Below, one piece after another: positions 1-64,000 of a DNA stretch of 64,000 bases (position 1 is the first letter of the stretch; each line of letters begins with the position of its first letter). Under the pieces are notes generated by a model. It was given only the letters and a program-made list of their open reading frames with translations. It was not told the DNA's origin and made no database searches. The position numbers and the translations under genes were made by a program. The DNA is from Pseudochrobactrum asaccharolyticum (GTDB lineage Bacteria; Pseudomonadota; Alphaproteobacteria; Rhizobiales; Rhizobiaceae): contig JBEBVV010000008.1 in assembly GCA_040392545.1 (NCBI GenBank), positions 19,306 through 83,305 on the forward strand. The letters run 5' to 3'.

Positions 1-590
1 GTGTAACGCGCTTTGTAGCACTGCGCGGTGATCCTGCCGGTGGTATTGGCGAGGCTTACAAGCCGACACCAGGCGGTTATCAGAATGGTGCCGATCTGGT
101 GGCAGGTCTGAAGTCGATCGCCGATTTTGACATCAGCGTTTCAGCCTATCCGGAAAAACATCCGGAAAGCCCGGATTTCGCAACCGATATTGAGATGCTC
201 AAGCGCAAGGTCGATAATGGTGCGACACGTGCGATTACGCAGTTCTTTTTTGATAATGATCTTTATGAACGTTATGTGGAGCGGGTGCGCCGTGCAGGGA
301 TTTATATCCCGATTATTCCGGGCGTGTTGCCGATCCATAATTTCACGCAAGTGGCCAATTTCTCGAAACGGGCAGGCACCCGTATTCCGGCATGGCTGGC
401 AGATCGTTTCGAGGGGCTGGATAAGGACCCGCAGACCCATATGCTGGTATCAGCAGCGCTTGCTGCCGAGCAGGTCAATGATCTGATTGAGCGCGGCATT
501 AATGATTTCCATTTCTATACGATGAACCGCTCGGATCTGGCTTTTGCTATCTGCCATTTGCTGGGTGTGCGTGCGCCGGTCGCCGCATAA
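1..590 (+). CDS. metF: 5,10-methylenetetrahydrofolate reductase (5' truncated by the window edge)
   Basis: The frame is open from nt 3 (VTRFVALRGDP) and carries SAYPEKHPES, RAITQFFFD and FHFYTMNR, typical of MetF. Confidence 0.96.
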   Translation, partial: VTRFVALRGDPAGGIGEAYKPTPGGYQNGADLVAGLKSIADFDISVSAYPEKHPESPDFATDIEMLKRKVDNGATRAITQFFFDNDLYERYVERVRRAGIYIPIIPGVLPIHNFTQVANFSKRAGTRIPAWLADRFEGLDKDPQTHMLVSAALAAEQVNDLIERGINDFHFYTMNRSDLAFAICHLLGVRAPVAA

Positions 591-613
591 ACGCAACCGG
601 ATTTTGACTATAT

Positions 614-652
614 AAAAAGCCCTGCGGAAACAGATGTTCCGCAGGGCTTTTT
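614..652. terminator. Bidirectional intrinsic terminator
   Basis: AAAAAGCCCTGCGGAA...TTCCGCAGGGCTTTTT perfect inverted repeat with A/T tracts on both sides. Confidence 0.85.
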
Positions 653-931
653 ATTGGTTTTTGCAAATTGTCTGGCTGGTTTTGCGCTTTACAGGGCGGC
701 TGTGGAAAGCCTTGCACCTGTATATCATATGGCAGTCACGGAAAATACGCGACTGTGCCTGCCTGTTTTTAAAACCGGTTGCCACTTTTGAGCGCATTTT
801 AAAATGTGTGGGCTTGCCGATTTTTCAGAAAAACTGTTTCACGCAACGCAAAGTCTGAAGCGGACTGATGGGAACAATCTTACAAAAATAATCAGATAAT
901 CAACTGATCCTCAGATCAGATCATGCTGGGG

Positions 932-1018
932 TCAGGGAAATACACCGACAATCATTGCTGCGACAAACATAAAAGCTGCGCAAAACACCAGAGCATTGAT
1001 TGAACGCGTTAAACCCAT
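932..1018 (-). CDS. Small hydrophobic protein, 28 aa (MGLTRSINALVFCAAFMFVAAMIVGVFP)
   Basis: Read manually; it is below the ORF-track cutoff. Strong SD CAGGAGG 7 nt before ATG and one TM-like helix. Confidence 0.7.
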   Translation of the reverse strand: MGLTRSINALVFCAAFMFVAAMIVGVFP

Positions 1019-1455
1019 ATGGATACCTCCTGAGCAGGTTGTAAGTTCAGTTTTATATGCCGCTGTTGCGACAGATAAAGTCCGGAAACACACACCTGAT
1101 ACGGAGCCTGAAAGAAAGACTGCTGATCATTTTACGGTGCGTCATTTCACTTAACGCCAACTGGAAATATACGCAGCAACCCCATTTTGCATCCATGCTT
1201 TAAGGCATGATCTGCGGGGTAAATTGACAGTTTTTTAACGCTGTCTGTACATTTCCCGTTTGTGTCATTTTATCGACATAAACGGTCAAAGAAAAGTCCA
1301 AATTCGTGGGAGTGCCTGTTGCAGCCTTTGGAAAATGCGCAGTGCTGCGCGGCTGTGAATTTAAAATTATAATAAATACAATATCTTGAATGTGGTCTGG
1401 AAAGAATGATGCCGCCCGAAATTTTTTTACGGGCAGCATCAAAATCCTACTAATT

Positions 1456-2718
1456 TTATAGCTTTTCGAGCAATTCGCGGGTTGGCCATGAATCCGCAGG
1501 CAGGCCCAGGCGCTGCTGTTCCGTGCGCACGGCATCTCTGGTCATGGTGCCGAAAACACCGTCGATTCGACCCATTTCATAACCGCGGGCAGCAAGTTTG
1601 TTTTGCAACTCTTTCAACTCGTCCGTCGACAGACCCGGTTCCGGATTGCCGAGGAGGAAAGGTTCACCACCGGCAAGCAGGCTGGCAAAATAAGCCGCTG
1701 TGGTGGCATAGACGATGGACTTGTTCCATTCGACGAAAATATCGAAATTGCGATAGGACAGGAAGGCAGGGCCTTTTCGTCCCATCGGGATGAGCAGGGA
1801 GGCATCACCGTCATCTGCGCCGAGCGCTTTGCCGTCAGCGGTATTCACGCCCCAGCCACTCCATTTGGAATGCGGCAGGCGATAGGTGCGGATGGAGTTT
1901 TCCCATGGCAGATCCTGTGTCAACTGCACGGTTTCCAGCCATGGCTCACCACGCTGCCAGCCAAGCTCGGAGAGCATGCGGGCGGCGGTCATCACCGCAT
2001 CGGCCACGCTGTTTTTCAGATCAACCTTGCCGTCACCGTCGCCGTCAATACCGCGTTCCAGATAATCTTTCGGCAAAAGCTGCATCTGGCCGATTTCACC
2101 GGCCCATGCGCCGGTGGTACCGGCATCAATCACGCCTTGATCCATCAATTTAAGCAAGGCCATCAACTGCGGGCGGAACAATTCCGGGCGGCGGCAGTCA
2201 TGCGACAGGGTAACCAGAGAGTTCAGCGTGTCAAAATCACCCTGAATGGCACCGAAATCGGTTTCCAGTCCCCAGAAGGCAGCAATCACCGGCCCCGGAA
2301 CACCATAGGTCTCCTCGGCCTTTTTGAAGATATCGGCATATTTGACAAGATTTTCACGGCCTTTTTTCAGGCGCTGTTCGGAGATCAGGCGCTTGGAAAA
2401 CTCTGCGAAAGTCAGGTTGAAGACGGTCTGGGTACGATCGCGCTTTAAGGTGCGCTCATCAATCTGCGCTTTTTTCAGTTCGGTAATGGCCTTGTCGGAG
2501 ACACCGGCCGCTTTTGCTTCCGCGATAACGCCTTCAAGCCAGAAAGCCAGATCACCGCCGCAGGCCGGCTTTTCAGCAACAGCTGTTGTTTCCTGAAGGG
2601 AAGCCTGCGTTTGTGTTTGCGGCTGTTCCTGTGCGGCGAGGGGGAAGCTGGCGGTGGAAAGCAAGGCAGCCAGTCCGAAAGCTGGCATTCGTCTGCGAAA
2701 AGGCACGGGGCGTGGCAT
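1456..2718 (-). CDS. Lytic murein transglycosylase (MltB/SLT_2 family) with C-terminal PG-binding domain
   Basis: Signal peptide; WGLETDFG, GEIGQMQ, EF-hand-like DGDGDGKVD, C-terminal LQNKLAARGY...IDGVFG. Confidence 0.92.
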   Translation of the reverse strand: MPRPVPFRRRMPAFGLAALLSTASFPLAAQEQPQTQTQASLQETTAVAEKPACGGDLAFWLEGVIAEAKAAGVSDKAITELKKAQIDERTLKRDRTQTVFNLTFAEFSKRLISEQRLKKGRENLVKYADIFKKAEETYGVPGPVIAAFWGLETDFGAIQGDFDTLNSLVTLSHDCRRPELFRPQLMALLKLMDQGVIDAGTTGAWAGEIGQMQLLPKDYLERGIDGDGDGKVDLKNSVADAVMTAARMLSELGWQRGEPWLETVQLTQDLPWENSIRTYRLPHSKWSGWGVNTADGKALGADDGDASLLIPMGRKGPAFLSYRNFDIFVEWNKSIVYATTAAYFASLLAGGEPFLLGNPEPGLSTDELKELQNKLAARGYEMGRIDGVFGTMTRDAVRTEQQRLGLPADSWPTRELLEKL

Positions 2719-2969
2719 AACTCAGTTCTTTCTAAAACAGGCTTATCACCTGATTGAAGCTGATTGGTCGAAAATGATCAGGTGCGCTCAGTTTCATAAA
2801 AACCGCACCGGTCATAACAGGCATGCATAGGGATAAAGCACAGTACCGGCGCTGTTGCCGCTGCTGTGCCAAATCAACGTGCCGCAAGCGCAAGCACGCA
2901 ACATGTTCCTGCAGAAACATTTTGTGAAAAAGAAGACAGAAAAACCGGAATCCGGTTGGCTATGTGCTT

Positions 2970-3809
2970 TTATTTGACCTTGTTGCTTTCCAGCCACTTT
3001 CTCCACTGGGCATGATTGCCCGCAAAGACATTGATGTCGGCATCGCCCTTGATGCCCGGAATTGTGCCGGTGCCGGTATATTGCCAGAAGACCCAAGGAT
3101 GCGGGCCGTATTTTTCGTCCGGATGACCCGCGGTCGAGCGTAGCCAGAACGGATAATCGCTGAAACTGCGCAAATCATTATCGTCAAAGAAATCGACCGT
3201 TGTATAGATGATCGGTTTCTTGCCGTAATGACGCTCAATCATGGTCAGGAAGGTGCGCATTTCCTTGCGCACTACAGCCGGATCAGGCCGTAATTTGCAG
3301 GTCGGGGAAAGCGGGTTCCATTCCATATCCAGAACCGGCGGCAGCGCGCCCGGATCTTTCGGCACATTGCGGATATACCAGCGCGCCTGATCGGCCGCCG
3401 TGCGACAGAAATAATAAAAATGATAGGCGCTGCGCGGAATACCGGCCGCGCGGGAATTTGCCCAATGCTCGGCAAAGCGGTCATCCACGCGGTCGCCGCC
3501 CTCTGTTGCCTTGATAAAGACAAAGGAAACACCGCTGCCGCGTACTTGCTGCCAGTCAACTTTTTCCTGATATTTGGAGACATCCGTACCGTGAACAGGA
3601 TAATGCCACGGTGTTTTGCCGGTATAATCGTGAGGCTTGCGATCAAAGAAGCGTGGTGCCTTGGCGCTGGTTGACGGCAATGCAATGCCGGTGCCGCCCG
3701 ATGCTTTCACATCTGAAAAATCATAATCCACAGATGTGCAGGCGCTCAGCAAAAGGCCGAGAACAGCAAGTGCTACTGGCTTCATCAATTGTCGTCTCAC
3801 AAAACTCAA
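2970..3809 (-). CDS. GH25 family lysozyme (lipoprotein)
   Basis: Lipobox LSAC; GTDVSKYQ, IKATEG, VLDMEWN, FWQYT. Alternative ATG start at 3785. Confidence 0.92.
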   Translation of the reverse strand: MSFVRRQLMKPVALAVLGLLLSACTSVDYDFSDVKASGGTGIALPSTSAKAPRFFDRKPHDYTGKTPWHYPVHGTDVSKYQEKVDWQQVRGSGVSFVFIKATEGGDRVDDRFAEHWANSRAAGIPRSAYHFYYFCRTAADQARWYIRNVPKDPGALPPVLDMEWNPLSPTCKLRPDPAVVRKEMRTFLTMIERHYGKKPIIYTTVDFFDDNDLRSFSDYPFWLRSTAGHPDEKYGPHPWVFWQYTGTGTIPGIKGDADINVFAGNHAQWRKWLESNKVK

Positions 3810-4122
3810 CGGGAAATCATGAATCTTTTATTACCGTAAAAGGTTAAAAAATTAGTTCAGGCGCTTTGCTATATGTGCGGAGAGTGACATCTTTGCGCAG
3901 GCACTACGCGGATCAAGAACAGTCTTTAATATCCCAAGAAATTACCCGGTTTTAAAATGACTGGCTTAATAACATGATGAAATGTTTTTTGATCTGACAT
4001 GTCATAACTTGTGCGGTTTTGTAATGGATACTGACATTTATTGCGGATGATAACGCAGAGGCAAAAAAGCTAAGAAGCGCGTGATGTGTTTTTTATGTTT
4101 GTGTCTGTGAGGGGAGGTTCTC

Positions 4123-4548
4123 ATGTATCGCCTGTCAGCATTTTTTATTGCCGTTGCCGTCTTGGTCGGTTTGGTTTTGTCCGGCGGATTCCAGAGTTTC
4201 AACAATAGCAATCACCGCGCAACCGATAATGTGGCGGCGCTGATCGCACAATCTGAACGGGCCGAGCAGGAATTGCAATCCAAGGCCGATCAGGAACTGG
4301 CAGAAATTGATGCCCGTGCCGGACAGAGCGGTGAGGCATCCGTGGCACTGGGTTTGCCGGAACTGAACAAGCCGCTGACGCAGGCTGATATTGATGCAGC
4401 GGTTCAGCTTGCCGGAGAGGATGCGAAAAAGACCGCCTTGCGTGTCGGGCAAAATGAGGCGCAGGCTTTGCAGGCACAAAAAGCCGCCGAAACGATTGTG
4501 CGTCTGCGCATGGAACAGCAGATGAGCCGCGAGCAGCAGGGCACGTAA
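4123..4548 (+). CDS. Hypothetical membrane-anchored or exported helical protein
   Basis: Strong SD GGAGG; N-terminal hydrophobic helix; Ala/Gln/Glu-rich helical remainder. Confidence 0.75.
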   Translation: MYRLSAFFIAVAVLVGLVLSGGFQSFNNSNHRATDNVAALIAQSERAEQELQSKADQELAEIDARAGQSGEASVALGLPELNKPLTQADIDAAVQLAGEDAKKTALRVGQNEAQALQAQKAAETIVRLRMEQQMSREQQGT

Positions 4549-4711
4549 AACCGAATATAGAAAACAATCTGACACAGCTTTGAGGTGCTTTGTCTGATGG
4601 CCGGTTCGTTTCACCGGCAGTCAGGCAGGGCGCTTTTAATATTCTATGGATTTTCCGCTTCGCCTGACGCTTGGTGGTTTCCATCAGAGTTGTTTTGAAT
4701 TACAAAAGCTT

Positions 4712-5446
4712 ATGTCGATTTGGTCCAGTATCGCCGATTTCGTTACGCAGACTGCCTATAGCGCATTTTCCGCTGTGATTGAGGCCGTCCGTACATATTT
4801 TGAAGGCGATGCCGAGACGCGGCGGCGGGTGGCATTTTCTATCGCTATGATTGCGCTTTCCGCCAAGATGGCCAAGGCTGATGGTATTGTCTCCGAGCAG
4901 GAAGTGCGTGCCTTTCAGGACATTTTTGAAGTGCCTGAAAAAGAAGCGCAGCATGTGGCCCGCCTTTATAATCTCGCCAAGCAGGATGTGGCCGGTTATG
5001 AAAGCTATGCACGCCAGATTGCCAATCTGTGCCGGATGGCGCAGCAGGAAGATGGCGAGCAGCCTTGCAGTGCACTGGCCGATGTGCTGGACGGACTGTT
5101 TTATATCGCCAAAGCCGATGGCTATGTGCATGATAAGGAAATGCAGTTTTTGCGCCGTGTTGCGGAAATCTTCAATATTGAGGAAGATGAGTTTCTGCTG
5201 ATTGCCGGACGCCATGTTAATCTGGGGCCAGCCGACCCCTATGCTGTGCTGGGCTTAACGCGCGGTGTGGATTATAAACAGGCAAAGCAGCATTACCGCA
5301 ATCTCGTGCGCCAGAACCATCCGGATCTGGTTATTGCGCGGGGTATGCCGCATGAGTTTCAGAAAATAGCCAATCACCGCCTTGCCGCGATTAATGCAGC
5401 ATGGGCGACACTTGAAAAACAATTGGGTCAGCATGAGCACGCATAA
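4712..5446 (+). CDS. DjlA-like co-chaperone (TerB-like domain plus C-terminal J domain)
   Basis: IALSAKMAKADG, FYIAKADG, DPYAVLG and NHPD J-domain motif. Confidence 0.9.
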   Translation: MSIWSSIADFVTQTAYSAFSAVIEAVRTYFEGDAETRRRVAFSIAMIALSAKMAKADGIVSEQEVRAFQDIFEVPEKEAQHVARLYNLAKQDVAGYESYARQIANLCRMAQQEDGEQPCSALADVLDGLFYIAKADGYVHDKEMQFLRRVAEIFNIEEDEFLLIAGRHVNLGPADPYAVLGLTRGVDYKQAKQHYRNLVRQNHPDLVIARGMPHEFQKIANHRLAAINAAWATLEKQLGQHEHA

Positions 5447-6269
5447 TCATCATTCACAGCAAGGCAATGCAGGACAGGGCGCACAGCCTGCCGCCCGTCC
5501 GTTGCTGAGTACACCGGATTACCGTCCGGCCACGGTTGATGCTTCACCGAATTTTGGCCCGCGTCAGGATGGCAAAAAGCCGGAATATCTGATCCTGCAT
5601 TATACAGGGCTGCACACTGCCGAAGAGGCGCTGGATATTCTCAAATGTCCTGAGCGTGAGGTTTCTGCCCATTATCTGGTGCATGAAGACGGGCGCGTGG
5701 TGCAGATGGTTGCGGAGAGTGAACGCGCCTGGCATGCAGGTAAAAGCTTCTGGAAGGGTGAGCGCGATCTTAATTCTGCTTCCATCGGCATTGAAATTGT
5801 GAATGCCGGCGTGCTGGAAGATTTTCCGGCCTATCCGGATGTGCAGATTGCAGCTGTGATTGAGCTTTGCCGCTCTATCTGTGAGCGGCATCACATTGTA
5901 CCTGCCCATGTGCTTGCCCATTCGGATATTGCACCGGAGCGCAAGATTGATCCGGGCGAAAATTTCCCGTGGCGGGCTTTGTTCGAGGCGGGTATCGGCC
6001 ATTGGGTTGAACCGGCTCCGATCCGTGGCGGGCGCTTCTTTGCCATGGGGGACCGCGGGCAGCCGGTTGAGGCGCTGCAATCCATGCTGGCAATGTATGG
6101 CTATGATATTCTCATCAATGGTGAGTTCAACGAGCAGACAAAAGTGGTGCTCAGCGCATTTCAGCGCCATTTTCGTCCAAATCAGATTGATGGTGTGGCT
6201 GATATTTCCACAATCGAGACTTTGCACAGGCTGATTTCAGCGAATTTGCGTGAAGATGTAACCTCCTGA
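5433..6269 (+). CDS. N-acetylmuramoyl-L-alanine amidase (AmiD/AmpD type) with PG-binding domain
   Basis: LILHYTG, VSAHYLV, RAWHAG, SIGIEI, HSDIAPERKIDPG, AFQRHFRP. Overlaps the djlA-like stop. Confidence 0.93.
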   Translation: MSTHNHHSQQGNAGQGAQPAARPLLSTPDYRPATVDASPNFGPRQDGKKPEYLILHYTGLHTAEEALDILKCPEREVSAHYLVHEDGRVVQMVAESERAWHAGKSFWKGERDLNSASIGIEIVNAGVLEDFPAYPDVQIAAVIELCRSICERHHIVPAHVLAHSDIAPERKIDPGENFPWRALFEAGIGHWVEPAPIRGGRFFAMGDRGQPVEALQSMLAMYGYDILINGEFNEQTKVVLSAFQRHFRPNQIDGVADISTIETLHRLISANLREDVTS

Positions 6270-6512
6270 TTTTTATAAAATCCTTATCGCCGTTTTGGAA
6301 GATTATTCCCTTATTGTTACGGTTTTTTGCAAACTGTGATTTGTTTGGACAATCTTCGGCTGCAATCAGACGTCAGATACAACCTCAATTTCCTTGAGCA
6401 GATCTGGTGACGGGGGCGGACTGTTACCCAGAAGGAAAAGCGCTGCAGGCGGGTTTCGCGTTTTGTGAAACGGCTTCAGCGCGTGAATGCAACAGTTCCA
6501 ACGGTTAGGTTT

Positions 6513-7199
6513 ATGATTAAAAAATTTGGATTTTTATGCGCTCTCAGCGGGGCGATGGTCTCGTTCGGTCTTACTTCAGCAATGAGTGCGCCAGTTGTTG
6601 AAAAAACAAATCTTATGGCTCTTTTGAAAGCCGGAAAACAAAACGATAAAGCAGAAAAAGAACAAGGCGGCAGTAACCGTACAGCCTATAAAAAACAGGC
6701 AAAAACGGATAAGATTCCGGTGATTGAACGCCGTTCTGCCCGCAGCTATATTGATCTGAAAAGCCAGTATAGCGGCAAAGGCACTGCCAAATCCGATGTG
6801 AAGCAGACCAGTGCAGGCACATCCGGCAAGCCTTATTCTTCAATCATTGCGCGTTATGCATCAAGCTATGGTGTGCCATTGTCACTTGCCCATGCGGTTG
6901 TGCGCCATGAGAGCAATTATCAGCCGAATGTGCGCGGTCGCGCCGGTGAAATCGGCCTGATGCAGATCAAGCTCGGTACGGCACGCGGTCTTGGTTATAC
7001 CGGTTCTGCCAAGGGTCTTTATGATCCGGCCACCAATCTGCAATATGGTATGAAATATCTGGCCTTGGCGCAGAAACTTGGCGGCGGTTCTACCTGCGGT
7101 ACTATTCTCAAATATAATGCGGGACATGGTGCCAAACGGATGAACCCGACATCGGCTAAATATTGCAGCAATGTCAAAGATTTTATGCGTTCATTCTAA
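6513..7199 (+). CDS. Soluble lytic transglycosylase (SLT domain), exported
   Basis: Signal peptide; RHESNY catalytic Glu, GLMQI, KYNAG. Confidence 0.9.
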   Translation: MIKKFGFLCALSGAMVSFGLTSAMSAPVVEKTNLMALLKAGKQNDKAEKEQGGSNRTAYKKQAKTDKIPVIERRSARSYIDLKSQYSGKGTAKSDVKQTSAGTSGKPYSSIIARYASSYGVPLSLAHAVVRHESNYQPNVRGRAGEIGLMQIKLGTARGLGYTGSAKGLYDPATNLQYGMKYLALAQKLGGGSTCGTILKYNAGHGAKRMNPTSAKYCSNVKDFMRSF

Positions 7200-7344
7200 G
7201 GTTTTCGTTTGATATTTCCGCTTTGTCAAACCGGAAACATTTCCCTGTTTTAGGTTTAAGGCAGTTTATATTCAGGCTCTGGCGGCATCCGTGATACGCC
7301 ATAACCTAAATCTAAATGGCTCTGCTGAGCTGTGATTTTTGAAC

Positions 7345-7381
7345 AAAAGCTGGCTTTCAGATTTTGAAGGCCAGCTTTTTT
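7345..7381 (+). terminator. Intrinsic terminator
   Basis: AAAAGCTGGCTTTCA...TGAAGGCCAGCTTTTTT hairpin with U tract. Confidence 0.75.
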
Positions 7382-7382
7382 A

Positions 7383-7411
7383 TTGCGTTTTGTGACAGAT
7401 ACAGCCTATAG
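7383..7411 (+). promoter_or_regulatory. Putative RpoD promoter of rnpB
   Basis: TTGCGT-N17-CTATAG about 7 nt upstream of the rnpB 5' end. Confidence 0.65.
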
Positions 7412-7417
7412 ACGCGG

Positions 7418-7825
7418 TGTCAGCCGGTCGGGCAGCCGCGCTTGTTAAGGCCGAAAGGTGACAAGTGAGGAAAGTCCGGGCTCCATGGAAACACGATGCC
7501 GGGTAACGCCCGGCGAGGGTGACCTCAGGGAAAGTGCAACAGAGAGCAGACCGCCTGCATCGTCCTCACGGACTGGCAGGTAAGGGTGAAAGGGTGGGGT
7601 AAGAGCCCACCGCGCTGCCGGTAACGGTGGTGGCATGGTAAACCCCATCGGGAGCAAGACCGAATAGGGACGGCGCATCAGACTTTGTCTGGTAATCAGT
7701 TTCCGGATCAGCCGTCCGGGTGGGTTGCAAGAGGCGGGTGGCAACATCCGTCCCAGATGAATGGCTGCCACGTCGGGCTGGTAACAGTCCGGCCATACAG
7801 AACCCGGCTTACAGACCGGCTGACA
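7418..7825 (+). ncRNA. rnpB: RNase P RNA (class A)
   Basis: Universal motifs GAGGAAAGTCCGGGCTCC and ACAGAACCCGGCTTAC; P1 pairing TGTCAGCCGGTC/GACCGGCTGACA. Confidence 0.97.
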
Positions 7826-7962
7826 AATCTGTTTCATGAACAAAACCGGTCAGGCTATGCGCCTGATGGTGCGGCGTATATTTATGGCTTTGCATGGTAA
7901 TGCAAAATTGTGCAGCTTTTGGCAGCGCAGCGGCGGGAATTAATCATCACCGCAGCCATATA

Positions 7963-7977
7963 ATAACCCTTCCTTAA
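7963..7977. promoter_or_regulatory. Putative CtrA box (1 mismatch) upstream of the dcw cluster
   Basis: ATAA-CCCTTCC-TTAA versus the TTAA-N7-TTAA consensus, in an AT-rich patch upstream of rsmH. Confidence 0.4.
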
Positions 7978-8274
7978 TATTAATATTGGATAAATTATTC
8001 ACGGCGTTCTGTATTCCGAAGCAGGGATGCAGAACCAAAAAAGCTCAATGCTGTAAGAGTAGGTGGTAATGGCGGATGGTCGTGCTGATGCGGTTTTTGA
8101 GCCTCCGTTGACGCCTGTCTTACGCCAATGGTATTTCTTAATGCAGTTTGTTGCGTCCAGACGTTGTTCATTTTTCAGGCATAATTTGCTGCATACAGGT
8201 GTTACCCGTAGCAGTTTTGCCGGCGCGCAAGGACCAGCAGCTTTCATGCAGGGTCCGGAGAAGAAAGCACAACA

Positions 8275-9327
8275 ATGACAGGGCCTCATGATATGACCGC
8301 GCCGACAGCTCAGGCTGATAATGATATTTCCGGAGCAGAAGATTATTCCCGTCATATTCCGGTGATGCTGGAAGAGGTTGTCAGTGCCCTTCAGCCACAG
8401 GCAGGCAAACTCTATGTCGACGGTACTTTCGGTGCGGGCGGTTATACGCGCCGTATCCTCCAGAGCGGTGCGGATGTGCTGGCGATCGACCGTGATCCGA
8501 ATGCAATTGCCGCCGGACAGGCGATGGTTGAGGCTTCTCAGGGACGGTTGCGACTGGTTCATGCACGGTTTTCGCAGATGGAAGATGTGCTGAGCGATGT
8601 GCGCCCTGACGGTGTTGTACTGGATATCGGCGTGTCCTCAATGCAGATTGATGAGGCGGAACGCGGCTTTTCTTTCCAGAAAGACGGCCCTTTGGATATG
8701 CGCATGTCCAGTCAGGGCCTGAGCGCCGCCGATGTGGTCAATCAGTATAAGACCGGTGATCTGGCACGGATTTTCAACTTTTTAGGTGAAGAGCGCCATG
8801 CAGGACGCATTGCCCGCATGATTGTGAAGCGGCGTGAAACCGAGCTTTTCACCCGCACCCGCGATCTTGCCAATGCCATTGAAATGCTGGTCGGTCGCCA
8901 TCCGAAAGACCGGATTCATCCGGCGACACGGGTGTTTCAGGCACTGCGTATCTATGTGAATGACGAATTGGGTGAGCTGGCGCGTGCTTTGATCGCTGCC
9001 GAGCGGGCACTGGTGCCGGGCGGACGGCTGGTCATTGTGACCTTCCATTCGCTGGAAGACCGCATTGTGAAGCGCTTTTTTGCTGATCGTGCCGGTGGTG
9101 CGGGCGGTTCGCGTCATTTGCCGGAAGCGCATATGCGCCATGGCAGTTTTACCCCTGCGGTTAAAGGTGCGGTCAGCGCCGGTGAGGAAGAAGCCACGCG
9201 CAATCCGCGTGCGCGTTCGGCTAAATTGCGCGCCGGTATCCGCACGGAACACCCGCCGTTAAAGGCCGATTACAGTATTTTCGGATTGCCCGCCCTGCCT
9301 GAATTTGACGATGTGAAGTGGAAATAA
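8275..9327 (+). CDS. rsmH: 16S rRNA m4C1402 methyltransferase
   Basis: [40 protein letters not shown]. Confidence 0.97.
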
Positions 9328-9329
9328 TC

Positions 9330-9767
9330 ATGCTGCGAACCATTGATATTATTCTGATCGCGGCGATGCTGGTAGCGGCAACCGTGACTTACAAAATCAA
9401 GCATGATGCGGAAAAGCAGGTCGTTGAAATTAAGAAGATTCAGCGCCAGATCGCTTTTGAGAAAGATACGATCAATCTTTTGAAAGCGGATTGGAGTCTG
9501 ATGACCCAGCCGAACCGCTTGCAAAGGCTTGCAGATATTTATCAGGCACAGCTGAAACTGGCTCCGGTTGATGTAACCCAGATTGGTCTGTTTGACGATT
9601 TGCCGATGAAACAGGCCGACGATATTGAGAAACTGATCGGTGGCAGCGCTGATCTGGTGGCATCGGTTGATAATTTGAGCACCGGCAGCATTGCTGCCAG
9701 CGCATCGCGCAGTGCTGGTCATCAGGCAATGCCTGCGAAAATTGTTATTCCGGGAGTGCGGCCATGA
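9330..9767 (+). CDS. ftsL: Cell division protein FtsL
   Basis: TM helix plus coiled coil, LKADWSLMTQPNRLQ, located between rsmH and ftsI. Confidence 0.88.
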   Translation: MLRTIDIILIAAMLVAATVTYKIKHDAEKQVVEIKKIQRQIAFEKDTINLLKADWSLMTQPNRLQRLADIYQAQLKLAPVDVTQIGLFDDLPMKQADDIEKLIGGSADLVASVDNLSTGSIAASASRSAGHQAMPAKIVIPGVRP

Positions 9768-11578
9768 GTAAAAAAACTGGCTGGTTTCGCCGAGGCAATA
9801 AGGTTTCAATCTCCGGAGACGGTGCGCCATTAGGGCAGGCACCGGAATTCGACAGCGCCGCCCCTGATCCAGAGGGCGGCATTGCCACATCTCCGCTTAA
9901 TAATAATGTCGCTTTTGCCGGTAACCGCAAAAAGCATGGCAATCGTGCCCGCAACCGCCTTTTGATGGCCACGGCCTGCTTCATGGGTATTTATGCGGTG
10001 ATCGGCGGGCGTCTGGTCTATTACGGTTTGCAGGGCGATGAAAATGAAGGCTACCGCGCCGGTGCCGCCAGCACGCTGGCATCGCGGCCGGATATTCTTG
10101 ACCGTAACGGCGAAGTGTTGGCCACGGATATCAAAACCGCATCGCTCTATGCGGAACCGAAGAAAATTGCCGATCCGGATGAAACACTGGAATTGCTGGC
10201 GACAGTGCTGCCTAATCTTGATTGGGAAAGCACCTATCGCAAGCTGAAAAGCGGTGCTGGTTTCGTGTGGATTCAGCGTGGCCTGACCCCGCGCCAGCAA
10301 AGCCAGATTATGGCGCTGGGTGTGCCGGGTATCGGTTTCCGCACGGAAAAATCACGTTTCTATCCCGGTGGCCCGACAGCATCCCATATTCTCGGTCTGG
10401 TAAATATCGACAATCAGGGCATTGCCGGTATGGAAAAATATATCGACAGTCAGGGTTTGAGCGATTTGCGTCAGGCCGGACTGGCGCAGCCGGATAATCT
10501 CGAACCGTTCCGTCTGTCGATTGATCTGCGTGTTCAGCATATTATGCGTGACGAGCTGGTACAGGCGGTTAGCAAATATCGCGCGATTGCCGCCGGTGCT
10601 GTGGTGCTGAATGCCAAGACCGGTGAAGTGGTGGCGATGGCCTCGGTGCCGGATTTTGATCCGAATAACCCGTTCAATGCGCTGGAAAAAGACCGCCTTA
10701 ACCGTATGTCTGCCGGTACCTATGAAATGGGCTCGACCATTAAGAGCTTTACCACGGCGATGGCGCTGGATTCCGGCAAATTCAACGTGGACAGTAAATT
10801 TGATGCCACGCGTCCGATCACAATCGGCCGTCAGACCATCCGTGACTTCCACGGTAAAGCACGCTGGCTGACATTGGCGGAAGTGTTTATTTTCTCGTCC
10901 AATATCGGTTCGGGTAAGGAAGCCGATGCGGTTGGCATTGAAGGCCACCGTGAATTCCTCAAACGTCTCGGCCTGCTGGACCGTATGCAAACGGAATTGC
11001 CGGAAGTGGCACGTCCTGTTGAGCCGCGTGTATGGAAAAAGGTGCATTCGATCACGATTTCCTTTGGCCATGGCATGATGACCACGCCGCTGCAAACGGC
11101 TGTTGCCGCTGCCGCATTGATGAATGGCGGCAAGCTCATTCAGCCGACTTTTGTGCCGCGCACGGAAGCGGAAGCCAATGCGGTTGCTGTGCAGGTTCTT
11201 AATCCGAAGACCAGTAAGGATATGCGCTATCTCTACCGCTTGAATGCGGAAATCGGCTCGGGTCGCCGCGCCGAGGTGAAGGGCTATCGCGTTGGCGGCA
11301 AGACCGGTACGGCGGAAAAAGTGATCAATGGCCGTTATTCCAAGGATGTGCGCTTTAATGCATTTCTCGCCGCATTCCCGATGGATGATCCGACTTATAT
11401 CGTTTTGACCATTATTGATGAGCCAAAACCTGAGGAAGGTAAATATTCTGCCACTGCCGGACTCAATGCTGCCCCAATGGTTGCAAATATCATTCGGCGG
11501 TCGGCCTCTTTCCTCGGTGTGCAGCCTGATTTTGCCAAAGACGCACCGCCGATTTTGGCCGCCTTTGAAAATGACTAG
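9764..11578 (+). CDS. ftsI: Penicillin-binding protein 3 (septal transpeptidase)
   Basis: RPDILDRNG, SxxK (STIK), SSN, KTGTA. Confidence 0.96.
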
Positions 11579-11703
11579 AGCATGTTTCCTGTGCCCCAGT
11601 GGGCGCAGGATGCTTCAATATCAGACGGGAGCTGCGGCAGCAGGTACTGTTTAAGTGCTACGGGTGCCGCAGAATGAAGAGTTCAAGATCGGGACAGGAC
11701 GGA

Positions 11704-13158
11704 ATGAAACTTAAAGAGATTGCCGCATTCGTTAATGAAATGGCTGCTGCTGTCACGCAGACTGAAATTTCCGGCGTTAGCTCCGATTCCCGCACAGTGC
11801 AGCAGGGCTATCTGTTTGCTGCGCTCAAGGGTGTCAAAAATGATGGCTCGGCCTATGCGGCTGATGCGGTCAAACGCGGTGCCATTGCTGTTCTGGCGGA
11901 TGAGCATATGGATGCCTCGCAGATCAGTGTTCCGGTGTTGCGCTGTGCTGACCCGCGCCATGCGCTGGCTATGATTGCCGCCACTTTCTACGGCAAGCAG
12001 CCGCAGATTATGACGGCTGTGACCGGCACCAGCGGCAAAACCTCGGTTGCGTCCTTCACCCAGCAAATCTGGGCCTATGCCGGCTTTGCCGCTGCGAGCA
12101 TCGGTACCACCGGCGTTTTCTCGCCGACACGCAATGAATATGGTTCGCTCACCACGCCTGATCCTGTGGAATTGCAGAAAGTGCTGGCGGAACTGCGTGA
12201 TGAAGGCGTGACCCATGCCTGTATGGAAGCATCGTCCCACGGGCTGGATCAGCGCCGCCTTGACGGTGTGAAACTGACAGCGGGCGCTTTCACCAATCTC
12301 GGCCGCGATCACATGGATTATCATCCGACGGTGGAGAATTATCTGGCCGCCAAAATGCGGCTGTTTGATACGCTGTTGCCGAAAGGCGCACCGGCGATTA
12401 TTTTTGCCGATGATATTTATTCCGAACAGGCAGCAGAGGCTGCCCGTCAGGCCGGTTGCGATGTGAAACTGGTTGGCCGTAAAGGCGATTTCATCACGCT
12501 CAAGCGCGTGGAACATGAGCGCCACCGCCAATATATTGAATTGTGCCATGACGGCAAAATTTATGAAATCACTTTGCCGCTGGCCGGTGATTTTCAGGTG
12601 GCCAATGCGATTGTGGCGGCTGGTCTGGCGCTGGTTTCCGGTGTGCCTGCCGATGCGGCTTTCCGTGCGCTGGAACGGCTTAAAGGTGCGCCGGGCCGTC
12701 TTGATCTGGTAGGTTCCACTGAAAATGGTGTGCCGGTTTATGTGGATTATGCCCATAAGCCGGATGCGCTGGAAAATGTGCTGACCTCGGTGCGTCCTTT
12801 CACAACAGGGCGGGTGATTGTGGTCTTTGGCTGCGGCGGCGACCGTGACAAGGGCAAGCGCCCGATCATGGGTGAAATTGCCACCCGTCTGGCCGATGTG
12901 GTGATTGTCACCGATGATAATCCGCGTTCGGAAGTACCGGCGACCATCCGTTCGGAAATTCTGAGTGCAGCAGCCGGTGCGCTTGAGATCGGTGACCGCC
13001 ATGAGGCGATCCGCCATGCGGTTTTGATCGCAGAAGCCGGTGATACTGTGATTATTGCAGGCAAAGGGCATGAAGAGGGGCAGATCATCAATGGTGTGAC
13101 ATTGCCTTTCTCTGATCATGCAGAAGTTGTCCGTTCGCTTGAGGCGCGTTTTAAATGA
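11704..13158 (+). CDS. murE: UDP-MurNAc-dipeptide:meso-DAP ligase
   Basis: [24 protein letters not shown] (DAP specificity), AGKGHE. Confidence 0.97.
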
Positions 13159-14594
13159 CTGAAATTCTCTGGAAATCGGCTGACATGGTAAAAGCGATGG
13201 AAGGGCGGCCCGTAGGCCAGCTTCCTGTCGGCATTACCGGTATTTCGATCGATTCCCGCACTTTGCGTAAAGGCGAGGCTTTTTTCGCAATTAAAGGCGA
13301 TGTCTTCGACGGCCATGATTTTGCAACCGCAGCAATGGCTGCGGGTGCCGGTTTGCTGGTGGTGACCGAAGCGCGTTTGCCTGCCTTGGGCAAATTGCAG
13401 GTGCCGATGATTGTGGTGGATGATGTGCTGGCAGCGCTGACCCGTTTGGGTCTTGCCTCCCGTGCCCGTTCCAAAGCGCAGATCATTGCGGTGACCGGCT
13501 CGGTCGGCAAAACCACGACCAAGGAAGCGCTGCGTCATGTTTTGTCCGAATGCGGCAAAGTTCATGCGTCGGCTGCGTCTTTCAATAATCACTGGGGCGT
13601 GCCGCTGACATTGGCGCGGATGCCGGAAGATACCGATTACGGCGTTTTTGAAATCGGTATGAACCATCATGATGAAATCCGCCCGCTGGTGAAAATGGTG
13701 CAGCCGCATGTGGCTGTAATCACGCAGATTGCTGCGGCGCATCTGGGACATTTTGCTAATCTTGAAGAGATTGCCGTTGCCAAGGCCGAGATTTTTGAAG
13801 GTGTTTTGCCCGGCGGTTATGCTCTTCTCAACCGCGATGACAAGCGTTTCAAACAGCTTGAAGCGCTGGCCAGTGCCGCGGGTATCGAACATATTCCGAC
13901 TTTTGGTGAAAATGCCCGCTCAACCTATCGTCTGCGTGATCTGGTGATGAAGCCGGATTGCTCCTGCATTACTGTCTCCCTGAATGGTCAGGAAGCGGCG
14001 GTAAAGATCAGCGCACCCGGACGCCATATTGTGCAGAATATGCTGGCCGTGATGGGCGCTGCGCATCTTGTCGGTGCCGATATGACCAAAGTTGTGCTGG
14101 CGCTTGGCACATTGCAGGCCGAAGCCGGACGCGGTGCGCAATATCGTCTGCGCCACGGTGAGGGCACATTCACGCTGATTGATGAAAGCTATAATGCCAA
14201 TCCGGCCTCGATGCGGGCGGCACTTGCGCTGCTTGAGGCAACGGAACCGCAGGGCGAGCGTCCTGAAGCCGGACGGCGCATCGCGGTTCTCGGCGATATG
14301 CTGGAACTGGGCAAGCAATCTTCCAAGCTGCATGGTGATCTGGCGCGTCCGATTGTGGATGCGCATGTGAATATGCTGTTTATCGGCGGCGCACATATGA
14401 GTGCCCTGAAATCCGCAATGCCTGCAGAAATTCAGGTTGAGTATCGGGAAAGCGTTGACGAACTGCTGCCACTTGTAGTCAAAGCAGTGCGCCCCGGAGA
14501 TGTGGTGATGATCAAATCGTCGAAATCGATCGGTTTTGTGAAAATCGTCAATGCATTGCTGAAAAAATATGCAGCCTCCGAGGCGGCTGAGTAA
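13155..14594 (+). CDS. murF: UDP-MurNAc-tripeptide:D-Ala-D-Ala ligase
   Basis: [35 protein letters not shown]. Confidence 0.97.
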
Positions 14595-14741
14595 TTTATA
14601 TCGGCGTCATTACCTGTTAATGAGGCCGTTCTGATCATAACAGTTGTTACAACTGCAAAACAATAACAGGCGCTGAGTCCGGCATTTTAAAGTTATGCCG
14701 GACTGTAAAGTACCGAGACCGACCTGAAGGGCATTCACCCG

Positions 14742-15824
14742 ATGCTGATGTTATTAGCCAATGCTGCGGATCATCTGTCGTTTTTCAATGTGTTCCGCTA
14801 TATTACTTTCCGCACCGGCGGTGCTTTGATTACATCAGCTATGCTGGTCTTTTTGCTGGGGCCGCGCATTATTGACAGTCTGCGCGTGCGTCAGGGCCGC
14901 GGTCAGCCGATCCGTGCGGACGGCCCGCAGACTCACTTCAAAAAAGCCGGTACGCCGACAATGGGCGGGCTGATGATCCTGTTCGGGGTTCTGACATCCG
15001 TTATGCTCTGGGGTAATCTCAAGAGCGTTTATGTCTGGGTTGTGCTGCTGGTCACGATCAGCTTCGGTGCTATCGGTTTTTATGATGACTATCTAAAAGT
15101 CACCAAACAGTCGGATAAAGGTTTTTCCGGCAAAGCCCGTCTGGGTCTGGAATTCATCATTGCCGCTATTGCCGCATGGGTGATTATGCATACGGGGCAG
15201 GAACCGTTTTCTTCCTCGCTGACTTTCCCGTTTGTCAAAGGCTTCCTGATCGATCTGAGTTGGTTCTTCATTCCTTTTGCCGCTTTTGTTATGGTCGGCT
15301 CCGGTAATGCGGTCAATTTTACCGATGGTCTGGATGGTCTGGCGATTGTACCGGTCATGGTTGCCGCCGCATCTTTCGGCTTTATTGCTTATCTCTCCGG
15401 TAATGCGATTTTTGCGGATTATTTGCAGATTCATTTTGTGCCGGGCACCGGTGAACTGGCGGTTATTCTTGGTGCTGTAATTGGTGCCGGTCTTGGCTTT
15501 TTGTGGTTCAATGCGCCTCCGGCTGCGATTTTCATGGGCGATACCGGATCGCTGGCGCTGGGTGGTATGCTGGGCGCGGTTGCCGTCGCCACCAAACATG
15601 AAATCGTGCTGGCAATTATCGGCGGGTTGTTTGTGATGGAAGCCCTCTCGGTGATTATTCAGGTGGGCTGGTTCAAAATGACCGGCAGGCGCGTATTTTT
15701 GATGGCGCCGATCCACCACCACTTTGAAAAGAAGGGCTGGACGGAAAGTCAGGTAGTGATCAGGTTCTGGATCATTGCCATCATTCTGGCGATGATCGGC
15801 CTCTCCACTTTGAAATTGCGTTAA
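14742..15824 (+). CDS. mraY: Phospho-MurNAc-pentapeptide transferase
   Basis: [34 protein letters not shown]. Confidence 0.98.
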
Positions 15825-15843
15825 ACAATTTGCGTTAAACAGG

Positions 15844-15875
15844 TAATCCGAATGGTTTGTTAACCATTCGGATTA
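15844..15875. repeat. Perfect 14-bp inverted repeat containing TTAACCAT
   Basis: TAATCCGAATGGTT-tgtt-AACCATTCGGATTA. Confidence 0.9.
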
Positions 15876-16020
15876 AATTATATAGCGAAGCATTAAAGCA
15901 TGTGCCGCAAGGGCGGAAACCGTTTGCGGCACGATATGCATAAACGGATAGCCGGACTATTTTCTCTGCCTCTAGGGTGACGGAAATTTCCGGAAAAAAT
16001 TGTCGATTGGCGGCCTGATA

Positions 16021-17430
16021 ATGATCCCCACACTGACCCTGAAAAACAAGCATGTTGCATTGTTCGGCCTTGGCGGTTCCGGCCTGGCAACGGCCAAAGC
16101 GATACGCGACGGCGGTGCGCAGGTTATAGCGTGGGACGATAATCCGGAAAGTGTTGCCCGTGCGGCAGCGCAGGGCATTACAGTGCAGGATTTGCGCGAG
16201 GCTGACTGGTCGGCTTTCAGCGCTTTTGTATTGTCTCCCGGTGTACCGCTGACCCATCCGAAACCGCATTGGAGCGTTGATCTGGCGCATCAGGCACAGG
16301 TGCCGGTGATCGGCGATGTGGAATTGTTCTGCCGCGAGCGCAATGCAGCCATGGCTGCGGGCGCAGATTGCCCGTTTGTGGCAATTACCGGCACCAATGG
16401 CAAATCCACCACCACGGCGTTGATTGCCCATATTATCAAGGCGTCAGGCCGTGATATGCAGCTTGGCGGCAATATTGGCACGGCGGTGTTGTCGCTGGAG
16501 CCGCCGGTGAATGCACGCAATTATGTAGTGGAATGTTCGTCCTACCAGATTGATCTGGCACCTTCTCTTAATCCGAGTGCTGGTATCCTGCTCAATCTGA
16601 CACCGGATCATCTCGACCGGCACGGGACGATGGAGCATTATGCTGCGATCAAGGAACGGCTGGTTGCCGGCAGTGATACGGCGATTGTGGCGGTGGATGA
16701 TGCTTATTGTGTTGCCATTGCCGACCGGCTGGAAAAACAGGGTAAAAAGCTGATCCGTTTTTCCAAGGATCAGGTGCTTGAAAACGGTTTTTATGCGCAA
16801 GGTGCGGATATTTACCGTGCAGACAATGGCAGAGCGGAATTGCTGGTTTCCCTTGCTGGCATCGGCTCGTTGCGCGGTGCCCATAATGCCCAAAACGCGC
16901 TGGCAGCCCTGATTGCCTGCCTGACAATCGGTTTGAGCCTTGAAGATATTTGCGCAGGCTTGCGCAGCTTTCCGGGGCTTGCCCATCGTATGGAGCAGAT
17001 CGGTTATCAGGGTAAAACCCTGTTCATCAATGATTCAAAGGCGACCAATGCCGAGGCCACAGCGCCCGCATTATCATCTTTCCCGAAACTTTACTGGATT
17101 GTCGGCGGCTTGCCGAAAAGCGGTGGCATTGAAGCTTTGCGCGGTTTCTTCCCGCGTATTGTCAAAGCCTATCTGATCGGCGAGGCGGCAGCGCAATTTG
17201 CAGCGACACTCGGGCATGATGTGCCGTTTGAAATCAGCCATACGCTGGATGCCGCAATTGACCATGCTGCGCAGGATGCCGCGCTGGATACGGATGCCGA
17301 ACCGGTGGTGTTGTTGTCTCCGGCCTGTGCCAGCTTTGACCAGTTTCCGAATTTTGAAAAGCGCGGGGCTGCATTTCGTGACAGGGTCATGATGTTGCAG
17401 GGCTTCCGTCCGGCAGGGAGGGCAGACTGA
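16021..17430 (+). CDS. murD: UDP-MurNAc-L-Ala:D-Glu ligase
   Basis: [47 protein letters not shown]. Confidence 0.97.
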
Positions 17431-18581
17431 TGGTTAGCCGCGTAGACCGGGGCCCCGTTGCCAATTGGTGGTGGACGATTGACCGTTATTTTCTGGCAGC
17501 CTGTCTGGCACTGATGGGGCTTGGCATTTTGCTGTCCTATGCGGCAAGTCCTGCCGTGGCCGAACGTATCGGACTTGACAGTTTTCACTTCGTTGAGCGC
17601 CAGATTTTCTTCATGATACCGGCACTGATCGCCATGATCAGTATTTCGTTCTTAACGCCGCGTCTGGTGCGGCGCGCAGCGCTTATTCTGCTCTGCGTTG
17701 CGCTGTTGTTGATGGTGGCGGCACTGTTTATCGGGATTGAGGTCAAAGGTGCGCGGCGCTGGGTCTCGCTGGCCGGTATTTCCATTCAACCGTCGGAATT
17801 TATGAAGCCTGCCTTTGTGGTCATTTGTGCATGGTTGTTCTCCGAGCAGGAGCGCAATGGCGATATGCCGGGCAATCTGCTGGCTATGCTGTTGTTTGGT
17901 ATGGTGGCTGCATTGCTGATGGCACAGCCGGATTTCGGGCAGACAACGCTGACAGCCGTGAGCTGGGGCGCGATGTTCTTTCTCGCCGGTATGCCATGGA
18001 TGTGGATTATAGTTCTCGGCGGTGTTGCTGTTGTCGGCGGTTTGAGCGCTTATACATTCTTCCCGCATGTGGCCGGACGTATTGACCGCTTTATGACCGG
18101 TGAGGGCGATACATTTCAGGTGGATAGCGGACGCGAAGCGATTATCAGCGGCGGCTGGTTCGGTCAGGGCCCGGGTGAAGGCACGATCAAACGCATCATT
18201 CCCGACAGTCATACGGACTTTATCTTTTCCGTGGCAGCGGAAGAATACGGCATTATCCTTTGTATCGTGATTATGCTGCTGTTTGCCTTTATTGTGATCC
18301 GCGGACTGGTTGTTGCCATGAAAGAGCGCGATGCTTTCACAAGACTGGCGATTTCCGGCATTGTTATTCTGTTCGGTTTCCAGTCGATCATTAATATGGC
18401 GGTGAACCTGCATCTGATGCCTGCAAAAGGGATGACGCTGCCGTTTATCTCTTATGGCGGTTCATCGCTGGTGGCGATTGCGATCACGATGGGCTTTTTG
18501 CTGGCGCTGACCCGTCATTCACCGGAGCGCCGTATGTCGGCCACGCTGAAAGGCGCGGGCGAGCGTATTCCGGTCTTGTAA
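17430..18581 (+). CDS. ftsW: SEDS peptidoglycan glycosyltransferase FtsW
   Basis: GARRW, QPSEF, QPDFG, HTDFIF, PFISYGGSS. Confidence 0.97.
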   Translation: MVSRVDRGPVANWWWTIDRYFLAACLALMGLGILLSYAASPAVAERIGLDSFHFVERQIFFMIPALIAMISISFLTPRLVRRAALILLCVALLLMVAALFIGIEVKGARRWVSLAGISIQPSEFMKPAFVVICAWLFSEQERNGDMPGNLLAMLLFGMVAALLMAQPDFGQTTLTAVSWGAMFFLAGMPWMWIIVLGGVAVVGGLSAYTFFPHVAGRIDRFMTGEGDTFQVDSGREAIISGGWFGQGPGEGTIKRIIPDSHTDFIFSVAAEEYGIILCIVIMLLFAFIVIRGLVVAMKERDAFTRLAISGIVILFGFQSIINMAVNLHLMPAKGMTLPFISYGGSSLVAIAITMGFLLALTRHSPERRMSATLKGAGERIPVL

Positions 18582-18690
18582 GAACCCGTTACGGGCACGG
18601 TTTTGCTGCACAGATCAGTGCCAGAACCGTGCCACACTTGTTTTACGCATTTTTCGGTAAATGCTTTTTTGAAGATAATCAGAAGATCGG

Positions 18691-19824
18691 ATGATGATGA
18701 CAAAAGATGTTATCGTTTTGGCGGCAGGCGGCACGGGCGGGCATTTGTTTCCGGCTGAAGCGCTGGCGCATGAGCTGACACAAGACGGCTATGATGTGCA
18801 TCTGGTGACAGATAAGCGGGCGCAGCGTTTTGTCTCCGGTTTTGCTGAGGATCATGTGCATGTGGTGCGCTCGGCAACCATTGCCGGTAAAAATCCCATT
18901 GCGCTGGCTAAGACATTTTACAGCCTGTGGCAGGGTAATCTCGATTGCCGCAAATTGTTCCGTCGCTTAAAGCCGAAACTGGTTGCAGGCTTTGGCGGCT
19001 ATCCGACCCTGCCGCCGCTCTATGCGGCATCGCGCATGGGCATACCAACACTGATCCATGAGCAGAATGCGGTGATGGGGCGCGCCAATAAAGGCCTGTC
19101 CGCCCGCGTGACAGCGATTGCCGGTGGTTTTCTGCCTGCGGATGGCGGCACTTATGCAGCCAAAACCGTGCAGACCGGCAATCCGGTGCGCCCGACAGTG
19201 CTGGCGCAGACAAATATTGCCTATAAGCCTTCCGCAGAGCCGGACACATTTCGCCTGCTGGTTTTTGGTGGCAGTCAGGGCGCGCAATATTTTTCAACTG
19301 TTGTACCGGCAGCCATTGCCCTTCTGGAAATGGAAGAGCGCGAGCGTTTGTTTGTAACCCAGCAGGCACGGCCTGAGGATGAAGTGATCTGCCGCAAAGC
19401 CTATGAAAAACTGGGCGTGAAGGCGCAGGTTGCACCATTCTTCGGCAATCTGCCGGAAATGATGGCGCAGGCGCATTTTGTCCTGTCGCGCTCCGGTGCT
19501 TCCACGGTTTCTGAAATTGCAGCCATTGGCCGTCCGAGCCTTTTGGTGCCGTTTCCTTTCGCGCTGGATCATGATCAGGCTGCCAATGCGGAGGCGCTGG
19601 CCAAAGCCGGTGGCGGTGAGGTGATCCGCCAGTCCGAGCTGAAGCCGGAAAAGCTGGCGAAAATTCTGATTGCCGCGCTCAATGAGCCGCAAAGACTGGC
19701 AGATATGGCAGGACGGGCAAAAAGTGCCGGTAAGCCGGATGCAACACGGTTGCTTGCTGATCTTTCCAAGGCTATTGCAGCAGGATTGTCTGTTTCTGAA
19801 TATAAGCAAGGAAAACGCGTATGA
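18691..19824 (+). CDS. murG: Lipid I GlcNAc transferase
   Basis: GGTGGH, HEQN, GNPVR, GGSQGA, RSGAST. Confidence 0.97.
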
Positions 19825-21227
19825 AAATGCCCCTGAATATTGGTCTGGTTCATTTTATCGGAATCGGCGGCATTGGCATGAGCGGCATCGCGGAAGTGCT
19901 GCACAATCTGGGCTATAAGGTTCAGGGTTCCGATCAGGCAGACAGCGCCAATGTGCAGCGCCTGCGTGATAAGGGGATTGAAGTTTTTGTCGGCCATAAA
20001 GCTGAAAATATCGGCAAGGCCGATGTGATTGTGGTTTCCACCGCGATCCGTCAGAACAATCCGGAACTGGTTGAAGCGCGTGAAAAACTGCTGCCAATTG
20101 TACGCCGCGCGGAAATGCTGGCCGAACTGATGCGTTTCCGTCAGGCCATTGCGATTGGCGGAACCCATGGCAAAACCACCACAACATCTATGGTTGCCAC
20201 TTTGCTGGAGGCCGGTCGTCTCGATCCGACCGTGATCAATGGCGGTATCATTAATGCCTATGGCACCAATGCCCGTATGGGTGAGGGTGAGTGGATGGTG
20301 GTTGAAGCCGATGAAAGCGACGGCACTTTCCTCAAACTGCCAGCCGATATTGCAGTGATCACCAATATTGATCCGGAACATCTCGATCATTACGGTTCTT
20401 TCGACAATGTGCGTGCGGCCTTCCGCCAGTTCGTTGAAAATGTGCCATTCTATGGTTTCGGTGTGATGTGCCTTGATCATCCGGAAGTGCAGGCGCTGGT
20501 CAGCCGTATCGAGGACCGCCGCGTGATCACCTATGGTGAAAACCCGCAGGCTGATGTGCGTTTCTCCAACCATCACATGGATGGCGCGGTTTCCGTCTTT
20601 GATGTGGTAATCCGTGACCGCAAGGGCGAGACTGTCGAGATCAAGGATCTGCGTCTGCCGATGCCAGGCCGTCATAATGTTTCCAATGCCACGGCTGCCA
20701 TTGCTGTTGCCCATGAGCTTGGCCTGAGTGCCGATGATATCCGCAAGGGTCTGTCCGGCTTTGGTGGTGTGAAGCGCCGCTTTACCCATACCGGTTCATG
20801 GAACGGCGTTGAAGTGTTCGACGATTACGGTCATCATCCGGTGGAAATCAAAGCCGTGCTGAAAGCCGCCCGTGAGGCTGCTCGCAAGCGTGTGATCGCC
20901 ATTGCCCAGCCGCACCGTTTCACCCGTCTGGCGAGCTTGTTTGACGAATTTTCCACCTGTTTCAATGATGCGGATACGGTGATGATTGCGCCGGTCTACA
21001 CGGCAGGCGAAGATCCGATTGAAGGCGTGACATCAGAAGCGCTGGTGAGCAAGATCAAGACCGCCGGTCACCGTGATGCCCGCTATCTGGAAGATCCGGC
21101 ACAATTGCCGGACATCATCAAGGGGCTGGCGCAGGAAGGTGATTTTGTCGTGTTCCTCGGTGCAGGCAATATCACGCAATGGGCCTATGCACTGCCTAAG
21201 CAGCTTGGCGGTACCTCCACCGTTTAA
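19821..21227 (+). CDS. murC: UDP-MurNAc:L-Ala ligase
   Basis: [31 protein letters not shown]. Confidence 0.98.
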
Positions 21228-21386
21228 GACTGTGCGTGTAGTTTTTATGCTGACTAATGCACTCGGCAGGGTTTGAGGGATAGTGCCTTGATCCCGCCGC
21301 CTTTCTTCTGATCTTATCCGAATTGTTATGACGCTTATAATCCGGAAAATTTGAAGTCCGGATTGATTTAAGAGAGATGATTGAAA

Positions 21387-22352
21387 ATGGCTGTAAAGCT
21401 TGATGGTGAAGCGCTGCTCAAGCAGCTTGAAAAACCTTTGTCCGGTGTGCGCGGACGGTTGACGCCCAATTCCGGCATGGACAAAATCACATGGTTCCGC
21501 GCAGGCGGCCCTGCTGAAATTCTGTTCCAGCCTGCCGATGAAGATGATCTGGCCGCGTTTCTGAAAAATCTGCCGGAAGAAATTCCGGTGATGACTGTCG
21601 GTATCGGCTCCAATCTTCTGGTGCGTGAAGGTGGTATTCCGGGCGTTGTCATCCGTCTGTCGGCCAAGGGCTTCGGTGAGGTTGAGCGCGTATCAGAAAC
21701 GCGCCTGCGTGCGGGGACTGCCACACCGGATAAGCGCGTGGCCGCTGCTGCCCTTGAGGCCGGTATTGCCGGTTTCCATTTCTATCATGGTATTCCGGGC
21801 GGTATCGGCGGTGCGCTGCGCATGAATGCCGGTGCCAATGGTGTTGAAACCTGTGAGCGCGTTGTGGAAGTGCGTGCGCTCGACCGCAAGGGCAATCTGC
21901 ATATTCTGAGCAATGCGGATATGGGTTATGCCTATCGCCATTGTTCCGCACCGAAAGACCTGATTTTCACCAGTGCGCTGTTTGAAGGCCCGCTTGGCGA
22001 GCAGGCGGCCATCCGTGTTGCCATGGATGAGGTGCAGAACCATCGTGAGACTGTGCAGCCGATCCGCGAGAAGACCGGTGGCTCTACTTTCAAAAATCCT
22101 GCCGGTACATCATCGTGGAAAGAAATTGACAAAGCCGGTTGCCGTGGCCTGACAATCGGTGGCGCCCATATGTCGACCATGCATTGCAATTTCATGATCA
22201 ATGGCGGCGATGCCACCAGCTATGATCTGGAATTGCTGGGTGAGACAGTGCGCAATAAAGTGCGGGCAAATTCCGGCATTGAATTGCATTGGGAAATCCG
22301 CCGCCTCGGCCAGTTTCTTGAAGGACGTGAAGTCAGCGAATTTCTCGACTGA
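21387..22352 (+). CDS. murB: UDP-GlcNAc-enolpyruvate reductase
   Basis: [31 protein letters not shown]. Confidence 0.97.
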
Positions 22353-22492
22353 TTTCATTTAAGAATTTTATAATTTTTCAGGAATTGTACATTCTATTTT
22401 TATCACCGTCGCCCTTCTGATTTGGCAGGGTGGCGGTGATTTGTTTTCATGCTCCTGCAAAGCCAGGCTCAAGGGTGATTTGCCCCTGTCAA

Positions 22493-22885
22493 GAGTCTAA
22501 TCTTTGTGTTTTGCTAAAATAAATTTTGAGGGCAAAAAATTGCCGAAAAACCATAATAAATCAGTGGCTTCGCTGAATCATGATTCGTGTGTTTGATTCG
22601 CGGTTTTCTATAAGGGCTTGCCATAGAATCAACTCTCTGATTCTTATAGTGAATAAGCGTTAGTGATTTGGGTCGGCGATTTAAATTGCCTTGGGTTTCT
22701 GCGGGAAATGCTTCCGCCGGAGCGCTGTATGATTGACTGAATCTGATGCTTTTCGGGTTCTGGGTCATGGGGTGGCCAAGGGTAAATTTAAGGGGCTGCA
22801 TATGTCAGTTTGATATGTGCGATCCGCTTCACGGTAGTTCGAAGTGTTTGTGTATTTGCTGCTGCTGGCAGAGGGGACAAGATTC
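22493..22885. promoter_or_regulatory. Cluster of GANTC (CcrM) sites in the ddl-ftsQAZ upstream region
   Basis: GANTC at 22493, 22575, 22582, 22595, 22626, 22639, 22739 and 22881. Confidence 0.7.
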
Positions 22886-22887
22886 AG

Positions 22888-23814
22888 ATGACAAGTAAAC
22901 ATGTTGCTGTCTTGATGGGTGGTTTTTCATCGGAACGTCCGGTGAGCCTGTCCTCCGGTACTGCCTGCGCCAAAGCACTCGAAGAGCAGGGCTATCGCGT
23001 AACGCGTGTTGATGTTTCCCGTGATGTTGCTTCTGTTCTTGCTGAGTTGAAGCCTGATGTTGCTTTCAATGCTTTGCATGGTCCTTTCGGTGAGGATGGT
23101 GCTATTCAGGGTATTCTTGAATATCTGCAAATTCCTTACACGCATTCCGGTGTCATGGCTTCGGCACTGGCGATGGATAAGGGACGTGCCAAGCTGGTAG
23201 CAGGCGCTGCCGGTGTTGCAGTTGCGCCGTCACGCGTGATGAACCGTTTCGATATCGGTAATGAGCATCCGATGCAGCCGCCTTATGTGGTGAAGCCGGT
23301 GCGTGAAGGTTCCAGCTTCGGTGTGGTGATTGTGCGCGAAGGTCAGAGCGCCCCGCCGCAGATTCTCGGCTCGGATGAATGGAAATATGGCGATGAAGTT
23401 CTGGTTGAGCGCTATGTTGCCGGTCGTGAACTGACCTGTGCTGTGATGGGTGATCGCGCTCTTGGTGTGTGTGAGATCATTCCGCTGGCGCATTCCTTCT
23501 ACGATTATGACTCAAAATATGCAGATGGTGGCTCGCGGCATGAATGTCCTGCGAAAATTTCACCAAATATTTACCAAAAAATTCAAATAATGGCACTTCA
23601 GGCACATCAGGCAATCGGATGCCGCGGCGTGAGTCGTTCCGATTTCCGTTTTGATGAGACCGGCGCCGGTGACGGTGAGCTGATCTGGCTTGAAGTGAAT
23701 ACACAGCCCGGCATGACTCCAACCTCTCTGGTGCCGGATATTGCCAAGGCTGAAGGGTATTCATTCGGTGAATTGTTGAGCTGGATGGTGGAGGATGCCT
23801 CGTGCATGCGTTAA
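22888..23814 (+). CDS. ddl: D-alanine--D-alanine ligase
   Basis: [32 protein letters not shown]. Confidence 0.97.
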
Positions 23815-24734
23815 AGGCGAGATCTGACAGAAGTGACCGTGATGCGATGATGTTCCGTACATCAGCCTCGCATGGCGCTTTTGTTCTTCCGCGTTTTCTT
23901 CGTAAGCCGTTTCGTATTGCCTCGCGCCTGTTTGGCGGCGGGGTAAAAGTGCCTCGCTATGCCGGTACCTTCGGTCTGATCGGCTTTCTCACTGCAACCG
24001 GCATTTATGGCATGGTTGAGGGCAATCATACCCATGAAGTGGTCAAAACCACCGCTTCGACTTTGGGTTTTGCCATCGAGAAGGTTTCCGTTGCCGGCAA
24101 TAATGAAACCTCTGAAATTGATATTCTGGAAAAACTCGGACTGGACGGCGAAACCTCGCTGATCGGTTTTAACGCTGATGAAGCCCGTCAGGCGATTGAA
24201 ACTTTGCCTTGGGTCGCCAGTGTGGAAATCCGCAAAGTCTATCCGGGTTCGGTTGTGGTGTCGTTGCAGGAGCGCAAGGCTTTTGCCGTCTGGCAGTCCG
24301 GCCGTGATCTGGTGCTGGTGGATGCTGAAGGCAAGCCGATCGTGCCGCTGAACGGCGCGCGCTATGCCTCGCTGCCGCTGGTGGTGGGTGAAGGTGCGCA
24401 AAAGCGCGGCAAAGCCTTTATTGAAACCGTTTCGGCTTATCCTGATCTGGCGGCAAAGGTCCGCGCTTATGCGCGTGTTTCCGACCGCCGCTGGGATTTG
24501 CTGTTTGATAATGGTGTGCGGGTGATGCTGCCGGAGCAGGACGTAAAGCGCGCTCTTGCGGAGGTGGAAACCCTGCAACGCACCAAGAATATTCTGGGAC
24601 GCGATATTCTCAGCCTCGACATGCGGCTGGATGATCGTGTGACAGTACAGCTTACGCCAAGCGGTATGGAACAGCGTGAGAAAATGTTGAAAGACCGCGA
24701 AAAGGCTGCCAAGGCAGCGGGCAGGCGCGTATGA
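23802..24734 (+). CDS. ftsQ: Cell division protein FtsQ
   Basis: TM helix plus POTRA (LPWV...RKVYP), RRWDL, LDMRL; position in dcw cluster. Confidence 0.93.
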
Positions 24735-26053
24735 GTATGTGGGTATCTAAAAACAGTTCAGGTTCAGCATCTTCAGGCCGCCGTACGCGGTTATTGACGG
24801 TGCTTGATGTCGGTTCATCCAAAGTTTCCTGTGTGATTGCGCGGTTGCGCCCGCGCGATGAGAGCGCGTTCCTGCCGGGTCGTACCCATCGTATGGAAGT
24901 GCTGGGTATCGGCTATCAGAAGTCACGCGGTGTAAAATCCGGCGTGGTGATTGATCTTGATGCGGCTGAACAGTCGATCCGTCTGGCTGTTGACGCTGCC
25001 GAGCGCATGGCCGGTCTGACCGTTGAATCGCTGATCGTTAATATTTCTTCCGGCCGCCTCAAGAGCGAAACATTCAATGCCAGCATTGATCTTGGCGGCC
25101 ATGATGTTGAAAAGACCGATATCCGCCGTGTGCTGGGTGCCGGTGCCAAGCAGGCTTTGCAGGCCGAGCGCCATCTGGTGCATTCGCTGCCGATTGGCTA
25201 CACGCTGGACAGCGAACGCGGCATCCGCGACCCGATGGGGATGCTTGGCGATAGCCTTGGCGTGGATATGCATGTGCTGACCGCAGACAGTGCGCCGCTG
25301 CGCAATCTGGAACTGTGCATCAATCGCTGCCATTTGTCGGTTGAAGCAATGGTTGCCACCCCTTATGCGAGTGGCCTTGCAGCTCTGGTGGATGATGAAG
25401 CGGAAATGGGCGCGGCCTGTATTGATATGGGCGGCGGCACGACGACGATTTCTGTCTTCTCCGAAGGCAAATTTATTCATGCCGACGCCATTGCCATTGG
25501 CGGTATGCATGTAACAATGGATGTGGCACGCGGCTTTTCCACCCGTATGGAAGATGCTGAACGTCTCAAGGTCATGTATGGCTCGGCGCTGCCAAGCGGT
25601 GCTGATGACCGTGATCTGATCAGCGTTCCGCCGATCGGCGATGATGAGCGTGATGTGCCGAACCAGTATCCGCGTTCTGTTCTTACCCGCATTATCCGTG
25701 CCCGTGTTGAAGAAACACTGGAGCTGGTTCGTGACCGGCTCAATGCATCGGGTCTTGGGCATATTGTCGGCAAGCGTGTTGTGCTGACAGGTGGTGCCAG
25801 CCAGCTTACAGGCATGCCGGAAGTGGCACGCCGTATTCTGGCGCGCAATGTGCGTATCGGGCGTCCGCTGGGGATTGCCGGTCTGCCGGAAGCGGCCAAA
25901 GGTTCGGCATTTTCGGCAACGGTTGGTCTGCTGATCTATCCGCAGGTGGCAGGGATTGAGGAACGGTCTGTCCGTGCAGCCGCAGGCGGTCGCCTGATCG
26001 GTGCGGGCGGGCGTATTTCCCGTGTCGGCCAGTGGCTGAAAACGAGTTTCTGA
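24731..26053 (+). CDS. ftsA: Cell division protein FtsA
   Basis: LDVGSSK, DMGGGTT, VLTGGAS, C-terminal amphipathic helix. Confidence 0.97.
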   Translation: MSMWVSKNSSGSASSGRRTRLLTVLDVGSSKVSCVIARLRPRDESAFLPGRTHRMEVLGIGYQKSRGVKSGVVIDLDAAEQSIRLAVDAAERMAGLTVESLIVNISSGRLKSETFNASIDLGGHDVEKTDIRRVLGAGAKQALQAERHLVHSLPIGYTLDSERGIRDPMGMLGDSLGVDMHVLTADSAPLRNLELCINRCHLSVEAMVATPYASGLAALVDDEAEMGAACIDMGGGTTTISVFSEGKFIHADAIAIGGMHVTMDVARGFSTRMEDAERLKVMYGSALPSGADDRDLISVPPIGDDERDVPNQYPRSVLTRIIRARVEETLELVRDRLNASGLGHIVGKRVVLTGGASQLTGMPEVARRILARNVRIGRPLGIAGLPEAAKGSAFSATVGLLIYPQVAGIEERSVRAAAGGRLIGAGGRISRVGQWLKTSF

Positions 26054-26371
26054 TCAGGGTTTAATCATCCTGATTTTTGAGTGAATGCACGTATCGTCTG
26101 TGAAGTTTAAAAAAAGCCACAGGATATGTTTTTTAAGGAAGAACCGCCGCTTTCCCGAGCGTTTTATTGACGGAAAGCAGTTTTGAAACAAGGGTTTGAG
26201 ATTTTTTTATTTCAAGCCGATAACCCTCTGGGCTTTTGCGCAAATCATGGTAAATGACCAGATAATTTCAAAATAACGGTACCGGGTTCTTCCTGGGTGA
26301 ATGTGTAAAAAAATAAATCAGAATACGGCACCGCGGCGGCGAAGCGGTGAAAGGCAAAAGGAACGAAACTG

Positions 26372-28141
26372 ATGACAATCAATCTGCAAAAGCCGGATAT
26401 CACCGAGCTGAAGCCGCGCATCACCGTTTTCGGTGTCGGCGGCGGCGGCGGTAATGCTGTCAACAACATGATCAATGCCGGTTTGCGCGGCGTGAATTTC
26501 GTTGTGGCCAATACCGATGCGCAGGCTCTGACAATGTCCAAGTCAGAACGCATCATCCAGCTCGGCGCAGCTGTGACTGAAGGTCTGGGTGCAGGTTCCC
26601 AGCCGGAAGTCGGCCGTGCGGCTGCAGAAGAATGCATTGACGAAATCAACGATCATCTGAACGGCACCCATATGTGCTTTGTAACCGCCGGTATGGGCGG
26701 TGGCACAGGAACCGGTGCCGCACCGGTGGTTGCCCGCGCAGCGCGCGAAAAAGGTATTCTGACCGTTGGTGTTGTCACCAAGCCTTTCCACTTCGAAGGC
26801 CAGCGCCGTATGAAAACGGCTGATATGGGTATCGAAGAACTGCAGAAGAATGTCGATACTCTGATCGTCATTCCGAACCAGAACCTTTTCCGTATTGCCA
26901 ATGACAAGACCACATTTGCCGACGCTTTTGCGATGGCTGACCAGGTTCTGTATTCCGGCGTTGCCTGCATCACCGACCTGATGGTTAAAGAAGGCCTGAT
27001 CAATCTGGACTTTGCTGACGTGCGTTCCGTAATGCGCGAAATGGGCAAAGCTATGATGGGGACAGGTGAAGCTTCCGGTGATGGCCGTGCGATTGCCGCT
27101 GCTGAAGCTGCAATTGCCAATCCGCTGCTGGATGAAACCTCCATGCGCGGTGCGCGCGGCCTGCTGATTTCGATCACCGGTGGCCGTGACATGACCCTGT
27201 TTGAAGTTGACGAAGCTGCTACCCGTATCCGTGAAGAAGTCGATCAGGATGCAATGATCATTCTCGGCGCGACCTTCGATGAAGGTCTCGAAGGTGTGAT
27301 CCGTGTTTCTGTCGTTGCTACCGGAATCGATAAGCAGATCGGAGACGCGGCGCCTGCGCCGCTGGAATTTCGCCAGCCAGCGAAACCAGTAGCCAAACCG
27401 GCAGCACAGCCAGCCGCTCAGGCTCCGATCCAGCAGCCGGTTGCGCAGGCCAAGCCAGTTGAACAGCCGGCACCTGCACAGCAGAGCCTGCATCTGGGTG
27501 AGAGCGAACAGCGTTCTTATGCGCCGCCAGCCGCAACGGATGCCGGTTTCCAGCCGCAGAGCCGTATTTTTCAGGCTCCTGCACCGGAAATGATGGAAAT
27601 GCGCCAGCAGCCTGTTGCACCACGCCCGCAGATGCAGGCACCGGTACAGCCACAGATGCAGCCAAACCAGAATCTGGCTCATAATCTGGCACCGCAGCCG
27701 CAGTTCCAGCCGCAGCAGCATATGGATCCTGCTTTGGCGCCGCGTGAACCGCGTCAGGCGCCACGCATGCCCAGCGTTTCAGACTTTCCTCCGGTTGTTC
27801 AGGCGGAAATGAATGCACGCCGTGCGCCTATGGCTCAGCAGGCAGCACCTGCCCATGAAGAACGCGGCCCGCTCGGCCTTCTGCGTCGCCTGACAGCCAG
27901 CCTGTCGCGCCGTGAAGAAGAACAGCCGACAGCCCGTCTGGAACCGGCACAGAAGCGTGAAATGCCACAGGCTCCTATGCAGGCACGTGCGCCTGAACAG
28001 CGCCGTCCGCTGTCGCAGGATGCATCGATCTATGCACCGCGCAACGGTCAGCTTGATGGTCAGGGCCGTGCCCAGCCACGCATGGCTTCTGAAGATGATC
28101 AGCTTGAAATTCCGGCCTTCCTGCGCCGTCAGGCCAACTGA
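26372..28141 (+). CDS. ftsZ: Cell division GTPase FtsZ with long Pro/Gln-rich linker
   Basis: GGGGGN, GGGTGTG, NLDFAD, C-terminal [12 protein letters not shown]. Confidence 0.99.
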
Positions 28142-28439
28142 TCAGACACAAGAATATCTCCCGAATGTGCTTTGCGGTTTCGGGAGATTGGACTGAGGAC
28201 GACAAGGAATATTCCCGCCAACATGATTGGCATGGGCAATGTTCCGAACCTTTTGCTTTATTTGCACCGCGTTCTGAAAAGGGCGCGGTGTTTTTTATGG
28301 CTATAAGGTTGAGGCTGCGGGCAACTCCTTTTATATAGGTTTTGACCGCACTTTTGATGATCAGAGGCAGCGGACAGAGATTAAAGGCAGGTGCGGTACT
28401 CCGCGTGAGACAAACAGCATTGCGCCGCAAATATTCGGG

Positions 28440-29342
28440 ATGATCATGACAAAGATGCAGCAGACACTGGCCGAACCTGTTTCACTCTCCGGTTTCGGCG
28501 TTCATGGCGGCAAGCCGGTGACGTTGCAGATTAGCCCTGCACCGGTTAATAGCGGCATTGTCTTTATCCGCGATGACGGCCAAGGCCAAGACGAGGGCCC
28601 GGGACAAGGGCAGGGACAGGGGCGGCGGCAGGAAATTCCGGCGCTGTCTGCGCAGCTTGGTTCCACAATGCTGAATACATCTATCGGCCCTGCCGATTTC
28701 GGGGTCAGCACGATTGAGCATCTGATGGCGGCGATTACCGCTGCCGGTCTTGATAATCTGCGCATTGAAATTAACGGGCCGGAAGTGCCGATTTTGGGCG
28801 GTGGCTCGGCAGAATTTATGGCGGCTTTTGCCAAAGCCGGTCTGGCGGCGCAGGATGAGCCGCGCGCTGTTTTGACGATTTTACAGCCGGTGCGCGTGGA
28901 AGACGGACAGAACTGGGCGGAATTGCTGCCCCATAATGGTACACGCTATGAGGTGGAAATTGATTTTCCGATTGCCTCGATCGGCCGTCAATCTTTCAGT
29001 TTTGATCTTGATACGGCTGTTTTTACAACGCAGATCGCCAAAGCACGGACATTCGGCTTTATGCGCGATGTGGAGAAATTGCGCAGCATGGGGCTGGCGC
29101 TTGGCTCGTCTTTGGAAAATTCCATTGCTATCGGCGATGACGGGCAGGTGCTTAATCCGGAAGGGCTGCATTACCCTGATGAATTTGTGCGTCATAAATT
29201 GCTGGATTCCGTGGGCGATCTGGCCTTGGCCGGTCACGGCTTCAAAGGTCTGTTCCGCTCCTATCGCGGCGGACATAAGCTCAATGCGGCTCTGGTACGA
29301 GCCCTTCTGGAGCGGCCTGATCATTACCGGCTGGAAGTTTAA
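28440..29342 (+). CDS. lpxC: UDP-3-O-acyl-GlcNAc deacetylase
   Basis: TIEHLMAA, ARTFGF, DEFVRHKLLDSVGDL, GGHKLN. Confidence 0.95.
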   Translation: MIMTKMQQTLAEPVSLSGFGVHGGKPVTLQISPAPVNSGIVFIRDDGQGQDEGPGQGQGQGRRQEIPALSAQLGSTMLNTSIGPADFGVSTIEHLMAAITAAGLDNLRIEINGPEVPILGGGSAEFMAAFAKAGLAAQDEPRAVLTILQPVRVEDGQNWAELLPHNGTRYEVEIDFPIASIGRQSFSFDLDTAVFTTQIAKARTFGFMRDVEKLRSMGLALGSSLENSIAIGDDGQVLNPEGLHYPDEFVRHKLLDSVGDLALAGHGFKGLFRSYRGGHKLNAALVRALLERPDHYRLEV

Positions 29343-29696
29343 GTCTTTTTTTCGCATATGCCTGTGGAAGGCCGCAGGGGCGTGAAAGGAAATATAAACG
29401 GACAGGCCGGATCAGTCTTTAAATGATTCTTTTATAAGCTGTACTGTCAGCCATAATTGAGCCGTGAACACATGCTGTGTAAGCACAGTTGGGCGATGTA
29501 ATGTCAGTTTGTAAGAGAATTTGCTGTTTTAAAGCCGTTCAGGTGGAAAAAGTCGTGTCCGGCGGGCATTGCAGTCTCGATGCAGTGCGAATAAACTTGT
29601 ATTAACATTGCCGATTGTTCTCAGCTATGGTTTATGAACCCTCTGACACAGGAATGATTTGCCCATGATTTGTGTTGCCGAAACACCGGAGACAGC

Positions 29697-30599
29697 ATGA
29701 CGATTTCTAAATTCCCAGATAATTCAGCCACTATGATTGGTGCTGAGGGTTCTCAAATTCGTAAAATGACAAAGCTGGCACTGGCAGCTGGTTCTGTCAT
29801 GCTGACTATGGCCGTTGCAGGCTGTGCCTCCGGCGATAAAGATGTTGACCTGACAAAATATGTCGAAAGCATCGATCCGGCAGACAAGCTGTATAACGAA
29901 GGTCTGGCCAATCTGGATGCAGGACGTCTTGATGAAGCCGCGAAGAAATTCGCTGCTGTTGACCGTCAGCATCCTTATACCGAATATGCGCGTAAATCGC
30001 TGGTGATGGCGGCTTTCACCAATTACCGTAAGGGTAATTATGAAGAAGCGATTTCCATGGCGAAGCGTTACAACACGCTTTATCCGACTTCGGATGAATC
30101 GGCTTATGCCTATTACATTATCGGTCTGAGCTATTTCCGCCAGATTCCGGATGTGACCCGCGATCAGGCTGCAAGCCGCCGTGCGATTGCCGCGATGCAG
30201 GAAGTGGTCGACCGTTTCCCTAAATCCGAATATGTTGAAGATGCCAAGACCAAGATCCGCTTTGCCCGCGACCAGCTGGCCGGTAAGGATATGCAGGTTG
30301 GCCGTTACTATCTTGAGCGCAAGGAATATCTCGGCGCGATCAAGCGTTTCCGCAATGTGGTTGAGGAATATTCCAATACCCGTCAGGTGGAAGAAGCGCT
30401 GGCCCGTCTGGTTGAAGCCTATTACGCATTGGGTCTGACTTCCGAAGCACAGACTGCCGCTGCGGTACTGGGCAAGAACTTCCCGGACAGCTCATGGTAT
30501 AAAGACTCCTATAAGCTCTTGCAGAGCGGTGGTCTTGAGCCGCGTGAAAACAAAGGCTCATGGCTCTCCAAAGCGTCTTCACTGATTACAGGCGCCTGA
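29697..30599 (+). CDS. bamD: Outer membrane protein assembly lipoprotein BamD
   Basis: Lipobox VAGC; TPR repeats; RDQ and VGRYYL motifs; lpxC-bamD-recN order. Confidence 0.95.
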
Positions 30600-30704
30600 T
30601 AAAGACACAAAAATGCGGTTGAACGCGCGTTTCGCTTGTTGTTCAGCCGCATTGACACGGTGCCGAATATATTCGTCTGACTGTAAAATGCTATAAAGGC
30701 AGCC

Positions 30705-32384
30705 ATGCTAGCGCAACTGTCGATCCGCGATATCGTCCTGATTGAGAAACTCGACATCGAGTTTAAAAAAGGCTTGTCTGTGCTGACCGGTGAAACCGGT
30801 GCCGGTAAGTCTATTCTTCTGGACAGCCTGTCTCTGGCGCTTGGTGCCAGAGGTGATGCATCGCTTGTGCGTCACGGGGCGGATCAGGGGCAGGTGACGG
30901 CTGTGTTTGATGTCGGCATCAATCATCCTGCGCGACTTTTTCTCAAAGAAAATGATATTGATGATGACGGCGATATTATTCTGCGCCGCGTGCAGAATAG
31001 TGACGGCCGTTCACGGGTTTTCATCAATGATCAGGCGGCAAGCGTTGGCTTGTTGCGTGAGCTTGGCCGCCATCTGGTAGAAATTCACGGCCAGCATGAT
31101 GACCGTGCGCTGATCGACACGGATTTGCACCGCACATTGCTGGATGCGTTTGGCGGGCTGGATGCTACGGCTGCCCGCTTGCGCGCATTGTATAAGCAAT
31201 GGCGCGACAGTGAGAGCGCTTTGGTCAAGCATCGCGCCAAGGTCGAGGCTGCGGCGCGTGAGGCGGATTATTTGCGTGCCTCGGCGGAAGAACTCGACAA
31301 GCTGGATCCGCAAGAGGGCGAAGAAGACGAGTTGGCTGAAAAGCGCTCGATCATGATGAAATCCGAGAAAATTGCCACGGATGTCAGCGAGGCCAATGAT
31401 CTGCTTTCCGGACATGAATCGCCGGTGCCGTCATTGGCTGCTTTGGTGCGCCGTCTTGAGCGCAAAATGCCGGAAGCGCCACATTTGCTGGAGCCGGTGA
31501 TTAAAGCCATTGACGAGGCGCTGGATCGTCTGGGCGATGCGCAGAGCGGTATTGATACGGCGATGCGTGAGATTGATTTTGACCCGCGTGTGCTGGAAAG
31601 CGTTGAAGAGCGGTTATTTGCGCTGCGTGCAGCATCGCGCAAATTCTCTGTGCCGGTGGCCAATCTGGCAGCCTTGCGTGACAAGATGGATGCGGATTTG
31701 CGCGATCTTGATGCCGGTAGCGAAAAGCTGGCGCAGCTGGAACAGCAGGCACAGGAAAAACGCGTGCTCTATGATGAAGCGGCTGCCGCTTTGTCGGCAG
31801 AGCGTGCAAAGGTTGCGCAGTCCCTGACGCAGGCGGTTAGCCATGAATTGCCGGCGCTGAAGCTGGAGCGGGCGGAATTTATCGTCAATATCGAGACGGA
31901 TGCGGAAAACCGCAGTGCGGATGGTATTGATGTTGTTGAATATTGGGTGCGCACCAATCCGGGCACCCGTGCAGGGCCGATGATGAAAGTGGCCTCGGGC
32001 GGGGAATTGTCCCGCTTCCTGCTGGCGCTCAAAGTTGCGCTTGCTGATCGCGGTTCGGCACCGACCTTAGTGTTCGACGAAATTGATACGGGTGTGGGTG
32101 GTGCGGTGGCTGATGCGATCGGTCAGCGCTTAGCACGACTTTCTTCCACTGTGCAGGTGCTGTCTGTTACCCATGCGCCGCAGGTTGCTGCACGTGCAAC
32201 CACACATTTCCTGATTGCCAAGGCGCAAGGCGAGAGCGAGCAGATGCGCACCTCGATCCGCACAATGGCGACAGATGAACGGCAGGAAGAAATTGCCCGA
32301 ATGCTCGCCGGTGCCAGCGTGACCGATGAAGCCCGTGCCGCTGCCGAGCGTTTGCTGCGTGAAAACGGTGCGCTTGCAGTTTAA
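30705..32384 (+). CDS. recN: DNA repair protein RecN
   Basis: TGETGAGKS, IHGQH, ASGGELSR, FDEID, VTHAPQVA. Confidence 0.98.
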   Translation: MLAQLSIRDIVLIEKLDIEFKKGLSVLTGETGAGKSILLDSLSLALGARGDASLVRHGADQGQVTAVFDVGINHPARLFLKENDIDDDGDIILRRVQNSDGRSRVFINDQAASVGLLRELGRHLVEIHGQHDDRALIDTDLHRTLLDAFGGLDATAARLRALYKQWRDSESALVKHRAKVEAAAREADYLRASAEELDKLDPQEGEEDELAEKRSIMMKSEKIATDVSEANDLLSGHESPVPSLAALVRRLERKMPEAPHLLEPVIKAIDEALDRLGDAQSGIDTAMREIDFDPRVLESVEERLFALRAASRKFSVPVANLAALRDKMDADLRDLDAGSEKLAQLEQQAQEKRVLYDEAAAALSAERAKVAQSLTQAVSHELPALKLERAEFIVNIETDAENRSADGIDVVEYWVRTNPGTRAGPMMKVASGGELSRFLLALKVALADRGSAPTLVFDEIDTGVGGAVADAIGQRLARLSSTVQVLSVTHAPQVAARATTHFLIAKAQGESEQMRTSIRTMATDERQEEIARMLAGASVTDEARAAAERLLRENGALAV

Positions 32385-32410
32385 TTTCCGGGCGAATATT
32401 TGATTTTTAA

Positions 32411-34606
<2,196 letters not shown>

Positions 34607-34857
34607 ACTGCGCATCATTAAGGCCTGATCAGGCGGCACAAGTGTGTTTGTGCCGCACTTGATTGGTTTTATGCATCAGCCTATTCCTAACCAGAGCGTG
34701 CTGCATTTCATCATAATCTTTACGCTGGTAACCGGCAGAGGGGCTTTGTCCTTTCATGCCGGAATTGCGTTGCAGGGGAAGCGGTTCATGATCTTTTGAT
34801 GGGATCATTACCGGAAAGTGGCACGGCTATAAGGCTGTGTTTATAAAAATACTGGTC

Positions 34858-35664
34858 ATGACAATGGATGGATGTAATCCGAAAAATCTGGCGCAGGGAC
34901 AGGTCTGCGCGCCTGCCACCAATGCGGCGCTGTTTATGGACGGCGTTAAGCGTGCGATCCCTGTTACTTTTGCCAGTGCGCCCTTTGGCCTGCTGTTTGG
35001 TGTTGTCGCCGTTGATAACGGCTTCAATGTGCTGGATTCGGTGCTGATGAGCGCTATGGTTTTTGCCGGTGCCAGCCAGTTGGTGGGGATGGAATTATTT
35101 GGCCATCATGTGGCGCCATGGATGATTTTACTGTCGATTTTTGCAGTGAATTTCCGTCATGTGCTCTATTCCGCAGGCACCGGACGGCTGATTAAACATT
35201 TCACGCCGCTACAGCAGATTGTCGCCTTTTTCTTTCTCACCGATGTGCAATATGCCGAAAGTGAAAAACGGGCGGAGCAGAAACTGCCGATCAGCTTTAT
35301 CTGGTATATGGGGCTGGCGGCACCGCTCTATCTGATGTGGGTTTTTGAGGCCTATCTTGGTGCGACTTTCGGCGGCATGATCGGTGATCCGAAAGCCATC
35401 GGCCTTGATATGCTGCTGCCGATCTATTTCCTCGGGCTGGTTATGGGCTTTCGCACCCGCACCAATTGGCTGCCGATTGTGGCGGCCAGTTCAGTCACAT
35501 CTGTTGCGGCCTATTTCTGGATCGGTTCACCATGGCATGTCACCATTGGTGCTATCGGCGGCATTGTTGTGGCGGTGATGATCGCCAAGCCGCTCTCCGG
35601 ACGGGAAAATGTGATTACACTTGAGGATGAACCGGCTGCGGCTGAAAAGGAGGCTGCACAATGA
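34858..35664 (+). CDS. azlC: AzlC family branched-chain amino acid exporter permease
   Basis: FAGASQ, VNFRHVLY, multiple TM helices. Start uncertain. Confidence 0.88.
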   Translation: MTMDGCNPKNLAQGQVCAPATNAALFMDGVKRAIPVTFASAPFGLLFGVVAVDNGFNVLDSVLMSAMVFAGASQLVGMELFGHHVAPWMILLSIFAVNFRHVLYSAGTGRLIKHFTPLQQIVAFFFLTDVQYAESEKRAEQKLPISFIWYMGLAAPLYLMWVFEAYLGATFGGMIGDPKAIGLDMLLPIYFLGLVMGFRTRTNWLPIVAASSVTSVAAYFWIGSPWHVTIGAIGGIVVAVMIAKPLSGRENVITLEDEPAAAEKEAAQ

Positions 35665-35960
35665 GCTCAACCATATGGATTATTTTTGGTGCTGCGGTGC
35701 TGACTTATATTACCCGTATCGGCGGCCATCTCATTCTGTCGCAGTTTGAACGTGTGCATTACCGTGTTGAGGCCGGTCTTAATGCCGTGCCTGCGGCGGT
35801 GCTGACCACATTGGTGGCGCCTGCCGCCTTTAATGCGGGCTGGAAAGAGTTTGTTACCATGGCTGTGTGCACGGTGGCGGCATTCCGCATCGGCATTATT
35901 CCGCTGTGTATTTTCGGCGGCGTGCTGATTGTGCTGCTGCGCCAATATATGCCTTATTAA
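35661..35960 (+). CDS. azlD: AzlD family small subunit
   Basis: TYITRIGG, VPAAVL; ATGA overlap with azlC. Confidence 0.85.
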   Translation: MSSTIWIIFGAAVLTYITRIGGHLILSQFERVHYRVEAGLNAVPAAVLTTLVAPAAFNAGWKEFVTMAVCTVAAFRIGIIPLCIFGGVLIVLLRQYMPY

Positions 35961-35967
35961 AAGCATG

Positions 35968-35997
35968 AAAAAACCGGCGAAATCGCCGGTTTTTTTT
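35968..35997. terminator. Bidirectional intrinsic terminator
   Basis: AAAAAACCGGCGA-aa-TCGCCGGTTTTTTTT between convergent genes. Confidence 0.85.
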
Positions 35998-36015
35998 AGA
36001 ACTATAGGACTGTGT

Positions 36016-37839
36016 TTACAGCGCTTCCGTTGCGGCGATCAGCCAGTTCTTTTCCTCTTCCGAGCAATGCGGCAGCAGCTTGGCACGCGTTTGCGCATGA
36101 TAATCATTGAGCCATGCCAGTTCGTCTGCATTGAGCAATGAGACATCAATCAGGCGGCGGTCAATCGGGCAGAAGGTCAGGGTTTCAAATTCATGCATCG
36201 CAATATCGCCGCCTTCAATCATTGATGGTTCTTTGACGATAATCAGATTTTCAATACGGATGCCGAATTGACCCGGACGGTAATAGCCCGGCTCATTGGA
36301 CAGGATCATGCCGGTTTTGAGTTCCTGTGCGCCACGCTTGGAGATGCTCTGTGGGCCTTCATGAACGGCGAGATAGGAACCGACACCGTGGCCGGTGCCA
36401 TGGGCATAATCAAAGCCATGCTGCCACAGTGCGATGCGGGCAAAAGCATCAATATCCTGACCGCGTGTGCCGACAGGAAAACGCAGGCGTGACAAAGCGA
36501 TCATGCCTTTCAGCACAAGGGTGAAAGCTTTCTTCTCAAAATCCGGCACCTGACCAATGGCAACCGTACGGGTAATATCTGTGGTGCCGTCACGATATTG
36601 CGCGCCGGAATCAATCAGATAAAGCTCGCCTTCATTGAGTGTGCGGTTGGTATCGGTATTCACGCGGTAATGGATGATTGCGCCATCAGGTCCCGCACCA
36701 GAGATACTGTCAAAAGACAGGTCTTCCAGCGGCTTCTGGAACATTTCGCCCACTGTGCGGCGGCTTTCCTCAAGCTTTTGCGCCGCGCTGATTTCATCCA
36801 CACTGCCCGCTGGCTGCTTGTCCAGCCATGAGAAGAATTTGACCATAGCCACGCCGTCGCGTTCATGGGCGGCGCGGGAGCCGTCAAGCTCGGCTTTGTT
36901 TTTGGTGGCGCGGGGCAGACGGGCAGGGTCGGTGCCTTCTGTGACCGTACCGTCAGCCTCGGCAATCACCATGCGCAGTTTTTCTGCTGCCAGTGCCGGA
37001 TCCAGCATGAAGACAGTGCCCTGTGCGGCCAGTTGTGTGAGCGTGCCCTCCATCAGATTGGGCGCAACAAGTCTGGTCAGCTGGGTGAGATAGGCTTCCG
37101 TTTCAATCGGCAATTTGCGTTTGTCGATAAACAGGATGTGCTCGCCATTGGCGGCGATAACCGCAAAGCTCAGCGGCAAAGGTGTGTTGCTGACATCGCG
37201 GCCGCGAATATTAAACGCCCATGCCACCGAAGACGGATCGGTGAGAATCGTGGCATCGGCACCGGATTTGGCCACGGCCTCACTGAGGCTCTTGAGTTTA
37301 ACGCGCGGTTCCTGACCGGCATAGTGCAGCGGCTGGATGGTGACCGGCTCAAGCGGTGCAGCAGGCTGGTCTGTCCAGATCAGGTCAACCAGATTATCCT
37401 GCACCGGCACCAGTTTGCCGCCCTGTGCTTCCAAAGCGGCTTTCAAAGCGCGGGTTTCGGCAATTGTGTGCAGCCACGGATCAAAACCGATGGTCAGGCC
37501 TTTGCCATTCTGCTCCAGCCAGCTTGCAGGCGGATTGTCGATCAGGCTTTCAATGGTGAAAACTGCCGGATCGGTCTGGTTCCGCACCTGCAACGTATAG
37601 CGTCCATCGACAAACACATAGGCTTTGTCTTTGAGGATCAGCGCCGCACCGGCAGAGCCGGTAAAGCCGGTGAGCCAGCCGAGGCGCTGGGCACGCGGCG
37701 GCACATATTCGCCCTGATGCTCATCGGCACGCGGCACCAGAAAACCGTCGAGACCGAGGCGGTTCAGTTCCTCACGCAGTTTGGCAACGCGCGGTGCGCC
37801 GGTTGCGGGATTGCTGCTGACTTCAAAGTTCTGAAACAT
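36016..37839 (-). CDS. Xaa-Pro aminopeptidase (M24B, creatinase N-terminal domain)
   Basis: DEHQGEY, GFTGSAG, DSGAQYRDGTTDITRT, HGTGHGVG, NEPGYY, GIRIEN. Confidence 0.95.
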   Translation of the reverse strand: MFQNFEVSSNPATGAPRVAKLREELNRLGLDGFLVPRADEHQGEYVPPRAQRLGWLTGFTGSAGAALILKDKAYVFVDGRYTLQVRNQTDPAVFTIESLIDNPPASWLEQNGKGLTIGFDPWLHTIAETRALKAALEAQGGKLVPVQDNLVDLIWTDQPAAPLEPVTIQPLHYAGQEPRVKLKSLSEAVAKSGADATILTDPSSVAWAFNIRGRDVSNTPLPLSFAVIAANGEHILFIDKRKLPIETEAYLTQLTRLVAPNLMEGTLTQLAAQGTVFMLDPALAAEKLRMVIAEADGTVTEGTDPARLPRATKNKAELDGSRAAHERDGVAMVKFFSWLDKQPAGSVDEISAAQKLEESRRTVGEMFQKPLEDLSFDSISGAGPDGAIIHYRVNTDTNRTLNEGELYLIDSGAQYRDGTTDITRTVAIGQVPDFEKKAFTLVLKGMIALSRLRFPVGTRGQDIDAFARIALWQHGFDYAHGTGHGVGSYLAVHEGPQSISKRGAQELKTGMILSNEPGYYRPGQFGIRIENLIIVKEPSMIEGGDIAMHEFETLTFCPIDRRLIDVSLLNADELAWLNDYHAQTRAKLLPHCSEEEKNWLIAATEAL

Positions 37840-38013
37840 GAACGAATGATCCTGAATACCGGCGTGCCGCCTGTCATGACACAGATGAGCCGCGCCTAAG
37901 CTATTATTTGCTGCATTAACACGAGAACCGCATAGACCGCTTCCTGATGTAAAATGCGGTGCTGCGGCTGATGATTTCCATCAAACCGCTTTGCCGTCAA
38001 ACTGCGATTATAA

Positions 38014-38892
38014 TCAGAGCTTTGGCTTCAGGTGAAGAGCAACCCAGCTTTCTTTGTAAATAGTTTTGTGATGTTCAAGGCCAACGGCTTTATAGGCATC
38101 CAGCACGTTGTCGCGCTGGGTTTCCAGAATACCGGAGAGGATCAGCGAACCGGTATCGGTCACATAAGTGCGCATTTCCGCCGCCAGTTCAATCAGCGGA
38201 TTGGCGAGAATATTGGCAACGATCAGATCAAACGGCGCACGCGCCTGCATGTCAGGATTATCAAAACCGGTTGCGGTGAGGGTTGAAACCCATTTATCCG
38301 CGCCATTCTTCACAACATTTTCCTGCGCCACATCAACGGCCACAGGGTCAATATCAGTGGCGAGAACCGGAATATCGCGCAGTTTAGTAACCGCAATGGC
38401 CAGCACGGCGCTGCCGGTGCCCAGATCCAGCACATTTTTCGGCTCTTCAAGCGCGACGATTTCCTCGATCATTTCAAGGCAGCTGGCGGTGGTGCCGTGA
38501 TGGCCGGTACCAAAAGCAAGACCGGCATCAATTTCAATGCCGATATCGCCGTCCTGCAATTTATCGCGGTCATGGGAGCCGTGAACAAAGAAACGTCCGG
38601 CGCGAACCGGTTTCAGACCTTCGAGGGAGTGCAGCACCCAGTCAATATCCGGTAGTTCTTCAATGGCAATATCCTGCGGTGCCAGCCCCAGACAGGCGGC
38701 CATGCGGGGCAGGGCTTCATCGGCACCGGCTTTATCTTCGGTGTAAAGCGAGATTTCGTAAATCTGCTTGTCTTCATCAATCTCGGTATTGGCGAGCGGC
38801 AGACCATCTTCTTCAAAGACCGGTTCCAGAAGATCAAAAATCTGTTCAGCCTGATCTTTGTCGCGGGTCAGATATAAGCGGTACTGGGCCAT
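38014..38892 (-). CDS. prmA: 50S ribosomal protein L11 methyltransferase
   Basis: [32 protein letters not shown]. Confidence 0.95.
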
Positions 38893-38916
38893 GAAGTTTC
38901 TCTATATTGGAGTTAT

Positions 38917-38946
38917 AAAAAAACCCGCTTAACACGAAGCGGGTTT
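38917..38946 (-). terminator. Intrinsic terminator between sco and prmA
   Basis: AAAAAAACCCGCTT...AAGCGGGTTT; U tract on the minus strand. Confidence 0.7.
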
Positions 38947-38971
38947 GATTGGGAGTGCTTAGCGATTTTAA

Positions 38972-39559
38972 TCAGCCTGCGGCCAGACGTTTCAGCTTGG
39001 AAATTGCGGTTTCTGCCGGTTCGCCATAGGCGATTGTGGAGCGCAGACGGCCGTTTTTGTCGAGCAGCAGAATGGAGGCCGTGTGATCCATGGTGTAATT
39101 TTCACCATCTTCATCGACCTTCTTGGCATAGATATTGTAGGATTTCAGCATTGCCGCAATATCCTGCGGCTCGCCGGTAATGCCGGTAATGCGGTCCGAT
39201 ACATTGGTGATGTATTTTTCAATATATTCCGGTGTATCGCGCTCAGGATCAATCGTTACCATGAAGCCGCGGATATTTTCGCCTTCAGGGCCAAGCTGCT
39301 TCAGCCAGCCGTCCAGTTCAAACAATGTGGTCGGGCAAACAACCGGACAATGCGTATAGCCGAAAAAGACTGCCGAAGGATTGCCGCGCAGCGATTGTTC
39401 AGTGATTGGCTGGCCGTTCATAGCAATCAGTTTGAAGGCACCGCCATAGGCGCTTTCTTCACTGGAAGCCAGCTGCTTGTCACGATAGGCCTGAAAACCG
39501 ACAATACCGATGGTGAAAGCGGCCACAAACAGCACCAGAACGGGAAGATATTTACGCAT
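38972..39559 (-). CDS. SCO1/SenC copper chaperone
   Basis: FFGYTHCPVVCP (CxxxC), DPERDT, DHTA. Confidence 0.93.
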   Translation of the reverse strand: MRKYLPVLVLFVAAFTIGIVGFQAYRDKQLASSEESAYGGAFKLIAMNGQPITEQSLRGNPSAVFFGYTHCPVVCPTTLFELDGWLKQLGPEGENIRGFMVTIDPERDTPEYIEKYITNVSDRITGITGEPQDIAAMLKSYNIYAKKVDEDGENYTMDHTASILLLDKNGRLRSTIAYGEPAETAISKLKRLAAG

Positions 39560-39571
39560 GAAATCCGATCC

Positions 39572-39757
39572 TCAGAAGCACCATGAAATGCCATCCATGA
39601 GCATTGTCATGAATATGGTGTCGCTGTAATTCAGCCAGCCGGCAAATAAAGCACCGGCAATCAGAGCTGCAACCAGCACAGCGCCGGTCATCCAGAGCAT
39701 CTGTCTGCTGCCGTGTTTGCTGGTCATTGCGCCGGTTTGTCTGTCAGCTGTTGTCAT
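39572..39757 (-). CDS. Small membrane protein upstream of sco
   Basis: One or two hydrophobic helices, ends ...GISWCF; 12 nt from the sco start. Start uncertain. Confidence 0.65.
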   Translation of the reverse strand: MTTADRQTGAMTSKHGSRQMLWMTGAVLVAALIAGALFAGWLNYSDTIFMTMLMDGISWCF

Positions 39758-39901
39758 ATTGACGTTATACCCGTCTCTGGTGCATTTGGCAAAGGTTAGG
39801 AAAGCTGTTTTCTCCAAAATTTTGAAGTTTCAGAAAATAGTGAAACTTGGGTGAGGCAGTTTCCGGTAAAGAATTTTAAAACCGTGCGGGAATGGAATGA
39901 T

Positions 39902-40561
39902 ATGAGCGAAGAAATGATGCAGTTTTCGCGCGATGTGCAGCCGAAGATTCACCCGAGCGCCCAGTTGAAATCCGTTAAACTCGGCCAATATACCGAAATC
40001 GGCGAGCGGGTGATCCTGCGTGATGTGCAGATTGGTAATTTCACCTATCTGGAGCGCAATGGTGAAGGGATTTATACGGAAATCGGTCATTTCTGCTCTA
40101 TTGCTTCCAATGTGCGGATCAATGCGCTGGAACATCCGGTGCAGCGCCTGACCATGCATAAAATGACCTACCGGCCGAATGAATATTTCCGCCATATCGG
40201 CGTGGATATGGAGTATCGCGCTTACCGGTCTTCCAGGCGGGTGACCATCGGCAATGATGTGTGGATCGGGCATGGTGCGGTGATTATGCCGGGTGTGAGT
40301 ATCGGTACCGGTGCGGTTATCGGTGCCAATGCTGTGGTAACTAAAGATGTGCCTGCCTATATGATTGCTGCGGGCGTGCCTGCCAAAATCATACGTCCGC
40401 GTTTTGATGAAAAAACCATTGAACGCCTGCTGGACAGTGTATGGTGGGAATGGCCGGTTGAGCTGATTTACAGAGCACTGCCGGATATTCAGACCATGGA
40501 GATCAATGCATTTCTGGATAAATGGCTGCCACTGGCGCAAGATTTTGTTCCGCAGGCATGA
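39902..40561 (+). CDS. Hexapeptide-repeat acetyltransferase (CatB/Vat-like, DapH/DapD/GlmU-related)
   Basis: IGHFCSIA, IGNDVWIGHGA, GAVIGANAVVTKDV, GVPAK. Confidence 0.88.
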   Translation: MSEEMMQFSRDVQPKIHPSAQLKSVKLGQYTEIGERVILRDVQIGNFTYLERNGEGIYTEIGHFCSIASNVRINALEHPVQRLTMHKMTYRPNEYFRHIGVDMEYRAYRSSRRVTIGNDVWIGHGAVIMPGVSIGTGAVIGANAVVTKDVPAYMIAAGVPAKIIRPRFDEKTIERLLDSVWWEWPVELIYRALPDIQTMEINAFLDKWLPLAQDFVPQA

Positions 40562-40607
40562 TCATGACGTGAGGCGTGTTCATATCCCTGATAACAGGAG
40601 AGCATCT

Positions 40608-41111
40608 ATGAGACAGTTTTTTACCGCTTCTGCCTGTGCTGCTTTGACGGCACTGAACGTTCTGGCCGGTGGTTTGACAGCGCAGGCTGAAGAGGTCGGC
40701 AAGGTTGGTGTGGACTGGGTCGGCAATGATATTGTGATTGATGCGGTTCATGACCCGAAAGTGCAGGGCGTGACCTGCCATCTGGCCTCATTCTCGCGGG
40801 GGATGATTGACCGGTTGCAGAAGGGCAACTGGTTTGAAAATCCCTCCAATGCATCCATTTCCTGTGAGCAGACCGGCCCGATCACCATTGGCGATATTAA
40901 ACTGGGCAAAAGCGGAGAGCGGGTATTTTCCGAACGCACCAGCCTGATCTGGAAGAAACTGGTGGTAACGCGCATTTATGATCAGGCCAATAATACGCTG
41001 ATTTATCTGGCGCATGCATCACAGGTGCAGGATGGTTCTGCCAAGACATCGCTCTCAACCGTTCCGCTCTATCGCGGCGATGTGATGTGGGAAAAAGGCA
41101 AGCCGCAATAA
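40608..41111 (+). CDS. creA: CreA family periplasmic protein
   Basis: Signal peptide; DPKVQGVTCH, SISCEQTGPI, RIYD, YL..S motifs. Confidence 0.88.
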   Translation: MRQFFTASACAALTALNVLAGGLTAQAEEVGKVGVDWVGNDIVIDAVHDPKVQGVTCHLASFSRGMIDRLQKGNWFENPSNASISCEQTGPITIGDIKLGKSGERVFSERTSLIWKKLVVTRIYDQANNTLIYLAHASQVQDGSAKTSLSTVPLYRGDVMWEKGKPQ

Positions 41112-41202
41112 AGACTGTGCGGCCTCTTATTGTTTTGCATGAATGCCGGTTTTAACCGGCATTTTTTCTGCAAAAACGGGTGAATATCCCCCTTATTTTG
41201 TG

Positions 41203-41248
41203 TTGACGAAGATCAAAATCCGGCGCGTAGTTGCAAATGCATCCCATT
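41203..41248 (+). promoter_or_regulatory. mntH promoter with overlapping putative Mur/Fur-type box
   Basis: TTGACG-N17-CGTAGT; 19-mer GTTGCAAATGCATCCCATT at 41230-41248 resembles the rhizobial Mur-responsive sequence. Confidence 0.55.
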
Positions 41249-41275
41249 AACATCAAGCTGGATGAAGATATTTTG

Positions 41276-42643
41276 ATGAAGAAAAACGAATTTCCTTTAG
41301 CAGAATCCGCAGCATTTTCTGCCGAACCGTCCGGCTGGCGTCTGGAGCAGAGTGCCAAATCTCTGGCGGAGGTGCATGGCACAATTGCCGTGCCGAAACA
41401 TGGTAAAAACTGGCGAAAATTTCTGGCTTTTACGGGGCCGGGCTATCTCGTGGCTGTCGGCTATATGGATCCCGGAAACTGGGCCACATCCATCGCTGGC
41501 GGTTCGCGTTTCGGCTATTCGCTGCTGGTGGTGGCGCTGGTCTCCAATATTATGGCTATTGTGCTGCAATCGCTTTGCACGCGGCTGGCGGTTGCAACAG
41601 GGCGCGATCTGGCGCAGGCCTGCCGCGATGCCTATTCACCGGCAATGGCGTGGTTTTTATGGATCGGGGCGGAAATTGCGATCTGTGCGACCGATCTTGC
41701 CGAAGTGATTGGTACGGCCATTGCCCTTAATCTGCTGTTTGGCATGCCGCTGGAGCTTGGCGTGTTGCTGACCGCACTCGATGTCTTTGTGGTGCTGTAT
41801 ATGCAGACCAAGGGCTTTCGCTGGATTGAAGCTTATGTGCTGGTTCTGCTCGGTATTATTGCACTGTGTTTTCTGGTGCAGATTGCGCTGGCTGATCCGG
41901 ATTGGGGCGCTGTGCTTCGTGGCTTTGCACCGACAACGGAAATCGTGACCAATCCGGAAATGCTTTATCTGTCGCTCGGTATTATCGGTGCAACGGTGAT
42001 GCCGCATAATCTCTATTTGCATTCAGGCATTGTGCAGACACGCAGATATGGCGGTGAATTGCAGGAGAAGCGCGAGGCGATTGCCTATTCCACATGGGAT
42101 TCATCCATTGCTTTGATGCTGGCGCTGGCGGTGAATGCATCCATTCTCATTTTAGCGGCAGCGACTTTTCACAAGGCGGGACGCACGGATGTGGTGGAGA
42201 TCGAGCAGGCAGAAGCGCTGATTGCACCATTGCTGGGCAGTACGCTTGCCCCGCTGCTTTTTGGTGTGGCACTTCTCTGTGCCGGTTTGAATTCCACCGT
42301 AACAGCCACGCTGGCCGGACAGATTGTGATGGAAGGTTTTATCAATTTTCGTCTGCGACCATGGGTGCGGCGCATGATTACCCGCGGGCTTGCCATTGTA
42401 CCGACAATTATTGTGACGCTGATCTATGGTAATAAAGGCACCGCCGATCTTCTGATCCTCAGTCAGGTGGTGCTGAGCCTGCAATTGCCTTTTGCCATTG
42501 TACCGCTGATCATGTTTACGGCAGATAGCAGAAAAATGGGCGCGTTGCGTGCGCCTTTATGGCTGACAGCCAGCGCGTGGTTAGTGGCTGTTTCCGTGAT
42601 TATTCTGAATCTGAAACTGATTTATGATGTGGCCACAGGCTGA
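41276..42643 (+). CDS. mntH: Nramp family Mn2+/H+ symporter
   Basis: [29 protein letters not shown]. Confidence 0.96.
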
Positions 42644-42647
42644 TAAT

Positions 42648-42675
42648 AAAAAAGCCGGTGTGAGCACCGGCTTTT
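42648..42675. terminator. Bidirectional intrinsic terminator
   Basis: AAAAAAGCCGGTG-tgag-CACCGGCTTTT between convergent genes. Confidence 0.85.
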
Positions 42676-42689
42676 CTTATTTTTCTGTC

Positions 42690-44066
42690 TCAGGCGGCGA
42701 CGCCTTGGGCATTGATATGGGACGGGTCTATATCATCAATATTTTTATGATCATTATAGACCGTCTCATCAAGAATGCCTTCACGCTTGGCAACAATTGT
42801 CGGCACCAGTGCCTGACCGGCGACATTGACGGCGGTGCGTCCCATATCGAGGATCGGGTCAATGGAGAGCAGCAGGCCGACACCTTCCAGCGGCAGGCCG
42901 AGCGTGGACAAAGTGAGCGTGAGCATCACCACCGCACCGGTGAGACCGGCTGTGGCTGCAGAACCTAGCACGGACACAAAGGCAATCAGCACATATTCCT
43001 GAAGACCGAGCGGCAACTCAAAATATTGCGCGATGAAAATAGCCGAGATGGCCGGATAGATTGCAGCACAACCATCCATTTTCGTCGTAGCACCAAGCGG
43101 CACGGCAAAAGCTGCATATTCACGCGGCACACCCAGATTGCGCTCGGTTACGGCTTCTGTGACCGGCAGAGTGCCGACAGAAGAGCGGGAAACGAAAGCG
43201 AGCTGGATAGCAGGCCATGCACCCGCAAAGAAACGCAGCGGCTTCAGGCCGTGGATGATAAGGATGGCCGGATAGACCACAAACAGTACCAGTGCCAGAC
43301 CGATATAAACGGCAATGGCATACCAGCTGAGCTGAACCAGTGTTTCCCAGCCATATTGGGCAACGGCGCGTCCCAGCAGGCCGATTGTGCCAAGCGGGGT
43401 GAGGCGGATAACCCACCACAGGATTTTACGCACCACGACCAGCAGCGACTGGTTGAAAGCAAGAAACGGCTTGGCGGCTTCACCGGCTTTCAATGCGGCA
43501 ACGCCGAAAGCAATGGCGACGACCAGAATTTGCAGCACATTGAAATTGAGCGATGTGGCGGCAGCGTCTTTGCCAAGTTTTGTGCTGGCTTCAAGGCCGA
43601 ACATATTGGCAGGCACCAGACCTTTGAGGAAGTCGAGCCATGAGCCGGAGGAGGCCGGTGCTTTGGCGGCATCGGCCATCACGCCGGAACCGATACCCGG
43701 CTGAATGATCAGCCCCAGTGCAATGCCGATCAGCACAGCGATAAAGGATGTGATCGCAAACCATAACAGGGTCTGCCAGACCAGTTTGGCGGCATTATTG
43801 ATGGCTGCCAGATTGGCGATGGAGGCGACAATAGCGGTAAAGACCAAAGGCGGCACAAGAGCGCGCAGCATCTGCACAAAGATTGTGCCGATTGTTTGCA
43901 GCGTTACGGAAAGCCAGTTGGCGTTTCCTTCAATATCAGGCCCCATATGGCGGGCGATCAGGCCGAGTAGCAAGCCGATGACCATGGCTACCAGTACCTG
44001 AAAACCGAAATTCCGATAAAATGGCTTGGCCTGAGCAGAAGATTTTTTCACATGAGCGTCAGACAT
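42690..44066 (-). CDS. Dicarboxylate/amino acid:cation symporter (DAACS)
   Basis: FVSRSSVGTLP, PLGATTKMDG, DPILDMGRTAVNV. Confidence 0.93.
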   Translation of the reverse strand: MSDAHVKKSSAQAKPFYRNFGFQVLVAMVIGLLLGLIARHMGPDIEGNANWLSVTLQTIGTIFVQMLRALVPPLVFTAIVASIANLAAINNAAKLVWQTLLWFAITSFIAVLIGIALGLIIQPGIGSGVMADAAKAPASSGSWLDFLKGLVPANMFGLEASTKLGKDAAATSLNFNVLQILVVAIAFGVAALKAGEAAKPFLAFNQSLLVVVRKILWWVIRLTPLGTIGLLGRAVAQYGWETLVQLSWYAIAVYIGLALVLFVVYPAILIIHGLKPLRFFAGAWPAIQLAFVSRSSVGTLPVTEAVTERNLGVPREYAAFAVPLGATTKMDGCAAIYPAISAIFIAQYFELPLGLQEYVLIAFVSVLGSAATAGLTGAVVMLTLTLSTLGLPLEGVGLLLSIDPILDMGRTAVNVAGQALVPTIVAKREGILDETVYNDHKNIDDIDPSHINAQGVAA

Positions 44067-44233
44067 GAATTTTTCTTTCAAAATAAGTGAAGCGAAGGGG
44101 CAAATTTTCTCCCTCCGCTTGAATGTCTGAAATTTTACCGGAGATAAATGGCGTCGTTAAGCGATTTTATGCTGCAAATTGGCGCCCAATTGGTGATTTG
44201 TGCTTATTTATTTATATTTGTTGGTATTAAATT

Positions 44234-44695
44234 CTAGTCTTGCAATATGTGAGAATTTATATTCTTCTTGGTGGCGGAAAAGTGCTGGTGGAAAATTTCC
44301 CGATATTCCTCAAGCGCCAGATCCGGCAGGTTGATCGCAATTTGCGGTTCAAACCAGCCAAGCTCTGTATGCTCATCGCCGAGCAAGTGCAGTTCACCTG
44401 TCCATGAACTGCACTGATAGATCGTCATGATCAGATCATCGGCCAAATTCTGTGCCTGAGTCTGTGCCGGATTCGGGGCTTTGATCCGGAACTGATGCAG
44501 AAATTGCAGCTCCGTGGCTTCAATATTCAACTCTTCGCGCAATTCACGCAAAGCCGTCTCAAATGGTGTTTCAGCGGCCTCGCTATGGCCGCCGAATAAA
44601 GCCCATGAAGAAGGGTAGAGACGGCGATGTGCTGAGCGTTTGCCCAGCAATATCTTATCCTGACGGATCAGCATAATATTGCTGATCCGGTTCAT
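44234..44695 (-). CDS. Nudix hydrolase
   Basis: Nudix box GGHSEAAETPFETALRELREELN; ATGA overlap with the uvrD stop. Confidence 0.88.
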   Translation of the reverse strand: MNRISNIMLIRQDKILLGKRSAHRRLYPSSWALFGGHSEAAETPFETALRELREELNIEATELQFLHQFRIKAPNPAQTQAQNLADDLIMTIYQCSSWTGELHLLGDEHTELGWFEPQIAINLPDLALEEYREIFHQHFSATKKNINSHILQD

Positions 44696-47307
44696 GTGCG
44701 TTTTACAAAACTGTCGATGACGCGTTTCTGACCGGCATGGTCAAAGTCGATTGTTAGCTTGTTACCGTCAATAGAGGCAATATTGCCATTGCCGAATTTC
44801 ATATGAAAAACGCGGTCGCCGATTTTGAAATCGGATGGCGTTGATGAAACGGATTTTGCGACGAGCTCACCGTCAATCACTCTGCCTTTGACGGAACCGC
44901 GACCGGCACCGAAACCGGAATCCGTTTCGCCATAGCCGATACGTTCCACATTGGCACCGGAGCGCGAGCCCCAATTGTTGCGCGTGGCATCGGAGCGGTT
45001 TTGCTGCGCACGCTGCCAGCCCGGTGTGGCGTAGGAATTGGCAAAAGGATCGCCGCGCCCCACAGCATCAAAGCGGGACTGGCCGTAGCCGCCGCCATAG
45101 GAACTGTCGGATTCTGCAACATCCACATGTTCTTCCGGCAATTCTTCCAGAAAACGCGACGGGATTGTAGTCTGCCACATGCCATGAATGCGGCGGTTGG
45201 AAACAAACCAGATATGCAGATTTTTCTTGGCACGGGTCAGGCCAACATAGGCCAGACGGCGTTCTTCCTCCAGCCCTGAACGGCCGCCTTCATCCAGCGC
45301 GCGCTGGTGCGGAAACAGGCCTTCTTCCCAGCCAGGCAGGAAAACAGTTTGAAATTCCAGACCTTTAGCCGAATGCAGGGTCATAATATTGACCGCATCC
45401 ATGCCTTCATTCTGCTCTGTATCCATGACCAGAGCCACATGCTCCAGAAAGCCGCGAAGACTTTCATAATCTTCCATGGAGCGGATCAGTTCTTTCAGGT
45501 TTTCCAGACGACCCGGCGCTTCGGCGGAGCGGTCATTCTGCCACATCGCCGTATAACCGGATTCATCGAGAATGATCTCGGCCAGTTCCGTATGGGATTT
45601 ATTGTCAATCAGTCCCTGCCAGCGGCGGAAATTTTCAACCACTTCGCGCAAGGCAGAGCGGGCTTTGGGCTTCAGCTCTTCCGTGGCAATCAGATCTTCT
45701 GCCGCAAGCAGCATCGGCATATTTTTTGCCCGTGCATAGTCGTGCACCAGTCGCAGGCTTGCTTCACCAAGGCCGCGCTTCGGCGTGTTGACGATACGCT
45801 CAAAAGCCAGATCATCGGCAGGCTGCGCAACCACGCGGAAATAGGCCATGGCATCGCGGATTTCCTGCCGCTCATAGAAACGCGGGCCGCCGATCACGCG
45901 GTAATTCAGGCCAAGCGTGACAAAGCGGTCTTCAAATTCGCGCATCTGGAAAGAAGCGCGCACCAGAATAGCCATATTATTGAGCAGATGGCCGCCACGC
46001 TGCGCCTGTTCAATTTCCTCGCCCACCGCGCGGGCTTCTTCTTCAGAATCCCATGCTGCGTGAACATGGACTTTCTGATCATCGGGATCAGCCGCCTGTG
46101 CTTGCAGGGTTTTGCCAAGACGCCCCTCATTATGGGCAATCAGATAGGATGCCGCACCGAGAATATGTGGCGTGGAGCGGTAATTGCGCTCAAGGCGGAT
46201 GATCGTTGCGCCGGGAAAATCCTTGTCAAAGCGCAGGATATTATCCACTTCCGCTCCGCGCCAGCCATAGATCGACTGGTCATCATCGCCTACACAGCAG
46301 ATGTTAATCTGTTGTGTCGATTTATTTGTGCTCACGCTGTCGCCGCTAACGCGGCTGCGCTCCGCAGGGGCGGCTGAAAAGTCAGCCGGTGACCAGTCGG
46401 TCGCGTTGGGCGTGCTTTGTGGTTGTGTTGGTGCTGATTGGGCGTTTGAGTTACTTGGTCTTTGCGCCAGCAGTCTCAGCCACATATATTGCGCGGTATT
46501 GGTATCCTGATACTCATCCACCAGAATATAGCGGAATTTGGCATGATATTCGCGCAAAATATCCGGATAGTTGCGGAAAATCCGGATCGGATGCAGCAGA
46601 AGATCGCCGAAGTCACAGGCATTCAGCGTTTTCAGACGTTCCTGATAGGCCTGATAAAGTTCGCGCCCCTTGCCATTAGCGAAAGCACGCGCATCACCTT
46701 CGGAAATATCCGACGGGCCATAGCCTTTATTCTTCCAGCCGTCGATCATCATCGAGAAGGAGCGTGGCGTCCAGCGTTTGTCGTCCAGCCCTTCCGCCTG
46801 AATGAGTTGCTTGAGCAGGCGGATCACATCATCCGTATCAAGAATGGTAAAATCAGAGCGCAGCCCTGCCAGTTCCGCATGGCGGCGCAGAATTTTCACA
46901 CCAATCGAGTGGAATGTGCCAAGCCATGGCATGCCTTCAACCGCGCCGCCGACCAGATGGCCGATACGTTCTTTCATCTCGCGGGCGGCTTTATTGGTAA
47001 AAGTTACGGCGAGGATCTGGCTCGGAAATGCCAGTCCCTGCTGCAGAATATGGGCAATACGTGTGGTCAGAACGCGGGTTTTGCCCGTACCGGCTCCGGC
47101 GAGTACCAGCACCGGCCCTTCCGTGGTGACAACAGCCTGCCGCTGCTCGGGGTTCAGCCCCTGCAGATAAGGCGGCTCGCCACGCTGCTGGTTGCGCGCC
47201 TGCATAGCGCGCGCGGCAATACCAGATGCAGCGCCCGATTGCGGCTGCGGTGTTGCCGGTTCATCCGGCTCCCCGAAGAAAGGGATATCGTCTGGAAAGT
47301 CTGACAT
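44692..47307 (-). CDS. uvrD: UvrD/PcrA superfamily 1 DNA helicase
   Basis: AGAGTGKT, TFTNKAA, DEYQD, GDDDQSIYGWRGA, NYRS, TLHSAKGLEF, YVGLTRA, C-terminal Tudor-like domain. Confidence 0.95.
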   Translation of the reverse strand: MSDFPDDIPFFGEPDEPATPQPQSGAASGIAARAMQARNQQRGEPPYLQGLNPEQRQAVVTTEGPVLVLAGAGTGKTRVLTTRIAHILQQGLAFPSQILAVTFTNKAAREMKERIGHLVGGAVEGMPWLGTFHSIGVKILRRHAELAGLRSDFTILDTDDVIRLLKQLIQAEGLDDKRWTPRSFSMMIDGWKNKGYGPSDISEGDARAFANGKGRELYQAYQERLKTLNACDFGDLLLHPIRIFRNYPDILREYHAKFRYILVDEYQDTNTAQYMWLRLLAQRPSNSNAQSAPTQPQSTPNATDWSPADFSAAPAERSRVSGDSVSTNKSTQQINICCVGDDDQSIYGWRGAEVDNILRFDKDFPGATIIRLERNYRSTPHILGAASYLIAHNEGRLGKTLQAQAADPDDQKVHVHAAWDSEEEARAVGEEIEQAQRGGHLLNNMAILVRASFQMREFEDRFVTLGLNYRVIGGPRFYERQEIRDAMAYFRVVAQPADDLAFERIVNTPKRGLGEASLRLVHDYARAKNMPMLLAAEDLIATEELKPKARSALREVVENFRRWQGLIDNKSHTELAEIILDESGYTAMWQNDRSAEAPGRLENLKELIRSMEDYESLRGFLEHVALVMDTEQNEGMDAVNIMTLHSAKGLEFQTVFLPGWEEGLFPHQRALDEGGRSGLEEERRLAYVGLTRAKKNLHIWFVSNRRIHGMWQTTIPSRFLEELPEEHVDVAESDSSYGGGYGQSRFDAVGRGDPFANSYATPGWQRAQQNRSDATRNNWGSRSGANVERIGYGETDSGFGAGRGSVKGRVIDGELVAKSVSSTPSDFKIGDRVFHMKFGNGNIASIDGNKLTIDFDHAGQKRVIDSFVKRT

Positions 47308-47349
47308 GGTTCCGAATGTAATGATTCTTAAGCGAAACGCCATAGATGA

Positions 47350-47364
47350 GAACAAATAAAGTAC
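47350..47364 (-). promoter_or_regulatory. Alphaproteobacterial LexA (SOS) box upstream of uvrD
   Basis: GAAC-AAATAAA-GTAC matches GAAC-N7-G(A/T)AC. Confidence 0.75.
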
Positions 47365-47389
47365 CTGTATTTTACGCAGGTACTTTATT
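47355..47389 (-). terminator. Hairpin downstream of the kinase gene
   Basis: AATAAAGTACCTG-N9-CAGGTACTTTATT perfect 13-bp inverted repeat. Confidence 0.6.
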
Positions 47390-47426
47390 CAGGCAACTAT
47401 TGCAGCATTATAGAAGTAAAAAACGG

Positions 47427-48503
47427 CTATTCCAGTTGTGTAATACGCCGGTCGGTGAAATTCAGCCGGTGTGCGGCCAGTGCTTCCACCAGCAGGCGCA
47501 TATCCGGCTCACGCTGCAACAATTCATCCAGTTCAGTCATCTGGTTCATGGCTACAAGGCGCAGAATATCTTCACGGATTGTGCCGTCTGCACGGCGCGG
47601 CAAATGGGCAACCGGCTGGATCAGCTCCACCTTATGACCCTTAAGGCGTGCCCGCAGTGATTTCTCATCGGCCTGCAAGGTTTCAACAAACGCATAAATC
47701 CCCACGCCTTTGGCCGGCAGGGAATAGAGGCTCAAAGCAACATCTTTCACACGCGGATCGGATTTCAGCGCGGCAACAATGGCCGGACCTTCATTATCAA
47801 TACGGTCGCCGGTTCCTTCACCATCCGACCAGTTGAAGATGCCGCGGGTGATGAAATTATAGACCTGCTTGCCGGTGGACAGCCAGATGCGTGACGGCAG
47901 CGAGCGGCGCGCCAGAATACGCTTTTCGGTCGGGGTCATCAGGTCAGGCGCAAAATTGCGCTTCTGTTTGATGAGGTGACGGAAATCCTCATAGGCCATC
48001 AGCCGGTAATAAGCGCCACGGCGGCGATGCACGGAAGCCAGCTGAAAATCAATCACAGCGGCTTCGCCTTCCGGCGTCATCAGCCAGTTTTGCGGCTTCT
48101 GCAAATCATTATGGGTTACGCCCATGCGGCGCATATCACGCAAAATGCGGTGCGCCGAGCGGTACCATTCCCGATGTGAAGGGCGCGCCAGATGCAAAGG
48201 CGTACCGTCTGTCCAGGTGCGGAACAGGCCGTGTTTATCGGTTGCCAGCAATTGCGGCGTGCCTTTGATGCCGCGCACTTTCTTCAGGCCACGGATTTCA
48301 CGCCGTGCCAGCCACCATGCCAGCGGGCTTGACCACCACGGCGCGGCGCTGACCACGCGGCGGATGATACGGGTTTCCGGATCGCCTGCAAAATGACCGG
48401 CGCGGGTTTCCGAGAAAATGTCCCGTTTGAAAACGGCAGTCTCATAAAAATCCGGAATGGTTTCCATGAGTTGGGAATTGGTCCCGGATGTTGAATAATT
48501 CAT
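47427..48503 (-). CDS. RIO/Kdo-like protein-kinase-fold protein fused to an acyl-CoA-synthetase-like C-terminal domain
   Basis: HNDLQKPQN catalytic loop and IDFQLA; C-terminal KGVGIYAFV and LIQPVAHLPRRADGTIREDILR resemble the Acs C-domain (aligned by eye). Confidence 0.8.
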   Translation of the reverse strand: MNYSTSGTNSQLMETIPDFYETAVFKRDIFSETRAGHFAGDPETRIIRRVVSAAPWWSSPLAWWLARREIRGLKKVRGIKGTPQLLATDKHGLFRTWTDGTPLHLARPSHREWYRSAHRILRDMRRMGVTHNDLQKPQNWLMTPEGEAAVIDFQLASVHRRRGAYYRLMAYEDFRHLIKQKRNFAPDLMTPTEKRILARRSLPSRIWLSTGKQVYNFITRGIFNWSDGEGTGDRIDNEGPAIVAALKSDPRVKDVALSLYSLPAKGVGIYAFVETLQADEKSLRARLKGHKVELIQPVAHLPRRADGTIREDILRLVAMNQMTELDELLQREPDMRLLVEALAAHRLNFTDRRITQLE

Positions 48504-48766
48504 GATAATGTCACAGAGATACAGTCAATTCTGGTGCGGGTCGGTACGAAGCCTGAGCCTCTACGAAATGATATTGGTTGTTATGTGACAGCTGTAAAGG
48601 TTCGAGGCAGGCGGATCAAGTGTGACAGGGCATTTTGAACGCGTGAACAGGGGAACAAAGGCAAAGCTCGCATGAAATGCCTTGTTGTGACTGACAGCCT
48701 GCCGTTATGGTGCGCCAGTCATGTGATTCATGAAGCGTTCCGCATTGTATAAATGGGAACGGCAAA

Positions 48767-48861
48767 GTTGCAGAAGCGGCGGTGTTATTTAAAGCCTGCA
48801 AAGCGGCATTGTTACAGAATGGCTGCAAAGCAGCATTGTTATATAGTGGCTGCATAGCAGC
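48767..48861. repeat. Degenerate 27-bp tandem repeat (about 3.5 copies)
   Basis: GTTGCAGAAGCGGCGGTGTTATTTAAAG / CCTGCAAAGCGGCATTGTTACAGAATG / GCTGCAAAGCAGCATTGTTATATAGTG / GCTGCATAGCAGC. Confidence 0.85.
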
Positions 48862-48877
48862 CGGAGAGTTTAAGAAT

Positions 48878-51800
48878 TTGGGACGGTTGTTCGTTATTAT
48901 TGGCGGTTTGCTGGTGCTGGTGCTGACTTTGGCGCTGGTTGTGCCGCCTTTTATTGACTGGACAGGCTATCGCGATCGTTTTGAGCAGGAAGCCGGACGG
49001 ATTTTAGGTCGTCCTGTTCACGTCAACGGTACGGCCAATGCACGTTTGCTGCCGTTTCCTTCTGTCACTTTCTCCGATGTGGTTGTGGAAGCGCCGGATG
49101 GCGGCAATGCGCTGACCATGGAAAAATTCTCCATGGATGCCGAGCTGATGCCGTTCTTACGCGGGCAAATTCTGATCTTTGATATGCGGATGGAAAAGCC
49201 GCAGCTTTCCGCAGGGTTGAATCAGCAGGGGCAGTTTAACTGGGCCTTGCCGGAAAAGAGCGATCTTGCCGCCAGCAAAATACGGCTGGAAAAACTGACC
49301 TTGCATGACGGGCAGATTAGCTTACGCGATGAAGCGCGCGGGCGGGAACAGAAATTCAGCAAGATTAATGCAACTTTATCGGCGGAAAATCTGGCAGGCC
49401 CCTGGCGTATCAACGGGCATATGCTGGCTGATGACCAGCCTTTTACCGTGGAAATTTCCACAGCCGAGAAAAAGCCGGATGAGCCGCTGAAACTGCGTCT
49501 GCGGCTGTTGCCGGATGATCTGGCTGTCTCTTTGGAGACGGAAGGTGAATTGACGGCGGAAGATGACAAGCCGCTTTATCAGGGACAATTCGCGTTTCTC
49601 ACCCTTAATAACGATGATCGCAAACCGAAAAATGCAGTCACGCTCGACAAGCTGCGCCTGACCGGTAAATTTGCCGCCAAGAGCAGCGGCTTTGATATTG
49701 AAGAATTCCGCATGGAGCAGGGCGAGGCTGATGCGCCCTATGTGATTAACGGTAAAGCGCAGCTTGATCTGGCGGAAAATCCGCATTTTATGATCAGCGC
49801 AGATGGCCAGCAGGTCTATCTTGACGGTATGAAACCGGATGTTGCTGTGCCGAATAAAACCGTGACCGATCAGCCGGTCTTGTCTTTCCGTGAGAAAATT
49901 GACTTTCTGCAGACCCTGCTGGAACGCATTCCGGTGCCGGATATGCCGGGCAATATTGACCTGCGCCTGCCTGCCATTATCGCCAGCGGCACTACAATCC
50001 GCTCGATCATTATTCGGGCAGAACCGGATAATGGCGCGTGGAATATCAGCCAGTTACAGGCCGACCTGCCGGGGCGTACGCAGATTGAGGCCAAGGGTAA
50101 ATTGCAGCTTGGCGCAGATTTCGGCTTTCAGGGCGATTTTCTGCTGGCCTCGCGCCAGCCTGCCGGTTTTGCTTCATGGCTGACCGGTGAAGCGGGTACA
50201 AAAACACCGGCCGCCTTGGGGCAGGTGCCTGCTGCCGGTTTTTCCGGAAAAATCCTGCTGAATAATAATCTGCAGCAGATCAATGATCTGGAAATTGTGC
50301 TGGGTGAGACGGTTCTGAACGGTAAATTCGAGCGGCGCAGTGATGTGCGCCATGCGGCTTCATCCTCGCTGGATATTACCGGTAAAGCGCTTGATACCGG
50401 CGTGATGCAGGCGCTGAGCAGCCTGTTCTTGCGTGAAGGTGATCTGTCCGGTCTGGCGGGAGAAAATCTGACCGTGCATCTGAAAGCTGGTCCTGTGATG
50501 TGTTCGGGGCTTGAAGCCGGTGAGGTGGATACGGTTTTCCGGCTTAATGGCGGCAAGCTGGATTTCGACCGGTTGATGATCAGCGCGGTGGAAGGTGCGA
50601 ATATTTCGGCGACCGGTTCGCTGCAACTGCTTGATAATTCAGTCAATGCCACACTTGATGCAACGGTTCTGGCCGATGATCTGGCGCCTTTATTGCGTGG
50701 GTTGAAGACTGCCTTTCCCCATGAGCCGTTGATTGCGGGGCTTCAGGACAGGGCGGCGGCCTATCCGGAATTATTTGCCGGTACCAAGCTTGATCTGATC
50801 CTCAATGCCGTCAATCTTTTTGCGGATGGCGATCAGGAAAAAGCAGCGACAAAAGCGCCGGATAATGCAAAGCCTGATAATGCAAAACCGGAGCAGGCAA
50901 AAGGTGATGCTGCGCGTGCAGGACGTGTTAAAAACGCCGCGAAGAAAACGGATGCTGCAAAATCCGATATTGCCGAATTGTCTTTCAGTCTGAACGGGCA
51001 GACAGAGGCGCTGATTATCTCGGTTGCCGGTTCGTCAAAAGGCACGCTGACAGGGCCTGATCCGATGCAATTATCGCTGACGGCCAATGCCAAAGCGGCA
51101 TCCGGCGAGGCGGCATTGGCCTTGCTCGGCATGCCGGTTCTGCCGCTCGGACTGATGAGCGAGGGAGAGATTAATTTACAGGCGCAGGGCGCACCTGTGG
51201 CCGGCATGAAAACCGCGCTTGAACTGAGCGGTGAAGATGGCCGTGCACGCCTTGACGGGGTGATTACCCTGACCGGTGATGAAGTGGCAGCCAGCGGTAA
51301 AGCCGTGTTGAAAAGCGATGATCTGGAGCCGTTTCTGGCAACAACCGGCTATGCACTGCCCTTCGGGCGCGGATTCGGCAATGGTCTTCCGGTTGATATT
51401 ACAAGTGATTTTCAGATCGGTAAGAATATTGTCCGCCTGCCGAACCTGCAAGGACAGCTTGATGGTGAAACGGTCAGCGCCAAGCTGGATGGTTCTTTGA
51501 GTGATCAGTCTGTGGCGCAGTTGCGCGGCGAGATTGCATTGGAGCGGCTCGATCTAACGGCACTGTTCGCGGCAATGACAGGTCTGCCGGTGGCGGATAT
51601 TCAGGGTGCTGACTGGTCAGCGCAGAATTTTGGCAAAAAGAGTAATTTGCCGATTGCCATGAATTTGCGTGTCACTGCCGGAGCGGCTGCGCTTTCAGAC
51701 AGTGCTTCCATACAGAATTTTTCTGCCCGTCTTGTCAAAAATGACCAGCAATTGCAGGTGAGCGAAATTGGCGGGCAATGGGCGAAGGGCAAATTATCCG

Positions 51801-52738
51801 GCAAGCTGGAACTGAATAATGCCAATGGCACGGTGCTTGCGAGCGGTGATCTGCGCCTGAGCAATGCAGATATGGCCGTGCTTTATCAACCGGCAGAACT
51901 GGTGCCGCCGCTTGGAGGCGAGGGGGACCTTAAACTCGGCTTTACCGGCAGCGGTCAATCCATGGCGGATCTGGTTCATTCTCTGGCCGGTGAAGGCGCG
52001 CTGAGTATTACTGCGCCTGTTGTGGCCGGTTTGAATGTGGCGGCAATGGAAGAAGTGCTGATACAGTCCGATGCTGTGTCTGATCATAGGACTACCGGTG
52101 CTGATCAGAAACAGGCCGAGGCCGAGCGTCTCAAATTGGCACAGATCTTGGCACAAGGCGGTATGCTGCGTGCAGATCAGACCGAGGCGAAACTGACATT
52201 GGCGAGCGGTATTTTGCGTCTTGCCGGGATGAAAATGCAAAATGACAAGGCCGTTTTGCAGGGCGATTTCCAGCTAGATTTCAACACGCTGGATTGGGGT
52301 GGCAATGGCGCTTTGGAACTGCTGTTGCCTGCCGCAGAGCGCAATGATGTGGCGGCACAAGTGCAATTTGCCTTATCGGGAAGCTGGGCTGCGCCGCTGG
52401 TGACATTTGATTATCAGCCGATGGTGCAGTTTTTGACCCAGCGCGCTTTGCTGCGTGAGCAGCAGCGGGCAGAGGCGGCGCAGGCGCTGATTATTGAGCG
52501 TCAGCGGTTGAAACGCGAAGCCGATTATTACGCGGCCAAATTGGCGGAGCGCAAACAATTACGTCTCGAAACTGAAGCTGAATTGCGCAGACGTGCCCAG
52601 CAAGCCACAGGCAGTGGCACGCAATTGCCGCAATATATGCCACGGCAGAATGTTGCGCCGTCGCCGGATTTTAAGCCAAGTCTTGATGAATTCCTGCAAA
52701 ATCTGCCGGAGACGCAGTTACAACCGGCTCAGGAATGA
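48878..52738 (+). CDS. AsmA-family large periplasmic protein
   Basis: TTG start after GGAGAG; N-terminal TM, PPFIDW...LGRPVHVNG...LLPFP; beta-rich repeats; C-terminal coiled coil. Confidence 0.88.
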   Translation: MGRLFVIIGGLLVLVLTLALVVPPFIDWTGYRDRFEQEAGRILGRPVHVNGTANARLLPFPSVTFSDVVVEAPDGGNALTMEKFSMDAELMPFLRGQILIFDMRMEKPQLSAGLNQQGQFNWALPEKSDLAASKIRLEKLTLHDGQISLRDEARGREQKFSKINATLSAENLAGPWRINGHMLADDQPFTVEISTAEKKPDEPLKLRLRLLPDDLAVSLETEGELTAEDDKPLYQGQFAFLTLNNDDRKPKNAVTLDKLRLTGKFAAKSSGFDIEEFRMEQGEADAPYVINGKAQLDLAENPHFMISADGQQVYLDGMKPDVAVPNKTVTDQPVLSFREKIDFLQTLLERIPVPDMPGNIDLRLPAIIASGTTIRSIIIRAEPDNGAWNISQLQADLPGRTQIEAKGKLQLGADFGFQGDFLLASRQPAGFASWLTGEAGTKTPAALGQVPAAGFSGKILLNNNLQQINDLEIVLGETVLNGKFERRSDVRHAASSSLDITGKALDTGVMQALSSLFLREGDLSGLAGENLTVHLKAGPVMCSGLEAGEVDTVFRLNGGKLDFDRLMISAVEGANISATGSLQLLDNSVNATLDATVLADDLAPLLRGLKTAFPHEPLIAGLQDRAAAYPELFAGTKLDLILNAVNLFADGDQEKAATKAPDNAKPDNAKPEQAKGDAARAGRVKNAAKKTDAAKSDIAELSFSLNGQTEALIISVAGSSKGTLTGPDPMQLSLTANAKAASGEAALALLGMPVLPLGLMSEGEINLQAQGAPVAGMKTALELSGEDGRARLDGVITLTGDEVAASGKAVLKSDDLEPFLATTGYALPFGRGFGNGLPVDITSDFQIGKNIVRLPNLQGQLDGETVSAKLDGSLSDQSVAQLRGEIALERLDLTALFAAMTGLPVADIQGADWSAQNFGKKSNLPIAMNLRVTAGAAALSDSASIQNFSARLVKNDQQLQVSEIGGQWAKGKLSGKLELNNANGTVLASGDLRLSNADMAVLYQPAELVPPLGGEGDLKLGFTGSGQSMADLVHSLAGEGALSITAPVVAGLNVAAMEEVLIQSDAVSDHRTTGADQKQAEAERLKLAQILAQGGMLRADQTEAKLTLASGILRLAGMKMQNDKAVLQGDFQLDFNTLDWGGNGALELLLPAAERNDVAAQVQFALSGSWAAPLVTFDYQPMVQFLTQRALLREQQRAEAAQALIIERQRLKREADYYAAKLAERKQLRLETEAELRRRAQQATGSGTQLPQYMPRQNVAPSPDFKPSLDEFLQNLPETQLQPAQE

Positions 52739-53007
52739 GGATTGTTCTGCTTTAATGCCCAGTCCAGCGCATAGAGGCGCAGGCTGGAGGAGAGATTGCT
52801 GCTGCGGTCGCGTTCATCATCAATACGGGTGATGAGGGAAGCCAGCGACTGGCCGTTTTGCGCGGCAATTTCCACGATAATATCATAAAATGCATCTTCC
52901 AGCGAAAAGCTGGTGGCATGGCCGTGCAGGGTAACGGAATGTTTGCGCAAGCGGGCTTTGCTGCGCGATTGTGGAAATTGCGGGCGGGACGAAGACTGTT
53001 CCGTCAT
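52729..53007 (-). CDS. Ribbon-helix-helix domain protein (RHH_4 type)
   Basis: KHSVTLHGHATSFSLEDAF...NLSSSLRL. Confidence 0.88.
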   Translation of the reverse strand: MTEQSSSRPQFPQSRSKARLRKHSVTLHGHATSFSLEDAFYDIIVEIAAQNGQSLASLITRIDDERDRSSNLSSSLRLYALDWALKQNNPHS

Positions 53008-53231
53008 GACGTTTTATCGTCACCGTGAAGATCAGCCGTGTCGGGTGATGCTGTTTCCAGCCGGTTTTGTTCCAGAAAGCGCTCGCTTTTTTCCTGCTGG
53101 TTTTTGGCGAAAGTCTTCTCTGTTTTTGTGCGTCCGAACAAAATGCGGTTTGCATCAGCCTGCTGTTGTTTTTCAGCGCGGGTTTTGCGTTTTTTGAATT
53201 GCTTGAGATTGATAATATCGCCCAAAATCAT
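53004..53231 (-). CDS. DUF4169 family protein
   Basis: GDIINLKQFKKRK...ANRILFGRTKTEK; overlaps the RHH gene start. Confidence 0.85.
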   Translation of the reverse strand: MILGDIINLKQFKKRKTRAEKQQQADANRILFGRTKTEKTFAKNQQEKSERFLEQNRLETASPDTADLHGDDKTS

Positions 53232-53319
53232 GCCTCTCAAAAGATCAATTTCAAAAATTAATATGCCTGAAAACCGAGCAGTCATTCACTCCGGCAAGGT
53301 GCCGGAGTGATCAATATGG

Positions 53320-53916
53320 TTATTTTTTACGGAACGCGTCGAGCGAAACCACATCTGCGGAAGGCTTGGCGGCATCTGTCGATTCCGGCTTCTCAGCCTT
53401 GTCATCTTTCGCGGCAGTCTTGCTGCTTGCTGCTTTTTTCGCCGGTTTCTTTTCCGGTTTGGCCGGAGTGTCTTCCACAGTTTCAGCCTCTGGCTTCAAT
53501 TCGGAAACAATCTCGAAATTTTCAAAATTCTCGCTGTCATTATCGCCGGTCGGTGTGGCAACGGAAACATCAAATTCCAGCTCGAAATTGACCGATGGAT
53601 CGTAGAAACCACGAATGGCCGAGAATGGAATGACCAGCTTTTCAGCAATTTCCCCGAAGGAGAGGCCGACTTCAAAAAGCTGATCAGTGACCACCAGATC
53701 CCAGTACTGGTGCTGCAAAACGATTGTCATCTGTTCAGGATATTTTTCCTTGAGACGCGATGAAATGCGCACACCCGGAGCCTGAGTGAGAAATGTAATG
53801 AAAAAGTGATGATTACCGGGCAAACCGGCCTTATTCACTTCCATAAGAACTTTGCGGATAACGCCGCGAAGCGCATCCTGAGCAAGAATATCGTAACGGA
53901 TAAGATCCTGAACCAT
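53320..53916 (-). CDS. sspB: ClpXP adaptor SspB (alphaproteobacterial type)
   Basis: GLPGNHHFFITF, YPEQMTIVLQHQ, FYDPSVNF, C-terminal VVSLDAFRKK. Confidence 0.93.
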   Translation of the reverse strand: MVQDLIRYDILAQDALRGVIRKVLMEVNKAGLPGNHHFFITFLTQAPGVRISSRLKEKYPEQMTIVLQHQYWDLVVTDQLFEVGLSFGEIAEKLVIPFSAIRGFYDPSVNFELEFDVSVATPTGDNDSENFENFEIVSELKPEAETVEDTPAKPEKKPAKKAASSKTAAKDDKAEKPESTDAAKPSADVVSLDAFRKK

Positions 53917-54196
53917 AAAATCCTTGATCCCGGTTTCGAGGAATATTGTCATAAATGTTGTCTCAATCAGCATTGCCGCATGATTTACCGATAATCAAGG
54001 CACGATATCCGAGAGGGACAGCATATTCGTATTAAGTGGTACAACAGCTTGGCGCCTTTGTGTGAAAAAAAGCGCTGCTGCACAGCCTCATTTATCAATA
54101 TACCTCTGTAATGAAAGGTGAAAGGCTCGAAATTGATTAATCTTTACCGCAGAAAAACATTGCCCGTAAAATGGCGCGGCTTGTGAAAAAATACGA

Positions 54197-54225
54197 TTGA
54201 CATATTCTTGTTTTGTTCTTAATTT
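54197..54225 (+). promoter_or_regulatory. Sigma70 promoter with LexA-like box in the spacer
   Basis: TTGACA-N17-TAATTT; ATTC-TTGTTTT-GTTC at 54204-54218. Confidence 0.55.
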
Positions 54226-54266
54226 GAGCGCTGTTCGTTTAGTATTCGGCATTGCGGACGTGAAAA

Positions 54267-54279
54267 TAAGTCATTGATT
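54267..54279 (-). promoter_or_regulatory. IHF consensus site
   Basis: Minus strand AATCAATGACTTA matches WATCAANNNNTTR. Confidence 0.5.
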
Positions 54280-54347
54280 TATTTGTTGAATACTGGTTTG
54301 GCACGAAAGATACAGCATCTGCCGTCAGTCAATTGGAAGTTTCTTTA

Positions 54348-55565
54348 ATGTCCGCATCCATGTTCCGTACGGCGCTTATTCTCGGCTTTTTGTCTGCAAT
54401 CGGGCCTTTTGCCATTGATATGTATCTGCCGGCTCTGCCAACCATTGCCAAAGATTTGCATGCCAATGAAGCTGCGGTGCAGATGAGCCTGATGGTGTTT
54501 TTTCTGGCAACAGCGCTGATGCAGCTGATATGCGGGCCGTTTTCAGATGCCTATGGCCGTAAATTGCCGCTTTATCTGGGGCTCGGCCTGTTCGGTCTTG
54601 GCAGTATCGGCGCGGCAATGGCGACCAATATTGAAATGCTGATTTTCTTTCGCTTCATTCAAGGCGTGGGTGCCAGTGCAGGCACTGTGGTGCCGCGTGC
54701 GGTTGTGCGTGATCTTTATACCGGCGTGGATGCGGCAAGACTGATGTCGCTGCTGATGCTGGTTTTTTCAATTTCACCCATTCTTGCACCGCTGACCGGA
54801 AGTTTCATTATTGAGGGATTTGGCTGGCGCGGTGTGTTCTGGGCGGTGTTGCTGGCGGCAATTTTAGGGCTGGCGCTGGTTTGTTTCGGGCAGGAGGAAA
54901 CACGTCCTGCGCAGCAACGGGTTTCCGGTGGTGTCAGCCGTGCTTTGCGTGGTTATGCATATTTGCTGCGTGACGGAAAATTCATTGCTCTGACCTGCAT
55001 CGGCGGTTGCTGCATTGCTGCATTTTTTGTTTATATCGCCAACTCCTCTTTCATTTTTATCGAGAAATATGGCCTGAGCCCGCGGGAATATTCGCTGGTT
55101 TTCTCTTTGAATGCGATTTCGTTTTTTGCAATTTCACAACTCAACGGCGTTCTGGCCGGTCGTTTTGGTCTGGCGCGTGTCGTTGCTTACGCCATGAGCG
55201 GCTATTTGATTACAATGCTGCTGATGGTTCTGGCCGTGATGTTTCTGACCCAGAGTCTGTGGCTGGTGATGACATTTCTGTTTATCGGCAATGGTTTTCT
55301 TGGGCTGGTTTTACCGGGTACCAGTGTTATGGCGCTGGATGATCACGGGGAAATTGCCGGAACTGCGGCAGCGCTGCTCGGTACTTTACAATTGCTGGTG
55401 GCGGCAGCAGCTATGGGGCTGAGCTCATTGATCATGACCGGCTATGTCTTGCCGATGCTGATTGCCATTTTGTTGTGCGGTCTTGCCGGATGGGTGCTGA
55501 CTTATTGGAGCATCATGCGCGGCGGTTTGGCAAAGACACCATCGCCGCAAACACCAATTGCCTGA
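54348..55565 (+). CDS. Bcr/CflA family MFS drug efflux transporter
   Basis: IDMYLPALP, GPFSDAYGRK, RFIQG, RAVVRDLY, APLTG; about 12 TM helices. Confidence 0.92.
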   Translation: MSASMFRTALILGFLSAIGPFAIDMYLPALPTIAKDLHANEAAVQMSLMVFFLATALMQLICGPFSDAYGRKLPLYLGLGLFGLGSIGAAMATNIEMLIFFRFIQGVGASAGTVVPRAVVRDLYTGVDAARLMSLLMLVFSISPILAPLTGSFIIEGFGWRGVFWAVLLAAILGLALVCFGQEETRPAQQRVSGGVSRALRGYAYLLRDGKFIALTCIGGCCIAAFFVYIANSSFIFIEKYGLSPREYSLVFSLNAISFFAISQLNGVLAGRFGLARVVAYAMSGYLITMLLMVLAVMFLTQSLWLVMTFLFIGNGFLGLVLPGTSVMALDDHGEIAGTAAALLGTLQLLVAAAAMGLSSLIMTGYVLPMLIAILLCGLAGWVLTYWSIMRGGLAKTPSPQTPIA

Positions 55566-55625
55566 AAGCGCAGACAAAATGCGAGCTGATGCTGCATTGC
55601 AGCGACATATAAACATCTGAATTCA

Positions 55626-55965
55626 TGTGCGGGGAGAAGTGAAGGCTTCTGTTGCCAGGTGCCTTCGAACCCCGCACAGACCTGCGACGGCCTGCGACTT
55701 TAAGTGAAGCTATCGCACCGCATTAAGCAGCGAGACGTGCTTCCGCATAGTTGTCGTTTGCAACTACTAAATCAGCCCGATAACGGTGGTACAATGCCGA
55801 GTGAAAGATCAACCTTTACGCCCTTGTCGATCCTGTTTCGCCCCCGCCACAAGACAGCCTTTTGTAATTAAGCTGTCTTCTGGTGGAGGCGCCGGGTACC
55901 GCCCCCGGGTCCAATGGGTTTATTACGCAGTCCATTTATCACCATAGCCGGTCAAGCCGACAGGT
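55626..55965 (-). ncRNA. ssrA: Circularly permuted two-piece tmRNA; tag (A)NDNYAEARLAA
   Basis: Acceptor piece ends ...CCCGGCGCCTCCACCA at 55881; intervening hairpin 55846-55880; coding piece starts GGGGGCGAAACAGGATCGAC at 55845; tag frame 55761-55723. Outer ends approximate. Confidence 0.95.
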
Positions 55966-56380
55966 TTTATATAGGTGGCTTCATCCGGTTTGAAAAGAGG
56001 GGCAGGGTGTTTTCATCACGCATGTTTGCGGAAAATGTGCGGTCCCTGAACAGATTGCCCTTGTTACTTTCAAAATATGCGGATTTACTAATGAATTAAA
56101 TCTACAGAGCGCCGTTCATTTATCAAAAAAGCCTGAAATAACAATTTGATGTGTTTTTTGAAAGAATACTGATAATGCGCCATTGACAGCCTGTGCTTGC
56201 TGGTCAATCTTTCATATATTGCAAGCTGCATATAGTTAAAATCATGGCACATCATGCAACAGGCTGAACAGCTTATGCTGTTGTTCATGAATAGGCATAA
56301 TTCCGGAAATTAAATCATTCCGGAAGCTTGTTTCAGATTTAACGGCCGTGAAGACGGTCAGATTGAAGGAGACTGGTTTC

Positions 56381-56692
56381 ATGACTGATTATCTTAGTGA
56401 CGTACGCCGTTATGATGCAGCTGCCGATGAGGCTGTGGTTGCCAAAATTGTCAAGCATCTTGGTATTGCCTTGCGCAGCCGCGATGCTTCGCTGGTTGCG
56501 GCTTCCGATCCAAGTGAACTGGCGACAGTGCGCACCAGCTGGATCGGCAAGAAGCTCGGCATTGAAGATGCTGACAAGGCCAATGAAGTGATCGCCAGCG
56601 TTGTTGAAACCATGAAAGGTGACCACAACAAGCAGCGCGTCACTTTCTATTATCTGGCTGCCAAGGCGCTGGGTAAGCTGGAAAGCCTCTGA
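56381..56692 (+). CDS. DUF2853 family protein
   Basis: SD AAGGAG; DASLVAASDPSELATVR...KKLG, RVTFYYL. Confidence 0.85.
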   Translation: MTDYLSDVRRYDAAADEAVVAKIVKHLGIALRSRDASLVAASDPSELATVRTSWIGKKLGIEDADKANEVIASVVETMKGDHNKQRVTFYYLAAKALGKLESL

Positions 56693-56790
56693 TGGTTTGA
56701 ATGAGATTGAGCGCGCTTGTCTCGAAAGGCGCTCGTTTTAAATTACGGCGGTGATGCGGGCTTTTCCCGCATTGCCGCTCCCGATTTAAG

Positions 56791-56820
56791 CAAAGCCCTG
56801 AGCTCATGCTCAGGGCTTTG
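56791..56820 (+). terminator. Hairpin / probable terminator
   Basis: CAAAGCCCTGAGC-tcat-GCTCAGGGCTTTG. Confidence 0.65.
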
Positions 56821-56897
56821 TTGTTGATAACGCAACTGTGCGGCTGGCTCCTGTGGCAGCGGGTGGTATTTTGATTCAATCGGAGTCATAACAGCCT

Positions 56898-57692
56898 ATG
56901 CGTACATATCTTGATCTTCTTCAGCATGTTCTGGAAAACGGCACAGACCGTGGCGACCGTACCGGTACCGGAACACGTTCGGTTTTCGGCTATCAGATGC
57001 GTTTTGACCTTGCGCAGGGCTTTCCGGTTCTGACGACAAAGAAGCTGCATTTGCGCTCTATCATCCATGAATTGCTGTGGTTTTTGCAGGGTGATACCAA
57101 TATCACCTATCTCAAAGAAAACGGCGTGAGCATATGGGATGAATGGGCGGACGAGAATGGTGATCTCGGTCCGGTCTATGGTGCACAATGGCGGTCATGG
57201 CCGGCACCTGATGGCACGCATATTGATCAGATTGCGAATCTGATGCGTGATTTGCAGAAGAACCCGAATTCACGGCGCCTGATTGTTTCCGCATGGAATC
57301 CGGCTCTGGTCGATGAAATGGCGCTGCCGCCATGCCATTGCCTGTTTCAGTTTTATGTGGCGGATGGCAGGCTTTCATGCCAGCTTTATCAGCGCTCGGC
57401 CGATATTTTCCTCGGCGTACCGTTCAATATTGCCTCTTATGCGCTGCTGACCATGATGATTGCGCAGGTCGCAGGGCTGCAACCCGGTGATTTTGTGCAT
57501 ACATTGGGCGATGCGCATTTGTATCACAATCATTTCGAGCAGACGAAATTACAGTTGAGCCGCACGCCAAAAGCGCTGCCGGTGATGGAAATTAATCCTG
57601 AGGTGAAAGACCTGTTTGCGTTCCGCTTTGAAGATTTTAAACTGGTTGGCTATGAAGCCGATCCGTCGATCAAAGCACCGATTGCGGTATAA
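56898..57692 (+). CDS. thyA: Thymidylate synthase
   Basis: [32 protein letters not shown]. Confidence 0.99.
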
Positions 57693-57696
57693 GCAG

Positions 57697-58200
57697 ATGA
57701 TTATTTCCTGTGTTGTGGCGGTTTCAAAAAATGGTGTGATCGGGCGCGATAATGGCATGCCGTGGCGTCTGTCCACGGATTTGCAGCGGTTCAAAAAACT
57801 CACGCTCGGTAAACCGGTGGTGATGGGGCGTAAAACATGGCAATCCCTTGGCCGCCCTTTGCCGAACCGTACCAATATTGTCATCACCCGCGATGGCGAA
57901 TATCAGGCGGAAGGGGCTGTGGTTGTGCCTTCCATTGATGAGGCTTTGATCGCCGGTGAGAAAGCTGCGCTGGCGAGCGGTGTCGATGAAATCTGCATTA
58001 TCGGTGGTGCGCAGATTTACCGGCAGGCTATGGATAAAGCCACGCATCTGCATGTGACCCATATTGATGCGGAGATTGACGGCGATGCATTTTTTGCGGA
58101 GCTTGATCCGGCTGTCTGGAAAATTGTCAGCGAAGAATTTGTTCCTGCGGGTGAGAAAGATAATTATCCGACCCGCTATGTGGTCTATCAGCGCCGCTGA
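57697..58200 (+). CDS. folA: Dihydrofolate reductase
   Basis: VIGRDNGMPW, MGRKTW, PLPNR, IGGAQIY, GDAFF. Confidence 0.96.
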   Translation: MIISCVVAVSKNGVIGRDNGMPWRLSTDLQRFKKLTLGKPVVMGRKTWQSLGRPLPNRTNIVITRDGEYQAEGAVVVPSIDEALIAGEKAALASGVDEICIIGGAQIYRQAMDKATHLHVTHIDAEIDGDAFFAELDPAVWKIVSEEFVPAGEKDNYPTRYVVYQRR

Positions 58201-58402
58201 TCCGCATTACATTGATGATCCGGTGGCTTTCTGAGGCCGCCGGACGGGTTTCACAGAGAATCTTGGGCCATTTTCTGTTTGTATGCCGTGATATGTCCGG
58301 CCTTGCGCCGTGGTTGTGCTCTGTCTGAGCCGTGTTTTTTACCATGCTCATCAACTAATTTGACTGAAAATTGCAAAAGCGTGATGAATCTGCGTGTCTT
58401 GC

Positions 58403-58431
58403 GTTGAAAGACGGCTTTTGCGTACCTATAA
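58403..58431 (+). promoter_or_regulatory. Putative RpoH promoter of hflKC
   Basis: GTTGAA-N16-CCTATA resembles the rhizobial RpoH consensus CTTGAA-N16/17-CCTATAT. Confidence 0.55.
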
Positions 58432-58494
58432 ACGGAACAGACTGATTGATGAATAGAGGTGTTCCGCCTCTGACATCTGGCACGAGAGGTGAGG

Positions 58495-59646
58495 ATGCCC
58501 TGGAGTAATCAAAATGGCGGCGGCCCATGGGGCGGCGGCGATAAAAACGGCGGATCCGGCAATGGCGGTTCCAATAATGGCGGCCCTAAACAGGGCGGAC
58601 CATGGGGACAAGGGCCAAAAGGACCGCGCGGCGGACCGGGCGGAACGCCTCCTGATCTTGAAGATATTCTGCGTAAAGGGCAGGACCGTCTGAAAAAAGT
58701 AATGCCGGGCGGTGGCTCCGGCGGGGGCGGCGCAGCCCTTTATGTTGTCGGCGCTCTGGCGCTTGCCGGTTTCTGGCTGTTCCAGTCGATGTATACCGTG
58801 CAGCCGGATGAGCTGGCCGTTGAAATGCGTTTCGGTGTACCGAAAGAAGTGGTTTCCGAGCCTGGTCTGCATTTCCACCTCTGGCCGATTGAAACTTATG
58901 AAAAAGCCTCGACCGGTGAACGCCAGATCAATATTGGCGGACAGGGCACACGTGGTGCCACTCAAGGGTTGATGCTGACCGGTGATCAGAACATTGTTAA
59001 TGTTCAGTTCTCCGTGCTTTACCGTGTTTCCGATCCACGCGCTTATCTGTTTAATGTGCAGGATCCTGACAATATGGTGCGTCAGGTTTCTGAAAGCGCG
59101 ATCCGTGAAATCGTAGGCCGTCGTCCGGCGCAGGATGTGTTCCGTGATAACCGTGCGGCAATTGCCCAGTCGGTGCGTGATATTGTTCAGGAAACACTGA
59201 ACGGTTACGGCGCGGGTATTCAGGTTAATGCGGTTTCTATTGAAGATGCAGCGCCGCCGCGTGAAGTGGCCGATGCCTTTGATGAAGTGCAGCGTGCTGA
59301 ACAGGATGAAGACCGCTTCGTTGAAGAAGCGAACCAGTATTCCAACCAGAAACTCGGTCAGGCCCGTGGTCAGGCTGCGCAGGTTCGTGAAGATGCTGCC
59401 GGTTATAAAACCCGTATGGTTCAGGAAGCGGAAGGTGAAACCCAGCGTTTCAATTCTGTGCTGAATATTTACAAGGCATCACCGGATGTAACCCGTGACC
59501 GTCTCTTCCTTGAGACGATGGAGCAGGTCTTGAAAGACAGCAACAAGGTTATTGTTGAAGGTGGAAATGGCGTTATGCCTTATCTGCCGCTGACTGAGCT
59601 GATGCGCCAGCAGGGCAAGACGACCAATGGCGGAGGCACACAGTAA
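58495..59646 (+). CDS. hflK: FtsH modulator HflK
   Basis: MPWSNQ and Gly-rich N-terminus, PPDLED, SPFH domain, LPLTEL. Confidence 0.96.
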   Translation: MPWSNQNGGGPWGGGDKNGGSGNGGSNNGGPKQGGPWGQGPKGPRGGPGGTPPDLEDILRKGQDRLKKVMPGGGSGGGGAALYVVGALALAGFWLFQSMYTVQPDELAVEMRFGVPKEVVSEPGLHFHLWPIETYEKASTGERQINIGGQGTRGATQGLMLTGDQNIVNVQFSVLYRVSDPRAYLFNVQDPDNMVRQVSESAIREIVGRRPAQDVFRDNRAAIAQSVRDIVQETLNGYGAGIQVNAVSIEDAAPPREVADAFDEVQRAEQDEDRFVEEANQYSNQKLGQARGQAAQVREDAAGYKTRMVQEAEGETQRFNSVLNIYKASPDVTRDRLFLETMEQVLKDSNKVIVEGGNGVMPYLPLTELMRQQGKTTNGGGTQ

Positions 59647-60569
59647 TGAAACAGAATCGTTTGCCTTTTATCATTGGTGCAATCGCTGTTATTGCATTTC
59701 TGGTTTATTCCTCTGTCTTCGTGGTGACGGAGCGTCAGCAGGCTATTGTGCTGCGCTTCGGTCAGATTGTTGATGTGAAGGACAAGCCGGGCATTTATTT
59801 CAAACTGCCATTTGCCTTTGCCGAGGCTGATAATGTGCAGATGATTGATGATCGTCTGCTGCGCTTTGATCTGGATGATATCCGCGTGCAGGTTTCCGGC
59901 GGTAAATTCTATGATGTGGATGCGTTCCTCGTCTATCGCATTACCGATGCCCGCAAATTCCGTCAGACTGTTTCTGCTAATACAATGCTGGCTGAACAGC
60001 GCCTGCGCACCCGTCTCGATTCGGCTCTGCGTAGCGTTTACGGTCTGCGCGGCTTTGAATCCGCTCTCTCGGAAGAACGCGGCAGCATGATGCGTGAAGT
60101 GCGTGATCAGTTGCGTCCGGATGCCGTATCGCTCGGTCTGACGATTGAGGATGTGCGTATCCGCCGTACCGATCTGACCGCTGAAGTATCGCAGCAGACT
60201 TTTGACCGTATGAAGGCCGAGCGTCTTGCGGAAGCGGAACGTCTGCGTGCCCGTGGCCGTGAAGCGGCACAGCGCATCAAGGCGGTTGCTGACCGTCAGG
60301 TTGTGGAAATCGTTTCCGAAGCCAACCGCGATTCCGAAGTGCTGCGCGGTGAGGGTGAAGCTGAACGCGGCCGGATTTTTGCAGATGCTGCAAAACAGGA
60401 TCCGGATTTCTTCAGCTTCTACCGTTCCATGAATGCTTATCGTCAGGCTTTGCAGGCTGATGGTACAACCATGGTTCTGTCTCCGGATTCGCAGTTCTTC
60501 CGCTTCTTTAAAGATGCGGCTGGTAAGCTGCCTGCGCCTGCGGCCAATGCCCAGTCCGGCGCTCAGTAA
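59646..60569 (+). CDS. hflC: FtsH modulator HflC
   Basis: SPFH domain, RMKAER, DPDFFSFYRS. Confidence 0.96.
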   Translation: MKQNRLPFIIGAIAVIAFLVYSSVFVVTERQQAIVLRFGQIVDVKDKPGIYFKLPFAFAEADNVQMIDDRLLRFDLDDIRVQVSGGKFYDVDAFLVYRITDARKFRQTVSANTMLAEQRLRTRLDSALRSVYGLRGFESALSEERGSMMREVRDQLRPDAVSLGLTIEDVRIRRTDLTAEVSQQTFDRMKAERLAEAERLRARGREAAQRIKAVADRQVVEIVSEANRDSEVLRGEGEAERGRIFADAAKQDPDFFSFYRSMNAYRQALQADGTTMVLSPDSQFFRFFKDAAGKLPAPAANAQSGAQ

Positions 60570-60584
60570 AGTCTGGTCACGGCA

Positions 60585-60770
60585 GTGCAGGATTTAATCA
60601 CAGCCATAGGATTGCTCCTCGTTTTCGAGGGGCTTCTCTATGGCGGTTTCCCGCAATTTGCCAGACGTATGGCAAAAGACGTGTCAGAAGCGCCGGAATC
60701 ATACTTGCGTACCGCCGGTATTGTGGCACTGGCACTCGGTGTCGGCGTGGTCTGGATGATACGGGGCTGA
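60585..60770 (+). CDS. DUF2065 (YjeT-like) small membrane protein
   Basis: AIGLLLVFEGL...LRTAG; follows hflC. Confidence 0.85.
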   Translation: MQDLITAIGLLLVFEGLLYGGFPQFARRMAKDVSEAPESYLRTAGIVALALGVGVVWMIRG

Positions 60771-60787
60771 TCGTAATTCAAAGAGAT

Positions 60788-60820
60788 AAAAAGCGCGTGG
60801 CGATTGCCGCGCGCTTTTTT
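60788..60820 (+). terminator. Intrinsic terminator
   Basis: AAAAAGCGCG...CGCGCTTTTTT. Confidence 0.75.
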
Positions 60821-61184
60821 CATGCAAAGCCGGTGGATTTCTGCGCCTGTCTCTGAACCGGATGACAGAGTGGCTGAAAATCATTTCACAGTTTGCACAA
60901 CAGGCTTTATGTTGTGCCGGGATGATGAAAACCCGTATGGCGTTAAGACAAATGTGCTGAAATTGTTCAGAAGAATTTTCCATTCGTGAAAACTGAAAAT
61001 GGCACCTCGTCCTAAACTGGCCGTATTTGGCTTTCAAACCGTGCAAAGCAATAAGAGCATAGTGCGAAAAGAGTGGCGCTTTTTTCGGCAGCACTATGCG
61101 CAAAAACAAAAAAGACAGAGCATATTCAATTGTTCGCTATCAGTTGAAAATGTTTTTAAATCCGGAAGACAGGCGGAGTTTCAG

Positions 61185-62765
61185 ATGAATTCTATCAAGC
61201 GTAAAAGCGCAGTTTCGCATTATCTGCGTACCGGATTTATCGCGCTGTCGCTGAGCACCGCGCTATGCGGCACCTCGGCTGTGATGGCGCAGGAAAAGAC
61301 GCAGCCGGTTGTTGGCGGCAGGCTTGCAGCTTTGGGTCAGGCACCGGCCGGCACAATGGCAGGCCCTGCATCGGTGGCCGATCTTGCCGAAGGGCTTTTG
61401 GATGCGGTGGTGAATATTTCCACCTCCCAATCGGTCAAGGACGAGAATGGTGAGGAAAAGACCGAGCCTGCGCCGCAATTGCCGGATGGTTCGCCTTTCA
61501 AAGAATTTTTTGATGATTTCTTCTCGGAAGAAAACCAGAAAGACGGCGGCAGTGCTGCCCGTAAAATGCAGTCGCTTGGCTCAGGCTTTGTGATTGATGC
61601 CGAAAAAGGTCTGGTCATCACCAATAATCACGTCATTGCCGATGCCGATGAAATTGAGGTGAATTTCACCGACGGCAAAAAGCTCAAGGCTGAATTGCTG
61701 GGCACGGATACCAAAACCGATATTGCGCTTTTGAAGGTCGATCCGACCAAACATAAGCTGACAGCGGTTGGTTTCGGCGATTCCAACAAAGCGCGGATCG
61801 GCGACTGGGTTATGGCAATCGGTAATCCGTTCGGGCTGGGCGGTACTGTAACGCTGGGTATTATTTCCGCACGTAACCGCGATATCAGCGCGGGGCCTTA
61901 CGACAATTTCATTCAGACCGATGCCGCGATCAATCGCGGTAATTCCGGCGGCCCGCTCTTTGATATGTATGGCAAGGTTATCGGTATTAATACCGCTATT
62001 ATTTCGCCGACCGGCGGCTCTATCGGCATTGGTTTTGCCATCCCGTCTGAGCTTGCGGTTTCTGTAATCGATCAGCTTGAACAATTTGGTGAAACCCGCC
62101 GTGGCTGGCTTGGTGTGCGCATTCAGCCGGTCACCGATGATGTGGCGGAAAGCTTTGGCATGAAAGAGGCCAAAGGCGCATTGGTCGCCGGATTGATTGC
62201 CAATAGCGGCGTTGAAAATAAAGAGCTGATGGCCGGCGATGTGATCCTTAAATTCGACGGCAAGGATGTGGAAAGCGCCCGTGATCTGCCGCGTGTTGTT
62301 GCGGAAAGTCCGGTGGGCAAGGAAGTCAGCGTGGTGGTTCTGCGCAAAGGCAAAGAGCAGACCGTGAAGATCAAGCTCGGACGGCTTGAAGATTATGAGA
62401 ATAAAGACAAGGCCGCTGATGCCAAAGCCGGCGACAAAGGTAAAGACAAAGGCAAGGTTGCAGATACACTGACCGTGCTGGGGATGACACTCGCCAAACT
62501 CGATGAAGCGCAACGCGCCAAATATGAGATTGTTGACGAGGTGGACGGTGTGTTGATCAGTGCCGTAACCGCAAAATCCACAGCGGAAGAAAAACGTATT
62601 CAGGCCGGTGAGGTGATTGTGGAATTTGCGCAGGAACCGGTGAAGGCTCCGGCGGATATTCAGAAGAAGCTGGATAAGCTACGCCAGCAGGGGCGTAAAA
62701 ATGCCCTGCTGATGTTGGCTGCACCAAGCGGTGAATTGCGCTTTGTTACATTACGCATCGACTGA
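61185..62765 (+). CDS. DegP/DegQ (Do family) serine endoprotease with two PDZ domains
   Basis: Signal peptide; GSGF, TNNHV, TDIALL, GNSGGP, RGWLGV. Confidence 0.95.
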   Translation: MNSIKRKSAVSHYLRTGFIALSLSTALCGTSAVMAQEKTQPVVGGRLAALGQAPAGTMAGPASVADLAEGLLDAVVNISTSQSVKDENGEEKTEPAPQLPDGSPFKEFFDDFFSEENQKDGGSAARKMQSLGSGFVIDAEKGLVITNNHVIADADEIEVNFTDGKKLKAELLGTDTKTDIALLKVDPTKHKLTAVGFGDSNKARIGDWVMAIGNPFGLGGTVTLGIISARNRDISAGPYDNFIQTDAAINRGNSGGPLFDMYGKVIGINTAIISPTGGSIGIGFAIPSELAVSVIDQLEQFGETRRGWLGVRIQPVTDDVAESFGMKEAKGALVAGLIANSGVENKELMAGDVILKFDGKDVESARDLPRVVAESPVGKEVSVVVLRKGKEQTVKIKLGRLEDYENKDKAADAKAGDKGKDKGKVADTLTVLGMTLAKLDEAQRAKYEIVDEVDGVLISAVTAKSTAEEKRIQAGEVIVEFAQEPVKAPADIQKKLDKLRQQGRKNALLMLAAPSGELRFVTLRID

Positions 62766-62785
62766 TCTGATCGTCGTGCAAACCC

Positions 62786-62824
62786 AAAAAGGCCGGAGGA
62801 TTGTGTGATCCTCCGGCCTTTTTT
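62786..62824. terminator. Bidirectional intrinsic terminator
   Basis: AAAAAGGCCGGAGGAT...ATCCTCCGGCCTTTTTT between convergent genes. Confidence 0.88.
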
Positions 62825-62853
62825 ATGGGTAAAAACTGAATCAGATGAAGGGA

Positions 62854-63429
62854 TTAGACGTTTGTCTTGTCATATTGATTCAACCATTGCGCCTTGCTGA
62901 TGGCGTAAAGCACATGGCGTTTGAGATGCGGATGGCTGTCAGGTACTTTCGGATGGTCAAAATCGCGCTCAGGCTGAGGCACCATGCCAAGGCGACGCAT
63001 CACGGCTGTTGAGCGGTGATTATTATGCACGGCAAAGGCAACCACTTCATCCTGCCCGTGAACGTCAAACGCATGGGCAAGGCAGGCTTGCGCCGCTTCC
63101 GTCACATAGCCCTTGCCCCAGGCGTGTTGTGCCAGCCGCCAGCCGATTTCCATTGTGTCTTGACGCAGAAATGGCTCAAGATCGGTTTTTGCAAGGCCGG
63201 TAAAGCCGATCAGGGCACCGCTTTCGCGTTCTTCCAGCGCATAGAAACCGATGCCTGATGTGCTGATCATCGTGTACAGCCGATCCAGCAGCGCATCGGA
63301 TTTTTCCCGCTCCAGCAGCGAGGGGAAAAACTCCATCACCACAGGGTCGGATGTCATGGCGTGAAAGAAATCACGGTCTTCCTCGCACCAGTTGCGGATG
63401 ATCAGACGTTCTGTTTCCAGGATGATCAT
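62854..63429 (-). CDS. GNAT N-acetyltransferase (RimJ/RimL type)
   Basis: LETERL, EIGWRL, WGKGYVTEAA, N.RS.AVMRRLGM. Confidence 0.92.
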   Translation of the reverse strand: MIILETERLIIRNWCEEDRDFFHAMTSDPVVMEFFPSLLEREKSDALLDRLYTMISTSGIGFYALEERESGALIGFTGLAKTDLEPFLRQDTMEIGWRLAQHAWGKGYVTEAAQACLAHAFDVHGQDEVVAFAVHNNHRSTAVMRRLGMVPQPERDFDHPKVPDSHPHLKRHVLYAISKAQWLNQYDKTNV

Positions 63430-63460
63430 TGCCCGATTTCCTCCCCAAGCGGCTTGAAAC

Positions 63461-64000
63461 TTAAGCCGTTACAAAATCTGTTTTGCGGTAGCCCTGAATA
63501 TAGAGCAGAGCCGTGAGATCGCCGTGATTGATGCGAATGCGTGCCTGTGCAGCAACGGACGGCTTGGCATGAAGCGCCACGCCGCTGCCTGCATGTTTGA
63601 GCATTGGCAGGTCATTGGCGCCATCGCCCACAGCCATTGCCTGCTGTGCAGTGATGTCAAGCATGGCGCAGATTTCATCAAGGCTGGTCTTTTTAGCATC
63701 AGCGCCGAGGATCGGTTCGGCAACCATGCCGCTCAGCATATTGCCGTCATCCAGCAGGATATTGGCGCGATTTTCATGAAAGCCGAGTTTTTCGGCAATC
63801 TTTGCGGTGAAGCTGGTAAAGCCGCCGGAGACCAGTGCAGTATAGGCACCGTGTTTTTTCATGGTGGCAATCAGTTCTTTGCCACCTGGTGTCAGGGTGA
63901 TGCGGTTGGCAATCACCTGATCAATAATGCTGACCGGCAGGCCTTTCAGCAGAGCCACGCGTTCCCGCAAGGCCGGTTCAAAGGCAATCTCGCCATTCAT
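63461..64000 (-). CDS. serB: Phosphoserine phosphatase (5' truncated by the window edge)
   Basis: MNGEI.F...LRERVALL, LVSGGF, GDGANDLPM, HAKP. Confidence 0.93.
   Translation of the reverse strand: MNGEIAFEPALRERVALLKGLPVSIIDQVIANRITLTPGGKELIATMKKHGAYTALVSGGFTSFTAKIAEKLGFHENRANILLDDGNMLSGMVAEPILGADAKKTSLDEICAMLDITAQQAMAVGDGANDLPMLKHAGSGVALHAKPSVAAQARIRINHGDLTALLYIQGYRKTDFVTA

Follow-up and report, generated by a model that had tools for sequence, protein, structure and literature searches.

An Atypical Kinase Fused to an Acetyl-CoA Synthetase-Type Lid Subdomain in Rhizobiales and Rhodobacterales

In ANL enzymes, the C-terminal lid subdomain closes over the nucleotide site, and in acetyl-CoA synthetase (Acs) it carries the A10 motif PKTRSGK, whose lysine is catalytic and is also the target of acetylation by Pat and deacetylation by CobB. 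To our knowledge, every ANL lid subdomain described so far forms the C-terminal portion of an adenylating enzyme. On the kinase side, a lysine in the catalytic loop (H-x-D-L-x-K-P-Q-N) is typical of protein Ser/Thr kinases. A gene of Pseudochrobactrum asaccharolyticum joins the two folds. The open reading frame at 47427..48503, which like all features given below lies on the minus strand of the window (the whole 64,000-nucleotide stretch of DNA analyzed here), encodes a soluble two-domain protein of 358 residues (P0001), a kinase followed by an Acs-type lid. A preliminary description of this DNA had proposed such a fusion and knew of no characterized protein with the same architecture; the fusion is borne out by the structural and profile comparisons described below, and our literature search likewise found no characterized protein that combines a kinase with an Acs C-terminal domain.

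The protein is a member of NCBIfam family NF006620/PRK09188, with 571.3 bits against a curated cutoff of 490 and an end-to-end alignment (residues 9 to 357 on model positions 10 to 364/365). The database name of the family, "serine/threonine protein kinase," is a name only, to which no function is attached, and no papers on NF006620/PRK09188 or NF008910/PRK12274 were found in the literature search. The kinase-Acs lid fusion is real and unusual. It occurs at no fewer than 580 loci across Rhizobiales and Rhodobacterales, and its carriers include Brucella, Ochrobactrum, Bartonella, Mesorhizobium, Bradyrhizobium-like genomes, and Roseovarius. Residue conservation was counted over 202 nonidentical full-length homologs of 35 to 95% identity, and retranslation reproduced the coordinates given below for the HNDLQKPQN, DFQ, and LPRRADGTIR motifs and for Thr308. 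Residues 1 to 12 are not conserved, so Met13 (48467) is a possible alternative start.

Residues ~14 to 234 (47802..48464) form a minimal kinase of the Hanks/RIO/LanKC-like type, in which the phosphotransfer core is fully conserved. The AlphaFold2 (AF2) model of the protein (pLDDT, 91.7; pTM, 0.75) retrieved the LanKC kinase domain, CK2, and Rio2 in Foldseek with E values of ~1e-7; this whole-model list was filled by kinases and is silent on the C-terminal domain. A profile of the kinase part matched StkP (3.5e-9) and Rio2 (4e-7), and the best sequence matches were Hanks kinases. None of the Pfam kinase models rose above its gathering threshold (Kdo, 17.1 against 21.3; APH, 15.3 against 23.2; Pkinase, 14.7 against 31.7), and RIO1 was not reported for this open reading frame. 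The catalytic loop H131-N-D133-L-Q-K136-P-Q-N139 (48087..48113) and the DFG equivalent D152-F-Q154 (48042..48050) supply the catalytic Asp, the Asn, and the metal-binding Asp of a kinase; H131, D133, K136, D152, and Q154 occur in all 202 homologs and N139 in 200.

The residues that would anchor ATP, as judged from the alignments, make up a noncanonical set. The preliminary description had seen no clear Gly-rich loop and had noticed an arginine (in RIIRR) near the expected position of the ATP-binding lysine, and both observations hold. The β1-β2 turn, where the Gly-rich loop usually sits, reads K26-R-D-I-F-S-E (K-R-D-x-F-S-E in the family) and has no glycine; within its K26-R27-D28 segment (48420..48428), K26 and D28 are found in every homolog. 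According to the StkP alignment, the invariant R49 (48357..48359) occupies, or directly adjoins, the position of the β3 (VAIK) lysine. Of the canonical β3 Lys/αC Glu pair and Gly-rich loop, only the αC glutamate is present (E69, 48297..48299; 201 of 202 homologs), as also assigned from StkP.

The domain ends with the tail W225-S-D227-G-E-G-T-G-D-R234. Because kinase-only relatives of 216 to 240 residues end in the same W-x-D-x-E-G-x-G-x-R tail, this motif belongs to the kinase module, and the earlier pairing of GDR (residues 232 to 234) with the A8 motif GHR of Acs is doubtful as evidence for an Acs origin. In other bacteria, the same module is joined to a 7-TM domain that resembles ceramidase. 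It is a portable catalytic unit with varying accessory domains.

Residues ~235 to 345 (47469..47801) are homologous to the lid subdomain of Acs, including the terminal helices that only Acs-like enzymes possess, and the match is far beyond chance. Single-sequence searches with the C-terminal part failed to reveal this relationship: Pfam returned no match even at an E value of ≤10 (PF13193 included), and phmmer against the PDB gave only an E value of 1.3. A family profile was therefore needed. With a 32-sequence profile of residues 232 to 358, the best PDB match was the Acs C-terminal domain 4u5y_D (E value, 2.5e-13), and the top 18 matches were all Acs. The whole-family profile matched the C terminus of Acs-sized open reading frames (650 to 680 residues) in ~58 alphaproteobacterial genomes with E values of 1e-16 to 1e-18, and distant family members match Pfam AMP-binding_C (PF13193) and the NCBIfam acetate--CoA ligase model. 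The structural comparisons agree. When the C-terminal domain was folded alone, Foldseek with its AF2 model retrieved Acs (E value, 1.6e-5), and VIA-align superimposed this model on residues 517 to 647 of Salmonella enterica Acs with a Z score of 13.8 and a root mean square deviation of 2.5 Å over 117 of 127 residues. Other ANL enzymes aligned only to residues 1 to 90 of the model (Z, ~10). Examined separately, as the preliminary description had suggested, the two halves thus gave the expected kinase-like fold and Acs C-terminal domain. Lid-only matches of 124 to 184 residues were also considered as stand-alone lid proteins and rejected; several begin inside the last helix of the kinase (at the Met of W-M-A-T-G-K), and they look like truncated gene calls.

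The A10-like hairpin L301-P-R-R-A-D-G307-T308-I-R310 (47574..47603) keeps P302 in all 202 homologs and G307 and R310 in 191 each. The placement of Thr308 (47580..47582) at the position of the A10 lysine (K609 of S. enterica Acs), first made in the preliminary description, was confirmed by retranslation and by the homolog alignment. The PX4GK acetylation motif is accordingly kept as P302-x4-G307 with the lysine absent. Position 308 is occupied by T in 83 homologs, S in 41, A in 17, R in 16, E in 11, G in 10, and N in 7; lysine appears in just 5. The stretch equivalent to R584 of Acs, the arginine for the CoA phosphate, varies in both sequence and length, with indels. Additionally, the N-terminal AMP-binding domain of ANL enzymes (PF00501) gave no Pfam match even at an E value of ≤10, the N-terminal 234 residues being the kinase. 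Lacking an ANL N-terminal domain, a constraint on the A10 Lys position, and a conserved R584 equivalent, the protein cannot adenylate a substrate or form a thioester.

The domain is nevertheless maintained. In close relatives, its conservation equals that of the kinase, and the fusion has been retained in both Rhizobiales and Rhodobacterales, which indicates that the C-terminal domain is under selection. Just past the profile-aligned Acs region lies a tail that is specific to the fused family, R346-L-N348-F-T350-D351-R352 (47448..47468), with R346 in 201 homologs, N348 in 198, Thr or Ser at position 350 in 193, and D351 and R352 in 198 each; the confidence of the model drops to low from residue 351 or 352. 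Together with Q296, R303, R310, D312, and N320, these tail residues make up the conserved polar set of the lid domain. Such residues could be structural or could form an interdomain interface, rather than a binding site.

Taken together, we think that the product is probably an active atypical kinase in which an exapted Acs subdomain serves as a noncatalytic recognition or regulatory module. The kinase part would be an active kinase or else a RIO-like ATPase, and the Acs subdomain with its tail would form the noncatalytic module, which may recognize a substrate or a nucleotide-like ligand or may gate the kinase cleft. The gating idea is modeled on the closure of the ANL lid, and any gating of, or contact with, the kinase active site by the lid is something that we purely infer. 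A predicted complex of the kinase part (residues 13 to 231) plus ATP and Mg with the lid domain scored 0.18 (mark, 0.32). Kinase activity is likewise presumed from the residue pattern; against it, the protein has neither the β3 lysine nor a Gly-rich loop, and relatives of the RIO/Bud32 type act chiefly as ATPases. If any phospho-acceptor exists in the protein, T350 in the tail would be a better candidate than Thr308.

Other readings can be weighed against this one. The lid might act in trans as a mimic of Acs, docking on the N-terminal domain of Acs or of another ANL enzyme where that ligase's own lid would sit, so that the kinase phosphorylates or blocks the ligase and places acyl-CoA synthesis under phospho-control. 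The specifically Acs-type nature of the domain, down to the Acs-only terminal helices, would suit such a role, as would the retained P-x4-G hairpin, which faces the N-terminal domain in ANL enzymes, and the presence of eight ANL enzymes, Acs-size open reading frames among them, in the host genome. However, in 80 loci neither acs nor another ANL gene was seen linked to the fusion gene, and the active-site residues of the ANL lid (the A10 lysine and the R584 equivalent) are not conserved, and we regard this mimicry as unlikely. In a related version, the lid would be a targeting module of the kinase that docks on Acs or acyl-CoA ligases, or senses acyl-AMP or CoA, and thereby brings acyl-CoA synthesis under phosphorylation control; we give it little credence. 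Were it true, Brucella, rhizobia, and roseobacters would possess a switch analogous to Pat/CobB acetylation but based on a kinase.

The gene neighborhood bears on another possibility, in which an ATPase switch resembling RIO or Bud32 would partner enzymes of DNA repair or tRNA modification, its lid binding a nucleotide or an RNA or DNA end. Like RIO and Bud32, the kinase has no substrate-binding GHI helices, and genes for nucleic acid enzymes adjoin the fusion gene in several clades. In the window, uvrD (44692..47355, minus strand; given as context) lies ~72 to 73 nucleotides downstream on the same strand, a linkage kept in 32 of 80 related loci; trmFO is immediately upstream on the same strand in all 5 carriers of one family (f41); in one genome (G019), uvrA is upstream and trmFO downstream; and in Rhodobacterales, an RluA-type pseudouridine synthase gene is the neighbor. 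However, each of these linkages is confined to one clade, and the rluA-like gene, which occurs together with an aldehyde dehydrogenase gene as the neighbors of its clade, is convergent. A hairpin and T-run separate the kinase gene from uvrD, the whole window is devoid of GTTC-N7-GTTC SOS boxes, and trmFO is on a different contig in the window's own genome. Across the 80 loci and further carriers, no neighbor that could point to a substrate is conserved between clades, and no Rfam family was found within 44000 to 49500. An ATPase switch of this kind is also an unlikely explanation.

Alternatively, the module could phosphorylate a small molecule or a lipid in the manner of Kdo/APH-type kinases, with the lid holding an acyl-, CoA-, or AMP-like substrate. 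The subthreshold Kdo and APH matches in Pfam, the fusion of the same module to a ceramidase-like domain, and a 4HBT_2 thioesterase gene located upstream in 13 loci are compatible with it. It has to face a catalytic-loop lysine placed as in the HRDLKPQN loop of StkP, best sequence matches among Hanks kinases, and the loss of those residues with which Acs contacts CoA and AMP; we consider it quite improbable.

The preliminary description had also suggested that the domain acts as a nonacetylatable decoy or as a docking module, in either case for Pat (the acetyltransferase) or CobB (the deacetylase). The P-x4-G of PX4GK is retained, one relative (P0129) carries two lid copies, the second of which has an intact P-x4-G-K, and the matching structure 4u5y_D is the Acs C-terminal domain as crystallized with the GNAT domain of Pat. 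The docking idea is weakened by a search confined to the Pat-type ATP-grasp_5 (PF13549) and SIR2 (PF02146) models, which turned up neither protein in G235, a 99%-complete genome from the same genus, or in the window's own genome (G000, 78% complete); other fusion carriers have one, both, or neither. A Pat/CobB decoy is very improbable. Finally, the proposal that Thr308 is a phospho-acceptor exchanging acetyl for phospho control, to which Thr or Ser in 124 of 202 homologs might lend itself, is refuted by the variability of position 308, which lies between the conserved G307 and R310 yet also accepts A, R, E, G, N, and K, and it deserves scarcely any credence.

An Acs lid survives here under selection without its enzyme and without the catalytic lysine, joined to a kinase that is itself unusual in its arginine for the β3 lysine, its missing Gly-rich loop, and its invariant first-strand lysine. 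If a substrate were assigned, the widespread annotation "serine/threonine protein kinase" would gain a function, and the uses to which a catalytically dead Acs lid can be put would become apparent. What these findings offer at present is an orphan family that is well defined and testable rather than a mechanism.

Compared with the Acs lid (S. enterica Acs residues 517 to 652; PDB 1PG4, 2P2F, and 4U5Y), the C-terminal domain shares the fold (Z, 12 to 14), a homology supported by the profile match, the P-x4-G of the A10 hairpin, and the Acs-like-only terminal helices. It differs in that no ANL N-terminal domain accompanies it, the A10 lysine is replaced by a threonine at a family-variable position, the R584-equivalent region is variable, and the lid is preceded by a kinase and followed by a new, nearly invariant tail, R-x-N-x-[T/S]-D-R. 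The kinase shares its fold with Hanks kinases (StkP/PknB), RIO2, and the kinase of class III lanthipeptide synthetases (CurKC, ThurKC); its HxD...N loop resembles that of StkP, and the DFG-type Asp and the αC Glu are present. It differs in having no Gly-rich loop, an arginine at or next to the β3 Lys position, one extra residue in the loop, a very short activation segment, and no GHI helices, the last being a feature in common with RIO and Bud32. NF008910 (PRK12274), also named "serine/threonine protein kinase," is built on a relative that consists of this kinase module alone, and the ceramidase-like 7-TM/kinase fusions P0168 and P0180 (476 residues) carry a kinase module ~41 to 42% identical over ~210 residues, joined not to an Acs lid but to an N-terminal, membrane-embedded accessory domain.

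Re-translation of the ORF at 47427-48503 on the reverse strand gave the same 358-aa kinase-lid fusion as the preliminary description, and every motif coordinate matched, with HNDLQKPQN at 48087-48113, DFQ at 48042-48050, LPRRADGTIR at 47574-47603 and Thr308 at 47580-47582, all on that strand. The nearest database protein is from Pseudochrobactrum algeriensis (95% identity), and relatives 60-90% identical occur in Brucella/Ochrobactrum, Phyllobacterium, Bartonella, Mesorhizobium and Hoeflea. In NCBIfam, NF006620/PRK09188 "serine/threonine protein kinase" covers the protein end to end (571 bits, cut-off 490), while the 219-position model NF008910/PRK12274 covers residues 39-233 only. The Pfam search gave Kdo, APH and Pkinase around the catalytic loop, all sub-threshold, and no match on the C-terminal third. 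Because the family is already catalogued in NCBIfam, and in Pfam for some members, it is not new as a sequence family. Our literature search found no paper on the kinase-lid architecture or on the family's function. The structure of the fusion is solidly established, and we rate it as an atypical kinase carrying an accessory domain for which we know of no precedent.

When residues 225-358 alone were searched against the PDB, the sole match (E=1.3) was already an Acs C-terminus. A lid profile of 32 sequences (residues 232-358) matched the isolated Acs C-domain 4u5y_D at E 2.5e-13; the top 18 rows were all Acs, and other ANL enzymes appeared from about 1e-7. The full-family profile was run against 401 alphaproteobacterial genomes; in about 58 it matched Acs-sized ORFs (650-680 aa) at their C-terminal ends (E 1e-16 to 1e-18). 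More distant family members, which in addition score against NCBIfam acetate--CoA ligase models, have an outright Pfam AMP-binding_C hit, and so do 44-48% of the members of two ESM Atlas sister clusters. The lid domain modelled alone (pLDDT 86) matched Acs in Foldseek at E 1.6e-5, and VIA-align superposed 117 of its 127 residues on S. enterica Acs 517-647 (Z 13.8, rmsd 2.5 A). Since Acs-like enzymes alone fill the first forty VIA-align rows and other ANL enzymes align with residues 1-90 of the lid model only (Z about 10), the lid is specifically of the Acs type, terminal helices included.

This lid is disarmed in three ways: the protein has no ANL N-domain, the A10 Lys is replaced, and the stretch opposite the helix bearing Acs R584, which contacts the CoA 3'-phosphate, varies in both sequence and length in the profile alignment. 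The same alignment pairs Acs L-P-K-T-R-S-G-K with L301-P-R-R-A-D-G-T308, so Thr308 does occupy the A10 Lys position, as had been proposed. Among 202 non-identical full-length homologs (35-95% identity), P302 is kept in all, G307 and R310 in 191 each, and an Arg or Lys at R303 in 198; conservation extends to the polar Q296, D312 and N320. Just past the profile-aligned Acs region, these homologs carry a nearly invariant tail, R346-x-N348-x-[T/S]350-D351-R352 (T in 180, S in 13). What is established, then, is that the kinase core is conserved, that the Acs lid is conserved too though stripped of its catalytic features, that a new invariant tail follows, and that the kinase module occurs both alone and with other accessory domains. 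We lean toward an active atypical kinase or ATPase in which lid and tail would form a non-catalytic recognition or regulatory module. That the lid is, more narrowly, an ANL/Acs mimic, a putative docking element targeting the kinase to ligases, seems rather unlikely.

Within the same GTDB family, 42 of the 201 genomes sampled, spread over 31 of 135 genera, carry the fusion gene (E <= 1e-20); sampled across the order, 3 of 121 genomes gave a full-length match. The kinase model hit 9 of 301 genomes sampled across the phylum and no member of a set of 14 model organisms. Species-representative genomes, when scanned, yielded at least 580 loci, from Rhizobiales and many Rhodobacterales (e.g., Roseovarius, Nioella, Pseudooceanicola, Octadecabacter). 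The neighbours are clade-dependent, with no universal partner. A co-oriented uvrD follows about 73 nt downstream in 32 of 80 loci, each of them Rhizobiales-type, and the window shares this arrangement; Rhodobacterales loci have an aldehyde dehydrogenase upstream and a convergent RluA-type pseudouridine synthase downstream. A trmFO gene (GIDA family, ~470 aa) is directly upstream on the same strand in 5/5 carriers of genome family f41 (L165-L169, L039); in another carrier, G019 (L038), uvrA is upstream and trmFO about 900 nt downstream, and the trmFO of the window's genome is on another contig. A 4HBT_2 thioesterase is upstream in 13 loci. A RIO/Bud32-like ATPase acting with nucleic-acid enzymes is an alternative to which we give a similarly low probability.

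Several features of this neighbourhood were also recorded. Between the stop codon of the kinase gene and the start of uvrD, ~72 nt apart, lie an AT-rich hairpin, AAGTACCTG...CAGGTACTT, and after it the T-run TATTTGTT (47360-47400, reverse strand), a possible terminator or attenuator; it was not picked up by a consensus terminator scan, and no SOS box was found within the window. The window's UvrD (887 aa, 44692-47355, reverse strand) has a ~55-residue low-complexity Ser/Pro/Gln/Ala-rich insertion between helicase motifs (about 46290-46455) and ends in a PcrA/UvrD Tudor domain. Three tandem 27-nt repeats at 48774-48854, sharing 74% identity with the reference copy, lie at the annotated start of an AsmA-family ORF (1318 aa, 48782-52738, forward strand), and a weaker fourth repeat lies at 48677-48703; the repeats encode a recurring KAALL peptide at the predicted N-terminus of the AsmA-like protein, so the true start may lie downstream. 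A 92%-identical copy of the kinase gene is on a 407-kb contig labelled 'Bacillus subtilis strain SK6B4' (L081, JAHREI010000004.1), probably a mislabelled or contaminated assembly.

Widespread kinase-only relatives, 216-240 aa long, terminate in W-x-D-x-E-G-x-G-x-R, equivalent to residues 225-234 here, so the kinase/lid junction lies at about 235-239. The corresponding W-S-D-G-E-G-T-G-D-R (47802-47831, reverse strand) is conserved at their extreme C-terminus, and its GDR, which had been matched by eye to Acs A8, is part of the kinase module. The segment bears a loose likeness to the A8 hinge of ANL enzymes (R-x-D-D ... G-x-R), and the VIA-aligned range begins at Acs 517. The kinase-only forms may be ancestral or truncated, and the likeness may be chance or a remnant marking them as truncated fusions. 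In P0129, a 480-aa metagenomic relative, the lid is tandemly duplicated after the kinase; the second copy has a complete P-x4-G-K (PRDSKGK) and scores 77 bits on an acetate--CoA ligase model. In two 476-aa relatives, P0168 and P0180, the kinase module (41-42% identity) follows a polytopic membrane domain that resembles ceramidase, with Pfam Ceramidase slightly under its cut-off. That the fusion is a small-molecule or lipid kinase is slightly less probable than the RIO/Bud32-like reading.

A decoy for Pat/CobB is very improbable. Five carrier genomes, searched for Pat-type (ATP-grasp_5) proteins and sirtuins (SIR2), showed no consistent co-occurrence of either with the fusion gene. Both the window's own genome, 78% complete, and a congeneric one, 99% complete, gave only a weak ~400-aa ATP-grasp_5 match, taken by protein size to be succinyl-CoA synthetase beta, and no SIR2; the remaining carriers had a Pat-like protein without sirtuin, sirtuin without Pat, or both. 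The suggested Thr308 phospho-switch can hardly be maintained, position 308 being variable in the 202 homologs (T 83, S 41, A 17, R 16, E 11, G 10, N 7, K 5), the outcome named beforehand as refuting it. If the lid half has any conserved phospho-acceptor hydroxyl, it would be T350, not T308.

Returning to the active atypical kinase or ATPase that we favor, the AF2 model of the fusion, built from 89 homologs, is confident (pLDDT 91.7, pTM 0.75), with low confidence from residue 351-352 on. Its Foldseek neighbours are a class III lanthipeptide synthetase kinase domain, CK2 and Rio2 (E about 1e-7), and a kinase-part profile of 42 sequences, kinase-only relatives among them, matched the Hanks kinase StkP (3.5e-9) and Rio2 (4e-7). 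K26, D28, R49, H131, D133, K136, D152 and Q154 are invariant in the 202 homologs, E69 is kept in 201 and N139 in 200. Conservation of this phosphotransfer core speaks for enzymatic activity. The displaced ATP-anchoring residues make the kinase atypical: as first observed, there is no Gly-rich loop, the β1-β2 turn being the glycine-free K-R-D-x-F-S-E, and RIIRR stands where the ATP-binding Lys is expected. In the StkP alignment, E69 pairs with the αC Glu and R49 falls at the VAIK Lys or one residue away; K26 might act like the relocated Lys of WNK kinases. The catalytic loop, correctly recognized at the outset, aligns with HRDLKPQN of StkP and differs by one inserted residue.
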